A stretch of DNA of 64,000 bases, from positions 3,008,001 through 3,072,000 of the forward strand of contig CAVVPN010000003.1 of assembly GCA_963750165.1 (NCBI GenBank), written 5' to 3'. Positions 1-64,000 of the stretch are shown here, one piece after another; positions within the stretch are counted from its first letter, which is position 1; the number at the start of each line of letters is the position of its first letter. The translations under genes were made by a program, and so were the position numbers. This stretch comes from an uncultured Gemmataceae bacterium. Lineage in GTDB: Bacteria; Planctomycetota; Planctomycetia; Gemmatales; Gemmataceae. Under the pieces are notes generated by a model that saw only the letters and a program-made list of their open reading frames with translations, did not search any database and had not been told where the DNA came from.

Positions 1-250
1 TTTGAAAGGATTGAAGATGATTGAGTCGCCAATTATCGCGGAACTGCTCGCCAACGCGGTGGCCGAAGCCACTCCCAAGATCAAGGCCGAGGAATTGTTA
101 CGTGTGATTCAGAAACGTTATCGGGAACTGCCGGAGGGATTGGCTGCTGCCGTCCGCGCTTGTGCCGATAGTCAACAACTGGATCGTTGGCTGGATGTGG
201 CCCTGGAAGCCGAAACCCTGGCGCAGTTCCGCCAACAGACTGGCCTGTGA
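1..250 (+). CDS. Partial (5'-truncated) hypothetical protein, Rpn/DUF4351-like C-terminus
   Basis: C-terminal '...AAAVRACADSQQLDRWLDVALEAETLAQFR' resembles the tail of Rpn/transposase_31-like paralogs; ORF runs off the window start. Confidence 0.6.
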   Translation, partial: LKGLKMIESPIIAELLANAVAEATPKIKAEELLRVIQKRYRELPEGLAAAVRACADSQQLDRWLDVALEAETLAQFRQQTGL

Positions 251-304
251 GCAACAGGGGTGGGCAGTGGTCGGTGCGGAACCGGATCGGCGCCGCCAGG
301 TTGC

Positions 305-401
305 CGAGCGGCCTTTTCGGTTCGTAGCGGAAGTCGCCAGACTTCCGGAGCGCCTCCGGAAGTCTGGCGGCTTCCGCTACACCAAAATGCAAACCGCTCT
401 G
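305..401. repeat. Degenerate MITE-like envelope carrying a GTAG REP hairpin (324-380)
   Basis: GTAGCGGAAGTCGCCAGACTTCCG...CGGAAGTCTGGCGGCTTCCGCTAC palindrome, near-identical to 33240-33299; right end TGCAAACCGCTCT matches the TIR family. Confidence 0.75.
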
Positions 402-408
402 AAGCCAC

Positions 409-2028
409 TCAATGATTAAACCGAAACTCTGCGCTCGTCACCAGCGCCCACACCACCTGCTGGCACGCCGCCTCCGGTCGATCCGTGCGGCTTTCCATGT
501 AGGAAACGAGGACCTTCACTTCCTCCGCACGGGCGGGCCGACCGAGCACCGTGCGCACCGCCAGATGGACACGTTTCGCCAGGTCCGGTTCCTTCGCCAG
601 AGTCGCCGGCAACGCGCCCGGGCCCTCCAGAAGCGACTTCTGCAGCGCCTCATTGTTCGCGAACAGCATCGCCTCGGCGACCCCCACCTGGAAGCGGTCG
701 GTCGGCTGAGCGAACAGATTCGCCAGGCCCGACGCGCTATTCTCGATGGCTTCAATGCGTTTCTCGACATCGGTCGCGAGCGACTTCGGATCGGCGGTCG
801 CGATCTTGAGCGAGGCCGCCAGCTGCATCGGCGCCAGCGCCCGCACGGACGCGACCGCGAACAACCGGTCATCGGGTGTCTTGTCGCCTTCCCAACGACT
901 CGACCGCGCATACGCCTTCGAGAGCACCAGGCCGCGTGCCAGACGTTTCAGATCGTAGCCGTGTTCGGCAGTGTCGCGCGCCAGCCAGTCGAGCAACTCG
1001 GGATGGCTTGCCTTGTTCTCGCTATGCACCTGATCGAGCGGCATCACCAGGCCGCGGCCCAGGAAGCGATGCACCATGCGATTGGCGATGTTACGGGCGA
1101 AGAAGTCCCGGCTCTCCGGCGCCAGCGCGATCTCCACCAACTTGGCGCGCAGACTGAAGTTCGGCGGCGCCGGCGGGGCTTTGGCCTTTTTGCCGAGATT
1201 GAGCCGTTTCTGCTCTTGTTGTTTTTCCGCACCGGTCGGCGCCTTCATGCCGGGAGCGTCGATCTTCTTGCCCGTCAGGAAAAGCACCGGCGATACCTTC
1301 TCCGTGCCCTTGTTCGGGATGTATTTGACCACGCCGAAGTCGCGCTCGCCCAGAAAGCCGCCGCTGTCCACCGTGCGGGCAAAGAACGATTTCATGCCGT
1401 AGAACTGATCTTGAGTCCATTGCTGGACGTGCGGATGATCATGACACTGGGCGCAACTGACATTCACACCGAAGAAGATGCTCGAGGTGTCAATGGTGAG
1501 TCGATTGAGATCTTTCACGCGCGTCTTGAGGAATTCCGCAGCCCCCGCGTGCTTGACGGCCGTCTCGTCGGGAAGCATGATGTCCTTGAACATGCGATCC
1601 CAGCGGTAGTTCTCGCGGAAGCTGACCAGCAAATAATCGTACAGCCCTTTACCCCCGCCCTTGCGCGGCCGGTTGTCGGCGTATCGCATGAACGCATAGA
1701 AGCTCCGGGCACCATGTCGGCTGAACGTCGGTGAGGCGAGCAACCGATCAACGAGTTTCACCTTCCTGTCAGGGTCGCTGCTCTTGAGGTAGTCGTCCAC
1801 CTCGGAGAGCGTCGGCACGCGGCCATTGAGATCGAGCGTCAAGCGGCGCAGGATGGCGGCATCAGACGCTGGCGGCGCGGGGGTGATTTTCGCCGCCGTC
1901 AGCCTGGCGTCGATGTAATGATCCACCGCCTGTTCGATGGTTCGATCCGCCGGCAAGAGTTTGTCTTGCGCCAACACCGCGGTCGAGCTGAGCAGCAAGC
2001 AAGCGCACGCAACAAGCTTTTGCATCAT
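409..2028 (-). CDS. DUF1549/DUF1553 (PSD1, planctomycete cytochrome-like) protein
   Basis: Signal peptide, 'RRLTLDLNGRVPT', CAQCHDHP, 'SHPELLDWLA', C-terminal 'SAEFRFNH'; GGAGG RBS before the MMQK start. Confidence 0.9.
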   Translation of the reverse strand: MMQKLVACACLLLSSTAVLAQDKLLPADRTIEQAVDHYIDARLTAAKITPAPPASDAAILRRLTLDLNGRVPTLSEVDDYLKSSDPDRKVKLVDRLLASPTFSRHGARSFYAFMRYADNRPRKGGGKGLYDYLLVSFRENYRWDRMFKDIMLPDETAVKHAGAAEFLKTRVKDLNRLTIDTSSIFFGVNVSCAQCHDHPHVQQWTQDQFYGMKSFFARTVDSGGFLGERDFGVVKYIPNKGTEKVSPVLFLTGKKIDAPGMKAPTGAEKQQEQKRLNLGKKAKAPPAPPNFSLRAKLVEIALAPESRDFFARNIANRMVHRFLGRGLVMPLDQVHSENKASHPELLDWLARDTAEHGYDLKRLARGLVLSKAYARSSRWEGDKTPDDRLFAVASVRALAPMQLAASLKIATADPKSLATDVEKRIEAIENSASGLANLFAQPTDRFQVGVAEAMLFANNEALQKSLLEGPGALPATLAKEPDLAKRVHLAVRTVLGRPARAEEVKVLVSYMESRTDRPEAACQQVVWALVTSAEFRFNH

Positions 2029-2309
2029 GGCCAGGACGCCTCCGTGGGGGAGGAAAGGTGGGATGGCAGGAAGGCTATGAAAGAGGATACAGCAATGAGG
2101 GACAGGAGGCAATCAAAAACACTTGCCGAGTCATGGAGAATCCTTGAACCTGTGGGCAGTCGAGCCAGCAGTTACCACGTCAGTCCTGCCTTGCGCGTCG
2201 CTTACATCGACCGATCACTTCCAACAATCTGGTTGCCGCGGCGGCCTTTGCCCTTGCACCTACCCCGCCGGCGCGCCAAAGTGCAGTTGCCCGTCTTGAG
2301 GAACTGCCC

Positions 2310-3041
2310 ATGCCCACGATCCGGCACGCCCTTCTAAGCGATGTCGGCCTGCGCCACACCACCAACGATGACCGCGCCCACGCCGACCCCGAACGCGGCC
2401 TGTACCTCGTCAGCGACGGCATGGGCGAAGCCAAATCAGCGCAACTGGTCGTGGACACGCTGCCGGGCCTGCTGGCCGAGGCCGTGCCCGCGGACGCCGA
2501 CCTGACGCAGCCCGACACCGCCGCCCGCGTCAAACAAGCCATCGCCACCACCGGCCGGCAAGTGCGCGACGCCCGCCGCGCCGACCCTTCGAGAACCGGC
2601 GCGACATTGGTGCTGGCACTGATGCATGGCGACCGGGCGCTGCTGGCCCACGTCGGCGACAGCCGCATCTACCGCTGCCGCGCCGGCAACCTGGAGTGGC
2701 GCACCCGCGACCATTCGCGGGTGCAGCGGATGCTCGACCTGGGCTGGATCACCGAAGGCGAGGCGCTCCTGTCACTGGGCAACGGTGGCCCGACGCGCTT
2801 CCTGGGCATGGCCGAGGACGCCGTGGCTGACGTGTGCGTCGAAACTCTGGCAGGCGGCGACCGGCTGCTGCTGTGCAGCGACGGCCTGACGGAGATGCTG
2901 ACCGACCAGCAGATCGAGGCAGTGCTGCGCCAGGCGCCGGACACGGAGACGGCGTGCCGGCGGTTGGTCGCGGCGGCCAACGCGGCCGGCGGTCGGGACA
3001 ACGTGACCGTGCTGCTGCTCGACGTGGCCGAAACGGGCTGA
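2310..3041 (+). CDS. PP2C-family Ser/Thr protein phosphatase
   Basis: SDGMG, HVGDSRIY, CSDGL and GGRDNVT motifs. Confidence 0.92.
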   Translation: MPTIRHALLSDVGLRHTTNDDRAHADPERGLYLVSDGMGEAKSAQLVVDTLPGLLAEAVPADADLTQPDTAARVKQAIATTGRQVRDARRADPSRTGATLVLALMHGDRALLAHVGDSRIYRCRAGNLEWRTRDHSRVQRMLDLGWITEGEALLSLGNGGPTRFLGMAEDAVADVCVETLAGGDRLLLCSDGLTEMLTDQQIEAVLRQAPDTETACRRLVAAANAAGGRDNVTVLLLDVAETG

Positions 3042-3248
3042 GAGCAACTTGCTCTTTTTCGTGGACGGCCCCTGTGCTATGGCACGCCCCGCTTGCCGGA
3101 GCACTCCGCAGCACCCGCGCAGTCCGCAAGCACCCCGTCGCGCCGGCGGCCGTGTCCCGCACGCTCCACCGGCGCCGTTCGACCCCTCGTCTCCTTCCGG
3201 CTGCCGACGCCAGGACGGCGCGGCTCGCCGGCGACAAAGGATCCGATC

Positions 3249-3878
3249 ATGCGTAAGGAAGCGCTCGCGGTGCTGACCGTCGTGGGCACGGTGTTGTGGA
3301 TCGCCCCCAACCCCGCCCTCGGTGCGCAGCTTTGAGGGCCGGGGGGGTGCTCACCCCAGATGATCGGCCGTGCGCCGGTCCAGTCCGCCCCGCTGTTTCT
3401 GCCGCCGGCGCCACCGCCCCAGCAGTACGTCCGGCCGGCACCCCAGCAACCCTATCCGCAGGCGCAGCCGCAGTGGAACCCCGGCCCGGCGCCGACCGCG
3501 GCGCTGCCGCCGCCGGTCATTCGCGGCAAGGCCGAGGATGAGCCACTGCCCGCCCCAGTACCGCTCGCGCCGTCCAGTCCGCCGCCGTCGCCCGCGCTGC
3601 TGCAACTGCCCCCGCCGAGCGCACTCGGCGTCCGGGACGCGGCCCTGACACCGGCCGCACCGGGGCTGGACTGGAACGCGGTTCACGCCCAGCTCCAGCG
3701 GCTCGGCGCCGTCGGCTTTCAGGTGAGCCGGCTGCCGCAGGGCGGTCATCGGGTGACCTTCGTGTTGCCCACCGCGCAGGCGGGGCAGACGCGCCACATC
3801 GTGGCGGACGCCGCCGACGAGGCGGCGGCCGTCCGGGCGGCGCTGGCCAGAGCCGAACAGGCGGTCTTGCAGCGGTGA
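3249..3878 (+). CDS. Secreted Pro-rich protein with one in-frame TGA (3333-3335); candidate selenoprotein or readthrough gene
   Basis: ATG 3249 (AAGGA upstream) encodes a signal peptide in the same frame as ORF 3360-3878: ...ALGAQL*GPGGCSPQM...; intrinsic terminator follows. Confidence 0.65.
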
Positions 3879-3886
3879 CAGTGTCT

Positions 3887-3936
3887 TCCGCCGGGCGGCT
3901 CGACCCCACCGGTTGAGCCGCCCGGCGGATTTTTTT
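3887..3936 (+). terminator. Rho-independent terminator
   Basis: TCCGCCGGGCGGCTC...GAGCCGCCCGGCGGA stem followed by T7. Confidence 0.8.
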
Positions 3937-4020
3937 CGCCCTGGGTTGTTTGCGCCGGCCTGAATCGCGTGCTATGGTACAGGGGGAGAGTACGTACCAG
4001 GGGCCGACGCGAGACGCATC

Positions 4021-4623
4021 ATGAGCCTGACCGAACTGCAAGGAGTTGCGAATACCGTCGTTCGCCGCGCTCAGCGCCAGGGGTTCGTCTTGCCGCGCGA
4101 CATTCGCGCCGAACTGACACGGATGGGCTTGCCCGAGGAACAATGGAAGGATGTCATCGAACTGGCCCGCGAGTCGCTCCATTTTCGCCAGGGCCGCTAT
4201 TTCTTTCTCTCCAGCGTCAGCCCACGGCTGCGCCAGGAACTGACGCAGCAACAACTCATCGCGCGGGCCATCCAGCGCCTCATCCGCCACCACCGCACCC
4301 AGACCAGCCCGAACGACCGCCGACGGGAAGACCGCCTGGATTTCATCCAACCGGTGAAGGTGCGATCTGACGATGGCCACGAAACCACACTGTTGAGCCG
4401 CGACCTCTCCACCACCGGCATTCGTCTGATCGGCACGCGCAGCCTGCTCGGCCAGAAAATCCGCGTGCAGTTGCCCGCTGGCGACGATGGCTCCGTCCTC
4501 ACCTTGCTGGTGCGCATCCTCTGGACCGCCGCCATCGGTGACGAACTGTTCGAGAATGGTGGCTCCTTCATCGAGATGGTCGCGCCGCCGACCGAGGGGC
4601 TCAAGCTGGTCGGCACGTCGTGA
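4021..4623 (+). CDS. PilZ domain protein (c-di-GMP receptor) with small N-terminal helical domain
   Basis: RREDR (RxxxR) and DLSTTG (DxSxxG) motifs. Confidence 0.8.
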   Translation: MSLTELQGVANTVVRRAQRQGFVLPRDIRAELTRMGLPEEQWKDVIELARESLHFRQGRYFFLSSVSPRLRQELTQQQLIARAIQRLIRHHRTQTSPNDRRREDRLDFIQPVKVRSDDGHETTLLSRDLSTTGIRLIGTRSLLGQKIRVQLPAGDDGSVLTLLVRILWTAAIGDELFENGGSFIEMVAPPTEGLKLVGTS

Positions 4624-4632
4624 AGGTGAGGG

Positions 4633-4720
4633 GGTGAATGGGTGAGGGGATGAATGGGTGAGGGGGTGAAAGAAGCTGTCTTTTCACCCCCTCACCCATT
4701 CATCCCCTCACCCATTCACC
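4633..4720. repeat. Inverted pair of 16-bp short tandem repeats forming a hairpin between convergent genes
   Basis: (TGAATGGGTGAGGGGR)n followed by its reverse complement; overlaps the stop codon of the minus-strand gene. Confidence 0.8.
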
Positions 4721-5495
4721 TCGTACGGTCCATCTGCTCCAGGACTGCGAGAATGGCCGAGCGGCAGTCCAGGGCCGTCGCCTCGTACTGGCGCTCGTAA
4801 CCCGGTGCCGTTTGCACCGTACAGATGAACTTGTGGCCGTTTCCGAATGACTCCTGCCGATACGATACCATTTTGCGCGACTTCAACTGGGCCAGCAACG
4901 AATCGTAGTCCCCAGACCCCACCGGCGAGGCGTAGGCGCTGGCGGGCACCAGGCCACCGGCGGCGGTGGGACCCGGCGCCGACGGTGCGTCCGGCAATGG
5001 CTGCACCACCACCGGTTGTGGGCGGCCCAGCGTCACACCGGGCGGCCCGTGTTCCTGCAGCCGCGGCGTGGGCGCCGGCGCCGGCGCGGGGTTCACGACA
5101 CTGGTGGGCACCTGCCAGCTGCCGACCGGCTGTGCGGTGCGCTTGCCCTCCTCAATGGCCAGGCCGGAGCGGGCGCCCGGCAGCGGATCGCCCAGGGCCA
5201 TGGCGGCGTTGCTGCTCGACGATGTGGCGGTTGGGTTTGACGGCAAGGCGGACCACTTCGTCTTGGTCGTGGGCGTCGGCGAGGTTGTGGCCGTCGGCGT
5301 CGTCAACGGGTAAGTCTGCGGTTGCATCTCGCCGACGAGCGGGTCGCCGGCGCCCAGCTTGGACGGAGCGACCGACGGCGCTTGACAGCCGGCCAGCCAG
5401 ACCAGGGCCGACACCGCCACGGCGCAGACGAAACGGCGCGGCCGTCGGGGGGGCAGCCCCCGCGGGCGTTTTCCGGGCTGTGGTTGCCTTGGCAT
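4716..5495 (-). CDS. Pro/Thr-rich lipoprotein; C-terminal domain similar to that of 3249-3878
   Basis: Lipobox LAGC; low-complexity linker; C-terminal ~65 aa aligns by eye with the 3249-3878 C-terminus. Confidence 0.75.
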   Translation of the reverse strand: MPRQPQPGKRPRGLPPRRPRRFVCAVAVSALVWLAGCQAPSVAPSKLGAGDPLVGEMQPQTYPLTTPTATTSPTPTTKTKWSALPSNPTATSSSSNAAMALGDPLPGARSGLAIEEGKRTAQPVGSWQVPTSVVNPAPAPAPTPRLQEHGPPGVTLGRPQPVVVQPLPDAPSAPGPTAAGGLVPASAYASPVGSGDYDSLLAQLKSRKMVSYRQESFGNGHKFICTVQTAPGYERQYEATALDCRSAILAVLEQMDRTR

Positions 5496-5594
5496 ATTGA
5501 CCCACTTGCCGCGCCGGCTAAATTGACGCTTCATCAAGAATTGTTAATCGGTCGTGAATGTCCCTCCCCTATAGGCAAAAGAAAGAATTTTGCA

Positions 5595-6650
5595 ATGGCA
5601 GCTCTGCACATCGCCGTCATCGCCGGCGACGGCATCGGCCCCGAGGTCATCGACCAGGCCGTGCGCGTCGTGGACGCCGCTGTCCGCCGCGAGAACGTCC
5701 GCCTCGACTGGAACCGCCTGCCCTGGAGTTCCGCCTATTACCAGCAAACCGGGCACATCGTGCCGCCGGACGGCTGGGACACGCTTGCCCGGCACGACGC
5801 CATTTTCCTCGGCGCCGTCGGCAGCCCGGCTGTTCCAGATACCGTCACCGTCCACGGCCTGTTGCTGCCGATGCGCCGCAAATTCGACCAGTACGTCAAC
5901 CTCCGCCCAGCCTACCTGTTCGACGGCGTGCAGTCGCCGCTGCGCGACAAGGCGCCCGGTTCCATTGACATGCTCGTCTACCGCGAGAACACCGAGGGCG
6001 AGTATGCGCCGGTCGGCGGCAAGCTGTACCCCGGTACGCCGCACGAGGTCGCGGTGCAGACGGCGGTGTTCACGCGCCGCGGCTGCGAACGCATCATGCG
6101 CGCGGCGTTCGCGGCGGCGCTGAAGCGGCGCCAGCGGCTCACGTCCGTCACCAAGTCGAACGCGCAGATTTACGGCATGACGCTATGGGATGACGTGTTC
6201 GCCGCGGTGGCGCAGGAGTTCCCGGAGGTGCAGGCCAGTTCGCTGCTGGTGGACGCGGCCGCGATGGACTTCGTGCGCAAACCGGAGGTCTTCGACGTGG
6301 TGGTGGCGAGCAATCTGTTCGGCGACATCCTAACGGACCTGAGCGCCATCGTGACGGGCAGCGTGGGGCTGGCGGCGAGCGGCAACGTCAACCCCGAGCG
6401 AACCGGGCCGAGCATGTTCGAGCCGGTCCACGGCAGCGCCCCGGACATCGCCGGCAAGGGGATTGCGAACCCGTTGGCGGCGGTGCTGTCGGCGGCGCTG
6501 ATGCTCGACCACCTGAACGTGCCGGCGGCCGCGGCGGCGATCCGGCGGGCGGTGGCGGCGGTGCTCCGGGCCGGTAAGCCACGCACGCCCGACCTTGGCG
6601 GCACGGCGAAGACGGCGGACGTGACCGAGGCGCTGCTGGCGGCGCTGTGA
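5595..6650 (+). CDS. Isocitrate/isopropylmalate dehydrogenase family enzyme, tartrate/D-malate dehydrogenase-like
   Basis: GDGIGPEV, FDQYVNLRP, RENTEGEY, NLFGDILTD and FEPVHGSAPDIAGKGIANP motifs. Confidence 0.9.
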   Translation: MAALHIAVIAGDGIGPEVIDQAVRVVDAAVRRENVRLDWNRLPWSSAYYQQTGHIVPPDGWDTLARHDAIFLGAVGSPAVPDTVTVHGLLLPMRRKFDQYVNLRPAYLFDGVQSPLRDKAPGSIDMLVYRENTEGEYAPVGGKLYPGTPHEVAVQTAVFTRRGCERIMRAAFAAALKRRQRLTSVTKSNAQIYGMTLWDDVFAAVAQEFPEVQASSLLVDAAAMDFVRKPEVFDVVVASNLFGDILTDLSAIVTGSVGLAASGNVNPERTGPSMFEPVHGSAPDIAGKGIANPLAAVLSAALMLDHLNVPAAAAAIRRAVAAVLRAGKPRTPDLGGTAKTADVTEALLAAL

Positions 6651-6663
6651 AGGGCCGTTTTGT

Positions 6664-6715
6664 TTGAGCCCGCAGCGCCAGCGCGAGACATCCTTCGCTG
6701 GCGCTGCGGGCTCAA
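6664..6715. repeat. REP-like palindrome (GAGCCCG.AGCGCCAGCG family)
   Basis: 20-bp inverted repeat, related to 7405-7454 and 23894-23945. Confidence 0.75.
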
Positions 6716-6760
6716 GAAAATACAGGGCAATTCCGTATCAGTCCCGACCGCGCTTTCGCC

Positions 6761-7000
6761 TCACTTCAGGGACTCCAGGTAAGCGATCAAATCCGCCAAC
6801 TGGCCCGGCGTCAGGTTGCTCACCACCCCCTCCGGCATCGCGGACATCTTCTGCATCTGCCGCATTTCAATGTCCTCGCGCTGCACGCCGTTCGTCTCCC
6901 GGATCAGGGTTGTGCTGGCGCGCTCGCTGACCACGAACCCGGTGAAGACCTTGCCGTCGGCCATGACGAACCGATACGTCTCAAACCCCTGCGCGATCTT
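6761..7000 (-). pseudogene. C-terminal remnant of a PVC-type putative heme-binding domain protein
   Basis: 'KIAQGFETY...DGKVFTG...SAMPEG...LADLIAYLESLK' tail with no CxxCH or credible start; lies next to a MITE-like element. Confidence 0.65.
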
Positions 7001-7077
7001 TCTGGCCGTCGGCCGCCGAGTGACAGGCGACGCACGACTGGCTCTTGTAATTGGCCTGCGAGCGGCTACGTTGTTGC

Positions 7078-7373
7078 TGGAGCGGTTCGCACGCGGATCG
7101 CGCCCGGGGTGGGACGGCGGGCACAGCTTGACCGGCAGGGGCCTGCGCTGTCGCAGCAAGGGAGCCAAGGGGGCCAAGGGGGCCAACTTTTTCACACGTC
7201 GAGATTTGGCGCCCTGGCAGCGTGCGGCTGGCACGGCGCGACCACCACCGGCGGCGGTTGCCACAGCAAGGACGCCAAGAACGCCAAAAACGCCAACTTT
7301 TTCATACGTCGAGATGCGGCGCCTGGCAGCACCGGCCTGCCGTTTGTGGGCCACGCGACTGCGAACCGCGCCA
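7078..7373. mobile_element. MITE-like element, 14-bp TIRs, internal module duplicated
   Basis: TGGAGCGGTTCGCA ... TGCGAACCGCGCCA; homologous to 26205-26443; module CAAGGnnGC x3 + CTTTTTCAYACGTCGAGA occurs twice. Confidence 0.75.
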
Positions 7374-7404
7374 GCACGGGATCATTTTGGCCATTCGTGG
7401 TTGG

Positions 7405-7454
7405 TCCGAGCCCGAGCGCCAGCGCGGGGCCCCGCGCTGGCGCTTGGGCTCGGA
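7405..7454. repeat. REP-like palindrome
   Basis: TCCGAGCCCGAGCGCCAGCGCGGGGCCCCGCGCTGGCGCTTGGGCTCGGA; near-identical to 23894-23945. Confidence 0.85.
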
Positions 7455-7490
7455 TCAGAGACACGCCTGTTCCCCAACCAGGAGAGGGTC

Positions 7491-8894
7491 ATGTTCACGA
7501 ATCAGGTGATTCGGAGCGTCCTTCGGCCGGCGGCGCCGGCCCTGCTGTTCGCCGTCCTGATTTTGACCGCCGGCCCCTCGTCGGGTCAGGGCAAAGGCGG
7601 CAAGCAGCCCGACTTCATTCCCGCCGGCTACGACGACTATCAAACCATGCTCGACCGGCTCGGCATCAAGCAGATGCGCAAGGGGCGCGATTCCAGGGTG
7701 AAGGACACCTCCGACGAGGCGACCGCGAACCCCTACAAGGAAACCATGCCCGACCTGATGACCTTCAAGGACGGCACCAAGGTGAAGACCGCCGACCAGT
7801 GGCCGAAGCGGCGCGCGGAGATCGTCGAGGACTTCGAGCGCGAGGTCTACGGCAGGATTCCGAAGAACGTTCCGAAGGTGAAATGGGAGGTCACGAAGAC
7901 CGTCGAGGGCGAGAGTGGTGGCATCGCCACGGTCACCAAGACGCTGGTCGGCCACGTCGATAACAGCGCGTTTCCCAAGATCAAAGTCACCATTCAGGCC
8001 AGCTTCACCGTGCCCAGATACGCCAGGGGCCGGGTGCCGATCATCATCCAGTTCGGCGGCGGGTTCGGCGGCAAGGGCGGCCCGAATTCGTGGCAGCAGC
8101 AGGCGCTCAACAAGGGCTGGGGTTACGGCACGATCAACCCCAACAGCATCCAGCCGGACAACAGCCGGCTGCGCGAGGGCATCATCGGCCTGACCAACAA
8201 GGGGCAGCCGCGCGGCCCCGAGGACTGGGGCGCGTTGCGTGCCTGGGCCTGGGGCGTGAGCTGCCTGATCGACTACTTCGAGGCCAACCCGGATTCGGGG
8301 GTCGATCCGACCAAGGTGTGCATCACCGGCGTGTCGCGCTACGGCAAGGCGGCGCTGGTCGCCACGGCCTTCGACACGCGCATCGCGGCGGGGTTCGTCG
8401 CCTCCTCCGGGGCGGGCGGTTCCAAGCTGCACCGCCACATCTTCGGCGAACTGCTGGAGAACGTGGCGGGCCGTGGCGAGTACCACTGGATGGCCGGCAA
8501 CTACCTCAAGTACGCGGCGACGGAGGCCAAATTCGGCAAGAAGACGGCGGCGGACTTGCCGGTAGACCAGCATCAACTGATTGCCCTGTGCGCCCCGCGG
8601 CCGTGCTTCATCAGCATGGGCGTCCCCCCGGGGGATCCGAACTGGATCGATGCTCGTGGCAGTTTCATGGCCACGGTGCTGGCGGGTCCGGCCTACCGGC
8701 TGCTCGGCAAGAAGAACCTCGGCACGCCCGGGGACTACCTGACCGACAAGCTGCCCGCCGTCAACACCCTCATCGGCGGCGAGTTGGCCTGGCGGCAGCA
8801 CAGCGGCGGCCACACGAACGTCCCCAACTTCCCGACGTTCTTTGAATGGGCCGGCCGCTACATCCCCTCACCAGGGCTGACGAAGAAGAAGTAA
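7491..8894 (+). CDS. Secreted CE15 glucuronoyl/acetylxylan esterase-like alpha/beta hydrolase
   Basis: Signal peptide, WGALRAWAWG, GVSRYGK nucleophile motif, LPVDQHQLIALCAPRP, HSGGH; RBS GGAGAGG. Confidence 0.88.
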   Translation: MFTNQVIRSVLRPAAPALLFAVLILTAGPSSGQGKGGKQPDFIPAGYDDYQTMLDRLGIKQMRKGRDSRVKDTSDEATANPYKETMPDLMTFKDGTKVKTADQWPKRRAEIVEDFEREVYGRIPKNVPKVKWEVTKTVEGESGGIATVTKTLVGHVDNSAFPKIKVTIQASFTVPRYARGRVPIIIQFGGGFGGKGGPNSWQQQALNKGWGYGTINPNSIQPDNSRLREGIIGLTNKGQPRGPEDWGALRAWAWGVSCLIDYFEANPDSGVDPTKVCITGVSRYGKAALVATAFDTRIAAGFVASSGAGGSKLHRHIFGELLENVAGRGEYHWMAGNYLKYAATEAKFGKKTAADLPVDQHQLIALCAPRPCFISMGVPPGDPNWIDARGSFMATVLAGPAYRLLGKKNLGTPGDYLTDKLPAVNTLIGGELAWRQHSGGHTNVPNFPTFFEWAGRYIPSPGLTKKK

Positions 8895-8921
8895 ACAGCG
8901 CCCAGACGACGCGCTCCGCAA

Positions 8922-9365
8922 TCAAGGATTTGTCTGGGGCAGCAGCGGTATGGGCCGGCGCTCCGGCGTGGTCGGGTCGATGCGGACGTAGACGATTTCC
9001 GCCTCGGTGACGTGCAGCGCGTGGCCGTCGCGCTCCGCCTCGACGCGCACCTGCATGGTGATCGACGTGCGGCCCATCTTGACCAGGCGCGTGTGGAAGC
9101 TGACCACGTCGCCGACCAGCACCGGTTGCTTGAACTCGACGCGGTTGACCGCGACCGTCACCACGTACGCCTGACCGCCGCCGGCCAGCGTCACCACCCG
9201 TCGCGCCCCGACGGCACCAGCCTGGTCGATGTAGCTCAGGATGACGCCGCCGAAGATCGACTGAAAGGCGGTGAACGGCTGGCCGCCGTGCAGCACCGTC
9301 GTCGGCAGCGGGTTGGCGTCACGCGGCATCATGATGACCTGGATGGCGGTGTACCAGTCGTCCAT
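8922..9365 (-). CDS. Acyl-CoA thioesterase (hotdog fold)
   Basis: MPRDAN...[23 protein letters not shown] and GRTSITM motifs. Confidence 0.9.
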
Positions 9366-9393
9366 GGTGATCCTTGCGCTTCCTCATGGTCCC

Positions 9394-9455
9394 GGCGAGC
9401 GGTGTGGCGTCAGCCCGCCGTGGTTCTCCAATCACAGCGGGCTGACGCCACGCCC
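9394..9455. repeat. REP doublet (GGCGAGCGGCGCGGCGTCAGCCCGCC family)
   Basis: Inverted GTGGCGTCAGCCCGC / GCGGGCTGACGCCAC; related to 33331-33399, 46310-46389 and 11723-11774. Confidence 0.75.
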
Positions 9456-9474
9456 GAACGCAACACGCGCTAAT

Positions 9475-11565
9475 TTAGGAGTTCTGATACGCCTGTTGCG
9501 CGTCCACCTCGGCCCAGTAGGTGTTGTAGTCCAGCGTGGTCGGGTCGGGCGGTGCGTCTGACGTGGCGACCTGCCAGTAGGTGTTGTAGTCGCTCATGTC
9601 CACGCTGTTGTCGGTGTCGCCGTTGTCCGACGTGGCCGGGACGCTGGTGTCAGTCGTAGCGGTCGTGTCGGTCACCGGGGCGCTGTAATCGGTCGGGGTG
9701 GTGTCGTCGATGGTGACCGGGGCGATGTAAAGGGTCGGTGTCGTAATCGCGGTGTCCGTGCCCGTGTCCACGGGGGCCGGGGTGTTGTAGCAGTTCGTCG
9801 CCGGGGGGTAGATGGCCGTGACCGTGGCATTGTTCATCGTGTTGCCGGTGCTGACGTTTACCGGGCAGCTGGGCGGCGTGCCGGAGTTGGTGCAGGGCGA
9901 GGTGATGATGATCGTCTGGGTGTACGTGGTGGAGCCGTTGTCCTTGTCGAAGATGCGGCCGTAGACCGTGACGACGCCACAGGCCGGGGCGGTGAGGGTG
10001 GCGGTCGCGGCGGTGCCGGCGGCGGCGTAGGTGGTGGCCAGGTTCGCCGGGTTCGTGGCAAAGCTGTAGTGGTAGCCGGTCGCCGTGTCCACTGGCGACG
10101 GATCTGACGCGTTCGTCAGCGCCACGCTGAAGGAGGCGCCCGCGTTGACGGCCGCGGTGGGCGCGGTCAGGATCGCGGTCGGGAGGACGTTGAGGGTGAT
10201 CACGACCTGGCTGTAGGTGGTGAAGCCATTGTCCTTGTCGAAAATGCGGCCGTAGACCCTGGTGCCGGGGCCGTTGTCCGGAAAGCTCAGCGTGACCGAG
10301 TTGGCGGTGCCGGCAGCGGCGTAGGTGGTCGGCAGCGTGGTCGGGTCGGTGCTGAAGGCGTAATGGAAGCCGGCCGCCGTGTCCACCGGCGACGGGTCAG
10401 ATGAGTTGATTAGCGACGCCGTGAAGGTCTGCCCCTCGTTGACCATCAGGGGCGCAATCAGGCCTGCCGTTGGGTTGACGTTGGTGACTGTGACGGGCGC
10501 GCTATAGGTGGTGAAGTCGTTGTTCTGGTTGAAGACGCGACCGTAGAAGGTGTAACTGCCGCTGTCCAGGAAGATCATCATGACCGAGTTGGCGGTGCCG
10601 GCGGTGGCGTAGGTGGTGGCCAGGTTCGCCGGGTTCGTGGCAAAGCTGTAGTGGTAGCCGGCGACCGCGTTCGCGATGGATCCGTCGTAAACGCCAGTGA
10701 GGAAAACGCTGAAGCGGCTGCCCTCAGCTATGGTCGTCGGCACGCTGAACAGTGCCGCCGTCGGGCTGCCGTTGGCCGGCTGGATCGGCTGGCTGGAGGT
10801 GGCGAGGACGGGGGCCACGAAGGTCGCGGTCGGGACGGTGGTGTCCGGGGTGCTGACGGTGGAGGCGTGGGTCGGCGCGCTCGTCCCCAGCGCGTCCAGC
10901 CAGTTTTTCACTTCACCCGGGCTGGCAGGCCGGCCCAGGACGCTCTCGTAGGAGCCCGCGACCCAGTTCTGCGTGTCGGTGCCGTAGCGGGCCACGCTCT
11001 CCGGTGAGCCGACCATGACGGCCGCCGCGTCCAGGTTGTTCTCGCCGGCCTTCAGGTTGTTGACCCAGCTGCCCAGTTCATGGACGCCGGGCGCCCGCCC
11101 CAGGTAGCGCTCGAAGTCCGAAGTCACCTGGTCGGCCATGCGCTCGGGGCTGGTCGCGATCACCGTCGCGACCGTCTGCGGGCTGACGCCGTGGCCCAGC
11201 TGCCCCAGCCAGCCGTTCACCTCCACAGCAGAGGGCGTGCGGTTCAACAGATCCCTGTACAGGTCTGTGACGAAGTCCGGCCCGACGCCGCCGTGGTCGG
11301 CGACGTACTCGGCGGAGCCGGCGAAGGCCGCGTCGATCTGCGGCGTCGTCAGGCCCCCCGCCAGGCCGGCGGCCCAGCCGTTGACCTCGGTGGAACTGCC
11401 CGGGCGATTCAACAGGACCGTGTAGTCGTCGCTGATGATCCGAACCGCGTTCTCGTAACTGTGGGTGATGGCGCTGGCGACGTCCGAAGTGGTGACGGCC
11501 GGCACGAAACGGGCTTCCAGGGCTTCGATTTCGGGGCGAACGGTACGGGGGGCGTGGCGCTTCAT
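9475..11565 (-). CDS. Extracellular protein: planctomycete leader, DUF4214 repeats, three PKD-like repeats, Thr-rich stalk, twin-DYNTYW tail
   Basis: 'RPEIEALEARFVPA' leader; 'LYRDLLNRTPS..EVNGW' repeats; three '..Y.F......TYAxAGTA......YGR.F' units. Confidence 0.85.
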   Translation of the reverse strand: MKRHAPRTVRPEIEALEARFVPAVTTSDVASAITHSYENAVRIISDDYTVLLNRPGSSTEVNGWAAGLAGGLTTPQIDAAFAGSAEYVADHGGVGPDFVTDLYRDLLNRTPSAVEVNGWLGQLGHGVSPQTVATVIATSPERMADQVTSDFERYLGRAPGVHELGSWVNNLKAGENNLDAAAVMVGSPESVARYGTDTQNWVAGSYESVLGRPASPGEVKNWLDALGTSAPTHASTVSTPDTTVPTATFVAPVLATSSQPIQPANGSPTAALFSVPTTIAEGSRFSVFLTGVYDGSIANAVAGYHYSFATNPANLATTYATAGTANSVMMIFLDSGSYTFYGRVFNQNNDFTTYSAPVTVTNVNPTAGLIAPLMVNEGQTFTASLINSSDPSPVDTAAGFHYAFSTDPTTLPTTYAAAGTANSVTLSFPDNGPGTRVYGRIFDKDNGFTTYSQVVITLNVLPTAILTAPTAAVNAGASFSVALTNASDPSPVDTATGYHYSFATNPANLATTYAAAGTAATATLTAPACGVVTVYGRIFDKDNGSTTYTQTIIITSPCTNSGTPPSCPVNVSTGNTMNNATVTAIYPPATNCYNTPAPVDTGTDTAITTPTLYIAPVTIDDTTPTDYSAPVTDTTATTDTSVPATSDNGDTDNSVDMSDYNTYWQVATSDAPPDPTTLDYNTYWAEVDAQQAYQNS

Positions 11566-11637
11566 GGCTGGGGCTCCGCGGTGGTGGTGGGGTTGGTGGA
11601 AAGGTCGGTGGGGAGGAGGGGAGGGGTCGTTGCTGCG

Positions 11638-11686
11638 GTTGCAGTGCTTTCATCCGAAGAACGCGCCGCCGGCCGATCCTTGCGCC
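11638..11686 (-). promoter_or_regulatory. Conserved upstream element / putative ECF promoter (GCGCAAG-N15-CGTT)
   Basis: Ungapped 49-bp similarity to 12905-12953, which lies upstream of the paralogous gene. Confidence 0.55.
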
Positions 11687-11722
11687 ACAATTACCGGAAA
11701 GACGCGGAGCCGACGACGCGGC

Positions 11723-11774
11723 GCGCGGCGACAGGCCGCCGGTACTGCGCAGTACCGGCGGCCTGTCGCCGCGC
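11723..11774. repeat. REP-like palindrome
   Basis: GCGCGGCGACAGGCCGCCGGTACTG-CG-CAGTACCGGCGGCCTGTCGCCGCGC. Confidence 0.8.
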
Positions 11775-11794
11775 CGCTCGCTGGGGGATGTTTG

Positions 11795-12817
11795 CTAATC
11801 CTGAGAGTCCTGATACGCTTGTTGCGCGTCCACCTCGGCCCAGTAGGTGTTGTAGTCCAGCGTGTAGGGGTCGGGGGGCGTGGAGGACGTGGCGACCTGC
11901 CAGTAAGTGTTGTAGTCGCTCATGTCCACGGTCAGCGGACCCTGATCGCTGCTGCTGGTATCGACTGCGACCGGAGCCGTGTTGTCGCTGCTGTTATCAA
12001 CCGGGGCGCAGTTCGCGGTGTTGTCACTGCTGTTATCGACCGGGGCGCTGTTCGCGGTGTTGTCGTTGCTGTCCGTCGAACAGGTGTTCGTGGCGGCGGG
12101 GGCGGGGATGGCAGGGGCGGAGGCGGCGTTGTTCACGCTCAGGACGTTCAGCCAGCCCTGCAGTTCTTTCGCGTCGGCCGGCCGGTCCAGGACGCTCTCA
12201 TAGGTGCCCATCAACCAGTTCCGCGGGCTGTCGCCGTAGCGGTTGAAGTTTTCCGACGAGGCCACCATGTCGGACACCACGTTCAGGTCGTTCTCGCCGG
12301 CACGCAGAGCGTTGACCCAACCGCTCACCTCGGCACCGCTCGGCGTCCGCCCCAGGTACTGCACGTAATCGGCGGTCACCTGATCCGCCAGGTGTTCGGT
12401 GCTGTTGGCGATGACGGAGGCCACCGCCTGTGGGCTCACGTGGTTGTCCAGCTGCCCCAGCCAGCCGTTGACTTCCGCGGTGTTTGGCGTGCGGCCCAGC
12501 AGGTCCTGATACAGCCCGGCGACATAATCCGGTCCCGCGCCGTAATGGTCGTTGACGTATTCCGCTGAGCCGGTGAACAGTGCATCGACCTGGTTCAGCG
12601 TCATGCCGGCCTCGACGCGGCCGACCCAGCCGTTGATCTCGGCCGGGCTGCCCGAGCGGTGCAGCAGGTTCGTGTAATCTTGACCGATCACCCGCTCCAC
12701 GTTCTCCGTGCTGAAGGCGATGGCGTTGGCGATGGCCGGGTAGGTGACCGACAGGACGGTGCGGGCTTCCAGGGTTTCGACTTCCGGGCGGACAGTACGG
12801 GTGGCGTGGCGGGCCAT
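11795..12817 (-). CDS. Extracellular DUF4214 protein, shorter paralog with twin-DYNTYW tail
   Basis: 'RPEVETLEARTVLS' leader; DUF4214-like repeats; 13-aa tandem NTANxAPVDNSSD; tail nearly identical to 9475-11565. Confidence 0.85.
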   Translation of the reverse strand: MARHATRTVRPEVETLEARTVLSVTYPAIANAIAFSTENVERVIGQDYTNLLHRSGSPAEINGWVGRVEAGMTLNQVDALFTGSAEYVNDHYGAGPDYVAGLYQDLLGRTPNTAEVNGWLGQLDNHVSPQAVASVIANSTEHLADQVTADYVQYLGRTPSGAEVSGWVNALRAGENDLNVVSDMVASSENFNRYGDSPRNWLMGTYESVLDRPADAKELQGWLNVLSVNNAASAPAIPAPAATNTCSTDSNDNTANSAPVDNSSDNTANCAPVDNSSDNTAPVAVDTSSSDQGPLTVDMSDYNTYWQVATSSTPPDPYTLDYNTYWAEVDAQQAYQDSQD

Positions 12818-12904
12818 GGGAGTCTCTCCGCGGCTGGGGGTCGGTGGTGGTGGGTGGTCGAGGTTGAAAGCGGGTGGGAGGTGTGGGGCTGGCCCACGTC
12901 TTCA

Positions 12905-12953
12905 GTTGCAGCGCTTTCACCCAGTAAACGCGCTGGCGGCCGAGACTTGCGCC
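12905..12953 (-). promoter_or_regulatory. Conserved upstream element / putative ECF promoter
   Basis: Matches 11638-11686. Confidence 0.55.
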
Positions 12954-13035
12954 GCAAAAGAAAAACCACGAAAAACACGGAAAAAGACAGAAGAGTGGGT
13001 GAGCGGGGATTGCGTGGTTTTCTTTCCGCACGCTC

Positions 13036-14697
13036 TTACCGCGCCGCCCGCGTCGAGCGCAGTCGCTGGCGGTAATACTTCAGCCCCGGCACAAAGAAGC
13101 TCAGCGCCGACACCACCCCGAACAGCAGCGGCCCCACCTCCGGGAACAGCGCCATCGGCACCGCCGTCAAAAAGCTCACCACTGCCGCCACATAGAAGCC
13201 GCCCGAGAGTGTGCCTGCCTTGAACAGAAACACCATGCCGGCGCACACCGCCAGGATCGGCGACAGCGTCAGCACCGGCAGCGGCGGCCGCAGCAGCACT
13301 TCCACAATGAACGCGCCGACCGACGCCACCACGCCGGCCGCCCAGGCGTGCGCCATCTGCCGCTCCACGAACGTCACCGGGCCGCCGCGCCGCCGCCAGT
13401 TCCAGAAGAAGGTGCCCCACGCCACCAGCCCGCCGCCCCACAGCGCCACATACGGCCCGTGCTGCTGCACGCCCAGCCAGTACATCACGTTCGTCACCGC
13501 GCACAGCAGGAACAGCATCAGGCTTTGCCACATCCACAGCAAACCCCAGTTCTCCAGCACCGGCGCGTGGTGGGTCTCGCGCAGCAACCGCGACAGGAAG
13601 TATGCCAGGTTGCTGACCCGCGCCGCCACCGGCTCGCTCTGCAAAAAGGCGTCAAGGTCGTCGGCCAGCGCCGCGGCGCTGGCGTAGCGATGTTCGGGCC
13701 GTTTTTCCAGACATTTGAGACAGACCAGCTCCAGGTCGGGGTCAATCTGCGAGTTAAGCAACCGCGGCCGCACCGGCTCCTCGCTGCGCACCAGCAGCAG
13801 CACGTCCACCGGCGTCGCGGCCTGGAACGGCGGCCTGCCGGTCAGCATTTCGTAGAGGATGGCGCCGAGGCTGTACACGTCGCTGGCGGGACTGGCGGCG
13901 CCACGGCCGCCGGCCGCCTGCTCCGGGGCCATGTAGCTCGGCGTGCCGACGATGGCGCCGGTGCCGGTCAGGTTGGCGCCGTCGGCGACGCGCTTGGCCA
14001 GGCCGAAATCGGTCACCAGCGGCTGGCCCTCGGCGTCGAGCAGCACGTTGCTTGGCTTGAGGTCGCGGTGCAGGATACCGTTCTGGTGGGCGTGGTGGAC
14101 GGCCCGCGCGATGGCTGCCAGCAGTTGCGCCGCCTCGCGACTGGGCAGCGGTTTGCCGGCGATCCGCTGGGCGAGCGTCTGACCAGGGACGTACTTCATG
14201 CTAAAGTAGGCCCGGCCGTCGCACTGGCCGACCTTGTAGACCGGCACGATATTGCGATGCGACAGCCCCGCCGCGGACTGGGCCTCGCCGCGAAAGCGCG
14301 TCACGTCGGTGACCGTGGCCTGGTCGCCGCGCAGCAGCATCTTGACGGCGACGTGGCGGTTGAGGCTCGCCTCCCACGCCTTGTAAACGACGCCCATCGC
14401 GCCGCGGCCGAGTTCCTGGAGCAGTTCATAGTCGCCGAAGATGCGCGGCAGCGTCTCGGCCAGGGCGGTGCTGGCGGGCGCGGGGGTGCGGTCGTGGCAG
14501 GGCGTGGCCGGGTCGGCGCGGGCGAAGGACTCCGCCAGCTGGGCGAGGTTGACGAGTTGCCGGAGTTCGTGGACGAGGTGCGGATGGTCGCGGCCGAGGC
14601 GGTCCCAGTCGGGCGGTTGGCCCCGGCGCTGCTGCTGCGTCACCTCGGCGAGCAGGTTGGCGAGTTGCTGGTCGGCGTCAGCATTGGTGGGGGTCAT
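13036..14697 (-). CDS. Hanks-type Ser/Thr kinase with C-terminal multi-TM domain
   Basis: LGRGAMGVVY, VAVK, HRDLKPSN, DFGLA, GTPSYMAPE; about six C-terminal hydrophobic helices. Confidence 0.93.
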   Translation of the reverse strand: MTPTNADADQQLANLLAEVTQQQRRGQPPDWDRLGRDHPHLVHELRQLVNLAQLAESFARADPATPCHDRTPAPASTALAETLPRIFGDYELLQELGRGAMGVVYKAWEASLNRHVAVKMLLRGDQATVTDVTRFRGEAQSAAGLSHRNIVPVYKVGQCDGRAYFSMKYVPGQTLAQRIAGKPLPSREAAQLLAAIARAVHHAHQNGILHRDLKPSNVLLDAEGQPLVTDFGLAKRVADGANLTGTGAIVGTPSYMAPEQAAGGRGAASPASDVYSLGAILYEMLTGRPPFQAATPVDVLLLVRSEEPVRPRLLNSQIDPDLELVCLKCLEKRPEHRYASAAALADDLDAFLQSEPVAARVSNLAYFLSRLLRETHHAPVLENWGLLWMWQSLMLFLLCAVTNVMYWLGVQQHGPYVALWGGGLVAWGTFFWNWRRRGGPVTFVERQMAHAWAAGVVASVGAFIVEVLLRPPLPVLTLSPILAVCAGMVFLFKAGTLSGGFYVAAVVSFLTAVPMALFPEVGPLLFGVVSALSFFVPGLKYYRQRLRSTRAAR

Positions 14698-14714
14698 GAG
14701 CGCGTCTCTTCTTG

Positions 14715-14773
14715 CGTGGGGCAGACATTCCTGTCTGCCATAGCGCCTGGCAGACAGGAATGTCTGCCCCACG
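14715..14773. repeat. REP doublet GTGGGGCAGACATTCCTGTCTGCC
   Basis: Inverted pair; the same unit occurs at 57320-57349. Confidence 0.85.
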
Positions 14774-14784
14774 AAGCTAAGGGC

Positions 14785-14865
14785 CTGTGCGAAAAGTAGG
14801 TGCCGCGAGCCGAGCGGCACCCGCTGCGGGTGCCGCTCGGCTCGCGGCACCTACTTTTCGCACAG
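14785..14865. repeat. GTAG REP doublet inside IS-like ends (CTGTGCGAAAAGT...ACTTTTCGCACAG)
   Basis: Perfect 39-bp-arm hairpin between the sigma factor and kinase genes. Confidence 0.85.
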
Positions 14866-14868
14866 CCA

Positions 14869-15510
14869 CTAGGCGTCCGCGGCGGCCTCGGGGTTGTCGG
14901 GCTGCAACAGCGCCCGCAGGCGGCGCAGCGCCCGCAGGTAGCGCATCGACGCCGCCGCCTCCGTTAATTTTAGCAGCAGCGCCACCTCCTGGTTCGACAG
15001 CTGCTCGAAGTGACGCATCAGGATGATGTCACGGTCGTCCTCGTTGAGCTGGGTGATGGCGGCGTGCAGGCGGCGCTGCAACTCCTGCTGCATGGCGGCG
15101 GACGCGGGCGTCAATTCGGGGTCCAGGAACTGTGCTGCCAACTCGATGGAGGAGCGGTCGGCGAACGCGGCGGGCACGATCGGCTGTTCGCGGTCCACGC
15201 CGCGCTTCTGCGCCTGACGATGGCGACGGTGGGCGTCGATGAGATGGTCCTGCGCCAGATGCCGCAGCCACAGGTGGAATGGCATGGTGCCGTTGCGCAG
15301 GAAATCGTCCAGGCGGCGGCTGGCCTCGATGAGCACTTCCTGCACCACGTCACTGGCGTCCACGCGCGCGGCAATCGCTGGGTCGAGCCGCAGATCGATC
15401 ATGCGCCGCACCGCCTCACGATGGCGGGCGAGCAACATGTCCACGGCGCCGCTGTCGCCGTGGCGCACCTGGTCGAGCAGTTCTTGCGTTTCGGTCGAGT
15501 TGGACCACAT
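14869..15510 (-). CDS. ECF sigma-70 factor, planctomycete kinase-associated type
   Basis: Sigma2 'RVDASDVVQE', sigma4 'RHFEQLSNQEVA...AASMRYLRAL'; directly upstream of a Ser/Thr kinase. Confidence 0.92.
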   Translation of the reverse strand: MWSNSTETQELLDQVRHGDSGAVDMLLARHREAVRRMIDLRLDPAIAARVDASDVVQEVLIEASRRLDDFLRNGTMPFHLWLRHLAQDHLIDAHRRHRQAQKRGVDREQPIVPAAFADRSSIELAAQFLDPELTPASAAMQQELQRRLHAAITQLNEDDRDIILMRHFEQLSNQEVALLLKLTEAAASMRYLRALRRLRALLQPDNPEAAADA

Positions 15511-15557
15511 GGTTGTGCCTGCGTCGGAACGGTTCGGCCACGGCTCGGTATCAGTAT

Positions 15558-15584
15558 CCTACGCCGGCCGGCGCGGCTCGTCAC
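15558..15584 (-). promoter_or_regulatory. Putative autoregulatory ECF promoter GTGAC-N16-CGTA
   Basis: ECF-like -35/-10 boxes about 50 bp upstream of the sigma gene start. Confidence 0.4.
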
Positions 15585-15683
15585 GCCCCGGGACGCTGGC
15601 GGTCGGCACGAAAGTGTTGCAAAATGCCGACGGATCGCGTACCACCGTGTCAGACACCAGAAAAACCGATCCGGGGCCGGGGC

Positions 15684-16784
15684 ATGGGTAGCGAGATTGC
15701 GGGCAAGGCGAGTTTCAGCGGCGTCCGCTACGCCCAGTGCTGGGAGGACGCCGACGTGCTGCTGCACGCCCTCGACGTGCGGCCCGGCGACGTTTGCCTG
15801 TCGATTGCGTCCGCCGGCGACAACGCCCTGGCCCTGCTGACGCGCCACCCGGCCCGCGTCGTCGCCCTTGACCTCAGCCCCGCCCAGTTGGCCTGCGTCG
15901 GCCTGCGCGTCGCCGCCTACCGCATCCTCACTCACCCTGAACTGCTGGAACTGATCGGTTCGCGGCCCAGCCGGCGCCGGCCGGAACTGTACCGCCGTTG
16001 TCGGCCGCTGCTGGACACCGCGGCGCGCGACTTCTGGGACGCACACCCCGCCGATGTCGCGGCCGGCATCGGCGGCGCCGGCAAATTCGAGCGCTACTTC
16101 GCGCTGTTCCGCCGCCGGGTGCTGCCGCTGGTCCACCGCGGTGGCGTCGTCAACGCCCTGCTGCGCGGCGGCAGCCCCGAACAGCGCCGCCGCTTCCATG
16201 ACAAGCGCTGGGACACGCCCGGCTGGCGGCTGCTGTTCCGCGTCTTCTTCTCGCGCTTCGTCATGGGCCGGCTGGGCCGCGATCCCAGCTTTTTCGCCTA
16301 CGTGCAGGGCAGCGTCTCCGAGCGCATCCTCGCCCGCACCCGCCACGCTCTGGCCGTGCTCGACCCGGCCGATAATCCGTATCTACAATGGATCCTCACC
16401 GGCCGCCATACCACGGCGCTGCCGCTGGCGCTGCGGCCCGAGCACTTCGACACCATCCGCGCTCACCTCGACCGCCTCGAATGGCGTTGCCAGTCCGTCG
16501 AGGATTTCCTGGAGGAACAGGGCAAGGCCGCCATCGACCGCTTTAACCTCAGCGACATTTTCGAGTACATGTCCGACGCCAACTACCAGCGCCTGCTGGA
16601 GCGACTGGCGGACGCGGCGCGGCCGGGCGGACGGCTGGCGTACTGGAACATGCTGGTGCCGCGCCGCCGGCCCGAAGCGCTGGCACACCGCCTGCGGCCG
16701 CTAACGGACCTGGCCCGGCGGTTGCACCTGGCGGATCGGGCCTTTTTCTACAGCGACTTCGTGGTCGAGGAGGTCGTCGGATGA
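15684..16784 (+). CDS. DUF3419 / BtaA-like SAM-dependent 3-amino-3-carboxypropyl transferase
   Basis: YAQCWEDAD, SIASAGDN, GKFERYF, FNLSDIFEYM, YWNMLVPR and DRAFFYS motifs. Confidence 0.85.
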   Translation: MGSEIAGKASFSGVRYAQCWEDADVLLHALDVRPGDVCLSIASAGDNALALLTRHPARVVALDLSPAQLACVGLRVAAYRILTHPELLELIGSRPSRRRPELYRRCRPLLDTAARDFWDAHPADVAAGIGGAGKFERYFALFRRRVLPLVHRGGVVNALLRGGSPEQRRRFHDKRWDTPGWRLLFRVFFSRFVMGRLGRDPSFFAYVQGSVSERILARTRHALAVLDPADNPYLQWILTGRHTTALPLALRPEHFDTIRAHLDRLEWRCQSVEDFLEEQGKAAIDRFNLSDIFEYMSDANYQRLLERLADAARPGGRLAYWNMLVPRRRPEALAHRLRPLTDLARRLHLADRAFFYSDFVVEEVVG

Positions 16785-18126
16785 TCCCGCCGCCGCTGGC
16801 GATGGCCGGCGTGCTCGCCGTGCTCGGCGGCCTGGTCGGCGGCCTGCGCCTGGCGCAGCGCTTCCTGGACATCCACCCCGAACTGACACGCAAGCTCGTC
16901 CACGTCTGCATGGGCCTGGTGACGCTGACGTTCCCATGGGTCTTCGACGAAACCTGGCCCGTCACGACGCTGGCGGTGCTGGCGGTGGCGGCGCTGCTGG
17001 CGCTGCGGCTGGTGGGGGCGCTGCGGGAGCGCTTCGGCAGCGTCCTGGGCGGTGTCGGCCGGGTGTCACTCGGCGAGGTGTATTTTCCGACCGCGGTGGC
17101 CGTGCTGTTCTGGCTCTACCGTCGTGAGCCGCGCGACCCGCCGGAACGGGCCCTGGTGCTCTACTGTGTGCCGCTGCTGCTGCTGACGCTGGCGGACGCG
17201 GTCGCGGCGCTGATCGGCCTGGCCTACGGCCGGCACAAGTATGCGACCGCGGACGGCTTCAAGAGTTTCGAGGGCTCGACCGCCTTTTTCACCTGCGCCT
17301 TTTTCTGCGTCCATGTGCCGCTGCTGCTGGGCACCGACACCGGCCGCGCCGAGTCGCTGCTGATCGCGGTGCTGCTGGCCTGGCTGGCGACGCTGTTCGA
17401 GTCCATCGCCTGGAATGGTCTGGACAACCTGGCGCTGCCGCTGGTCAGCTTTCTGATCCTGCGCATGGACCTGGGCCTGTCGGTCGAAGATCTGATGATG
17501 CGCCTGGGGGTGACGGCGGCGCTGACGGCTCTGCTGCTGCTGTACCAGCCGCGGACGACGCTGGCGGGCAGTGCCGTGGCGGGGGCGTTCCTGGTCGGCT
17601 ACATCGCCTGGACGCTGGGCGGCTGGCCGTGGGTGCTGGCGCCGCTGATGGTGTTCCTGAGTTACACGCTGCTGTCGCCGTGGGTGCCGGCCAACCGCCG
17701 GCGCATCCACAACATCCACGCGGTCGTCGCGGTGGCCTCCGGCGGCATGACCTGGCTGCTGCTGCGCGCATCCTCGAGCAGCCGGAGTTTTTACTGCCGT
17801 ACACCCTCTCCTACGCGGCCCAGCTGGCGATCATCGGTTACATCCGCCTGCGCCGCTATCCGCGGCCGCTGCCGGCGCCGCTGCTGCTGGCAGTGTGCGT
17901 GCTCAAGGGCTGGGCATGCCTGTTCGTGCCGTACCTGCTGGCGGGCGGCACGCTGTTTGGGGCGGTCGTCGGACTGGCGGGGGTGACGGCGGCGGCGCTG
18001 GCGTTCGCACGGCTGCAACCGGGACTGGACGACTGCCCGGCAGACACGCCGCGCTGGCTGCGGCAGGCGGTGTGCGGCGCCGCGGCGTCAGCGCTGGGGT
18101 TCGTGTGCCTGTCGCTGGCGGCTTAG
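16781..18126 (+). CDS. Phytol/dolichol kinase-like CTP-dependent membrane protein (frameshift ~17765)
   Basis: RKLVH, ADAVAALIG, KSFEGS and GLDNL motifs; the hydrophobic C-terminus continues in another frame to 18126. Confidence 0.8.
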
Positions 18127-18140
18127 CGCTGGTGCCCCTT

Positions 18141-19352
18141 TCACGGGTGGACGCGCAGCAACTCGCCGTCGCCCGGAGCCAGCGTCAACCGCAACACCCG
18201 TTGTGCGCCGCTCGTTTCCAGGTCCAGCGGCCGCCACTTCGCCGTCTTGCGGTCGAGCAGTTCCAGGGTGACCTTGCCCTGGAAACGCAACGTCAACTCG
18301 CGCGCCTTCTCAACGCCGTGGTTCACCGGCAGCAGATAGCGGTTTTTCCGCTCGTCCTGAAAGACGCTGACGAGGAAGGACGCGCCTTCCGGCTGGAACC
18401 ACAGATCCGCCGGTGCCTTCTCCGCCCCGATGGGCAGCATCTTGTCGGTGTGGTAGACGGCCTGATTTTTCAGTTTCAGGAGCACTGGCCCGAGGGCTTT
18501 CAATTCGAGCGCCACGCTGGACACGGTTTTCGCCTGGTCACTCAGGCCGAACACCGGTTTGCCGTTTTCGAGGACTGCGTTGCGATCCTTATCCATCTTG
18601 CAGGTGACGAACCAGGGCGGCCAGAAATGAAACGCCTGCACGCCGTACGCCAGGGCCACGTACATCGACTGGCGGAGCTTCTCGGGGGAATTGTTCGAGC
18701 CCAGGCAGCGCATCTGCGGAATGTCGTGCTTGGCACTCAGGTCGCGGAACATGCGCAGATAGAGATAATAGCGCTCCGGATGGTTCTTCGGCCACCAGTG
18801 GTAATGGTAGTAGTCGAGCACCATCGGCTTGACCACCTGGACGAATTCGGGGAACTGATTGTATTCGGCCCGGTTGATAAACAGCGTCGGGTGCCTGGGG
18901 TCCGCGGCCTCAAACGCGCGGGCGATTTTGGCGAAGCCGGGGAAAGCCTTGCTGGTGCGCCGGTCGGAGACGAAGTAGCCGAACACGGCCGGATCATCCT
19001 GCAATTTGGGAGCGGCCTGGAGCAATTTGTTGACATCAATGCTTCCGAGTCGCACCTTGAGGCCAGCCTTGCGGCAAACATCCAGCTTATCCAGCTCGGC
19101 CTCGACGCAGTTGAAGCCCTTGCTCGCGGTGTATTTCGCCAGCGCCAGTTGCTGCTCGGGTTCGTTGGGAAAATCGGCGTAGACGATCACCATGATTTCC
19201 GGGAACCGATACCGCGGCCCCGTGGTTTTGGAGGCATCACCCTGAACCTGGCCGCCGCCGGCCCATGTCCCCGCTGCGAACAGCAGGGCGATCAGCAAGC
19301 CGAGGCAACTTCCCGCGCCGATACGAAGCAATGTGAACCTGCACCGGAACAT
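18141..19352 (-). CDS. Secreted hypothetical protein, possibly glycoside hydrolase-like TIM barrel plus beta-sandwich
   Basis: Signal peptide; 'PAVFGYFVSD', 'DPRHP' and C-terminal 'LTLAPGDGELL'. Confidence 0.55.
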   Translation of the reverse strand: MFRCRFTLLRIGAGSCLGLLIALLFAAGTWAGGGQVQGDASKTTGPRYRFPEIMVIVYADFPNEPEQQLALAKYTASKGFNCVEAELDKLDVCRKAGLKVRLGSIDVNKLLQAAPKLQDDPAVFGYFVSDRRTSKAFPGFAKIARAFEAADPRHPTLFINRAEYNQFPEFVQVVKPMVLDYYHYHWWPKNHPERYYLYLRMFRDLSAKHDIPQMRCLGSNNSPEKLRQSMYVALAYGVQAFHFWPPWFVTCKMDKDRNAVLENGKPVFGLSDQAKTVSSVALELKALGPVLLKLKNQAVYHTDKMLPIGAEKAPADLWFQPEGASFLVSVFQDERKNRYLLPVNHGVEKARELTLRFQGKVTLELLDRKTAKWRPLDLETSGAQRVLRLTLAPGDGELLRVHP

Positions 19353-19436
19353 TGACGATCCTCTCGAAAAGACTCTCATCTCGGCCGCGTGATGCACACG
19401 GCGTTCGCGGAGAACGTACCAACCGCGCAGCCCATT

Positions 19437-19676
19437 TCAAGGCCCCGGCTCCTGCGGCGGTCGCAGCACCAGGCGTTCGCCCAGCCACCCGCACAGGCCG
19501 CCGACGATCGCGCCGACCGCCGCCCCGCCCACCGCGAAGCCGACCGCCCAGCGCGCCGCCGTCAGCACCACGTCCGTGCTGCCCGCGAGCAGCAGCCCGA
19601 CCGCCGCGCCGTCGAGGCTCGCCAGGCAGCCAGCCACGACCGCCCCGATCAGCACGCCCTTGAGCACACGCCGCAT
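19437..19676 (-). CDS. Small Gly-rich membrane protein
   Basis: Two hydrophobic GxxxG-rich helices; GAGGGGG RBS downstream of coaC. Confidence 0.6.
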   Translation of the reverse strand: MRRVLKGVLIGAVVAGCLASLDGAAVGLLLAGSTDVVLTAARWAVGFAVGGAAVGAIVGGLCGWLGERLVLRPPQEPGP

Positions 19677-19685
19677 GACGCCCCC

Positions 19686-20354
19686 TCAACTCCGCCCGGC
19701 CGCCAGCGCCGCCACCGCCGCCACGATGTCCGCGACCTCCGCCAGCGCCCCGACGCCGACATCATCACACGCCAGCCGCTTGCTCACCGGCCCGACGATG
19801 CGCAGCGCCGGACAGGTCTCGTTGATCCAGCCCGGCAACTCCTCCAGGTCGAGTTCGTCCGGCGCCGGTCGCCCGGCCACGTCCACGGCCAGCTGGCGCA
19901 GGTGTCGCGCCGTCAGCGGATGCTGCCACATCAGCGTGTTCATCGCCGGCGCCAGCAGCACCGGCCGCGCCCGGTCCCACGCCCGCCAGACGCAGGTGAG
20001 GCAGTTGTCCGCCAGCCCGTTCGCCAGCTTCGCCAGCGTGTTCGCGTCCAGCGGCGCCACCGCCAGCACGTCCGCCCAGCGGCGCAGCTCGATGTGCAGC
20101 ACCGCGTCGTCGCGCTGGTAGCGCCGCCCTGCACCGCGACCCGGCCATTCGTCCTCGTCCAGCGTCACCACGTCCGGGTTGCGCCGCGGCCGCGCCGGGT
20201 CGAGCGGGGCCAGCTCGGCGGGGTCGAAAAAGTACAGCGCTGCCTGCGTCGCCACCACGCGCACCTGGTGGCCGGCGCCGCGCAGCGCCGCGAACAGCAG
20301 CGGCGTTTTGATCGCCGCCACCGAGCCAGTCACACCCAGCAACACGTTAGCCAT
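19686..20354 (-). CDS. coaC: Monofunctional phosphopantothenoylcysteine decarboxylase (HFCD flavoprotein)
   Basis: GVTGSVAA, HIELRRWAD, APLDANTLAK, PAMNTLMW and LACDDVGVGA motifs. Confidence 0.88.
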   Translation of the reverse strand: MANVLLGVTGSVAAIKTPLLFAALRGAGHQVRVVATQAALYFFDPAELAPLDPARPRRNPDVVTLDEDEWPGRGAGRRYQRDDAVLHIELRRWADVLAVAPLDANTLAKLANGLADNCLTCVWRAWDRARPVLLAPAMNTLMWQHPLTARHLRQLAVDVAGRPAPDELDLEELPGWINETCPALRIVGPVSKRLACDDVGVGALAEVADIVAAVAALAAGRS

Positions 20355-21096
20355 GCCCGCGCTCCCGGTGCAGGCGCTCCACCTCGGTCAGCAACTGCAT
20401 CACCAGGTCGCGCCGGCCGACGCGCTGATACGCGCCGCCCACCGGCCCCAGGTACGCCCAGTCGCTGGCGCCTTCCAAAGTGTTGGCCACCATCAGATCC
20501 GCGGCGGAATGCTGGCGCGAACGCTCCGCGATCTCCAGCAACCGCTCCTCACTGACGCCGACCTCCAGCTTGAACTTGACCAGCACGCCGCCGAACCCCC
20601 AGTCCGCGCGCACCATGTCCACCAGTTTCGGCGTCCGCACCAGACGCAACCACAGTTCGTTTTCGTCGCTCTTGATCTTGCCGGCGGCGCGATCCAGCAA
20701 CCGCGGCGCTTGCCCGGGACCGCCGCGCCATGCGCCGCTGTCCGGGTCGAAGCGGGTGTCCGCGGCGGGGGCGTAGACGCCGGCGGCGCGGTAGTCGCTG
20801 ACGGCGGCGCTGTGAATCACCGCGTCACAGCTACGGCGGACGTGCTGTTGCATCAGTGCTTGCAAGTCTTCAAACGTCCGGTAGCGCTCCAGCCGCCAGC
20901 GTTCGTCCGGGGCCGGCGGATCCTCGGTCAGTTCGCGAACGGTGTCGGGGTGGGAGGTGAGCAGCGTGACGGTGTGGCCGCGCTCGTGCGCGTGCAGGGC
21001 GATGCCGGCGCCGGTGCGGCCAGTGAAAATGTTCGTCAGGCAACGGACGCGGTCAATCGGCACCAGCGTGTTGCCGGCGGTGACGAGGACGTTCAT
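20347..21096 (-). CDS. coaB: Monofunctional phosphopantothenate-cysteine ligase
   Basis: VTAGNT..PIDRVR..TN..TG, AAVSDY, TPKL, FKLE and VAN motifs; overlaps coaC. Confidence 0.88.
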   Translation of the reverse strand: MNVLVTAGNTLVPIDRVRCLTNIFTGRTGAGIALHAHERGHTVTLLTSHPDTVRELTEDPPAPDERWRLERYRTFEDLQALMQQHVRRSCDAVIHSAAVSDYRAAGVYAPAADTRFDPDSGAWRGGPGQAPRLLDRAAGKIKSDENELWLRLVRTPKLVDMVRADWGFGGVLVKFKLEVGVSEERLLEIAERSRQHSAADLMVANTLEGASDWAYLGPVGGAYQRVGRRDLVMQLLTEVERLHRERGHG

Positions 21097-21130
21097 GCGC
21101 GGACCCAGTCGGGGTCGTGGTTCCACGCGC

Positions 21131-22060
21131 TTATTGTAGGCGGCCCGGTTTCCTCTGGACCATCGCGCCCGGCGGCGGCGGCCCGTCCAGCGCTGCCAGG
21201 TGCCGCAGCAGGGTCACCTCCAGCGCCGGGTAGGCGGAGGCCAACCGCGGTCGCAGCGGCCCCGGCCGGGCGTTGGTCCGCAGTTCGCGCAGATAGCCGA
21301 CCAGCGCCTGCTTCGCTTCCGGGACGCCGTGCAGCATCAGATGGACCCACGCCCACGCCTCACGGTACTCCGCCGGCGTCATCTGGTGAACCTCGGTCAG
21401 TTGCTCCAGCCGGTCCAGGTCGGGCTTGAACGCCTTGCCCTGCTCCGCCCGCAGCTGGGCGATGTGCTGATAGTTGACGCCCTTCCAGCCGGCGGGCACC
21501 TCGAAATACTCGGCCAGCCCCTCGTCGAGCCAGATGGGCACGTCCTTGAGGACGCTGTGCAGCAGCGCGTGCGTCAGTTCGTGACGCAGGTCCTGGCCGA
21601 TGCGTTCGCCAGTGCCCCAGTAGGTGTAGACGAGCAAATCCTCGGTGCCGCCGAAGCGCGGCTGGGCGACGAAGAACGCCCGTCGCTTCGGCAGGTCCGG
21701 GTGCCGCGCTTGCATGAACTGCTCGTAACGGTCGCGGTTCTCGAACAGGTGGACCTGAATGACGGAACTGGACGCGGGCAGTTGCAGGTCGCGGCACACC
21801 TGGTCGCGCAGGTTGGCGAGATCCTTGAACAGGGGCAGATTGCGGTTGACCTCGAAGTCGGCGTAAAAGACGAACTGCGGTGGCACACGGAACGAGGTCT
21901 TGACCGCCGGCGGCGCGGCCGGGGCGACTTCTTTCTCCTGCTTCGCTGGCGGGACGGTATTGAAGCGGAGGAGGTTGCAGCCCACCGCCAGCCAGACCGC
22001 GAACACGGCCAGGCTCAGCCTGCGGCGCCACCGGCTTCGGTGTCCCTGCGGAGTCTTCAT
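21131..22060 (-). CDS. DUF1570 / peptidase MA-like zinc-binding lipoprotein
   Basis: Lipobox-like AVGC; HELTH...WLDEGLAEYF gluzincin motif. Confidence 0.8.
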   Translation of the reverse strand: MKTPQGHRSRWRRRLSLAVFAVWLAVGCNLLRFNTVPPAKQEKEVAPAAPPAVKTSFRVPPQFVFYADFEVNRNLPLFKDLANLRDQVCRDLQLPASSSVIQVHLFENRDRYEQFMQARHPDLPKRRAFFVAQPRFGGTEDLLVYTYWGTGERIGQDLRHELTHALLHSVLKDVPIWLDEGLAEYFEVPAGWKGVNYQHIAQLRAEQGKAFKPDLDRLEQLTEVHQMTPAEYREAWAWVHLMLHGVPEAKQALVGYLRELRTNARPGPLRPRLASAYPALEVTLLRHLAALDGPPPPGAMVQRKPGRLQ

Positions 22061-22154
22061 GTTCCCATCCCTGGGCCAATGGTGTCAGCGCCCGCGCGGG
22101 CCGGATTGTAAACAGCGGCCCTGCGTTTGAACAGAGAAGTTCCCGCTCGCCCCC

Positions 22155-23872
22155 TCAGGCCAGCGGCCGGCCGTTGCGCACGTTGCGGGCGATCTTCGCC
22201 TGCGTCACCTGTTCCACCGCTCGCCACCAGGTTTTCCAGTCCCCGCGACCGCGCAGGCCCCACAGCAGGTACACGCGCAGGAAGCGCAGCCGATCCGTGC
22301 GCGTCACGCCCGGGTGCCGGTGAAAGCTGGCGTGCAGCCGGGCCAGGTTCTGGACACGACGGCCGCGCGGCAACCGCCGATACAGGTCGAGGCCCACCAG
22401 ATCAATGAACCACAGCGCCGGCGCCGCGGCCGCCGTCTCCGGCCGCCGTACCAGGATGTTCGCGGCCTTCAGGTCGCGCTGCGACAGCTCGCCGCTCGTG
22501 CAGTCCGCGCACCAGCCGCGCCAGCGCGTCGATGTGCCGCCGCAGCAGCGCCAGCCGCGCGTGCCGCGGCCACGCCTCCAGCTCCGTCAGAAAGCGGTGC
22601 AGCTCGACAGCATTCTCGACCTTCTCCGTGAGCAGATACCCTTCCTGACTCAGGCCGCCCTTGCGGCGGTGCAGCACCAGCAGCGGCCGGGCCGTCGGCA
22701 GCCAGCGCTCGCGCAGGCCGTGGCCGTAGAGCCACGACCGCACCGCGGCGCTGCGGCGCAGCAGCGTCACGAATGGATCGCTCCACTCCGTGACGCGGAA
22801 ACGCTTGTAAATCACGGGTCGCATCACGCCACCGACGGGCAGTTCCAGTTCGGCCACAGTGGAGCTGCGCGAATCCTTGAGCAGCACCACTCCGGGCTGG
22901 GTGAACGGCGCGTCCGGATCGGCGAGCAGCGCCCGCAGCGCCGTCCGGTCCAGGTCCGTGACGGCGTGGCCGGCGACCACGGCGGAGCGCACGCGGCGGT
23001 AGTAGCGGTTGTTGACCAGGCAACGGCGGTCGCGGTTGCGCCAGAACGCCAGGTTCGAGTGCCAGGTGCGACTTTCCACGTCGCGGGCCAGCTCCGCCGC
23101 GGGCGTCTCCAGCACACGCTGCCAGCGGTCCATCTCCGCAGCCGCACGCTCCGCGCGGTAGGCGTGCCAGCAGCGCAGCCGATCCGCACGGCTGACCCGC
23201 AGCTGGAACCAGCGATTGAGCATCACCAGGTTAGCGCGGCCGCGCTGCCAGCCAACGTGTGCGTGCAGCCGAACGTAATGCAGGTCGATGAGGAACAACT
23301 CCGGCGTGTCGTCGCGCCAGCGGAGCAGCAGGTTGCCGGCGTGCAGGTCGTGGTGCAGTACGCCGGCGTTGTGCATCCGTGCTGTGAAGCGCCCAGCGCC
23401 ACCGCCAGCCGCTGCCGCAGGACCGTCTGCCGGGCCGCGTCCAGGCGCGGCAATGTCGTCTCGATGAACGTGTTCAGCGGTTCGGTGGCGGCGAGCGTTT
23501 CGGTCACGAGCCAGCTTTCGCCGGTGCCCAGCGTGGTGACGCGCTCGCCCACGGCCAGCGGTACGAACGTCGGCACGCCGTGCGCCGCCAGCTGCTCGGC
23601 GATCTCGAACTCGCTGCGTGCCTTCGACGGCCGCACCAGCTGCCGCAGCCACGCCCGCAGATCGTAGACGGGGTAGTGCTTGAGGTGGACATCCATGCCG
23701 TCGAGGCGAACCTGGTACACGGTGCGGTGCGGCCCTTGCTTGACCACCCGCGCCCGGCCGTCGCGCAGCCACTGCGCCAGCGGCAGCCCGTCGGCACCGA
23801 AGAGCAGGGCGCGGCGCGCGCCAGCACTTGCCAGCACACCGCGCCAACGGTCAGCGCCACCGCGTCCGCCAT
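22155..23872 (-). CDS. Tandem Kdo/WaaP/InaA-family LPS kinase (frameshifts ~23820, ~23390, ~22490)
   Basis: Two kinase-like halves (HHDLHAGN..LIDL; DLKAANIL..FIDL) spread over several frames. Confidence 0.75.
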
Positions 23873-23893
23873 GTCCCGCCTCTCTCATGGTGA

Positions 23894-23945
23894 GTCCGAG
23901 CCCGAGCGCCAGCGCGGGGCCCCGCGCTGGCGCTCGGGCTCGGAC
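23894..23945. repeat. REP-like perfect palindrome
   Basis: 52-bp palindrome, copy of 7405-7454. Confidence 0.85.
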
Positions 23946-23956
23946 AGCAGCATCAA

Positions 23957-24967
23957 TCACGCGGCCGCTCGCCGCTTGGCGAGCGTGCCCAGCACCTCCA
24001 GCCACCGCGCCGCCCCCGCCGCCACGCTGTAGTGCGTCTCCACAAGCGCCCTCCCTTGCCGGCCCAGCCGCCGCCGCAACGCCGCGTCGCGGACCAGCAC
24101 GGTCACCGCCTCAACCCACTCCGCCGGGTCGCGCGGTAAAAAGCCGGTCCCGCCCGGCCGCACCATCTCGGGGTGGACGCCCACCGGGTTCGCCACCACC
24201 GGCAGCCCCGCCGCCAGGTACTGCAGCACCTTCAGGCCGCACTTGCCGCGGCTCCAGTCGTCATCCGGAATCCAGCTGACGCCCACGTCCGCCGCCGCGA
24301 TCTCCGCCGCCTCGCCTGCCTCGGTCCAGACGCACGGCAGCACCGGCAAGTGCTTCAGTTCAAAAAAGCGGTCGCAGATCAACTTCAGCCGCAATTCCGG
24401 CAGCCGCCGGCCCAGTTCCTCCAGCAGCGGCCGGATCGCCTCCAGCCCCTGCAACGTGCTCGACGAACCGACCCAGACCAGCTGCACCGGGCCGGCGCCG
24501 CCAGGTTCCGCCAGCGGGTAGCGCTCCGGCTCGACGCAGGTCGGCACGACCTGGACACGGCCGGGCGCGGCCCAGCGCCGCGCCGCGTCTGCCAGGAAGC
24601 CATTGCCGGCGACCACCGCGTCCGCGGCGGCGACCACCGCGGCGAAGCGGCGCATCCGGCTGCCGCTGTGCAGGCCGCGCTGCGCGTAGGAGTCGCGCAG
24701 GAACACGGCGTCGTCGAAGTCAAATACCAGCCGTCGCGCCGCCCGGCGCAGCAGGTACAGCTGCCAGCGGCGCAGCAATTTTCGCTGCAAGATCACGACA
24801 TCCGCGTGCCGTAGTTGTCTGCCCAGGGTGAACCAGCCCCACACGCCGCGTGGCCACGGCAGCAGTTCCAGCTGATGGCCGGCCCGGCGCCAGTGCGGCG
24901 CGAAGGCGGCGACGCGGTAGCGGCAGCACACGTGGTCGGGACGGTCAACCAGGGCAGTGATGTACAC
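23957..24967 (-). CDS. GT4 glycosyltransferase
   Basis: FDFDDAVF, WVGSSST and GKCGLKVLQYLAAGLPVVANPVG motifs. Confidence 0.9.
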   Translation of the reverse strand: MYITALVDRPDHVCCRYRVAAFAPHWRRAGHQLELLPWPRGVWGWFTLGRQLRHADVVILQRKLLRRWQLYLLRRAARRLVFDFDDAVFLRDSYAQRGLHSGSRMRRFAAVVAAADAVVAGNGFLADAARRWAAPGRVQVVPTCVEPERYPLAEPGGAGPVQLVWVGSSSTLQGLEAIRPLLEELGRRLPELRLKLICDRFFELKHLPVLPCVWTEAGEAAEIAAADVGVSWIPDDDWSRGKCGLKVLQYLAAGLPVVANPVGVHPEMVRPGGTGFLPRDPAEWVEAVTVLVRDAALRRRLGRQGRALVETHYSVAAGAARWLEVLGTLAKRRAAA

Positions 24968-24992
24968 GGCGGTTCTCCCTGACCAGGGGGCG

Positions 24993-25532
24993 TCACTTCC
25001 CAGGAATGACGACGGGTGCGGGCGGCGGCGGCCCCTCGCTCGGGGCGATGAGTTTCGCCGGGGCGGGCGGCGGCGGGTCCTCGTGCGGCGTCACCAACGG
25101 CGGGGCCGGGGGCGGCGGCAGCGGCCGCACGCCGCGCGCCTTCCACGGAATGCCGTCGCCGACACTGTAGGTGCCCGTCCTCATGCGCACGTGGAAGTAG
25201 TTCTCCTTCTGCTCCAGCACCTCGCACAGGTTCAGGCGGTCTTCCAATTCCAGGTTCGGCGGCACCGCGTAGGCCAGGGGGTAGTAAATGATCTGCTCGG
25301 CGCCGGGCCGCAGGATGATCTTGCCGTCCTGCGTCAGCGGGCTGTTCACGTCCGCGACGACCTTGTCAGGGTCGCTGTGGTAGTGGTTGTGCGTCATGCA
25401 GCCGAGGATGATGAGCACCGTCAGGCACGTCGCCGCCGCGCCCGCTGGTCGGCTGGACAGCACGCGCTCCATGCGATGCAGCCGGCGCCACCGAACGCCG
25501 GGCGCTTGCGATTGGCTGGTTGGGATGGACAT
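24993..25532 (-). CDS. Hypothetical lipoprotein with Pro-rich tail
   Basis: Hydrophobic stretch ending ILGC; GGAGG RBS. Confidence 0.65.
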   Translation of the reverse strand: MSIPTSQSQAPGVRWRRLHRMERVLSSRPAGAAATCLTVLIILGCMTHNHYHSDPDKVVADVNSPLTQDGKIILRPGAEQIIYYPLAYAVPPNLELEDRLNLCEVLEQKENYFHVRMRTGTYSVGDGIPWKARGVRPLPPPPAPPLVTPHEDPPPPAPAKLIAPSEGPPPPAPVVIPGK

Positions 25533-25589
25533 CGCGCCTCCTTGCGCACTGCGTTTTTTCCGTAGTGCAGGCGGCCCGCCTGCACCACG

Positions 25590-26075
25590 TCATCTGCGCC
25601 GATCGGTCATGGCCCGCCGGATCTCGCGCTGGGCGTCCGCCTTCTTGGCCGCCTGGCGCTTGTCATGGGCCGCTTTGCCGCGAGCCACGGCGACCTCGAC
25701 CTTGGCCCGGCCGTCCTTGAAGTACATTCGCAGCGGCACCAGCGTGTAGCCGCGCTGCGACGCCTTGCCGGCGAACTTGTCCAGCTCGCGCTTGTGCAGC
25801 AGCAGTTTGCGGCGCCGCTTCGGTTTGTGGTTCAGCTGGTTGCCCATCGCGTATTCGGGGATGTCGCTGCCGATCAGCCACAGTTCGCCATCCTCGATCT
25901 TGGCGTAGGCGTCCTCCAGACTGACACCGCCCTCGCGAAGACTCTTGACCTCCGTGCCCACCAGCACCATGCCACACTCCAGGGTGTCGAACACCTCATA
26001 CTCGTGCAGCGCTCGCTTGTTGCGGCAGATCACCTTGATGTTGTCGTCTTTGTTGGCTTTCTGATTGTGTGCCAT
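25590..26075 (-). CDS. smpB: SsrA-binding protein
   Basis: NKRA.HEY, GTEVKSLR, RKLLLHKRE and GKAAHDKR motifs. Confidence 0.96.
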   Translation of the reverse strand: MAHNQKANKDDNIKVICRNKRALHEYEVFDTLECGMVLVGTEVKSLREGGVSLEDAYAKIEDGELWLIGSDIPEYAMGNQLNHKPKRRRKLLLHKRELDKFAGKASQRGYTLVPLRMYFKDGRAKVEVAVARGKAAHDKRQAAKKADAQREIRRAMTDRRR

Positions 26076-26204
26076 ATAGCGTCTCCTGCGAGAAATGCTA
26101 GCACAACTGGTGCCCGCGAGGAACAGAAGAAAGGAAGCGGCGCAGCGCTGGGCCGCTCTTGCGGCCTGGCGCGTTCGGAAGCAAGGAGCGCCTCCGAGCC
26201 CGCT

Positions 26205-26443
26205 TCGAGCGGTTTGCACGCGGATCGCGACGGGTGGGACGGCGAGCACGGCTTGACCACCAGCGGCCTGTTCTGCCACAGCAAGGGGGCCAAGGAGGCC
26301 AAGGGGGCCAGCTTTTTCATACGTCGAGAATTGGCAACCTGGCTCCGTGGGGCTGGCACGGCTCTCCAGAGCCGTGCGGTTGCCACCACGGCTCTGGAGA
26401 GCCGTGCCACGGTTTGTGGTCCACGCGACTGCAAACTGCTTTA
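26205..26443. mobile_element. MITE-like element carrying a GGCTCTCCAGAGCC REP doublet
   Basis: GAGCGGTTTGCA...TGCAAACTGCTT ends; body homologous to 7078-7373. Confidence 0.75.
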
Positions 26444-26521
26444 ACCACCGCGCTTTGCCCGAGTGGATCGGCTGGAAGGAATGGGATCCGAACTCCCGGC
26501 AGTGCCTTGACGGGGCTTCCC

Positions 26522-27913
26522 CTATTTCTTGCAGGAGTCCGCCACTTCCAGGCGGTCGTCCTGCACCAGCCCCGCCACGTCGGTCACGCTCCGCCACAGC
26601 TCGCCCAGCGCCTGCGTGTACACCAGCTTCGCCTGGCTCAGAATCACCTGCGCCTGCAGCACCGCCGTGTAGTCGAAGCGGGCTTCGCCCTTATCGTAGC
26701 CCAGTCGCACCAGCTGCAGCGACTTCTCCGCGTCCGGCAAAATCCGGCTGCGGTACGCCTCCACCTGCTGCCGCGCTGCCAGGTAGCGCTGGTACGCGAC
26801 GTTCAGCCGCTCGCCCAACCGCAGTTCCACGGTGCGTACGTCCGCAGCGGTGCGGTGGATGTCCGCCTGGGCGGCGGTGATGTTGCCCTGGTTGCGGTTG
26901 AAAAACGGCATGTAGCCGCCGACCTCGACCATCAACTCCATGTTGCGCTCGGGGGCGGCGTACATCGGACGCACCTGCACGAGCACGTTCGGGATCGGCT
27001 CCACCTTGGCCCGCCGCCACAGCCCTTCCGCCAGGCGGTTCAGCGCCTGCGCCTCCTGGATTTCCGAGGAGCGCACCATCACCGTGTCCACCAGCGGCTG
27101 CCAGTCGAAGTCCGGCGATGGGCTGTCCAGGCGGCCGGCCAACTCGCCATACTCCAGCCGCGGCAGCCCGACCGACAGCGTCAGCTGCCGCCACGACGCC
27201 TCGGCCCGGCGCTGGGCCACGCCCAGGCGGATGTTGCTTTGCTCCAGCTCGACCCGGGCCCGCAGTACGTCCGGCTCCGTCCCCTGGCCCTTCTTTCGCA
27301 GCATCACCGCCGCCTCGTAGCCGTCGGTGGACAGCTTGACGATCTCCTGGTACGCCCGCACCTCCTGCTGGGCCGTCAGCACATCGACATACGACAGCCG
27401 CAGCCGGGTCAGCACGTCGAACCAGCGCGTGATCGCTTGCCAGTCCATCGCGGCGACGCCGTGGGCCTGCGCCTCCCGGGCCAGCTTGAGCTTGTTCGCC
27501 GTGACGATTTCCTGCGTGACCGTCATGGCGAGGAAGCCGAGTGAGCCCTGCGGGTTACCGATCTCGTCGCTACGCATGGACACGTAAGGGTTGGGGTAGA
27601 GCCCAGCCTGGACGAGCTTGCCGCGGGCGAAGTCGGCGCAGGCGCGGGCGGCGGCCAGTTCGGGATAATTCGCGGAGGCCAGGGCGATCAGGTCCGGCAG
27701 GGTGTAACGCGGCGCTGCGGCCGGCGGCATCACCGTGAACGGCAGGGCGTCCTGGGCGAGCTGCGGCGGTGCCAGGGGTAGGGCAACCGGCGTCACCGCG
27801 TCGGGGATCGGCGGCAGCAGTTTCGCCACGGGCGCGGCCTGATCCTGGCCGCGGGCGCTGACCGCGGCGCTGCACAGCGTCAGGATGAGCAAGATAAGTC
27901 GGGTGGTGTGCAT
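26522..27913 (-). CDS. TolC/CzcC-family outer-membrane efflux protein
   Basis: Signal peptide, QAGLYPNP, PFFNRNQG, coiled helices and 'GY..GE..Y..VL.AQ'. Confidence 0.88.
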   Translation of the reverse strand: MHTTRLILLILTLCSAAVSARGQDQAAPVAKLLPPIPDAVTPVALPLAPPQLAQDALPFTVMPPAAAPRYTLPDLIALASANYPELAAARACADFARGKLVQAGLYPNPYVSMRSDEIGNPQGSLGFLAMTVTQEIVTANKLKLAREAQAHGVAAMDWQAITRWFDVLTRLRLSYVDVLTAQQEVRAYQEIVKLSTDGYEAAVMLRKKGQGTEPDVLRARVELEQSNIRLGVAQRRAEASWRQLTLSVGLPRLEYGELAGRLDSPSPDFDWQPLVDTVMVRSSEIQEAQALNRLAEGLWRRAKVEPIPNVLVQVRPMYAAPERNMELMVEVGGYMPFFNRNQGNITAAQADIHRTAADVRTVELRLGERLNVAYQRYLAARQQVEAYRSRILPDAEKSLQLVRLGYDKGEARFDYTAVLQAQVILSQAKLVYTQALGELWRSVTDVAGLVQDDRLEVADSCKK

Positions 27914-28193
27914 GAAGTCCCCCGCCGCAGGACAACGGTTCCCCTCTGTCTTTTCGGCAGACGGCGGGGTGCGCGATGAGGAAAACTTTGCGGTCTTTGC
28001 AGGTTGTGCGGGGGAGTGTCTCTGGTCGAAAAATGCGCACCCGGTTGCGAATGCTGCTCGGAGCGGACGCGGAACCTAATTCCCGACCACAATGGCGCCG
28101 GTCGTCCCAGCGCGGCCCATTTTTTCCTATCGATGGAAAGGCCCTCTTGATAGTCTGGGGTAAGATCGTCTCCACACCCAGAGGCCCCTGAGC

Positions 28194-32021
<3,828 letters not shown>

Positions 32022-32143
32022 TGGGCGGGGGTGGCATGGGTGGCATGGGTGGGTTCGGCTTTCCCGGCGGCCGCGGTGGTTCCGGAGCGCTGGGGCGTCT
32101 GGGCGGCGGGCGTTATTGAGTGCCGCGCCACCACCCGTCCCGG

Positions 32144-32677
32144 TTACGTTTCGCGCGGGTGCTGTCGGCGGCGGTTGCGCCGGGCGTGGCGGCTGATTTG
32201 CAGCCACTCCGCCCGCAGACCGTCGCGGTCACCGGGCGGCCCGGTCAGACCCTTGCGGACCAGGTGCCGCCAGACCTGGTGATACAGACCGCCACAGGCC
32301 GCGTCGTCGCGGCGGGCGCGGATGGTCGCCGCCGAGCGCCGCTCCGCCTCGGCTTCGCTCATGTGCGTGTCGTAGAAGGCGCAGCCGAACGGCGCCGCGT
32401 CGTGAACCGCACACTTGCCGTCGAAGTGCCACTGGCAATGGCCGTTGGCCTGGCGGGCCGGGACCAGCGTGGGGAAGGGTTTTTCGGGCAGGGCGCGGAG
32501 GTGTTGCTCGGCCCAGCGGAACAGGTCCTCGCCGGGTGGACAGAGGCGCGTCAGGTCGTCCACGTCGAGGCTGCCGGGTAGGTGGCGGCACGGGGCGGCA
32601 CAGTAGGCGCAGTCGCAGACGGTGCGGCGGAAGCCGTGCTGTTCACGCTCCGGGCGCGGTTCCCCATCGGCGGTCAT
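32144..32677 (-). CDS. YkgJ/UPF0153-like cysteine-cluster protein
   Basis: CxCxxCxxxC ... C.....GKCAVH..AP.GC.FY pattern. Confidence 0.7.
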   Translation of the reverse strand: MTADGEPRPEREQHGFRRTVCDCAYCAAPCRHLPGSLDVDDLTRLCPPGEDLFRWAEQHLRALPEKPFPTLVPARQANGHCQWHFDGKCAVHDAAPFGCAFYDTHMSEAEAERRSAATIRARRDDAACGGLYHQVWRHLVRKGLTGPPGDRDGLRAEWLQISRHARRNRRRQHPRET

Positions 32678-32785
32678 TGCGATTCCCACGAAGAATGGTC
32701 AGCGCCGGGTTAAGTAAGTTACTGCCGCCGTCAGTCCTGCACGACGAGTTCATCGATCTTTTCGCCGGCGGTCTTGCGCACCATC

Positions 32786-33121
32786 TCAGTCCTCCGCCCC
32801 GCCGCCATCCCCGGAAAGTTGGTCGAGTTGCTTCTGGGACCTCACTTGCAATAGGTCTCCCCAAAGCCGGTGCAGTCGGTAGCGCAGCTGGTTGGCTGAT
32901 TTCAGCTCGTCAGGGGAGAAGTCTGCCTTCACGTCTCCGGTCCAGTCAGAGAGGTGGAGGGTGTAGAGCGCGCGCCCCCGGGCGTCTTCCCGCCTCTCCC
33001 ACTCGGCCTTGACTCGGGCAGCCGATGGCCCAAGGATTTCCTCAAGGCGATTCGTCGCTTGCTGCAGGAGCGCATGTTCTTCGCCACGCTGCCTGGTCTG
33101 GTCTGTGTATGTCACGTTCAT
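32786..33121 (-). CDS. Hypothetical protein
   Basis: Plausible protein composition, about 111 aa; purine-rich sequence upstream of ATG. Confidence 0.6.
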   Translation of the reverse strand: MNVTYTDQTRQRGEEHALLQQATNRLEEILGPSAARVKAEWERREDARGRALYTLHLSDWTGDVKADFSPDELKSANQLRYRLHRLWGDLLQVRSQKQLDQLSGDGGGAED

Positions 33122-33212
33122 GGGGCTTCCCCGAGATTCCGCCCACGCAAAGGTGGTGACCAATGGTTTTATACACTTCTGCCAGTCTTACGTCGTCAAG
33201 CCCATGATCGCT

Positions 33213-33320
33213 TAGAGCTATTGCAGATTGCGAATGAGTGTAGCGGAAGTCGCCAGACTTCCGAGCAGCACCGGACGGAAGTCTGGCGACTTCCGCTACA
33301 CCCAACTGCGAACCGCTCTA
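33213..33320. mobile_element. MITE-like element (TAGAGC...GCTCTA ends) carrying a GTAG REP doublet
   Basis: TAGAGCTATTGCA...TGCGAACCGCTCTA; internal REP at 33240-33299. Confidence 0.75.
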
Positions 33321-33423
33321 GCGGACAAAAGGCGAGCGGCGCGGCGTAAGCCCGCCGGTAACGCGATCTCACCGGCGGGCTTACGCCGCGCCGCTCGCCG
33401 CCAGCGTGAGTTTTGTCCGGTAG
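33318..33423. repeat. REP doublet inside a second inverted-repeat envelope
   Basis: CTAGCGGACAAAA / TTTTGTCCGGTAG flank the GGCGAGCGGCGCGGCGTAAGCCCGCCGGT hairpin (33331-33399). Confidence 0.7.
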
Positions 33424-33489
33424 CTCTTAGGGCGTGCAGGTCCTCGACCAGCGCCGCGCCGCGCGCCTTCAACCCTGCTGATCCGCCCT

Positions 33490-33747
33490 TCATGCCGAGC
33501 GCCGCCCATCCGCAAGCAGCCCCGACAACCCGGACTGCTCGTAGCGACGGCAGGCGCGCCAGACGGTCGCCTCGTCGCAGTCGTTCTGTTTGGCAACCTC
33601 GCCCGTGCGGCGGCCCTCGGCGATGGCCAGGACAATGCGGGCGCGCTGCACCTGGTATGTGGGCAGGCCATGGCCCTGCGCGATCCAGCGCAGCACCGGT
33701 TCATCGGCGGCGGCGAGCGTCAGCCGTCGCGGTTTTCGTCCACGCAT
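33490..33747 (-). mobile_element. IS630-family transposase N-terminal HTH fragment
   Basis: 'QRARIVLAIAEG....EVA.......TVWRACRRY...GL.GL.D..RS'; no DDE domain follows. Confidence 0.75.
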
Positions 33748-33896
33748 GGCGGCGGTCCCCCTCTGGCTTCTTGTTCACGGTCGCAGGATTTTAAGCGCCC
33801 TCGACCGTCCGGCGGTAGGGCGTTGGGATCAGGCGCCGACCCCCTGGGACGGGCGCTCCCCGTGCTGGGATGGGAGCCCGAAGGCTCTCGGTTTTT

Positions 33897-34664
33897 TCAC
33901 AACGTGTTGCCGAACAGTTCCTGCAATTTCTGCCGATAACTGCGGCTCAGCGTGAGTTTGGTGCCGTCGTGCAGCAGCACCACATAGTCGCCGTGAAACC
34001 ACGGCTGCAGTTCCTGGATGCGTTCGATGTTGACGATGGTGGAGCGGTGGATGCGGAGGAATTTATCCGGGTCGAGGCGGCCTTCCAGGCCGTTCATGGT
34101 CTCGCGAAGCAAGTGCGACTCGCTGCCGGCGTGCAGTTTCAGGTAGTTGCCGGCCGCCTCGATCCAGTCGATTTCCTCGACGCGCAAAAAGAACACCCGG
34201 CTGGCGGACTTGATGACGACACGGTCCAGAAACTTCCGGCCGCCGCGCGCGTCCTCCAGCAGCGCCCGCAGCTGCTGGCTGACCTCGTCGGTCTGCGCCC
34301 GGCCGATCTGCGTCCGCGCCCGCGCCAGCGCCCGGGCGAAGCGCTCGCGGTCGAACGGCTTGAGCAGGTAGTCCAGGGCGTGGACCTCGAAGGTGCGCAG
34401 GGCGTAGCGGTCGTAGGCGGTCACGAAGATGACGCTGGGTAATTGTTCGCTGCCGAGCGCCTCCAGCACGCCGAAGCCGTTCAGCTCCGGCATGCGCACG
34501 TCCAGGAAGAGCAGGTCGGGTTTGTGGTCGCGGATGGCGGCGACGGCCTTGACGCCATCTTCACATTCGCCGATGACCTCGACATCAGGCTCCGCCTCCA
34601 GCAGCGCCCGGATGCGCTGCCGGGCCAACGGCTCATCGTCGATAATCAAAATGCGTATGGCCAT
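33897..34664 (-). CDS. LytTR-family response regulator
   Basis: DDEPLAR, FLDVRMP, VTAYD, DYLLKP and FLRIHRS motifs. Confidence 0.95.
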
Positions 34665-35874
34665 CAGTCTCCCCCCGGGGTGGGCCGTGGTCGAACGACT
34701 GGGCGGCGCACACAGCCTGGTCGAACGGGTCCGGCGGGCGGTCGTCGGCTTCTCCGACTCCCTCGCGGTAAGGTACGGTGATGGTCACGACCACACCGCC
34801 CTCCGGTGGGCTGCTTATTGCGAACCGGTGGGCGTCGCTGTATAGCTGCCGTAGCCGGGCACGTGTGTTGGACAGCCCGACCCCTTCCGTGTAATTCGCC
34901 GCCAGACCGCCGCCATTGTCGCGTACCTGCAAATGCAAGCAATTCTGCTCACGGCGAGCCGCGATGGCGACGCGCACCGCGCCGCGCCGCGGCGCCACGC
35001 CGTGCCGGATAGCATTCTCGACAAGCGGTTGCAGAAGAAGGTTCGGGATCTGCGCGTCCATGACCTCAGCGTCCACGTCCAGCAGGACGCTCAGGCGCGG
35101 GCCAAGGCGGGCCTGTTCGATCTCCAGGTACGGCTTGATGAAGTCGAGTTCCTGGCGCAGCGTCACTTCCTGGGTGCCGGCCGTGTCCAGGGTGGAGCGC
35201 AGCAGTTCGCCCAGGCGGGCGATCATGCGGTCGGCCAGTTCCACGTCACGGTGGATCAGTGCCGAGATGGCGTTGAGCGTGTTGAACAGGAAGTGCGGCT
35301 GTAATTGCATCTTGAGTACCTGGAGCTGCGCGACGGCCAGTTGCGTCTCCAGCTGCGCGGCACGGAACTCCCGTTCGCGGTATTTCTGGTACAGCGCCAC
35401 CGCCTGGCCCAGACCGAGCACGACCCAGAAGACAGTCAGGTAGTAGAGGAAGCGGGCCCCGAAAAAGAGCTGAAACAGATCCCAGTCGCTTTTGCCCTGA
35501 ATGGGGGACCAGTCGGGGCGAACGATGCGTTCCCAGGGCACGTCAAGGGCGACCTTGAGCAGGGCGAGGCCGACGGAGGCGGACAGCAGGAGCAGCAGGG
35601 GCCGCCGCCAGTGGTGCTGCCCCACGGGGAAGCGCTGGGCCAGCCACCACATCACCGGCGCCAGCAGTCCCAGACCGTACCACCCCGCCATCGACAGCAC
35701 GACGCACTGCGTCAGCGTCATGTCCTCGCGCTGCAGCAGGTTGATGAGGAACCAGGTCTGACTGGCCTCGAAGGCGCCAAGGAACGTCCACAAGGCCAGT
35801 TGCAAGCCGACCCACCACCACAGCGACCGCCGTAGCAGGAGGTCCGTTGGGGCGATGGGAGAGGGGTGGGACAT
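34633..35874 (-). CDS. LytS/YehU-family membrane histidine kinase
   Basis: [24 protein letters not shown] and GVGLSN motifs; four TM helices. Confidence 0.95.
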
Positions 35875-35920
35875 GGTGGCTACAACGCCCTTCGGGTTGG
35901 TGTGTCGGCGGAAGGATCTG

Positions 35921-35962
35921 CTTCGTTCGTAGTACCGCCTTCAGGCGGTACTACGAACGAAG
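35921..35962. repeat. REP palindrome CTTCGTTCGTAGTACCGCC family (collapsed form)
   Basis: Same unit as 48821-48889 and 59438-59506. Confidence 0.85.
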
Positions 35963-35973
35963 AACGCACCGGT

Positions 35974-37521
35974 TCACGGCAACTTCAACGCCGTGCGCCA
36001 CTGCTGGGCGGTGGTGCCGGCGTCCTGGCCGGTCAAGTGGCGCAGCGCGTCCAGCGCCGCTTGCCGATAGGGCGAGTCGGCCTCCTGGCCCTCGAACTCC
36101 GCCAGATACACCGCGGCCTGTTGCCTGGTCAGCACCCGCGTGCGTACCAGGAAATCGAAGCGTTGCATCTCCGGCCAGGGTTTGGCGTTGGCCACCTTTT
36201 GCAGCAGCGAGAAGTCCTGTCGCAAGTAGGTGACGTCGGCCCGCACCAGGATGTCGGGGGTGCGGAACTGGCTGTAACTATCTAACGGCAGCGGCGTGCC
36301 AGGAATGGGCACCGCGCCGATGTCGGCGGTGATGTGCAGCTTGTCCAACCCGACCGACTCGGCCCGCACGCTCTTGTCCTCCACCTTCGGGGGCGTCTCG
36401 GTCGCCCGGACTTTACCGAACAATTCGGGCGTGTTCGCGGGCGGATGGCACAGCAGGCAATTGCGGTGATGATTGATGCGCACGAGTTCCCGCACCACAG
36501 GCACCTGCTGGCCGTTGACCATCTGCGGGGTCGGCGCCCGCGGGTCGGGCTCGTCCAGCAGCTTCACGAGTTCGGGCAGAAGGTCGGTGCGTTTGAGCCG
36601 CACGATGGCGTCGGCGGCGTTCCGGGCAACCGCGGGCCAGGGGTAACGCAGGCCGCGCAGCAGCAGCGGCGTCGCCGAAGCGGGGGCACATTTTTTCAGC
36701 GCCTCGACGGCGGCCAGGCGCGTCTCCGTGTTCTGGCCATAGATCGCCAACCGGGCCAGGGCCTCCACACTACGGCCCTTGTCCGGGCTGTTTTTTTCGA
36801 TGACTGCCAGGCACTGCGCCAGGCCCGGGTGAAAATACGGTTCCGGGCCGAGAACCTGCATCAGGACGGCAACGGCTGCCGCGGACTCCTTGCCCTTTTC
36901 TGTTTTCAGTTGGTCGCCGTACTCTGTCCAGAAGCCCTGGGCACGCTGTCGCAACCATGTCTTCTCGTCGGCCGGGTCCGGCTTGCTGCTCTTGGTTACG
37001 GGCTGGGCCGCTTCCACGGGTAACAGGTGCCGCACCTGACGAAGTTCTGCTTGAAACGCCTTGCGCTCCGCGGACGTGAGCCGGCAAGCATCGCCCAGCG
37101 TGAAGGGCAATCCCGCCAGGTCGGGGCGACTGGCCAGCAACCGCTCCATGAAGCGATCCGTTTTCTGGCCATTGAGGAAATTGATTTTGGCCAGCTGTCG
37201 GGCAATCTCGATCATGGCCTTTCTGCTGGCCGCCTCGCGTTCTTGTTTGCTCTTGCCACTGAACTTGAGGGCGTCCGGGTCCTGGAACTGCACTTCGGGA
37301 ACGTGCGTCAGGTCCGCCACGATCAGATTGCGGATCGGCACCGTTTTCGGCGGCACTGGCAGCAGATCCTTCAAGGGCGTTTTGGGGTCGATGTCGAAAT
37401 GATAACGATCAACCCAGATCCAGGGGTCGCGTTCGGCGCGCAGGGTCGGGGCCGCGGGGCCGAGGACTAGGAACGCCAGCGCCACGACCACGGCTCGTCT
37501 TGTCCAGGGAGTTCTGGCCAT
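35974..37521 (-). CDS. Secreted HEAT-repeat protein with a CxxCH motif
   Basis: Signal peptide; 'LRYPWPAVA..AA.A', NHHRNCLLCH and 'VRADVTYLRQDFS'. Confidence 0.75.
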   Translation of the reverse strand: MARTPWTRRAVVVALAFLVLGPAAPTLRAERDPWIWVDRYHFDIDPKTPLKDLLPVPPKTVPIRNLIVADLTHVPEVQFQDPDALKFSGKSKQEREAASRKAMIEIARQLAKINFLNGQKTDRFMERLLASRPDLAGLPFTLGDACRLTSAERKAFQAELRQVRHLLPVEAAQPVTKSSKPDPADEKTWLRQRAQGFWTEYGDQLKTEKGKESAAAVAVLMQVLGPEPYFHPGLAQCLAVIEKNSPDKGRSVEALARLAIYGQNTETRLAAVEALKKCAPASATPLLLRGLRYPWPAVARNAADAIVRLKRTDLLPELVKLLDEPDPRAPTPQMVNGQQVPVVRELVRINHHRNCLLCHPPANTPELFGKVRATETPPKVEDKSVRAESVGLDKLHITADIGAVPIPGTPLPLDSYSQFRTPDILVRADVTYLRQDFSLLQKVANAKPWPEMQRFDFLVRTRVLTRQQAAVYLAEFEGQEADSPYRQAALDALRHLTGQDAGTTAQQWRTALKLP

Positions 37522-37653
37522 GCTTCAGCCTCCTGCGGTTGGGGAAACGCCGACGGGTTCATCACATTTCCGCCAGTCTAATGCGGATCGCGTGAAGAGT
37601 AAACAAGGCTTATGTAACTTGTACGGCGTCTGGCGGGGTGATGTGCGACGGCC

Positions 37654-40600
37654 CTACGCCAGGCCATGCTTCTTCAGCCGGCTCAGAAACGTGCTGCGGT
37701 GCAGTCCGAGGGCGCGGGCGGCCTCCGCCTTGTTGCCGTGGGCCGCCGCCAGCGCCCGCACGATCAGCTCGCGCTCGCGGCGGTTGCGCTCCGACCGCTC
37801 CAGCCGCATCCCACCGGTCAGCCCCGCCGCGCGGACCGGCTGCCAGTCGAGCCCCGGCACTGCCTCGGCCGCGTCGGCGGACTGGGCGATCTCCGGCGGC
37901 AACTCCTGCACCGTGATGACCGGTCCCTCGGCGATGACCACCGCCCGCTCGATAACGTTCTCCAGCTGGCGGACGTTGCCCGGCCAGGCGTAGCCCTTCA
38001 GCGCCGCCAGCGCGTCGTCGTCGATCTGCGTGACCGCCTTGCGGCAGCGCTGCGCGGACTGGCGCAGAAGTACAGCGCCAGTTCGGGCACATCCTCCCAG
38101 CGCTCGCGCAGCGGCGGCGCCACGATCGGGAACACATTCAGGCGATAAAACAGGTCGAGTCGGAAGCGGCTCTGCTGGATCAGCGTCTCCAGGTCCTGGT
38201 GCGTCGCCGCCACGACGCGCACGTCCACCTTGATGCTGTCGCTGGAGCCGACGCGCTCGATGGTCATTTCTTGCAGGACGCGCAGCAGCTTCGTCTGCAC
38301 TTCCAGCGAGATGTCGCCGATTTCATCCAGAAACAGGGTGCCGCCGTGCGCCAGCTCGAAGCGGCCCGTCTTGTGGTCAATGGCCCCGGTGAATGCGCCG
38401 CGGACGTGTCCGAAGAGTTCGCTTTCCAGCAGGCTCGGCGTCAGCGCGGCGCAGTGGACTTTCACAAACGGCTTGCCGGCGCGGCGAATGTTCGTGGACG
38501 GCGCGCGCCAGCAGTTCCTTGCCGGTGCCGCTCTCGCCGCGCAGCAGCACGACGGTGCGGTCGTTGCTGGCGACCTTGCGCACCAGATCGAGCAGTTGCC
38601 GCACCAGTGGGCTGTTGCCAACGATGCCGTCGCTGACGTCAACCTTGTCGGCGTCGGGCGGCGGCGTGGCGGGCGGCCGGCGCAGCAGTGACTGCTTGCG
38701 TAGCTGCGTCTGCAGTGCCAGGATGCGCCGCTGCTGTTCGGAAATCTTCTCGACCTTGGCCTGCAAATCGCGGTTGAGCACTTCAATGGTGCGGTGTCCC
38801 TCGGCGTTCTCCAGCGCCAGCACGGTGATCTGCGCGAACGCCGCCAGCAGGTGCAGGTCTTCCTGTTGATAACTGCGCTCCTTCGGCCCGAGCAGCAGCA
38901 GCGCCAGCAGCCGGCCCTTGTGGACCAGCCCGTGCGCCACGGCGCCGCCCAGCAGCTGCAACTGGCGCTGCTCCAGGCGCAGTTCACCGCGGCCGGGCAC
39001 GAGCACGGCACTGCGGCGCTGCAGCGCCTCAATGAGCGGACAGCCGGGCGCCAGCTCCGCCACCGGCGGCTCCGGCCCCAGCGTCGCGGCCAGGCGGTAC
39101 AGCGGCGGCTCGCCCTCGCGCAGATACACCGCCCCCCGCGGCACGCCGAGCAGGTCCGCGGACGCCTGCAACAGCCGCCGGGCCAGCGTCGGCGGATCGA
39201 CCAGCTGTTCGACGGCCTGGCCGAGGCGCTGCAGCGTGCGGTCGAGGTGGTGCTTCTCGCGCGAGAAGCGGCGGTCGAGCGCTTTTTTCAGCCGGCTGCG
39301 GGCCAGGTCGAGCGCCAGCATGAGCACCAGTGCCGTCGTGCTGACGGTCAGCGCCTGCGTCAACGACGGGCCGGCGATCACCTGGCTGAACACCAGGGTG
39401 CCGAGGAAGACGACGCCGTAGTAGGCGACGCCCATGCCAACGCTGACGAGGAAGTAGCCGACGCCCGAGGTGATGATCTGGTCGAGTTCCATCAGGCGGT
39501 AGCGCGTGATGCTGACCGCGAAGGCGACTGTCAGGCTCGCCGAGGCCGCGAACATCGGCCAGGTGGCGGCACCGGCGCCGAAGTCGTCCGGCTTGCAGAC
39601 GGCCAGGTAAAGCGAGTAGCCGATCGGCACCAGTGACAGAACGGCCCCGCACAGAATCCACTTGACCTGCTGCCGTTCCATGCCCTCGCCGACGGAGTAG
39701 AAGCTGTGGACCAGGGCCACGACGCTGGCCAGATACCACAGGGCGGCGACGCAAAGGTAGACGTAAATGGTCTGGCGCAGCAGGTCCAGGGCGGCCCCCA
39801 CCTCGTCGGGGGCGGCGTGGCTTTGGTAGGTAATGCGGGCGTGCAAGTAGCAGGCCACCAGCGCCGCCAGGAAGGCGAGCGGCACGCCGTAGATGACCAC
39901 CAGCGTCCAGCGCGGATGTTGCACCAGGACGGCCTTGGGCCGCGGGAAGACGAGATAAAAGTGCAGGCTGACGACCGGCAGCAGCACGCCCGTGACCATG
40001 AAGCCGAGCAGCAGCACCGGTTGCGTGGCGATGTGCGGCCAGTGATAGCCGCCCATGTACGCCCCGAGCGTGACGATGCACAGCAGGAAGAACTGCGACG
40101 CCGCCGGGTCGCGCGGCCGCTTCCAGAACACCAGGGCGCCAACGACGAACAGCGATAGTTTCAGCAGGAACCAGAGGGTGGTCGGCACCAGGTCATCAAC
40201 GGGCAGACCGCCAAGGGCGAGCCAGCCGTGCAGCAGCGTCTTGTGACCGGTGTCCGGGTCGATGCGCTGGAAGACGGCATGGACCAGGATCAAATCGTGG
40301 CCGTCGTGGTGGTCGCGCCGGGCCCACGCTGGCCAATCGCTTGCCGCGCTGCCTTCCAGGGTGGTGCGCACGCGGCGGGGCATGCCCAGCAGTTCAGGCC
40401 AGGAGTCAATGGGCTCATCCGCCACCTGCACCACTTCATCGCCGCCGCGCGGCGTCAGGCCGCCGGGCTGGTCCGGCTGGAAAAAGCGCGGCTTCGTCCG
40501 AATCTCCTTGCCGAACGCGCTGCGCAGGCCCAGGTCCGGCATCGACAGGATGTAGGCCAGCACGCCGATGGCGTGGGCGCACACCAGCACCGCGGCCAGG

Positions 40601-40692
40601 ATGAGCAGGCAACGGCGCAGTCCCAACTGATGCAGCCAGAGCCCCAGCCGCCGCAACCAGACGGGTTCGCGCGACAGGTCTGAAAGTCGCAC
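37654..40692 (-). CDS. Membrane-anchored sigma54 enhancer-binding protein (multi-TM, GAF, AAA+, Fis HTH); frameshifts ~38480 and ~38068
   Basis: [45 protein letters not shown] and [11 protein letters not shown] motifs across three frames; GTG start with RBS. Confidence 0.88.
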
Positions 40693-40711
40693 CTCGACCC
40701 CCTTCGACGGT

Positions 40712-40731
40712 AGCGCCGAAAGTTCGGCGCT
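40712..40731. promoter_or_regulatory. Palindrome AGCGCCGAA-N2-TTCGGCGCT, putative bEBP operator
   Basis: Perfect 9-bp inverted repeat, repeated at 41016-41049. Confidence 0.55.
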
Positions 40732-41015
40732 GCGTCTTAAGCTGCTATTCCGTAAGCTTTTATTGAGGCGAACGGCGCTTCCACTCCGACGCCGTGGTTC
40801 CGATGTCTGTTTACTGTAATGGACGCAAAGATTAGAGTCAACCGTCCGGTTCGATCCCGCGTCGCCAACCGCCCGGAGACGCCACAATGAATGAATGTGC
40901 GAAAGTCCTCAGTTTCAAATGGGTTAAGACAACCATGCTGGATCGTGCGTTGCCAGATCCTCTTTTTTTTTGCCAGCCCAACCATTCTTTTCAAAGCACC
41001 TATCTCCCCAGGAGC

Positions 41016-41049
41016 AGCGCCGAAATTCGGCGCCGAAGCGCCGAAATTC
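41016..41049. promoter_or_regulatory. Putative upstream activator sequence (tandem GCGCCGAA sites)
   Basis: GCGCCGAAATTCGGCGCCGAAGCGCCGAAATTC, about 150-180 bp upstream of the sigma54 promoter in an AT-rich spacer. Confidence 0.6.
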
Positions 41050-41194
41050 AAAGTCAATTGCCTGAACTCGGTTTGTTTTTTCATGGTCGAAAAAGAGGTT
41101 CCGCTTAATAAGTTTGCCACAAACGTCGTACTTCAAATGCTTTAGTGAGATGAAGAACCTGCGAACGCTCGGGCGGCAGCCGGCCCCGGCCGTT

Positions 41195-41210
41195 TGGTAT
41201 GGGGAATGCA
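41195..41210 (+). promoter_or_regulatory. Sigma54 -24/-12 promoter
   Basis: TGGTATGGGGAATGCA: GG-N10-GC with correct spacing, divergent from the bEBP gene. Confidence 0.7.
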
Positions 41211-41291
41211 ACCGGGAGGGCCGACTTTTTGCGAACTGACGGTGTTGCCGGCTTTGCGTTGCGAGGAACAGATCGGAAGGGGAGCAGAGGC

Positions 41292-42179
41292 GTGAAGGCA
41301 TCCAGTGATTGGTTGGCGGCGGTGGGGATGGAATTTAGCGCGGGGGAGGGCCGATCAGGCGTGGCCCCACTGACGCACTACACCGTCAACTACCGCGAAT
41401 GGGGCGAAGGGCCGCCGTTGGTTCTGGTGCCGGGGCTGGCGGGCGGCTTCGAGTTGCTCGGGCCGCTGGCGCGGCTGCTGGCGCGGCACTTCCGCGTCAT
41501 CAGTTACCAGCTCCGCGGCGAGGACGACAGTTTCGCCCTGCGCCGCCCGTTCACGCTCGGAGATCTGGTGCAGGATCTGGCGGAGTTCCTGGACTGGCAC
41601 TGCCTGGAGAGCCCGACCGTGTTCGGCGTCTCGTTCGGAGCGGTGCTGGCCCTGGAGTTGGCGGCCCGGGCACCGCACCGTTTGGGGCACCTGATCGTGC
41701 AGGGCGCCGGGTCGCGTTTCGAGTACGGGCTGCTGCACCGCGTGGCCGGCACGGTCCTGTCGCGCTTCCCGCTGCCGGCGGACAATCCGTTCATCAACCA
41801 ATTTTTTAACCTCCTGTTCGGCGGCCGTCAGGAACCGGGGCCGCTGTTCAACTTCGTGACCCGGCAAATCTGGCAGACCGACCAGAGCGTCATGGCCCAC
41901 CGCCTGCGCCTGGTTGAGGCGTTCGACCTCAGCGGCCGCCTCGAGCGGCTGCGGATGCCGACGCTGCTCCTGGCCGGCGATCGCGACTTGCTGGTGTCGG
42001 AGCGCAGCTTGCAGACGCTGCACAACGGCGTGCCGCACGCCCGGCTGGTGCGCCTCAAGGGCTGCGGCCACCTGGCGTTCGTGACGCAGCCGGAGCGCGT
42101 GGCCGCGGAGGTGCAGCGCTTCCTGCGCCGCGATGAGGTTGCCCTGCTGAACGACGAGCCGCAGAACGACGCGGTGTAG
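41292..42179 (+). CDS. Alpha/beta fold hydrolase
   Basis: PLVLVPGL, GVSFG nucleophile elbow, GDRD and GH motifs. Confidence 0.88.
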   Translation: MKASSDWLAAVGMEFSAGEGRSGVAPLTHYTVNYREWGEGPPLVLVPGLAGGFELLGPLARLLARHFRVISYQLRGEDDSFALRRPFTLGDLVQDLAEFLDWHCLESPTVFGVSFGAVLALELAARAPHRLGHLIVQGAGSRFEYGLLHRVAGTVLSRFPLPADNPFINQFFNLLFGGRQEPGPLFNFVTRQIWQTDQSVMAHRLRLVEAFDLSGRLERLRMPTLLLAGDRDLLVSERSLQTLHNGVPHARLVRLKGCGHLAFVTQPERVAAEVQRFLRRDEVALLNDEPQNDAV

Positions 42180-42258
42180 GTTTGCCGGGGTGCGGGGCGT
42201 GGCCTATCCTTGCGTGTCCGTTGCGCCAGGTGGCCCCACCCTTTTTTCGGACGCACCC

Positions 42259-43839
42259 ATGAACCAACCGCAAAGCGTCTCACCCTCCTGGTCCGCCAGG
42301 TTCTCTGAATTGCCGGAGGCCGTGCCCTTCCCCTTCCTGCTGCCGCCCGTCCAGCCCGACGAGATCGGCCGGCTGGGGAGTTTCCGCGTACTGAAGCTCC
42401 TGGGCCGCGGCGGCATGGGTTACGTCTTCCAGGCCGAAGACCTGACGCTGTGCCGGCCGGTTGCCCTGAAGGTGATGAACCCACAGCTGGGCACGGAACC
42501 CGGCGCCTGGCAGCGCTTCCTGCGTGAGGCCCGCGTGATGGCGGCCATCAAGCACGAGGCGCTCGTCACCGTGTACCAGGCCGCTCAGGAAGGCGGCGTG
42601 GTGTTCCTGGCGATGGAACTGCTGCAGGGGCAGACGTTGCAAGACTGGCTGGAGCGCGGCGAGCGGCCGGTGCTCGACGAAATCTACCGTCTGGCCAGCG
42701 AGATCGCCACGGGCCTGGCGGTCATCCACGACCACGGCCTGGTCCACCGCGACATCAAACCCGCCAACCTCTGGCTGGAGGCGCCGGCCGCGCACGTCAA
42801 GATTCTTGACTTCGGCCTGGCCCGCTTCGTCAGCGATGAGCCCGGCCTGACGCGCACCGGCACCGTCCTGGGCACGCCGTCGTTCATGTCACCCGAGCAG
42901 GCACGCGGCGAACCGGTCGATCTGCGGAGCGATCTGTTCAGCTTCGGCTGCGTCCTGTACTGCCTGTGTACGGGCGGCGACCCGTTCCCTGGCCGGACCA
43001 CGACGGCCGTGCTGACGGCGCTGGCCACGAGCCAGCCGCCGCCGGTCCATCAGGTCAACCCGGCCCTGCCGGCCGCCCTGTCGAATCTGGTGGCCCGGCT
43101 GCTGGCGAAGGACCCGCGTGATCGGCCCCCCTCGGCCGGGGAGGTGCTGGAGGAGTTGCGCGCCCTGGAACGCGGCCAGGCGCCGCCCCCCGTCGCCTCG
43201 GCTACACGCCGGATCAGGCCCCAGTGCGAACCGGAGTCCGCCGCCGGTGGACGGCACGGCTGGGCCTGGGCCGTGGCGCTGGTGGCGGCCGTGGCCTTTG
43301 CGGCGCCGCTTCTCTGGCACGTGCTGAACCGTCCCGTCAACCCCGCCGCGGCGCCGGAGGGGCCGGCGCCGGCGATCCCGGCGGTGGAGCAGGGCGCGAC
43401 GTACCTGACCGCCCTGAAGCCGAGCGGCCGCGAGAACTGGCCGTTCCTGCCGCCCACGCCGCCGGGGCTGCCGCCGCTCAAGGCCTACGGCAGCGGCCGG
43501 GTGCAGGGCAAGGTTGATCCGCACAGCATTTTCATGCACCCGCCGCCGGTCGGCGGTCCCGCCGTGCTGCAGTACGCACTCGGCAAGCAGTACAACCAGT
43601 TCCACGCCACAGTGAACCTGAACGACGGCCCCGCGGATGCCATGTCGAGCTGCGCGTTCGCAGTCCACGGCGACGGGCGGCTGCTCTGGCAATCGCGGCC
43701 GATCCGCTCCCAGGCAGACGGCCAGACCTGCTCGGTATCCGTGCGTGGCGTGGCCGATCTGCGGCTGGAGGTGCGCTGCCTGGGCAAGGATCCGCGCGGC
43801 CTGCACGCCATCTGGCTGGGGCCGCGCCTGACGAAATAA
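42259..43839 (+). CDS. Ser/Thr kinase with TM helix and C-terminal NPCBM-like carbohydrate-binding domain
   Basis: HRDIKPAN and DFGLAR; TM helix; 'FMHP...QYALG..Y..F...V.LND...VHGDG..LW.S...VRGV..LRL'. Confidence 0.9.
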   Translation: MNQPQSVSPSWSARFSELPEAVPFPFLLPPVQPDEIGRLGSFRVLKLLGRGGMGYVFQAEDLTLCRPVALKVMNPQLGTEPGAWQRFLREARVMAAIKHEALVTVYQAAQEGGVVFLAMELLQGQTLQDWLERGERPVLDEIYRLASEIATGLAVIHDHGLVHRDIKPANLWLEAPAAHVKILDFGLARFVSDEPGLTRTGTVLGTPSFMSPEQARGEPVDLRSDLFSFGCVLYCLCTGGDPFPGRTTTAVLTALATSQPPPVHQVNPALPAALSNLVARLLAKDPRDRPPSAGEVLEELRALERGQAPPPVASATRRIRPQCEPESAAGGRHGWAWAVALVAAVAFAAPLLWHVLNRPVNPAAAPEGPAPAIPAVEQGATYLTALKPSGRENWPFLPPTPPGLPPLKAYGSGRVQGKVDPHSIFMHPPPVGGPAVLQYALGKQYNQFHATVNLNDGPADAMSSCAFAVHGDGRLLWQSRPIRSQADGQTCSVSVRGVADLRLEVRCLGKDPRGLHAIWLGPRLTK

Positions 43840-43963
43840 CCGCCGCACGTGGGCTTGTCCCGGACGGCCCTTCGGGTAGACCAACGGGAAACCCGCGCCG
43901 GCGGCGAGCGTGTGCCCGTGGTCCGTTCTTCCCGCCGGCTCTGCGCTTCCGGGAGGATGTCCC

Positions 43964-44698
43964 ATGCGGTTGTCCCGTTCCGCGCTGCCGGCGCTCGTCT
44001 TGCTGACGCTGCTCCTCGTCCCCGCCACCCCCGCTCAGGAGGGAGGCAAATCCCCAAAGGCATTCATTGACGGCACCGGCCCCGGCTGGCGAGCGCTGGG
44101 GGAGGCCGACTTCGTCAACGTCAACTGCGACGCGAACACCTTCACGTGGAAGAAAGACGGCAGCGTCCACTGCACGGGCCTGCCGATCGGCGTCTGCCGG
44201 TCGGTGAAGCAATACACCAATTTCGAGCTGGTCGCGGAGTGGCGGCACCTCAAAAGTGGCGGCAACTCGGGCATTTTCGTCTGGGCGCCGGCGGCGGGTT
44301 TGAAGGACCTCAAACCCGGCAAGCTGCCGCGCGGCGGTATTGAGGTGCAGGTGCTGGACCACGGCTACACCGAGCAGTACGAGAAGCGCAGCAAGAAGAA
44401 GGCGGACTGGTTCACGACCCACGGCGACGTGTTTCCGGTCGGCACGTCAAAGATGAAGCCGTTCGCTCCGACCTCGCCGGACGGCAGCCGCAGTTTTCCG
44501 CGCAAGAACCTGAGCAAGGGCATTAACGCATGGAACCACTACTACGTCCGCGCCATCAACGGCGAGATTCGGTTGTGGGTGAATGGCGAGGAGGTGTCCG
44601 GCGGCAATCACGCCGAGCCGCGGTCGGGGTTCCTGTGCCTGGAGTCAGAGGGGGCACCGATCGATTTCCGCAACCTGCGCATCCGCGAGTTGCCGTGA
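43964..44698 (+). CDS. DUF1080 (3-keto-disaccharide hydrolase-like) secreted protein
   Basis: YTNFEL..EW, GNSG, EVQVLD, WNHY and LESEG..I.FRN motifs. Confidence 0.9.
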   Translation: MRLSRSALPALVLLTLLLVPATPAQEGGKSPKAFIDGTGPGWRALGEADFVNVNCDANTFTWKKDGSVHCTGLPIGVCRSVKQYTNFELVAEWRHLKSGGNSGIFVWAPAAGLKDLKPGKLPRGGIEVQVLDHGYTEQYEKRSKKKADWFTTHGDVFPVGTSKMKPFAPTSPDGSRSFPRKNLSKGINAWNHYYVRAINGEIRLWVNGEEVSGGNHAEPRSGFLCLESEGAPIDFRNLRIRELP

Positions 44699-44761
44699 GA
44701 CCGGGACATTTCGGATAATAAGGGTGGGGATTCGGCACACAAGCCGCGCCGGCGATTGCTG

Positions 44762-46039
<1,278 letters not shown>

Positions 46040-46152
46040 CGGGCAGTCCTCGGCCGGGGAAACGGTTCGAGGAGTCAATATAGCTCATCCGGCCAGCCGC
46101 AGGAATCGGTCAGAGGCGCTCCTTGCTTCCGAACGCACCAAGGGATCAACCT

Positions 46153-46407
46153 TGCTTCGTAGAAAACCTCGGAATCAGTTGAGTTAGAGCGGTTCGCGTT
46201 TGGGTAGCGCACAAGTCGTGGGACGGCTCTCCAGAGCCGTCAGCGTTCTCCCGACGGCTCTGGAGAGCCGTCCCACGACTTGTAGTCCACGCGACTGGGA
46301 ACCGCTCTAGGCGAGCGGCGCGGCGTCAGCCCGCCGGTCCTGTGCCTGGTCTGACGCAGCACCGGCGGCCTGACGCCGCGCCGCTCGCCCAGGTTTTCTA
46401 CGGAGCG
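46153..46407. mobile_element. Composite MITE: 17-bp TIRs and 9-bp target duplication, containing a TA-ended MITE and two REP doublets
   Basis: GATCAACCT|TGCTTCGTAGAAAACCT...AGGTTTTCTACGGAGCG|GATCAACCT; inner TAGAGCGGTTC...GAACCGCTCTA at 46185-46309; REP at 46310-46389. Confidence 0.8.
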
Positions 46408-46537
46408 GATCAACCTCCGATAAAGTAAAGGGCATTCATGACGGCCCGACCCGGGGCACGGGAGTTGCTAACCACCGTGCGGCGATATAGCGTAAACGAT
46501 GCCCGCCGGAACGGCAGGGCGAAAGGCGCGGGCACTC

Positions 46538-48832
46538 ATGGTGGAACGCCGGGCGATCACGGTGCAGGGAATCGTGCAGGGCGTCGGCTTTCGGCCGCTC
46601 GTCCACGGCCTCGCCGTGCGGCTGCAGCTCCGCGGCTTCGTCACCAACCAGGCCGGCAGCGTGCTCATCGAGGTCGAGGGCGACCCGCCGTCCCTGGACT
46701 GCTTCCTCGCCGAACTCACCGACCACCCGCCGCCGCTGGCCCACATCGAACGCCTGTCCTGGGAGCCGCGACCACCGCGCGGCGACCATACCTTCCGCAT
46801 CGAGGCCAGCCAGGCCCAGCCCGACCCCGCGGCCGTCTTTGTCTCACCGGACGTGGCCACCTGTGACGACTGCCTCGCGGAACTGTTCGACCCGCACGAC
46901 CGCCGCCACGGCTATCCCTTCCTGAACTGCACCAACTGTGGCCCCCGGCTGACCATCATTCAGGGCGCTCCCTACGACCGCGAACGCACCACCATGTCGG
47001 CGTTCCCGATGTGCGCTGCCTGCCGGGCCGAGTATGACGATCCCAGCAACCGCCGCTTCCACGCCCAGCCGACCTGTTGCCCCGCGTGTGGGCCGCGCCT
47101 CCGGTTGCGCAACGCCGTTGGGGAACCCATCGCAACCGACGACCCACTGGCCCGGTTCGCCGCTGCGTTGCGGGCGGGACGGATCGGCGCCCTGAAGGGC
47201 CTGGGCGGCTATCACCTAGCCTGTGACGCCCGCAGCGCGGTGGCAGTCGGCGAACTGCGGCGGCGGAAGCATCGGGACGAAAAACCCTTCGCCGTCATGG
47301 TCGCCGACCTCGCCGCGGCCCGGAAACTCTGCGACGTGTCCCCCGCCGAGGAAGCACTGCTCCGCTCCCCGCGCCGGCCCATCGTGCTGCTGCGCCGCGT
47401 CGGCACCATCGCGGAGGGCATCGCGCCGCGCAACCCTTACCTCGGCGTTCTGCTGCCTTACACGCCGCTGCACCATCTGCTGATGCGGGCCGTCGGCGAC
47501 ATGCCGCTCGTGCTGACCAGCGGCAACCGCTCCGACGAGCCCATCGCCTACGACGACGCGGACGCGCTGGAGCGCCTGGCCGGCAGCGCCGATGTGTTTC
47601 TGACGCACGACCGGCCCATTCACGTCCGCTGCGATGATTCGGTGACGCGCGTCGTGGACGGCGTGGAGTTGCCGCTGCGGCGCTCGCGCGGCTACGCCCC
47701 GCAGCCAATCGCCCTGCCGCTGGAGTGCCGGCAACCCATCCTGGCGGTCGGCGGCCAGTTCAAGGGCGCCTTCGCCGTCGGCCGCGGCCGGCACGCCTTC
47801 CTCAGTCACCACCTGGGCGACCTCGACCACTACGACGCTTACCGCGCCTTCGTGAAGGATGTCACGTTGTACGAACAACTCTTCGCCAGCAAGCCGCAAT
47901 TACTGGCGCATGATTTGCATCCGGATTATGCGTCTACCCGCCATGCCCAGGAGCGTGCCGCGACCGAGGGCCTGACCTTGCTGGCCGTCCAGCACCATCA
48001 CGCCCATCTGGCGAGCTGCATGGCCGAGCACGGGCTGACGGAGCCGGTCCTCGGCGTGACCTTCGACGGCACCGGCTACGGCACGGACGGCGCCATCTGG
48101 GGCGGCGAGTTTTTGGTCGGCGATTACCGGCAGGTTCGGCGCGCCGCCCACCTGCGCTACGTCGGTTTGCCTGGCGGTGACCGGGCCGTCCGCGAGCCCT
48201 GGCGCGTGGCCCTGGCCCAGCTGCTCGACGCCGGGGAGGGTTCCGACATCCTGGAGAGACGGCTGCCGCGCTCCGCTCTGCGCACGGTGGAGAAGATGCT
48301 TTCCCGCGGCTTCAACACGCCGTTGACTTCCAGCGCGGGCAGGCTTTTTGATGCAGTCGCGGCCCTCGCCGGGGTCCGCGATCAGGTGAGCTACGAAGGC
48401 CAGGCTGCGGTGGAACTGGAGTGGCTGGCGACGGACGTGCCTCCTGACGGGGCCTATCCTTTTGACCTGACCCAGGGCGGGCAGGACGACAGCACGCAAC
48501 CCCTGAACATCGACACCCGTCCGCTCATCCGGGCGGTGGTGGGCGACGTGCGCTGCCGAGTCCCGGCCGGGCTCGTCGCGCGGCGCTTCCATACAACGCT
48601 GGTGGAACTCATTGCCGCCGTCTGCGATCAACTGCGGCGGGCGACCGGGCTGGACGCGGTGGTGCTGAGCGGCGGCGTCTTCCTGAATGCGCTGCTCACG
48701 CGCGAGGTAGCGGGTCGCCTGAACCGGGACGGGTTCCGCGTGTACCGCCACCGGCTGGTGCCGCCCAATGACGGCGGCCTGAGCCTGGGACAGCTGGCCG
48801 TCGCCGCAGCAACAGAGTCTCTTCGTTCGTAG
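46538..48832 (+). CDS. hypF: Hydrogenase maturation carbamoyltransferase
   Basis: VQGVGFRP, two CxxC zinc-finger pairs, KGLGG, QHHHAH, DGTGYG and NDGG motifs. Confidence 0.97.
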   Translation: MVERRAITVQGIVQGVGFRPLVHGLAVRLQLRGFVTNQAGSVLIEVEGDPPSLDCFLAELTDHPPPLAHIERLSWEPRPPRGDHTFRIEASQAQPDPAAVFVSPDVATCDDCLAELFDPHDRRHGYPFLNCTNCGPRLTIIQGAPYDRERTTMSAFPMCAACRAEYDDPSNRRFHAQPTCCPACGPRLRLRNAVGEPIATDDPLARFAAALRAGRIGALKGLGGYHLACDARSAVAVGELRRRKHRDEKPFAVMVADLAAARKLCDVSPAEEALLRSPRRPIVLLRRVGTIAEGIAPRNPYLGVLLPYTPLHHLLMRAVGDMPLVLTSGNRSDEPIAYDDADALERLAGSADVFLTHDRPIHVRCDDSVTRVVDGVELPLRRSRGYAPQPIALPLECRQPILAVGGQFKGAFAVGRGRHAFLSHHLGDLDHYDAYRAFVKDVTLYEQLFASKPQLLAHDLHPDYASTRHAQERAATEGLTLLAVQHHHAHLASCMAEHGLTEPVLGVTFDGTGYGTDGAIWGGEFLVGDYRQVRRAAHLRYVGLPGGDRAVREPWRVALAQLLDAGEGSDILERRLPRSALRTVEKMLSRGFNTPLTSSAGRLFDAVAALAGVRDQVSYEGQAAVELEWLATDVPPDGAYPFDLTQGGQDDSTQPLNIDTRPLIRAVVGDVRCRVPAGLVARRFHTTLVELIAAVCDQLRRATGLDAVVLSGGVFLNALLTREVAGRLNRDGFRVYRHRLVPPNDGGLSLGQLAVAAATESLRS

Positions 48833-48889
48833 TCCCGCCTTCAGGCGGCATTCGGCGAAGACCGCCTGAAGGCGGAACTACGAACGAAG
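48821..48889. repeat. REP doublet that supplies the hypF stop codon
   Basis: 69-bp inverted CTTCGTTCGTAG...CTACGAACGAAG. Confidence 0.85.
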
Positions 48890-48902
48890 ACAGGAGCTAA
48901 CA

Positions 48903-49172
48903 ATGTGCCTCGGGATACCGGGCCGGGTGGTGGAGACCAACCGCGAGCATGACGTGCTGATGGGCAAGGTCGATTTCAGCGGCGTCTGCAAGCGCGTCTG
49001 CCTGGAGCATGTGCCGGAGGTGCGGCCCGGCGATTACGTCCTGGTCCACGTCGGCTTCGCCCTGTCGCGCATCGACGAGGACGAGGCCCGGCGCGTGTTT
49101 GAGTTTTTGGAGCAGATGAACCAGCTCGACGAACTGCAGGCGCCCGCCGCCGCGGACCCGGGAACGGATTGA
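48903..49172 (+). CDS. hypC: Hydrogenase maturation chaperone
   Basis: MCLGIPG and GDYVLVHVGFA motifs. Confidence 0.97.
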   Translation: MCLGIPGRVVETNREHDVLMGKVDFSGVCKRVCLEHVPEVRPGDYVLVHVGFALSRIDEDEARRVFEFLEQMNQLDELQAPAAADPGTD

Positions 49173-49175
49173 CCC

Positions 49176-50279
49176 ATGAAATTCGTCGATGAATACCGGG
49201 ACAGCGCCGCCGCCGTCCAGTTAACCGCGGCCATCGCCGCCAGCGTGACGCGGCCGTGGACGCTCATGGAAGTCTGCGGCGGTCAGACGCACACCATCGT
49301 CAAGTATGGCATCGACAAGCTGCTGCCGCCCGGCCTTGAACTGGTCCACGGCCCCGGCTGTCCAGTGTGCGTCACGGCGCTGGAGACCATCGACCGCGCC
49401 CACGCCATTGCGTCGCGGCCCGGGGTGATGTTTTGCTCGTTCGGCGACATGCTGCGTGTGCCTGGCTCGCGCGGCGACCTGCTCCAGGTCAAGGCCCAGG
49501 GCGGCGACGTGCGTGTCGTCTATTCGCCACTGGACGCGGTGAATCTGGCCGCGGCCAACCCAGGCCGGCAGGTGGTGTTCTTCGCCATCGGCTTCGAGAC
49601 GACGGCGCCGCCCAACGCGATGGCCGTCTGGCTGGCCCGCAAACGGCGGCTGACGAACTTCAGCGTGCTGGTGTCGCACGTCCTGGTACCGCCGACGATG
49701 ACCGCCCTGCTGGAAGCGCCGGACAACCGTGTGCAGGGTTTTCTGGGGCCGGGCCACGTCTGCACGGTCATGGGCACCGGCGAGTATGAGCCGATTGCCC
49801 GCCGCTACCGCGTGCCCATCGTCGTCACGGGCTTCGAGCCGCTCGACCTGCTGGAAGGCATCCTGCGCACGGTGCGGCAGCTGGAGGCGGGCCGGGCGGA
49901 GGTGGAGAACCAGTACGGCCGGGCCGTCCGTCCCGAGGGCAATCCACAGTCGCGGCAGTTGATCGAGGACGTGTTCGAGGTCTGCGACCGCAAGTGGCGC
50001 GGCGTCGGTTTGATCCCGGCAAGCGGCTATCGGTTGCGCGACGCCTACCGCGATTTCGACGCCGAGGTGCGCTTCGCCGTGGACGCCATCGAGACACATG
50101 AGTCGGCGGAATGCATCAGCGGCCAGATCCTGCGTGGACTGAAGAAGCCGCACGACTGCCCGGCGTTCGGCAAGGAGTGTACGCCGCAGTCGCCGCTGGG
50201 CGCGACGATGGTGTCGTCCGAGGGGGCGTGTGCCGCGTACTACGCCTACGGGCGCCACCTGGAACTCGTGACAAGATGA
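49176..50279 (+). CDS. hypD: Hydrogenase maturation protein
   Basis: [21 protein letters not shown] and MVSSEGAC motifs. Confidence 0.97.
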
Positions 50280-50316
50280 CAAGGTGAGCGGTTGAGCCAA
50301 CCGAGGGAAGGGGCAC

Positions 50317-50817
50317 ATGGACTTCGGCGGTGGTATCTGCTTTCTCTTCCTGATTGTGTCCATAAGTGTGGGACTGGTGTTGTGGATAGCTTTTTGGATT
50401 GTCCAGGGATTCCGTTCAAGGCTCTCGCGAAAGAGGTGGGGTTGGGGCAGTTGGCTGGTAGCCGGATTGATCTTGGCGTTGATGGTGCTGTTCCCGCCAC
50501 TCCGCCGAGCGGGTGATTGGATCGAGCCAGATACGGCAAGCCCCATCCCGTCAGGGACAGCCGAGAGGGTCGATCGCTGGTTCTTCGGTTACATACCACG
50601 GTACGGCTGGATCGGAGAAATTGGAAGTATGGAAGAAACCATACCCAGTACCGTGAAATTAGAAGAGCAAGGACCGTATTGGTGCTCAAGTTTCCGGTGG
50701 GTAGTGGACTGGTTGTATGTGGGCGGTGAAGCCCTGGTGTTCGCGATTTTATTCTTACCTTTCCTGTTGTTACAGCGTGGAACGCAAGATAGATCATCCA
50801 GCTCAAGGAGACCGTGA
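50317..50817 (+). CDS. Hypothetical 3-TM membrane protein with atypical (AT-richer) composition
   Basis: ORF with RBS and three hydrophobic segments; codon usage differs visibly from the flanking hyp genes. Confidence 0.6.
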   Translation: MDFGGGICFLFLIVSISVGLVLWIAFWIVQGFRSRLSRKRWGWGSWLVAGLILALMVLFPPLRRAGDWIEPDTASPIPSGTAERVDRWFFGYIPRYGWIGEIGSMEETIPSTVKLEEQGPYWCSSFRWVVDWLYVGGEALVFAILFLPFLLLQRGTQDRSSSSRRP

Positions 50818-50823
50818 TCTCAG

Positions 50824-51909
50824 ATGAATTCCCCAGACATAACTTCTGGGAATCTGCTCGGCACCTGTCCGTTGCCGCGGTCGCAATACGACCACATCCT
50901 GCTCGGCCACGGCAGTGGCGGCCGGCTGACCGCCGACCTCATTCAGCGCGTTTTCGTGCCGGCCTTCGGCAACGACGTGCTGGCGGCTCTGGAAGATCAG
51001 GCGACCGTCTCGCTGGACGGCAGCAACGGCATCAAGGCCCCGCGCCTGGCGATCACGACGGATGCGTTCGTGGTCCGCCCACTCTTTTTTCCCGGGGGCG
51101 ACATCGGCAGTCTGGCGGTCCACGGCACGGTCAACGATCTGGCCGTCGGCGGCGCCGTGCCCAAATACCTCGCCGCGGCGTTCATCCTCGAAGAGGGTTT
51201 GGCCCTGAACGACCTGAAGCGCATCGTCGCGTCGATGCGTGCGGCCTGCGACGAGGCGGGTGTGGCTTTGGTGACGGGTGACACCAAGGTGGTGGACCGC
51301 GGCAAGGGCGACCAGGTATTCATCACCACCACCGGCGTTGGCCTGGTGCCGGAGGGCCGCTGCCTGTCGATCCACAACGCCCGGCCCGGCGACCGTGTCC
51401 TCATCTCCGGCACCCTTGGTGATCACGGAATCGCCATCATGTCGCTGCGCGAGGGCATCGAATTTGAAACGGTGCTGGAGAGCGACACCGCGCCGCTGAC
51501 CGGGCTGACCGAGACGATGCTGGCGGCCTGTCCGTCGATCCGCTGCATGCGTGACCCGACGCGCGGCGGCCTGTCGAGTGCGGTCAACGAGCTGGCGGTG
51601 GCGTCGCGGGTCGGCGTCCGGCTCACCGAGGCGGCGCTGCCGATCCGGCGTGAGGTTCACGCCGCCTGTGAGATGCTCGGGCTCGACCCGCTGTACGTCG
51701 CCAACGAGGGCAAGCTGATCGCCGTGGTGCCGCCGGAGGACGCCGACCGGCTGCTAGCGGTGATGCGCCGCCACCCGCTGGGGCGTGACGCGGCGGTCAT
51801 CGGGGAAGTCGTGGCGGAGCACCCGGGGTTGGTGATACAGCGGTCGGTGGTGGGCGGCGACCGGGTCGTCACGCTGCTGGCCGGTGAGCAGCTACCGCGG
51901 ATCTGCTAA
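50824..51909 (+). CDS. hypE: Hydrogenase maturation carbamoyl dehydratase
   Basis: HGSGG, GTVNDL, GDTKVV, RDPTRGG motifs and terminal PRIC. Confidence 0.97.
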   Translation: MNSPDITSGNLLGTCPLPRSQYDHILLGHGSGGRLTADLIQRVFVPAFGNDVLAALEDQATVSLDGSNGIKAPRLAITTDAFVVRPLFFPGGDIGSLAVHGTVNDLAVGGAVPKYLAAAFILEEGLALNDLKRIVASMRAACDEAGVALVTGDTKVVDRGKGDQVFITTTGVGLVPEGRCLSIHNARPGDRVLISGTLGDHGIAIMSLREGIEFETVLESDTAPLTGLTETMLAACPSIRCMRDPTRGGLSSAVNELAVASRVGVRLTEAALPIRREVHAACEMLGLDPLYVANEGKLIAVVPPEDADRLLAVMRRHPLGRDAAVIGEVVAEHPGLVIQRSVVGGDRVVTLLAGEQLPRIC

Positions 51910-52017
51910 CCGGTAGGAGCCGCTCCGCCCTGGCGCGAAAAAAGGCCGGGCCGCCCCGGGAGCATTCCCAGAACGGCCCGGACCCGCTTGACTGGATGCG
52001 GTTGGCGGCGCCGGCGC

Positions 52018-53868
52018 TCACGAGCCGGGGCCAGAGGCGGTGGCGTCGAGGAAGTCGTAGTTGATGCCGTTGTCGCCGCCGTTCAGCACGACGTTGACGA
52101 AGCCGTTGTCCACCAGCGAGCCGTCCTGCGCGCCGTTGTCCGTGCCGAGGGTGGCGCTCTCGACGAAGAAATTCGCCGGCGGCGTCTGGGTGATGCTGTA
52201 CGTACCCGCCAGCAGGTACGTCTGCGTCCCGAAACTGTAGTAGCCGTTGATGTCGGTGGTCGTGGTCAGGGTGACCGTTTGGCCGGCGGTGGTGGTGCCG
52301 GTCAGCGTCACGGTCACGCCGGCCAGCGGGGTGGCCAGCACGCCGGGGCCGTTGTCCAGCTGCACGAAGCCCGACACGGTGGCCAGCTGGCTGGCGGGCA
52401 GGCCGGGGTAGGTGTAGTTGTAGCTCGCCTGGCCGCAGTCGCCGCCGGACTTGTTCTGGTCGCCGTCGTGGACGATGACGTAGAAGCGGTAGCTGTGGCC
52501 CGGCAGCAACACGCCCGCGTTGTACAGGGCGGTCAGGTTCCAGCGCACCTCCGTGCCGTAACCCTCGTTGGTGGTGCCGGCCGGCGGGGCGTCGGCGCCG
52601 GCACCCAGGTTCCAGCTGTTCGTGGCGGGGTCGGCGTCGCAGGTCACCGTCGTCGTGTTGTTGGTGTAATTGACCGTCTTGACGACGCCTTTCCAGGTGC
52701 CGAACACCTGGCTGGGGGCGTAGGCGGAGCCGCCGGACTGCCAGTCGCCGCTGCGGCTGTTCGGGTTGCCGGTGGTGTCCGTGATGTACAGCGACGGCGC
52801 GATCAGCCGGCCGGACGGGTCGATGCCCGCCTGGTCGCCCGTGGTCGCGGTCGTGCCGATCTGCGGGTTGGTGGCCGAACCGGGGTTCGCGGTCAGGGCG
52901 GTGAGCGGGTAGTTGGTGGTGGTGGTGCCGCTGGACGTGATGACGTTCACCTGGCGGACGCCGAGCGCCATGGCGTGCTCGTCGCTGTACCAGAGGTCGA
53001 AGTAGCCGTTGGTCGCGTCCAGGTTGGCGGCCCGCAGCACCGTGCTCTCGTTGAAGGCCACGCTGGTGAGCGGGTTGCTGCTCGGATACGGGTAGTCCTG
53101 CAGGCCGTCGCCGAGCGTCGGCGTCACGTGGGCGCTGGGGCTGCCCGGGCCGCCGGTGTAGCCGGTGTAGTTGTTGCCGCCGGGGCCGCCGGTGATGCCG
53201 GTGCCGGTGCCGCCGGCGACGACGGCGGCCTTGAACGTCTCCGGGGTGCCGGCCTTGTCGGAGTTGGGCGGGGTGCCAGGCGGGGCGTTGTCCGCCGGCT
53301 TGACGGCCAGGCTGTTGGGGTCGGTGCCGAGGCTGGTGTAGACGGCCGCGCCCCAGGACCAGTTGACGTTCAGGTTGGCCGTGTCGCTCCAGAAACTGGC
53401 CGACCAGGTGACGTTCTTGATGTTGCCCGGCAGGGCGGCCGTCACGGGCAGCGCCACCCCGCCCAGGAACACGTTGCCGGTGCCGCCGGTCGGCACGCTG
53501 ACGTCCCAGTCGTTGTCGGTCGGGTCGTACGAGGCCGACTCGGACGTGGCCCCCTGGGTGAAGACGATGTCGCCGTTGGGCACCGACACGCTGTACGGGG
53601 TGCCGTTGGCGGTGAAACTGATCACGCCGTTCTCCACGTGGAGTTCCGCCGAGGTGGTACCGGGCGGCAGGCCGCCGACCTGGCCGACGGCGCTGAACCA
53701 GAGGGTGTCGCCGGCCGGGATGGCGTTGCCTTTGAAGTTCTGGGCGAGCGAGGAGGACGCGGAGGGCACCGCGCGGTCCTCGAGCACGTCGAGGGCCGGT
53801 CGGTAGCGGTTGGTGGTGGGTCGGGTGGGCGGCCGGAGGGAATTGCGGAGGCGGGTGAGCCAGTTCAT
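52018..53868 (-). CDS. Extracellular beta-rich Thr/Gly/Asn protein with planctomycete leader and C-terminal SdrD-B/Cna-like domain
   Basis: 'RPALDVLEDRAVPS' leader; 'SGFV..D......LAGVTVTLTG........TTTD.NGYYSF....AGTYSITQT.P'. Confidence 0.8.
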   Translation of the reverse strand: MNWLTRLRNSLRPPTRPTTNRYRPALDVLEDRAVPSASSSLAQNFKGNAIPAGDTLWFSAVGQVGGLPPGTTSAELHVENGVISFTANGTPYSVSVPNGDIVFTQGATSESASYDPTDNDWDVSVPTGGTGNVFLGGVALPVTAALPGNIKNVTWSASFWSDTANLNVNWSWGAAVYTSLGTDPNSLAVKPADNAPPGTPPNSDKAGTPETFKAAVVAGGTGTGITGGPGGNNYTGYTGGPGSPSAHVTPTLGDGLQDYPYPSSNPLTSVAFNESTVLRAANLDATNGYFDLWYSDEHAMALGVRQVNVITSSGTTTTNYPLTALTANPGSATNPQIGTTATTGDQAGIDPSGRLIAPSLYITDTTGNPNSRSGDWQSGGSAYAPSQVFGTWKGVVKTVNYTNNTTTVTCDADPATNSWNLGAGADAPPAGTTNEGYGTEVRWNLTALYNAGVLLPGHSYRFYVIVHDGDQNKSGGDCGQASYNYTYPGLPASQLATVSGFVQLDNGPGVLATPLAGVTVTLTGTTTAGQTVTLTTTTDINGYYSFGTQTYLLAGTYSITQTPPANFFVESATLGTDNGAQDGSLVDNGFVNVVLNGGDNGINYDFLDATASGPGS

Positions 53869-54288
53869 CGACGGTTCTCCACGGTGTGCAGGAGGAACGA
53901 AAATACGCCGTCACTCGCGACGGGACGTGGGGAAGGGCGGTTCAAAGCGCTCAGGGGGGTTGCAAACGTGGCTTTCAGAACCGCACGGAAAATTACGTTG
54001 CGAAAGCGCGTCTGTCAAGGAAATGACCGTAAAAATCTAGGGAGGAGCCTGAGATCCCCGGGATGGTCGCCGCGGGTCGGCGCACTCCAGGCCGTCAATG
54101 AAGAAAATGACGAGGTGCGGCTGTCGGCCGCCTTCGTGCCCCCGGAGGGACTCCTGGATCGACAGTGAAACGGGAGGCATTCTACTGGTCGTTGCGACTC
54201 AAGTGTAACGTAGTGCGGCTCTGGAGAACCGTCCTACGAAGACTGCTACCGTTCAGCTGCAATGGACCACTAACGAAAGGGGTGACAC

Positions 54289-55476
54289 ATGGCTGACACG
54301 GCTCAGGCGCCCTACGGGCGCAAGACCCAACGGCCGCCCGCCGTCAAGGAGGTCCACATCCTCTGGACCCCGGACGGCCTCGGTTGCGACGGCGACACCG
54401 TCTCCGTCACCGCCGCGACGCAGCCGAGCATCGAAGACATTGTGATGGGGGCCATCCCCGGGCTGCCGAAGGTCCACCTGCACAACCGCGTGCTGGCCTA
54501 CTCGCTCGGCGGTGACGAGTACCTGAAGGTCTGGCACGACGCCGCCGCGGGCCGGCTCGACGCCCCGTTCATCCTGGTGGTCGAGGGCTCGATCCCCAAC
54601 GAGGACATCAAAAACGAGGGCTACTGGGCGGCGATGGGCAACGACCCGCAGACCGGCCAGCCGATCACCCTGTGTCAATGGATCGACCGTCTGGCGCCGC
54701 GGGCGCTGGCGGTGGTCGGCTGCGGCACCTGTGCGGCCTACGGCGGCATTCACGCGATGGCCGGCAACCCGACCGGCTGCATGGGCCTGGCCGATTACCT
54801 CGGCTGGAACTGGCGGTCGCACGCCGGCCTGCCGATCATCAACGTGCCGGGCTGTCCGGTGCAGCCGGACAACATGACCGAGACGCTGCTGTACCTGCTC
54901 TACCAGGCGGCGGGCCTGGCGCCGATGATCCCGCTGGACGACAAGCTGCGGCCGACCTGGCTGTTCGGCAAGACGGTCCATGAGGGCTGCGACCGCGCCG
55001 GCTACTACGAGCAGGCCGACTTCGCCAACGAGTACGGCTCGCCCAAGTGCCTGGTGAAGCTCGGCTGCTGGGGCCCGGTGGTCAACTGCAACGTGACCAA
55101 GCGCGGCTGGATGAACGGCATCGGCGGTTGTCCGAACGTCGGCGGCATCTGCATCGCCTGCACGATGCCGGGCTTCCCGGACAAGTTCATGCCGTTCATG
55201 GATGAACCGCCTGGGGCCATCGGGTCCACGCTGCTGGTGAACCTGTACGGCACGGTGATCCGCAACCTGCGCGGCATGACCAACGCCACGGTGAACAAGG
55301 AGCCGAAGTGGCGGCACCGCGGCCGTTACCTGACCACCGGCTATCGCCCCTCGACGTACAGCCAGAGGTCAGAAGTCAGAGGTCAGGAGTCAGAGGTCAG
55401 AGATCAGGAGTCAGAAGTCAGAAGCCAGCGATCCGAGAGCCGAAAGCCGGAGTGGGCCCCGCGACGTGGCGTTTGA
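54289..55476 (+). CDS. hhyS: Group 1h [NiFe]-hydrogenase small subunit
   Basis: GLGCDGD (Cys/Asp proximal ligands), AATQPSIE, GCP, VHEGCDR, CIACTMPGFPD; no Tat signal. Confidence 0.93.
   Translation: MADTAQAPYGRKTQRPPAVKEVHILWTPDGLGCDGDTVSVTAATQPSIEDIVMGAIPGLPKVHLHNRVLAYSLGGDEYLKVWHDAAAGRLDAPFILVVEGSIPNEDIKNEGYWAAMGNDPQTGQPITLCQWIDRLAPRALAVVGCGTCAAYGGIHAMAGNPTGCMGLADYLGWNWRSHAGLPIINVPGCPVQPDNMTETLLYLLYQAAGLAPMIPLDDKLRPTWLFGKTVHEGCDRAGYYEQADFANEYGSPKCLVKLGCWGPVVNCNVTKRGWMNGIGGCPNVGGICIACTMPGFPDKFMPFMDEPPGAIGSTLLVNLYGTVIRNLRGMTNATVNKEPKWRHRGRYLTTGYRPSTYSQRSEVRGQESEVRDQESEVRSQRSESRKPEWAPRRGV
55363..55425 (+). repeat. Heptamer short tandem repeat (~GTCAGAG/GTCAGGA) inside the hhyS 3' end; reverse copy at ~55478-55498
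   Basis: AGAGGTC AGAAGTC AGAGGTC AGGAGTC... encodes SEVRGQESEVRDQESEVR. Confidence 0.85.
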
Positions 55477-55513
55477 TTTCTGACCTCTGACCTCTGAACC
55501 AAGGAGTGACATC

Positions 55514-57373
55514 ATGGTAACCGCGACTATCCCGCAGCGCGAGAGCGCGACCAGGGGCCGCAACCTGGTCGAGATGTCCTGGGACCCGATCACGCGCATC
55601 GTCGGCAGCCTGGGCATCTACACCAAGATCGACTTCGCCAACCGCCAGATCGCCGAGTGTTACAGCACCTCCTCGGTCTTCCGCGGCTACAGCGTGTTCA
55701 TGAAGGGCAAGGATCCGCGCGACGCCCACTTCATCACCAGCCGCATCTGCGGCATCTGCGGCGACAACCATGCCACCTGTGCCGTCTACGCCCAGAACAT
55801 GGCCTTCGATGTCCGGACGCCGCCGATGGGCGAGTGGATCATCAACCTCGGCGAGGCCGCCGAGTACATGTTCGATCACAACATTTTCCAGGAAAACCTC
55901 GTCGGTGTGGACTTCTGCGAACAGATGGTCAAGGAGACCAATCCGAAAGTCTGGGACCTGGCGCAGAAGACGCCGGCACCGCACGCCAACCTGCACAGGT
56001 ACCGCACCATCGCGGACATCATGACCTCGCTGAACCCGTTCACTGGCGAGTTCTACCGCGAAGCCCTGGTGATGAGCCGGCTGACGCGCGAGATGTTTTG
56101 CCTGATGGAAGGCCGGCACGTCCACCCCTCGACGCTGTACCCCGGCGGCACCGGCACCGTGCCGACGCCGCAGCTGTTCACGGACTACCTCGTGCGGCTG
56201 ATGAAGTACGTCGAGTTCATGAAAAAGGTGGTGCCGCTGCACGACGACCTGTTCGACTTCTTCTACCAGGCGCTGCCGGGCTACGAGAAGGTCGGCCAGC
56301 GCCGCGTGCTGCTCGGCTGCTGGGGCTCGTGGAACGACCCGGAGGTCTGCGATTACAAATATCAGAATATGAACAGGTGGGGCCGGGCGATGTACGTCAC
56401 GCCGGGCGTGATCGTGGACGGCCAGGCCGTCACGCATGACCTGGTGGACATCAACCTCGGCATCCGCATTTTGCTCGGCTCGTCCTTCTACGACGACTGG
56501 CAGCAGGGCGAGACGTTCGTGCAGCGCGACCCGCTGGGCAACCCAGTGGATCAGCGGCACCCGTGGAACCAGACGACGACGCCGCGGCCGCAGAAACGCG
56601 ACTTCGACGGCAACTACACCTGGGTGATGTCGCCGCGCTGGTACGACCAGCGCACGGGGGACTACCTGGCGCTGGACACGGGCGGCGGCCCGATTGCCCG
56701 GCTGTGGTCCACGGCCCTGGCGAACCTGGTGGACGTGGGCTACGTCAAGGCGACCGGCCACAGCGTCAAGATTTACCTGCCGAAGACGGCGCTGCTGCCG
56801 GAGGTCGAGTACGAGTGGAAGATTCCGAAGTGGAGCAACGCCCTGGAACGCAACCGGGCGCGGACGTACTTCCAGGCGTACGCCGCGGCGATGGGGCTGT
56901 ATTTCGCGGAGCGGGCCTTGAAGGCGCTGCACAGTGGCGACCACCGCACCTGGGCGGACTTCACGGTGCCGGAGGAAGCGATCGGCTGCGGCTTCCATGA
57001 GGCGGTGCGCGGCGTGCTGTCGCACCACGTCGTCATCCGCGACGGCAAGATCGCCAACTACCACCCGTATCCGCCGACGCCGTGGAACGCCAGCCCGCGT
57101 GACGTGTATGGTACGCCGGGGCCGTATGAGGACGCCGTGCAGAACACGCCGATCTTCGAGGAGAACGGGCCGGACAAGTTCAAGGGCATCGACATCATGC
57201 GGGCGGTGCGTAGCTTCGACCCGTGTCTGCCGTGCGGCGTCCATATGTACCACGGCGACGGCAAGCTGCTGGAAGTGCGGCACGTTCCGATGTTCGGGCG
57301 CACGGGTAGAGTTCTTCCACGTGGGGCAGACATTCCTGTCTGCCCCACGAAATCGGAGAAAAGTGCATCATGA
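55514..57373 (+). CDS. hhyL: Group 1h [NiFe]-hydrogenase large subunit
   Basis: WDPITRIVGSLG; L1 SRICGICGDNH; L2 RSFDPCLPCGVH; C-terminal extension. Confidence 0.95.
   Translation: MVTATIPQRESATRGRNLVEMSWDPITRIVGSLGIYTKIDFANRQIAECYSTSSVFRGYSVFMKGKDPRDAHFITSRICGICGDNHATCAVYAQNMAFDVRTPPMGEWIINLGEAAEYMFDHNIFQENLVGVDFCEQMVKETNPKVWDLAQKTPAPHANLHRYRTIADIMTSLNPFTGEFYREALVMSRLTREMFCLMEGRHVHPSTLYPGGTGTVPTPQLFTDYLVRLMKYVEFMKKVVPLHDDLFDFFYQALPGYEKVGQRRVLLGCWGSWNDPEVCDYKYQNMNRWGRAMYVTPGVIVDGQAVTHDLVDINLGIRILLGSSFYDDWQQGETFVQRDPLGNPVDQRHPWNQTTTPRPQKRDFDGNYTWVMSPRWYDQRTGDYLALDTGGGPIARLWSTALANLVDVGYVKATGHSVKIYLPKTALLPEVEYEWKIPKWSNALERNRARTYFQAYAAAMGLYFAERALKALHSGDHRTWADFTVPEEAIGCGFHEAVRGVLSHHVVIRDGKIANYHPYPPTPWNASPRDVYGTPGPYEDAVQNTPIFEENGPDKFKGIDIMRAVRSFDPCLPCGVHMYHGDGKLLEVRHVPMFGRTGRVLPRGADIPVCPTKSEKSAS
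57320..57349. repeat. REP palindrome within the hhyL C-terminal tail
   Basis: CGTGGGGCAGACA-TTCC-TGTCTGCCCCACG; same unit as 14715-14773. Confidence 0.85.
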
Positions 57374-57924
57374 CGAACCCCACGCCCGACGTCCGAGACT
57401 TTCAGGCCCGCCTGGAGCGCCTCGACGCACTGATCCGTGAGGTCGAGCGCTTCGCGGACCCGGCGGCGCAGGCGCACACGCGCGAAATCGTGCAGGCGCT
57501 GCTGGACCTGCACGGCGTCGGGCTGGACCGGCTGCTGGAGCATGTGGCCGCGGCGGACGAGGCCGGCGCCATCCTCGACACCTGCGCCAACGATGACGTG
57601 GTGAGTGGCCTGCTGCTGCTGCACGGCCTGCACCCGCTGGACCTGGAGGCCCGCGTCCATCAGGCCCTCGACAATGTGCAACCCCACCTCCGCAAGCACG
57701 GCGGTAGCGTCGAGTTGCTGGAAATCCGTGACGGAGTGGTGCGGCTGCGGCTGGAGGGCGATTGCCAGGCTTCTCCGTCAGCGGCCATGACGGTGCAGCA
57801 GACCATCGAGCAGGCGATCTGCGGCAAGGCCCCCGAGGTTATCGCGGTGGAGCTGGTGGGGCTGTCGGAAGGGCCGCCGATGGCGGAGGACGGCCGGCGC
57901 CGCATCGCCCTGCCTGTGTTGTGA
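57370..57924 (+). CDS. NifU-domain hydrogenase-associated protein (HhyE-like)
   Basis: LLLLHGLHP...RV..AL..V.P.L..HGG.VEL...LRLEG.C; starts with an ATGA overlap on hhyL. Confidence 0.85.
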   Translation: MTNPTPDVRDFQARLERLDALIREVERFADPAAQAHTREIVQALLDLHGVGLDRLLEHVAAADEAGAILDTCANDDVVSGLLLLHGLHPLDLEARVHQALDNVQPHLRKHGGSVELLEIRDGVVRLRLEGDCQASPSAAMTVQQTIEQAICGKAPEVIAVELVGLSEGPPMAEDGRRRIALPVL

Positions 57925-57953
57925 ATGAACCCAATGCCGAGAGGAGGGACGAC

Positions 57954-58154
57954 ATGGCCTGTCACGACGAACGTGCCGAATTGCCCGCCCACACAGCGGG
58001 CGTGCCGAAGGGCGAGGAACGAGTGCGGCACCACGGCCGCGAACCGGGCCGCCAGGACAAACGCTTCGTGCGCACCGCCCGCGACGCCACGAGCGTCAAC
58101 CCGCAGGCCCAGGAGCCCATCGACCCGCGGATGCCACACCTGCCGCCCGCGTGA
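57954..58154 (+). CDS. Small protein of the kind found in group 1h clusters
   Basis: GAGGAGG RBS; 66 aa with 'HTAGVPKGEE...RTARDATSVNP....PIDPRMPHLPPA'. Confidence 0.7.
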   Translation: MACHDERAELPAHTAGVPKGEERVRHHGREPGRQDKRFVRTARDATSVNPQAQEPIDPRMPHLPPA

Positions 58155-58169
58155 AGACCGGGAGCCGTC

Positions 58170-58808
58170 ATGAAACCCGATGCCCGTCCCTTGCCGAACG
58201 CTCTGGCGTCGCTGCGCCGCTATGCACGGCCGCGCGCCCCCCGGGAGCGGTGCGAACTGTGCGGCCTCGACCTGGCGGACGAGCACGCGCACCTGGTCGA
58301 ACTGGCCAGCCGGCGGCTGTGCTGCGCCTGCGACGCCTGCGCCGTGCTGTTCGGCAGTCCCGGCGCGGCCAGGTATCGCCGGGTGCCGCGGGATTGCTGG
58401 CGACTGACCGACTTTCGCATGACGGACGTGCAGTGGGAGGAGCTGAACGTGCCGATCGGCCTGGCGTTTTTCCTGCCGACCGCGGCCGGGAGTGTGGCCG
58501 CCCTGTACCCGAGCCCGGCCGGCGCCACCGAGGCGCTGCCGTCACAGGAAGCGTGGCAGGCGCTGGCGGCGGACAACCCGGTCCTGCGCGAACTGACGCC
58601 GGACGTGGAGGCGCTACTCGTGAACCGCTTGGCGGCGCCGCCGGAGTATTACCGCCTCGGCATCGACCAGTGTTACAAGCTGGTGGGCCTCGTCCGCAGC
58701 CACTGGCGCGGCCTGTCGGGTGGAGACGCGCTGTGGACGGAGGTTCTAAAATTCTTCGCCGCGCTGCGCGAGCGGGCGCGGTCGGTCGGAGGCGCCGCCC
58801 ATGCCTGA
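58170..58808 (+). CDS. DUF5947 / HhaA-like hydrogenase accessory protein
   Basis: ERCELC...EH.H...CACDAC, PIGLAFF, YPSPAGATE and IDQCYKLVGLVR..WRG motifs. Confidence 0.85.
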   Translation: MKPDARPLPNALASLRRYARPRAPRERCELCGLDLADEHAHLVELASRRLCCACDACAVLFGSPGAARYRRVPRDCWRLTDFRMTDVQWEELNVPIGLAFFLPTAAGSVAALYPSPAGATEALPSQEAWQALAADNPVLRELTPDVEALLVNRLAAPPEYYRLGIDQCYKLVGLVRSHWRGLSGGDALWTEVLKFFAALRERARSVGGAAHA

Positions 58809-59529
58809 CCTGAATTTCCAGGTGGAGGCGGCGACGCCGGAGCGTGTCGCGGCGGAGCCGTTGCTGCTTTTCCGGGTCCGTGTCAGCGAAACCACGGGGG
58901 CGACACCAATCCACAGTGTCCTGCTCCGCTGCCAGATCCGCATCGAGCCGGGGCGGCGACACCACAGCCCCGCGGAGCAGCAGCGGCTGCTCGACCTGTT
59001 CGGCACACCGGAGCGCTGGGGCCAGACGTTGCGCCCCATGCTGTGGACGCACGCCAGCGTCCTGGTGCCAGCGTTCACGAGCGCTGCCGCCGTGGACCTG
59101 CCGGTGCCGTGCAGTTTTGACTTCAACCTGGCCGCCACGAAGTATTTTGACGCGCTGCAGGGGGGTGACATCCCACTGTGCTTCCTGTTCAGTGGCACGA
59201 TCTTCTACGAGGCGGCCGACGGCGGCTTGCAGGTGGCGCAAATTTCCTGGGAGAAGGAAGCATCCTTCCGGCTGTCCGCGGCGACGTGGCGGGAGCTGAT
59301 GGACCGCCACTACCCCAACAGCGCCTGGCTGTGTCTGCGGCAGGACGTATTCAACCGCTTGTCGCGCTACAAGAGCCGCCGCGGCCTGCCGACCTGGGAG
59401 CAGGCGCTGGAGGAACTGCTGACCGCGGCCGAGCCTGCTTCGTTCGTAGTACCGCCTTCAGGCGGGTTGGAGCGAAGACCGCCTGAAGGCGGTACTACGA
59501 ACGAAGAAAAGAAACAGGTGCTGCCATGA
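58801..59529 (+). CDS. DUF6084 / HhaB-like hydrogenase accessory protein
   Basis: LRCQIRIEP, LFGTPERWG.TL, KYFDAL, FLFSGTIFY and HYPNSAWL motifs. Confidence 0.85.
   Translation: MPDLNFQVEAATPERVAAEPLLLFRVRVSETTGATPIHSVLLRCQIRIEPGRRHHSPAEQQRLLDLFGTPERWGQTLRPMLWTHASVLVPAFTSAAAVDLPVPCSFDFNLAATKYFDALQGGDIPLCFLFSGTIFYEAADGGLQVAQISWEKEASFRLSAATWRELMDRHYPNSAWLCLRQDVFNRLSRYKSRRGLPTWEQALEELLTAAEPASFVVPPSGGLERRPPEGGTTNEEKKQVLP
59438..59506. repeat. 69-bp REP doublet in frame inside the DUF6084 gene
   Basis: Same family as 48821-48889; length is 23 codons. Confidence 0.85.
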
Positions 59530-60587
59530 CCCGTCCACTCGTGGACCGCATCGCCGACGCCGTGCTATACGAGGGCTACCTCCTCTACCCCTATCGGCCG
59601 TCGGTCAAGAACCGTCAGCGCTGGACCTTCGGCGGTCTGTATCCCGAGCCATTTTGTCAGGCGAATGCCAGCGGCGATGCCTCGGAGAGCCAGACGGAGT
59701 GTCTGGTCGAGGGGGACTCGGACACAGTGTTGGAGGCGACCGTCCGCTTCCTGCACCTGACGGACCGCCGCGTCGGGGAGTTCGTCCCGCCCCTGGCGGA
59801 GTGGCCACGAGGCTCGGAACCCGAGTATCGGTTGACTGAGACTCTCCGAGTTGGGGACCGTGTTTACTATCCGTGGCAAGAGGCCCAGGAGCGTGCGGTG
59901 TCCCTCGGCAGTCTGAGACTGGCGGACCTCCCGAACCAGTCCGAGTGTCGGAACTTCACCTTCCCGGGCAGGCCTGGCTGGAACCGCTTCCGGGCACGGC
60001 TGGGGAAATTGTCGGCGTCCTGGTACGGGAGCAGCAGGAGGTTCGGGGGACTGTCGAGGTGTCCGCCACCCGGGTGGCCGAGGGGTTGTACCGCCTGACA
60101 CTCCGAGTCCGGAATCGAACACCGCTGGGCGAGGGCACGGCAAGCAGGCGCGACGCCGCCCAGCTGCGGTCGCTGATTTCGACACACGCCATCCTCGGCG
60201 TCCGCGGCGGTGCCTTCGTCTCGCTGCTGGACCCACCAACGGAGTGGGCGGCGGCGGCTGCGGCGTGCCGCAACGTCGGCGTCTGGCCGGTGCTGGTCGG
60301 CGCAGGGGCAGCGTGACACCATGCTGTCAGCGCCGATCATCCTCTACGATTATCCGCAGATCGCGCCCGAGAGCCCCGGCGATTTCTTTGACGGCACCGA
60401 GATCGACGAGATGTTGACGCTGCGCATCCAGACACTGACGGACGATGAGAAGCAGGCGATGGCGGCGGTGGACGAGCGGGCGCGGGCGCTGCTGCAGCGC
60501 ACCGCTGACCTGACCGGCAACCAGTTCCGGCAACTGCACGGCACCCTCCGCGCGCTCCGGGTTGTCCCGGAAGGGGGGCGGCCATGA
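59526..60587 (+). CDS. HhaC-like hydrogenase accessory protein (frameshifts ~59965 and ~60305)
   Basis: IADAVLYEGYLLYPYR; 'F.SLLDPP'; 'LSAPIILYDYPQIAPESPGDFFDGTEIDEMLTLR' across three frames. Confidence 0.8.
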
Positions 60588-60889
60588 CGGACTGGGGCCC
60601 CGAGTCGGATCGCAAGCGCGTGGAGTGCGTCCACATCGGCCCTGCCGAGGTGCGGCCGGGCGACCGTGTTCGGCTGCGGCCGCGCGGCCGGGCCGACATC
60701 TTCGACCTGGCACTGGTCGGGAAGACCGCCACCGTCGAGTCGATTGAACAGGACTTCGACGGTCGGGTCTACCTGGCCGTGACCGTGGACGACGACCCCG
60801 GCCGCGATCTCGGTGTGCTACGTCAGCCCGGCCACCGCTTCTTCTTCGCTCCCGAGGAAGTGGAGCCGCTTTCCCGGGGGGAGCCATGA
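60584..60889 (+). CDS. SH3-like hydrogenase-cluster accessory protein
   Basis: GDRVRLRP...ADIFD.AL.G..A.VE..E.D.....LAVTVDDDPG...HRFFF.PEEVE; coupled to neighbours by ATGA overlaps. Confidence 0.75.
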   Translation: MTDWGPESDRKRVECVHIGPAEVRPGDRVRLRPRGRADIFDLALVGKTATVESIEQDFDGRVYLAVTVDDDPGRDLGVLRQPGHRFFFAPEEVEPLSRGEP

Positions 60890-61452
60890 TCGTCCATTAT
60901 CGGCTCGATTCCGATCACAGTCGCTTCACGGTGCAGGCGTTCGCCACCGGCATGTTGTCGTTCCTTGGCCACAGTCCGACTTTCACCGTCGGAGACTATG
61001 CGGGCGAACTGCGGCTCGATCACGACACCCTGGGCGGATCATTATGGGTGACCGTCCGCGCCGATTCTCTGGAACTGCTGGATCAGGTCAGCGCCGCTGA
61101 CCGGCGAGACATCGAGGACCGAATGCGGCGCGAGGTGCTGGAAACCAACACTTACCCCGAGATACGACTGGCGGCGGAGAACCTGTCGGGGGGCGCGACC
61201 GAAGGCAATCAGTATCGGCTGCACATCCGCGGCCAGCTGGCGCTGCACAGCGGCACGCGGTCCCTGGAAGTGGACGCCCGGCTGCTGGCCTTCCGGGACG
61301 GGGTGCGAATTAGCGCAGCGTTTCCGTTGCGCATGTCGGAGTACGGCATCCGGCCGGTCACGGCCCTCGGCGGCGCCATCAAGCTCAAGGACGAACTCCG
61401 CGTCGCGTTCGACCTGGCGTTCGTGCGGGACGACAACCCGGAGAAGTCATGA
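60886..61452 (+). CDS. YceI-family (polyisoprenoid-binding) protein without signal peptide
   Basis: Y.LD..HS, 'LE...YPEI', G.L.LH and YGI.P motifs. Confidence 0.8.
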   Translation: MIVHYRLDSDHSRFTVQAFATGMLSFLGHSPTFTVGDYAGELRLDHDTLGGSLWVTVRADSLELLDQVSAADRRDIEDRMRREVLETNTYPEIRLAAENLSGGATEGNQYRLHIRGQLALHSGTRSLEVDARLLAFRDGVRISAAFPLRMSEYGIRPVTALGGAIKLKDELRVAFDLAFVRDDNPEKS

Positions 61453-61958
61453 GCCGCCCGCGTGTCCTGGTCGCTGGTGTCGGCAACATCTTCCTGGGCG
61501 ACGACGCCTTCGGGGTGGAGGTTGCCCAGCGTCTGGCCCGGCGCCCCCTGCCGGACGGTGTGCGGGTGGTCGATTTCGGCATCCGCGGCCTGGACCTGAC
61601 CTACGCCCTGCTCGACGGCTATGACGCCGTGGTCCTGGTGGACGCGGCGCCGCGCGGCGGTTCTCCCGGGACGCTCTATGTGCTGGAGCCGGAGCAAGCG
61701 GAACCGACGGCCGGCGATTTGCAGGTGGAAGGACACGCCCTGGATCCGGTCAAGGTGTTGCGCCTGGCCGTGGCCCTGGGAGGACGGGTCGGCCGGCTGC
61801 TCGTCGTGGGCTGTGAGCCCGGGACCGCTGCCACGGCGGCGGACCTGAGCATGGGCCTGAGCGACCCCGTGCGAGCGGCCGTGGACGAGGCGGTGCCGCT
61901 CATCGAAGGACTGGTCGGCAAACTCCTGCGGGTCGGGAGCGAGGCCGAGGTACAATAA
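61449..61958 (+). CDS. Hydrogenase maturation protease (HybD/HupD family)
   Basis: GVGNIFLGDDAFG, LVDA, H and VGCEP motifs. Confidence 0.93.
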   Translation: MSRPRVLVAGVGNIFLGDDAFGVEVAQRLARRPLPDGVRVVDFGIRGLDLTYALLDGYDAVVLVDAAPRGGSPGTLYVLEPEQAEPTAGDLQVEGHALDPVKVLRLAVALGGRVGRLLVVGCEPGTAATAADLSMGLSDPVRAAVDEAVPLIEGLVGKLLRVGSEAEVQ

Positions 61959-61989
61959 CATCACCACACCTGGCAAGGGAGGCGTAATC

Positions 61990-62198
61990 ATGGCGAACCG
62001 GATGTCGGAGTATCAGGAGCGCTCGCTGGGGTATTCGGAGGATGGGGGCGCTGGCCCCGAGACCTTCGGGAGGACGACCGGCGGGGCGGCGGGTTGGGTC
62101 TGCTGCTTGGCGGGCTGGCGGTGCTCGGGTTGGGAGCCTGGGCGTGGTACAAACTCGGCCCGGACGTTCGGCGCTATCTGAAAATGCGTTCGATGTGA
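61990..62198 (+). CDS. Small single-TM DUF6893-like protein (probable 1-bp indel ~62040)
   Basis: GGAGG RBS at start; alternative frame gives 'GLGLLLGGLAVLGLGAWAWYKLGPDVRRYLKMRSM*'. Confidence 0.6.
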
Positions 62199-62204
62199 GG
62201 AGTC

Positions 62205-62549
62205 ATGCACGAACTGTCGATCGCCCTGAGCATCGTGGACATGGCGACCGAAGAGGCCGAGCGGCAGGGCGGCCGTGTCGCCGCGGTGCATCTGCGGCTC
62301 GGCCCGCTGTCCGGTGTCGTCAAGGAGGCGCTGCGGTCGGCCTATGGCCTGGCCCGTGAAGGCACGGCCCTGGCGACGGCCGAGCTGGTCGTCGAGGACG
62401 TGCCGCTGGTGGGCTACTGCCGCGCCTGCGACGCCGCGCGGCCGTTGCCCTCGGTCTGGGAACTCCGCTGCCCCGAGTGCGGCGGCCCGACGCCGGAGAT
62501 CGTGAGCGGCCGCGAGCTGGAAGTGTTTGCCCTTGAGGTCGAATTGTGA
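62205..62549 (+). CDS. hypA: Hydrogenase nickel metallochaperone
   Basis: MHELSIA, CxxC...CPxCG and GREL motifs. Confidence 0.96.
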   Translation: MHELSIALSIVDMATEEAERQGGRVAAVHLRLGPLSGVVKEALRSAYGLAREGTALATAELVVEDVPLVGYCRACDAARPLPSVWELRCPECGGPTPEIVSGRELEVFALEVEL

Positions 62550-63220
62550 GCAACCACCCGCGCCTGGTCGAGGTCCGCCAGAATGTCCTGAAGCAGAATG
62601 ACGTGGTGGCCCGCGCCCTGCGCGAACGCTTCCGCGCGGCGGGGGTGTACGTGGTCAGCCTGGTGTCCAGCCCCGGGGCCGGCAAGACCGCGTTCCTGGA
62701 GCAGACGCTCGGCCTGCTCCGCGAACGTTACCGGGTGGCGGCACTGGTCGGCGACCTGGCGACCGACAACGACGCCCGCCGCCTGGCCCGCAGCGGGGCG
62801 CCCGTCAAGCAGATCGTGACGGGGACGGTCTGTCACCTGGAAGCGGCCATGGTCCGCGACGCCCTGGAGGGTTGGCAACCGGCGGACCTGGACTTCCTGT
62901 TTGTCGAGAACGTCGGCAACCTGGTGTGCCCGGCGACGTTCGACCTGGGCGAGGCCCTGCGGTTGGTGCTCTTCTCGGTGACCGAGGGCGAGGACAAGCC
63001 GCTCAAGTACCCGACCATCTTCAACACGGCGGATGTGACGCTCATCACCAAGACGGACCTGGCCGCAGCGGTGGAGTTCGACGCCGCGGCGGCGCACCGC
63101 AGTATTGAGGCGGTGCGGCCGGGGATGCGCGTCTTCGAGGTATCGGCGAAGACCGGACAGGGGATGGAACAATGGCTGGACTTCCTCAGAGATCGGGCCG
63201 CGGTGGCAATGAACTCGTGA
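62546..63220 (+). CDS. hypB: Hydrogenase nickel-insertion GTPase
   Basis: [33 protein letters not shown] and TKTD motifs. Confidence 0.96.
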
Positions 63221-63302
63221 ACTGGATTTTGCAAGCAGCGGCCGCCACTTGACGAGGGTGGCTACAATGGGTCAGTGCGGACCCTTCCATGAGGAGCCAC
63301 CC

Positions 63303-64000
63303 ATGTCCAAATTCTGGCAACACTTCATCAACAACGGCGACCCGCCGCCCGCCGCCGTGCCGCCGCCTCCCGATCCACCCTCCGAGAGCGAAGCCCTCGA
63401 TGCCTATTCGCGCGTGGTGGTCCGCGTCGCGGAGTCGCTGCGGCCGGCGGTGGTCCACCTGCGCGTCGGCCGCAACCGCGGTGAAGGTGCCGGCTCCGGC
63501 ATCCTGTTCACGCCGGACGGCTTCCTGCTCACCAACGCCCACGTCGTCGGCAACAAGGACAAGGTGAAGGTCCGCCTCGGTGACGGCCGTGAGTTGACCG
63601 GCCGTCTGGTCGGCACCGACCCGTGGACCGATTTGGCGGTGGTGCAGGCGGACGCCCTGGCGCTGCCGTTCGCGCAGCTCGGCGACTCGGGGCAGTTGCG
63701 CGTCGGCCAGCTGGTGGTGGCGATCGGCAACCCGCTGGGCTTCGAGTCCACGGTGACGGCCGGGGTTGTCAGCGCCACCGGCCGCACGCTGCGCAGCATC
63801 ACCGGCCATCTCGTAGACAATGTTATCCAGACCGACGCGGCCCTGAACCCAGGCAACAGCGGCGGCCCGCTGGTGGACAGCAAGTGTCAGGTGATCGGCA
63901 TCAACACGGCGGTCATCATGCCGGCGCAGGGGCTGTGCTTCGCGATCCCGATCAACATGGCCAAGCACATCCTGCCGCAGTTGATGAAGCACGGCCGGGT
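63303..64000 (+). CDS. HtrA/DegP-like trypsin serine protease (3'-truncated by window edge)
   Basis: ATG 63303 with GAGGAG RBS; GSG, TNAHVV, DLAV and [15 protein letters not shown] motifs. Confidence 0.92.

Follow-up and report, generated by a model that had tools for sequence, protein, structure and literature searches.

A candidate exported selenoprotein family of Gemmatales with a selenocysteine-cysteine pair on a disordered arm

A reading frame that is interrupted by a single TGA shortly after an apparent export signal can be a damaged gene, a pair of adjacent genes or one gene in which UGA is read as selenocysteine (Sec). This question is raised by a locus in a 64,000-nucleotide stretch from an uncultured Gemmataceae bacterium (contig CAVVPN010000003.1 of assembly GCA_963750165.1), which is called the window here. 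A preliminary description of the window had proposed a secreted selenoprotein, with one in-frame TGA, a frame that stays open for about 180 codons and a strong terminator behind it. The layout is as described: 28 codons run from ATG 3249 to the TGA at 3333-3335, 180 open codons follow, the frame closes with a second TGA at 3876-3878, and a 19-pair terminator-like hairpin at 3887-3929 leads into a T run. Translated with TGA as U, the product has 209 aa with U29 and C34 (MRKEAL...LGAQL-U-GPGG-C...). The features of the locus, in window coordinates, are the following.

3236..3241, plus strand: Shine-Dalgarno-like AAAGGA, from the sequence, upstream of ATG 3249
3249..3878, plus strand: complete gene, whose product has 209 aa if TGA 3333 encodes Sec
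3249..3326, plus strand: predicted signal peptide, with MRK n-region, hydrophobic core and likely cleavage after ...LGA
3333..3335, plus strand: in-frame TGA, predicted Sec29, TGA in 91 of 92 readable orthologs
3344..3357, plus strand: proximal hairpin of the preliminary description (GGGGT-GCTC-ACCCC), a structure that is not conserved
3348..3350, plus strand: partner Cys34 of the U-x4-C motif, from ortholog comparison
3351..3665, plus strand: low-confidence arm rich in Pro and Gln, in which R92 is conserved and a P-x-P-x-x-L-G motif lies at about 3606-3629
3362..3380, plus strand: predicted SECIS element, a 7-bp stem with loop CGTGC (N-GU-NN) at 3369-3373 and covariation
3666..3875, plus strand: C-terminal alpha-beta-beta-beta-alpha domain, a dsRBD/HPF-like arrangement with pLDDT 95-97
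3887..3937, plus strand: intrinsic terminator-like hairpin and T run, from the sequence

Conservation of the in-frame TGA

A protein search found a match in 103 of 200 Gemmataceae genomes, and a profile of 29 sequences raised this number to 165, a few of which are weak or paralog matches. A further profile, derived from short forms of the protein, gave 9 additional true matches among the 35 genomes missed by the 29-sequence profile. The N-terminus was read directly in 81 distinct Gemmataceae genomes, including the genome of the window (G000), in batches of 30, 37, 6 and 8; one frameshifted copy among the 30 was later resolved. TGA occupies the Sec site in all 81 readable Gemmataceae orthologs and in 10 of 11 from a sister family (f100), so that over both families the codon is TGA in 91 of 92 cases, a Cys codon (TGT) in one, and never TAA or TAG. 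Such conservation at one position exceeds chance, at a full-length identity to orthologs of 35-47%, and on this comparison UGA29 is conserved family-wide across Gemmataceae and the sister family. Whether orthologs carry TGA or Cys at this position had been posed as a check in the preliminary description, and the sole substitution is indeed Cys. Left out of the 92 were two thioredoxin fusions (L066 and L067), two contig-end fragments without an N-terminus (L137 and L173) and spurious weak matches. Upstream of the start codon, most of 29 orthologs have sites resembling GGAG or AAGGA, as judged by eye. Other searches contributed little: a word-index homolog search returned only 3 proteins, a locus search with the C-terminal domain gave one weak partial match in an unrelated record, which was discarded, and weak matches of the short-form profile in G027, G589, G134, G170, G187, G600, G136 and G077, as well as a second match in G172, proved spurious on reading.

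The single Cys homolog that aligns to the Sec site (locus L116) belongs to the sister-family genome G555, which is 94% complete. Its site reads ...TYAQ-C-PGGA-C (Q-C-P-G-G-A-C), and the protein carries two additional Cys residues (CPGGACGSRCPSC). By eye, no hairpin with a GT loop is found at this ortholog; selA, selB, selD and tRNA-Sec were not found in the genome, and its two matches to the tRNA-Sec model are tRNA-Ser. The closest relative of this Cys form is L137 from another genus (G691), 69% identical, whose residue at the Sec site is unreadable because the sequence ends at the contig edge. A wider database search yielded 796 matches among 1.84 billion representatives. The best 150 of these 796 contain no Cys homolog, leaving the one from G555 as the only one found overall, and all 150 begin at profile position 31 or later (10 were read), which is what truncation at the UGA gives; a full-length Cys form is absent among them. 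One relative, MBY0526484.1, is annotated as 'hypothetical protein, Gemmataceae bacterium'. Recognition of the family would correct a systematic misannotation in these best 150 of 796 representatives, which start after the UGA.

A covarying hairpin and the Sec machinery

The preliminary description had placed the SECIS element in a hairpin about 14 nt downstream of the UGA, and this assignment does not hold. The proximal hairpin is present in the single-sequence MFE fold of 63 nt, a fold that is no more stable than shuffled sequences (z 0.57), and it was rejected as SECIS because the consensus structure obtained from 33 orthologs does not contain it. That consensus consists of a 2-pair stub of invariant codon letters and a 7-pair stem with a 5-nt loop, which is the distal hairpin at 3362-3380 (GATCGGC-CGTGC-GCCGGTC, 33 nt after the UGA). 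The mean best pairing probability is 0.55 for the proximal hairpin (above 0.5 in 35 of 61 loci) versus 0.82 for the distal one (50 of 59). A core of the type GGC-NGTNN-GCC occurs in 59 of 61 parsed loci, at 24-36 nt downstream in 58 and at 51 nt in one, with 6 further loci missed by the parser behind this set. With its 5-nt loop, 7-bp stem and distance of 33 nt, the distal hairpin fits, the MFE criterion aside, the geometry of the bSECIS model, for which the accessible text of a 2026 review gives an apical loop of 3-9 nt with G at position 1-2, a stem of 4-16 bp and a distance of 16-37 nt from the UGA (PMC13188914).

In an alignment of 58 rows (57 distinct), 90.5% of the cells are paired versus 77.1% after shuffling, five pairs show changes on both sides, and none of 500 shuffles scores as high; in all controls with a slid stem, pairing drops to 21-48%. 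Because the rows were picked by the core motif (58 of 61), the invariant core is partly a product of selection, an independent test is confined to the outer pairs, and kinship inflates covariation. The loop codon is always xGT (GGT, AGT and CGT in 37, 13 and 8 of 58, encoding Gly, Ser and Arg), GGC precedes it in 56 of 58, and the codon that follows ends in G in 57 of 58; by this comparison, the constraint is on nucleotides. Separate from the hairpin, the partner Cys codon is TGT in 39 of 61 orthologs versus 302 of 1069 in the background, and the preceding Gly codon is GGG in 29 of 54 versus 24 of 105. This GGG-TGT bias, at 3342-3350 in the window and in orthologs without a conserved hairpin, is possibly a second cis signal.

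When the genome was scanned for the family-derived core after TGA, coding potential on both sides was found at only one of 313 sites, the TGA gene itself, a result that speaks to specificity only, since the motif came from the family. A looser scan for NGTNN ranks a Prx-like UxxC gene, a TlpA-like UxxC gene and FdhA first, each with a stem and an N-GU-NN loop, and also lists a UxxC gene with this loop type, which we take to be ArsC-like. No clear enrichment of NGTNN after TGA is seen in the looser scan (21/1060, compared with 8/632 for TAA and 23/1702 for TAG), and the gene at 3333 is not among its 21 TGA sites, probably because the Pro-rich arm scores poorly as coding.

Likely selenoprotein genes elsewhere in this genome are located at C12:1195919(-), C3:2187769(-), C3:1169930(-), C1:471060(+) and C1:104649(-) and comprise an exported Prx-like UxxC protein, an exported TlpA-like UxxC protein, FdhA, an arsenite methyltransferase and the ArsC-like UxxC protein. 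A second exported candidate, L155 (G000:C12:939749-940753, minus strand), encodes about 325 aa with a predicted signal peptide and strong coding potential across its TGA (...SGDFEDPDFT-U-NNAE...); it has no NCBIfam match and may represent another unnamed selenoprotein family. TGAs with coding potential on both sides also occur at C3:528880(+), C11:1580061(-), C12:86178(+) and C3:1608796(-), the first two with an NGTNN hairpin. That several of the candidate selenoproteins of this genome are exported hints at an envelope-centred selenoproteome.

The genome of the window (9.6 Mb, 93% complete) contains all four components of the Sec machinery for which a search had been proposed in the preliminary description: selA, selB, selD and a tRNA-Sec with anticodon TCA (71.6 bits). 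ARAGORN reports a second tRNA-SeC at G000:C11:1435205-1435300 (minus strand), absent from the Rfam tRNA-Sec search, which may be spurious or degenerate, and an array of 16 tRNA genes lies on a small contig at G000:C10:88560-90125 (minus strand). Among the 200 Gemmataceae genomes, selA is present in 182. In 10 of the 18 selA-negative genomes selB was looked for, and it is present in five (G038, G087, G123, G169 and G170), four of which have the TGA gene. Both selA and selB are absent from the other five, which belong to 3 genera (G027, G101, G131, G030 and G116, being 96%, 100%, 84%, 95% and 94% complete); neither profile finds a true match to the TGA gene in them, and selD was not found in any of the four that were searched. 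A congener of G116, G059, has both selA and the TGA gene. In the Sec-less genomes, Rfam tRNA-Sec matches near or over the cut-off are tRNA-Ser or tRNA-Leu (7 of the 9 matches listed were checked). Absence of the gene is not specific to Sec-less genomes, because 13 selA-positive Gemmataceae genomes of at least 90% completeness also lack a true match with the two profiles. Conversely, a profile match occurs in 10 of the 18 selA-negative genomes, four of which have selB, the other six all being less than 90% complete. Thus, across the genomes searched, the TGA gene tracks the Sec machinery imperfectly, and this co-occurrence is given without a statistic because related genomes are not independent.

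With UGA29 conserved, a covarying hairpin of bacterial SECIS type behind it and a distribution that tracks the Sec machinery, TGA 3333 is very probably recoded as Sec, and the initial proposal of a candidate secreted selenoprotein gains support from the conserved TGA, the Cys substitution and the presence of the machinery.

The predicted protein and readings of the U/C pair

The N-terminus has a positively charged start, and its hydropathy exceeds 2 across about residues 5-18. This pattern and hydropathy would fit the Sec pathway and signal peptidase I, and an uncleaved anchor would also be compatible with them. Sister-family orthologs show A-x-A and then Q at the end of the signal; together with the G-A ends, this puts the predicted cleavage site of most forms one to three residues ahead of Sec. 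A Cys partner follows as U-x4-C in 46 of 61 orthologs and as U-x5-C in 15, in a pattern search that required a Cys, and the order is swapped to C-x4-U in 4 sister-family genomes; from these alignments, the pair matters and its order does not. The U-x4-C motif behind an export signal and on a Pro-rich tether, first described for the window, thus recurs family-wide among the orthologs. The arm itself is about 25% Pro, contains conserved R-x-Q-like and P-x-P-x-x-L-G motifs with invariant R92, P121 and G127 in the ortholog alignment, and is part of a region (residues 18-141) that AlphaFold2 models without secondary structure.

For residues 142-208, AlphaFold2 predicts a confident alpha-beta-beta-beta-alpha domain. 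This domain superposes on dsRBD, HPF-RaiA and YcaO N-terminal folds (Z 7.5-8.3, rmsd 2-6 A over 60-77 residues) at an identity of just 6-22%, a Z level that may reflect only a common arrangement. Foldseek gives no match for the domain at E <= 0.001, Pfam finds no dsRBD or HPF match, and ESM Atlas matches fall in Planctomycetota clusters only; RNA or ribosome binding by an exported protein is unlikely. Several genera lack the C-terminal domain altogether, and their short forms, with a mature protein of only about 80-115 residues and no globular domain, end in two P-x-P-x-x-L-G repeats. The conserved core is therefore the signal, the U/C pair and the docking motif. Two exported thioredoxin-fold CxxC proteins, L066 (genome G163) and L067 (G049), are fused to P-x-P-x-x-L-G and the same C-terminal domain, and may be regarded as candidate reductant partners; an HMM of the C-terminal domain found no such fusion in the genome of the window. 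In other Planctomycetia families, the domain is also seen on membrane-anchored proteins (L094-L100, L121-L128 and L135), and the U/C pair is absent from the 16 of these that were read.

No conserved operon was found in 20 wide loci and the window, in a set where the ORF caller missed the TGA gene in many loci. A PilZ-domain gene lies directly downstream in the window (4021-4623, plus strand); among 66 ortholog loci, 12 have one in their short flanks, and such a gene adjoins the ortholog in one sister-family genome as well. In 9 of the 66 loci, the short flanks contain a gene that we presume to be mraZ-like. At 4716-5537 (minus strand), the window encodes a lipoprotein-like protein that is rich in Pro and matches neither Pfam nor NCBIfam. 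By hhalign (probability 68.7, E 4.6e-5), its C-terminus is probably another member of the small domain family seen at the end of the TGA gene product; the HMM of the C-terminal domain did not find it. Similar genes are located near orthologs in 4 other loci.

In the mechanism proposed here, SelB would read the SECIS and Sec would be inserted at UGA29; on export of the protein, signal peptidase I would cleave it one to three residues ahead of Sec. The Sec and Cys residues, 4 or 5 residues apart, could close reversibly into a selenylsulfide ring at the free end of the long, disordered Pro-rich arm, the other end of which might be held on an envelope partner by the P-x-P-x-x-L-G motif and the small C-terminal domain. 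At the cell surface or in the periplasm, the arm would act as a mobile scavenger or redox shuttle that exported thioredoxin-fold proteins re-reduce; a redox context is suggested because such proteins in G163 and G049 carry the same C-terminal module. Taken as a whole, from Sec insertion through export to the envelope redox role of the tethered ring, this account is held to be moderately probable, and its redox function draws on analogy. A broader proposition has only slightly better than even standing: that these are lineage-wide envelope selenoproteins with Sec outside any enzyme fold, that the Se-S ring on the free N-terminus of the disordered arm is their whole function, that they are almost Sec-only and invisible to screens for Cys/Sec pairs, and that they may be among the main reasons for the retention of the Sec machinery in about 90% of Gemmataceae genomes.

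The same selenoprotein could instead use its U-x4-C tip to bind a metal or metalloid (Hg, Cu, As, Fe-S or another cofactor) or to store selenium at the surface. The two additional Cys residues of the G555 Cys form recall a chelating peptide, short forms lack any folded domain, and a Sec-type arsenite methyltransferase is encoded in the same genome, all of which would suit such a role; the tip, however, offers only two ligands, neither a His nor a third Cys is conserved in the arm, metal-homeostasis genes are not conserved as neighbours, and a fixed spacing of 4-5 residues with swappable order is better suited to a ring, so that metal binding or selenium storage appears unlikely. Less probable by far is a seleno-lipoprotein, in which Sec would be the +1 residue of a lipobox-like signal, lipidated or otherwise attached, with a secondary role for Cys34. 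Such a signal is suggested by G, A or S just before U in 51 of 61 orthologs, commonly as L/S/A-G-A-G-U, but position -1 is P, E, D, N, L or T in the other 10, and the gene at 3333 has Leu where a lipobox carries G, A or S ahead of its Cys or Sec; moreover, sister-family forms have A-x-A and then Q several residues upstream, or a Cys before U. A selenylsulfide ring on an exported arm is thus retained as the preferred reading.

Were the TGA a true stop, a conserved membrane peptide of 28 residues would be followed by a separate cytoplasmic Pro-rich protein that starts at a later Met, for which an ATG is present at 3360 and with which the start of the best 150 of 796 database relatives after the TGA would agree. 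Yet no stop codon other than TGA occurs at this site, one ortholog is fused through a Cys codon, and the conserved P and G-C codons precede any Met: in all 61 parsed orthologs the stretch from the TGA to the partner Cys is free of Met, and 22 of the 61 have none within 20 codons of the TGA. The Pro, Gly and Cys codons after the TGA vary at their third positions, and indels between the TGA and the SECIS keep the frame. This alternative is very improbable, and by the same codon comparison the two ORFs are very probably one gene. Equally remote is a Sec-independent read-through of the TGA, with Cys, Trp or some other residue inserted, or a sequencing error in the assembly. Ordinary TGA-broken pseudogene candidates do occur in this genome, but the in-frame TGA recurs independently in 90 other genomes and is accompanied by the SECIS and the Sec machinery, and TGA also serves as the terminal stop of the gene itself.

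Relation to known selenoproteins and redox tails

None of the Pfam or NCBIfam 20.0 families is matched by any of the 29 long members, and NCBIfam gives no match for 3 short members or the G555 Cys form, in agreement with the initial impression that the protein belongs to no recognised selenoprotein family. The family table of the 2026 review, in its accessible text, holds no entry of matching description, and 'Planctomycet' occurs there 0 times (PMC13188914). Planctomycetes are likewise not mentioned in the accessible parts of the papers on BSepDB (PMC13326102) and deep-Sep (PMC12013277) or of Peng 2016 (PMC5029168). Full Sec gene sets have been described in G. obscuriglobus, with FdhA and FmdB discussed, as far as the accessible text goes (PMC4807772). 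No report of the family was found in the literature available in this partial form; an earlier listing is possible in BSepDB Table S2, Haft and Tolstoy 2025, Deng 2026 or subscription journals. The family appears to be new and set apart from the catalogued families that could be checked. It is very probably a family of exported selenoproteins of Gemmatales that has gone unreported, unusual in its enzyme-free architecture and with hardly any Cys homologs.

Its near lack of Cys homologs may also account for its having escaped notice. According to the accessible text, a new candidate passes deep-Sep only when Cys forms make up two or more of its ten best matches (PMC12013277), so that this family could be missed under that rule. 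An almost Sec-only family represents a blind spot of screens based on Cys homologs and suggests that more Sec-only families exist. A widespread selenoprotein family is thereby added to a phylum with a little-studied selenoproteome, and the natural U-x4-C, C-x4-U and C-x4-C variants allow for a ready comparison of Sec with Cys.

Most characterised selenoproteins have a thioredoxin-like fold (PMC13188914, accessible text); if the proposed function is true, a Sec-Cys ring on an exported disordered arm represents a different use of selenium. The thioredoxin-fold selenoproteins with UxxC or CxxU motifs (Prx-like, TlpA/redoxin and Trx) are alike in combining UGA with a SECIS in the coding region and in placing Sec near Cys, judging from the same text, and two exported genes of this UxxC type occur in the same genome. 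They differ in that their pair is spaced by two residues at the start of a helix of the thioredoxin fold, whereas the residues here are spaced by 4-5 in a disordered N-terminal arm without modelled secondary structure. Wider-spaced Sec motifs are also listed for TsoB (NF045694, UxxxxU) and TsoA (LULAxC) in Table 1 of the accessible text, where TsoB appears as a rhodanese/DsbD fusion (PMC13188914); the NCBIfam models, those of TsoB and TsoA included, match none of the 29 long members, the 3 short members or the Cys form.

The closest parallels to the proposed function are found outside selenoproteins, in mobile CX4C tails. The C-terminus of the class Ia ribonucleotide reductase alpha subunit is a mobile CX4C redox tail that acts by disulfide exchange (PMC11067019), and Cys535 and Cys540 of Plasmodium thioredoxin reductase form a four-residue-spaced pair on a flexible terminus (PMC6272602), both as described in accessible text. 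Like the pair of the family, the tails of both enzymes, on those partial sources, are Gly-rich, with the two residues four apart at a flexible terminus. They differ in being C-terminal, Cys-only and carried by cytoplasmic enzymes, while the pair described here is N-terminal, includes Sec and belongs to proteins that are predicted to be exported and have no catalytic domain. The tails are not homologous to the U-x4-C arm and serve as a working analogy only, by which the arm probably works like a mobile CX4C redox tail.
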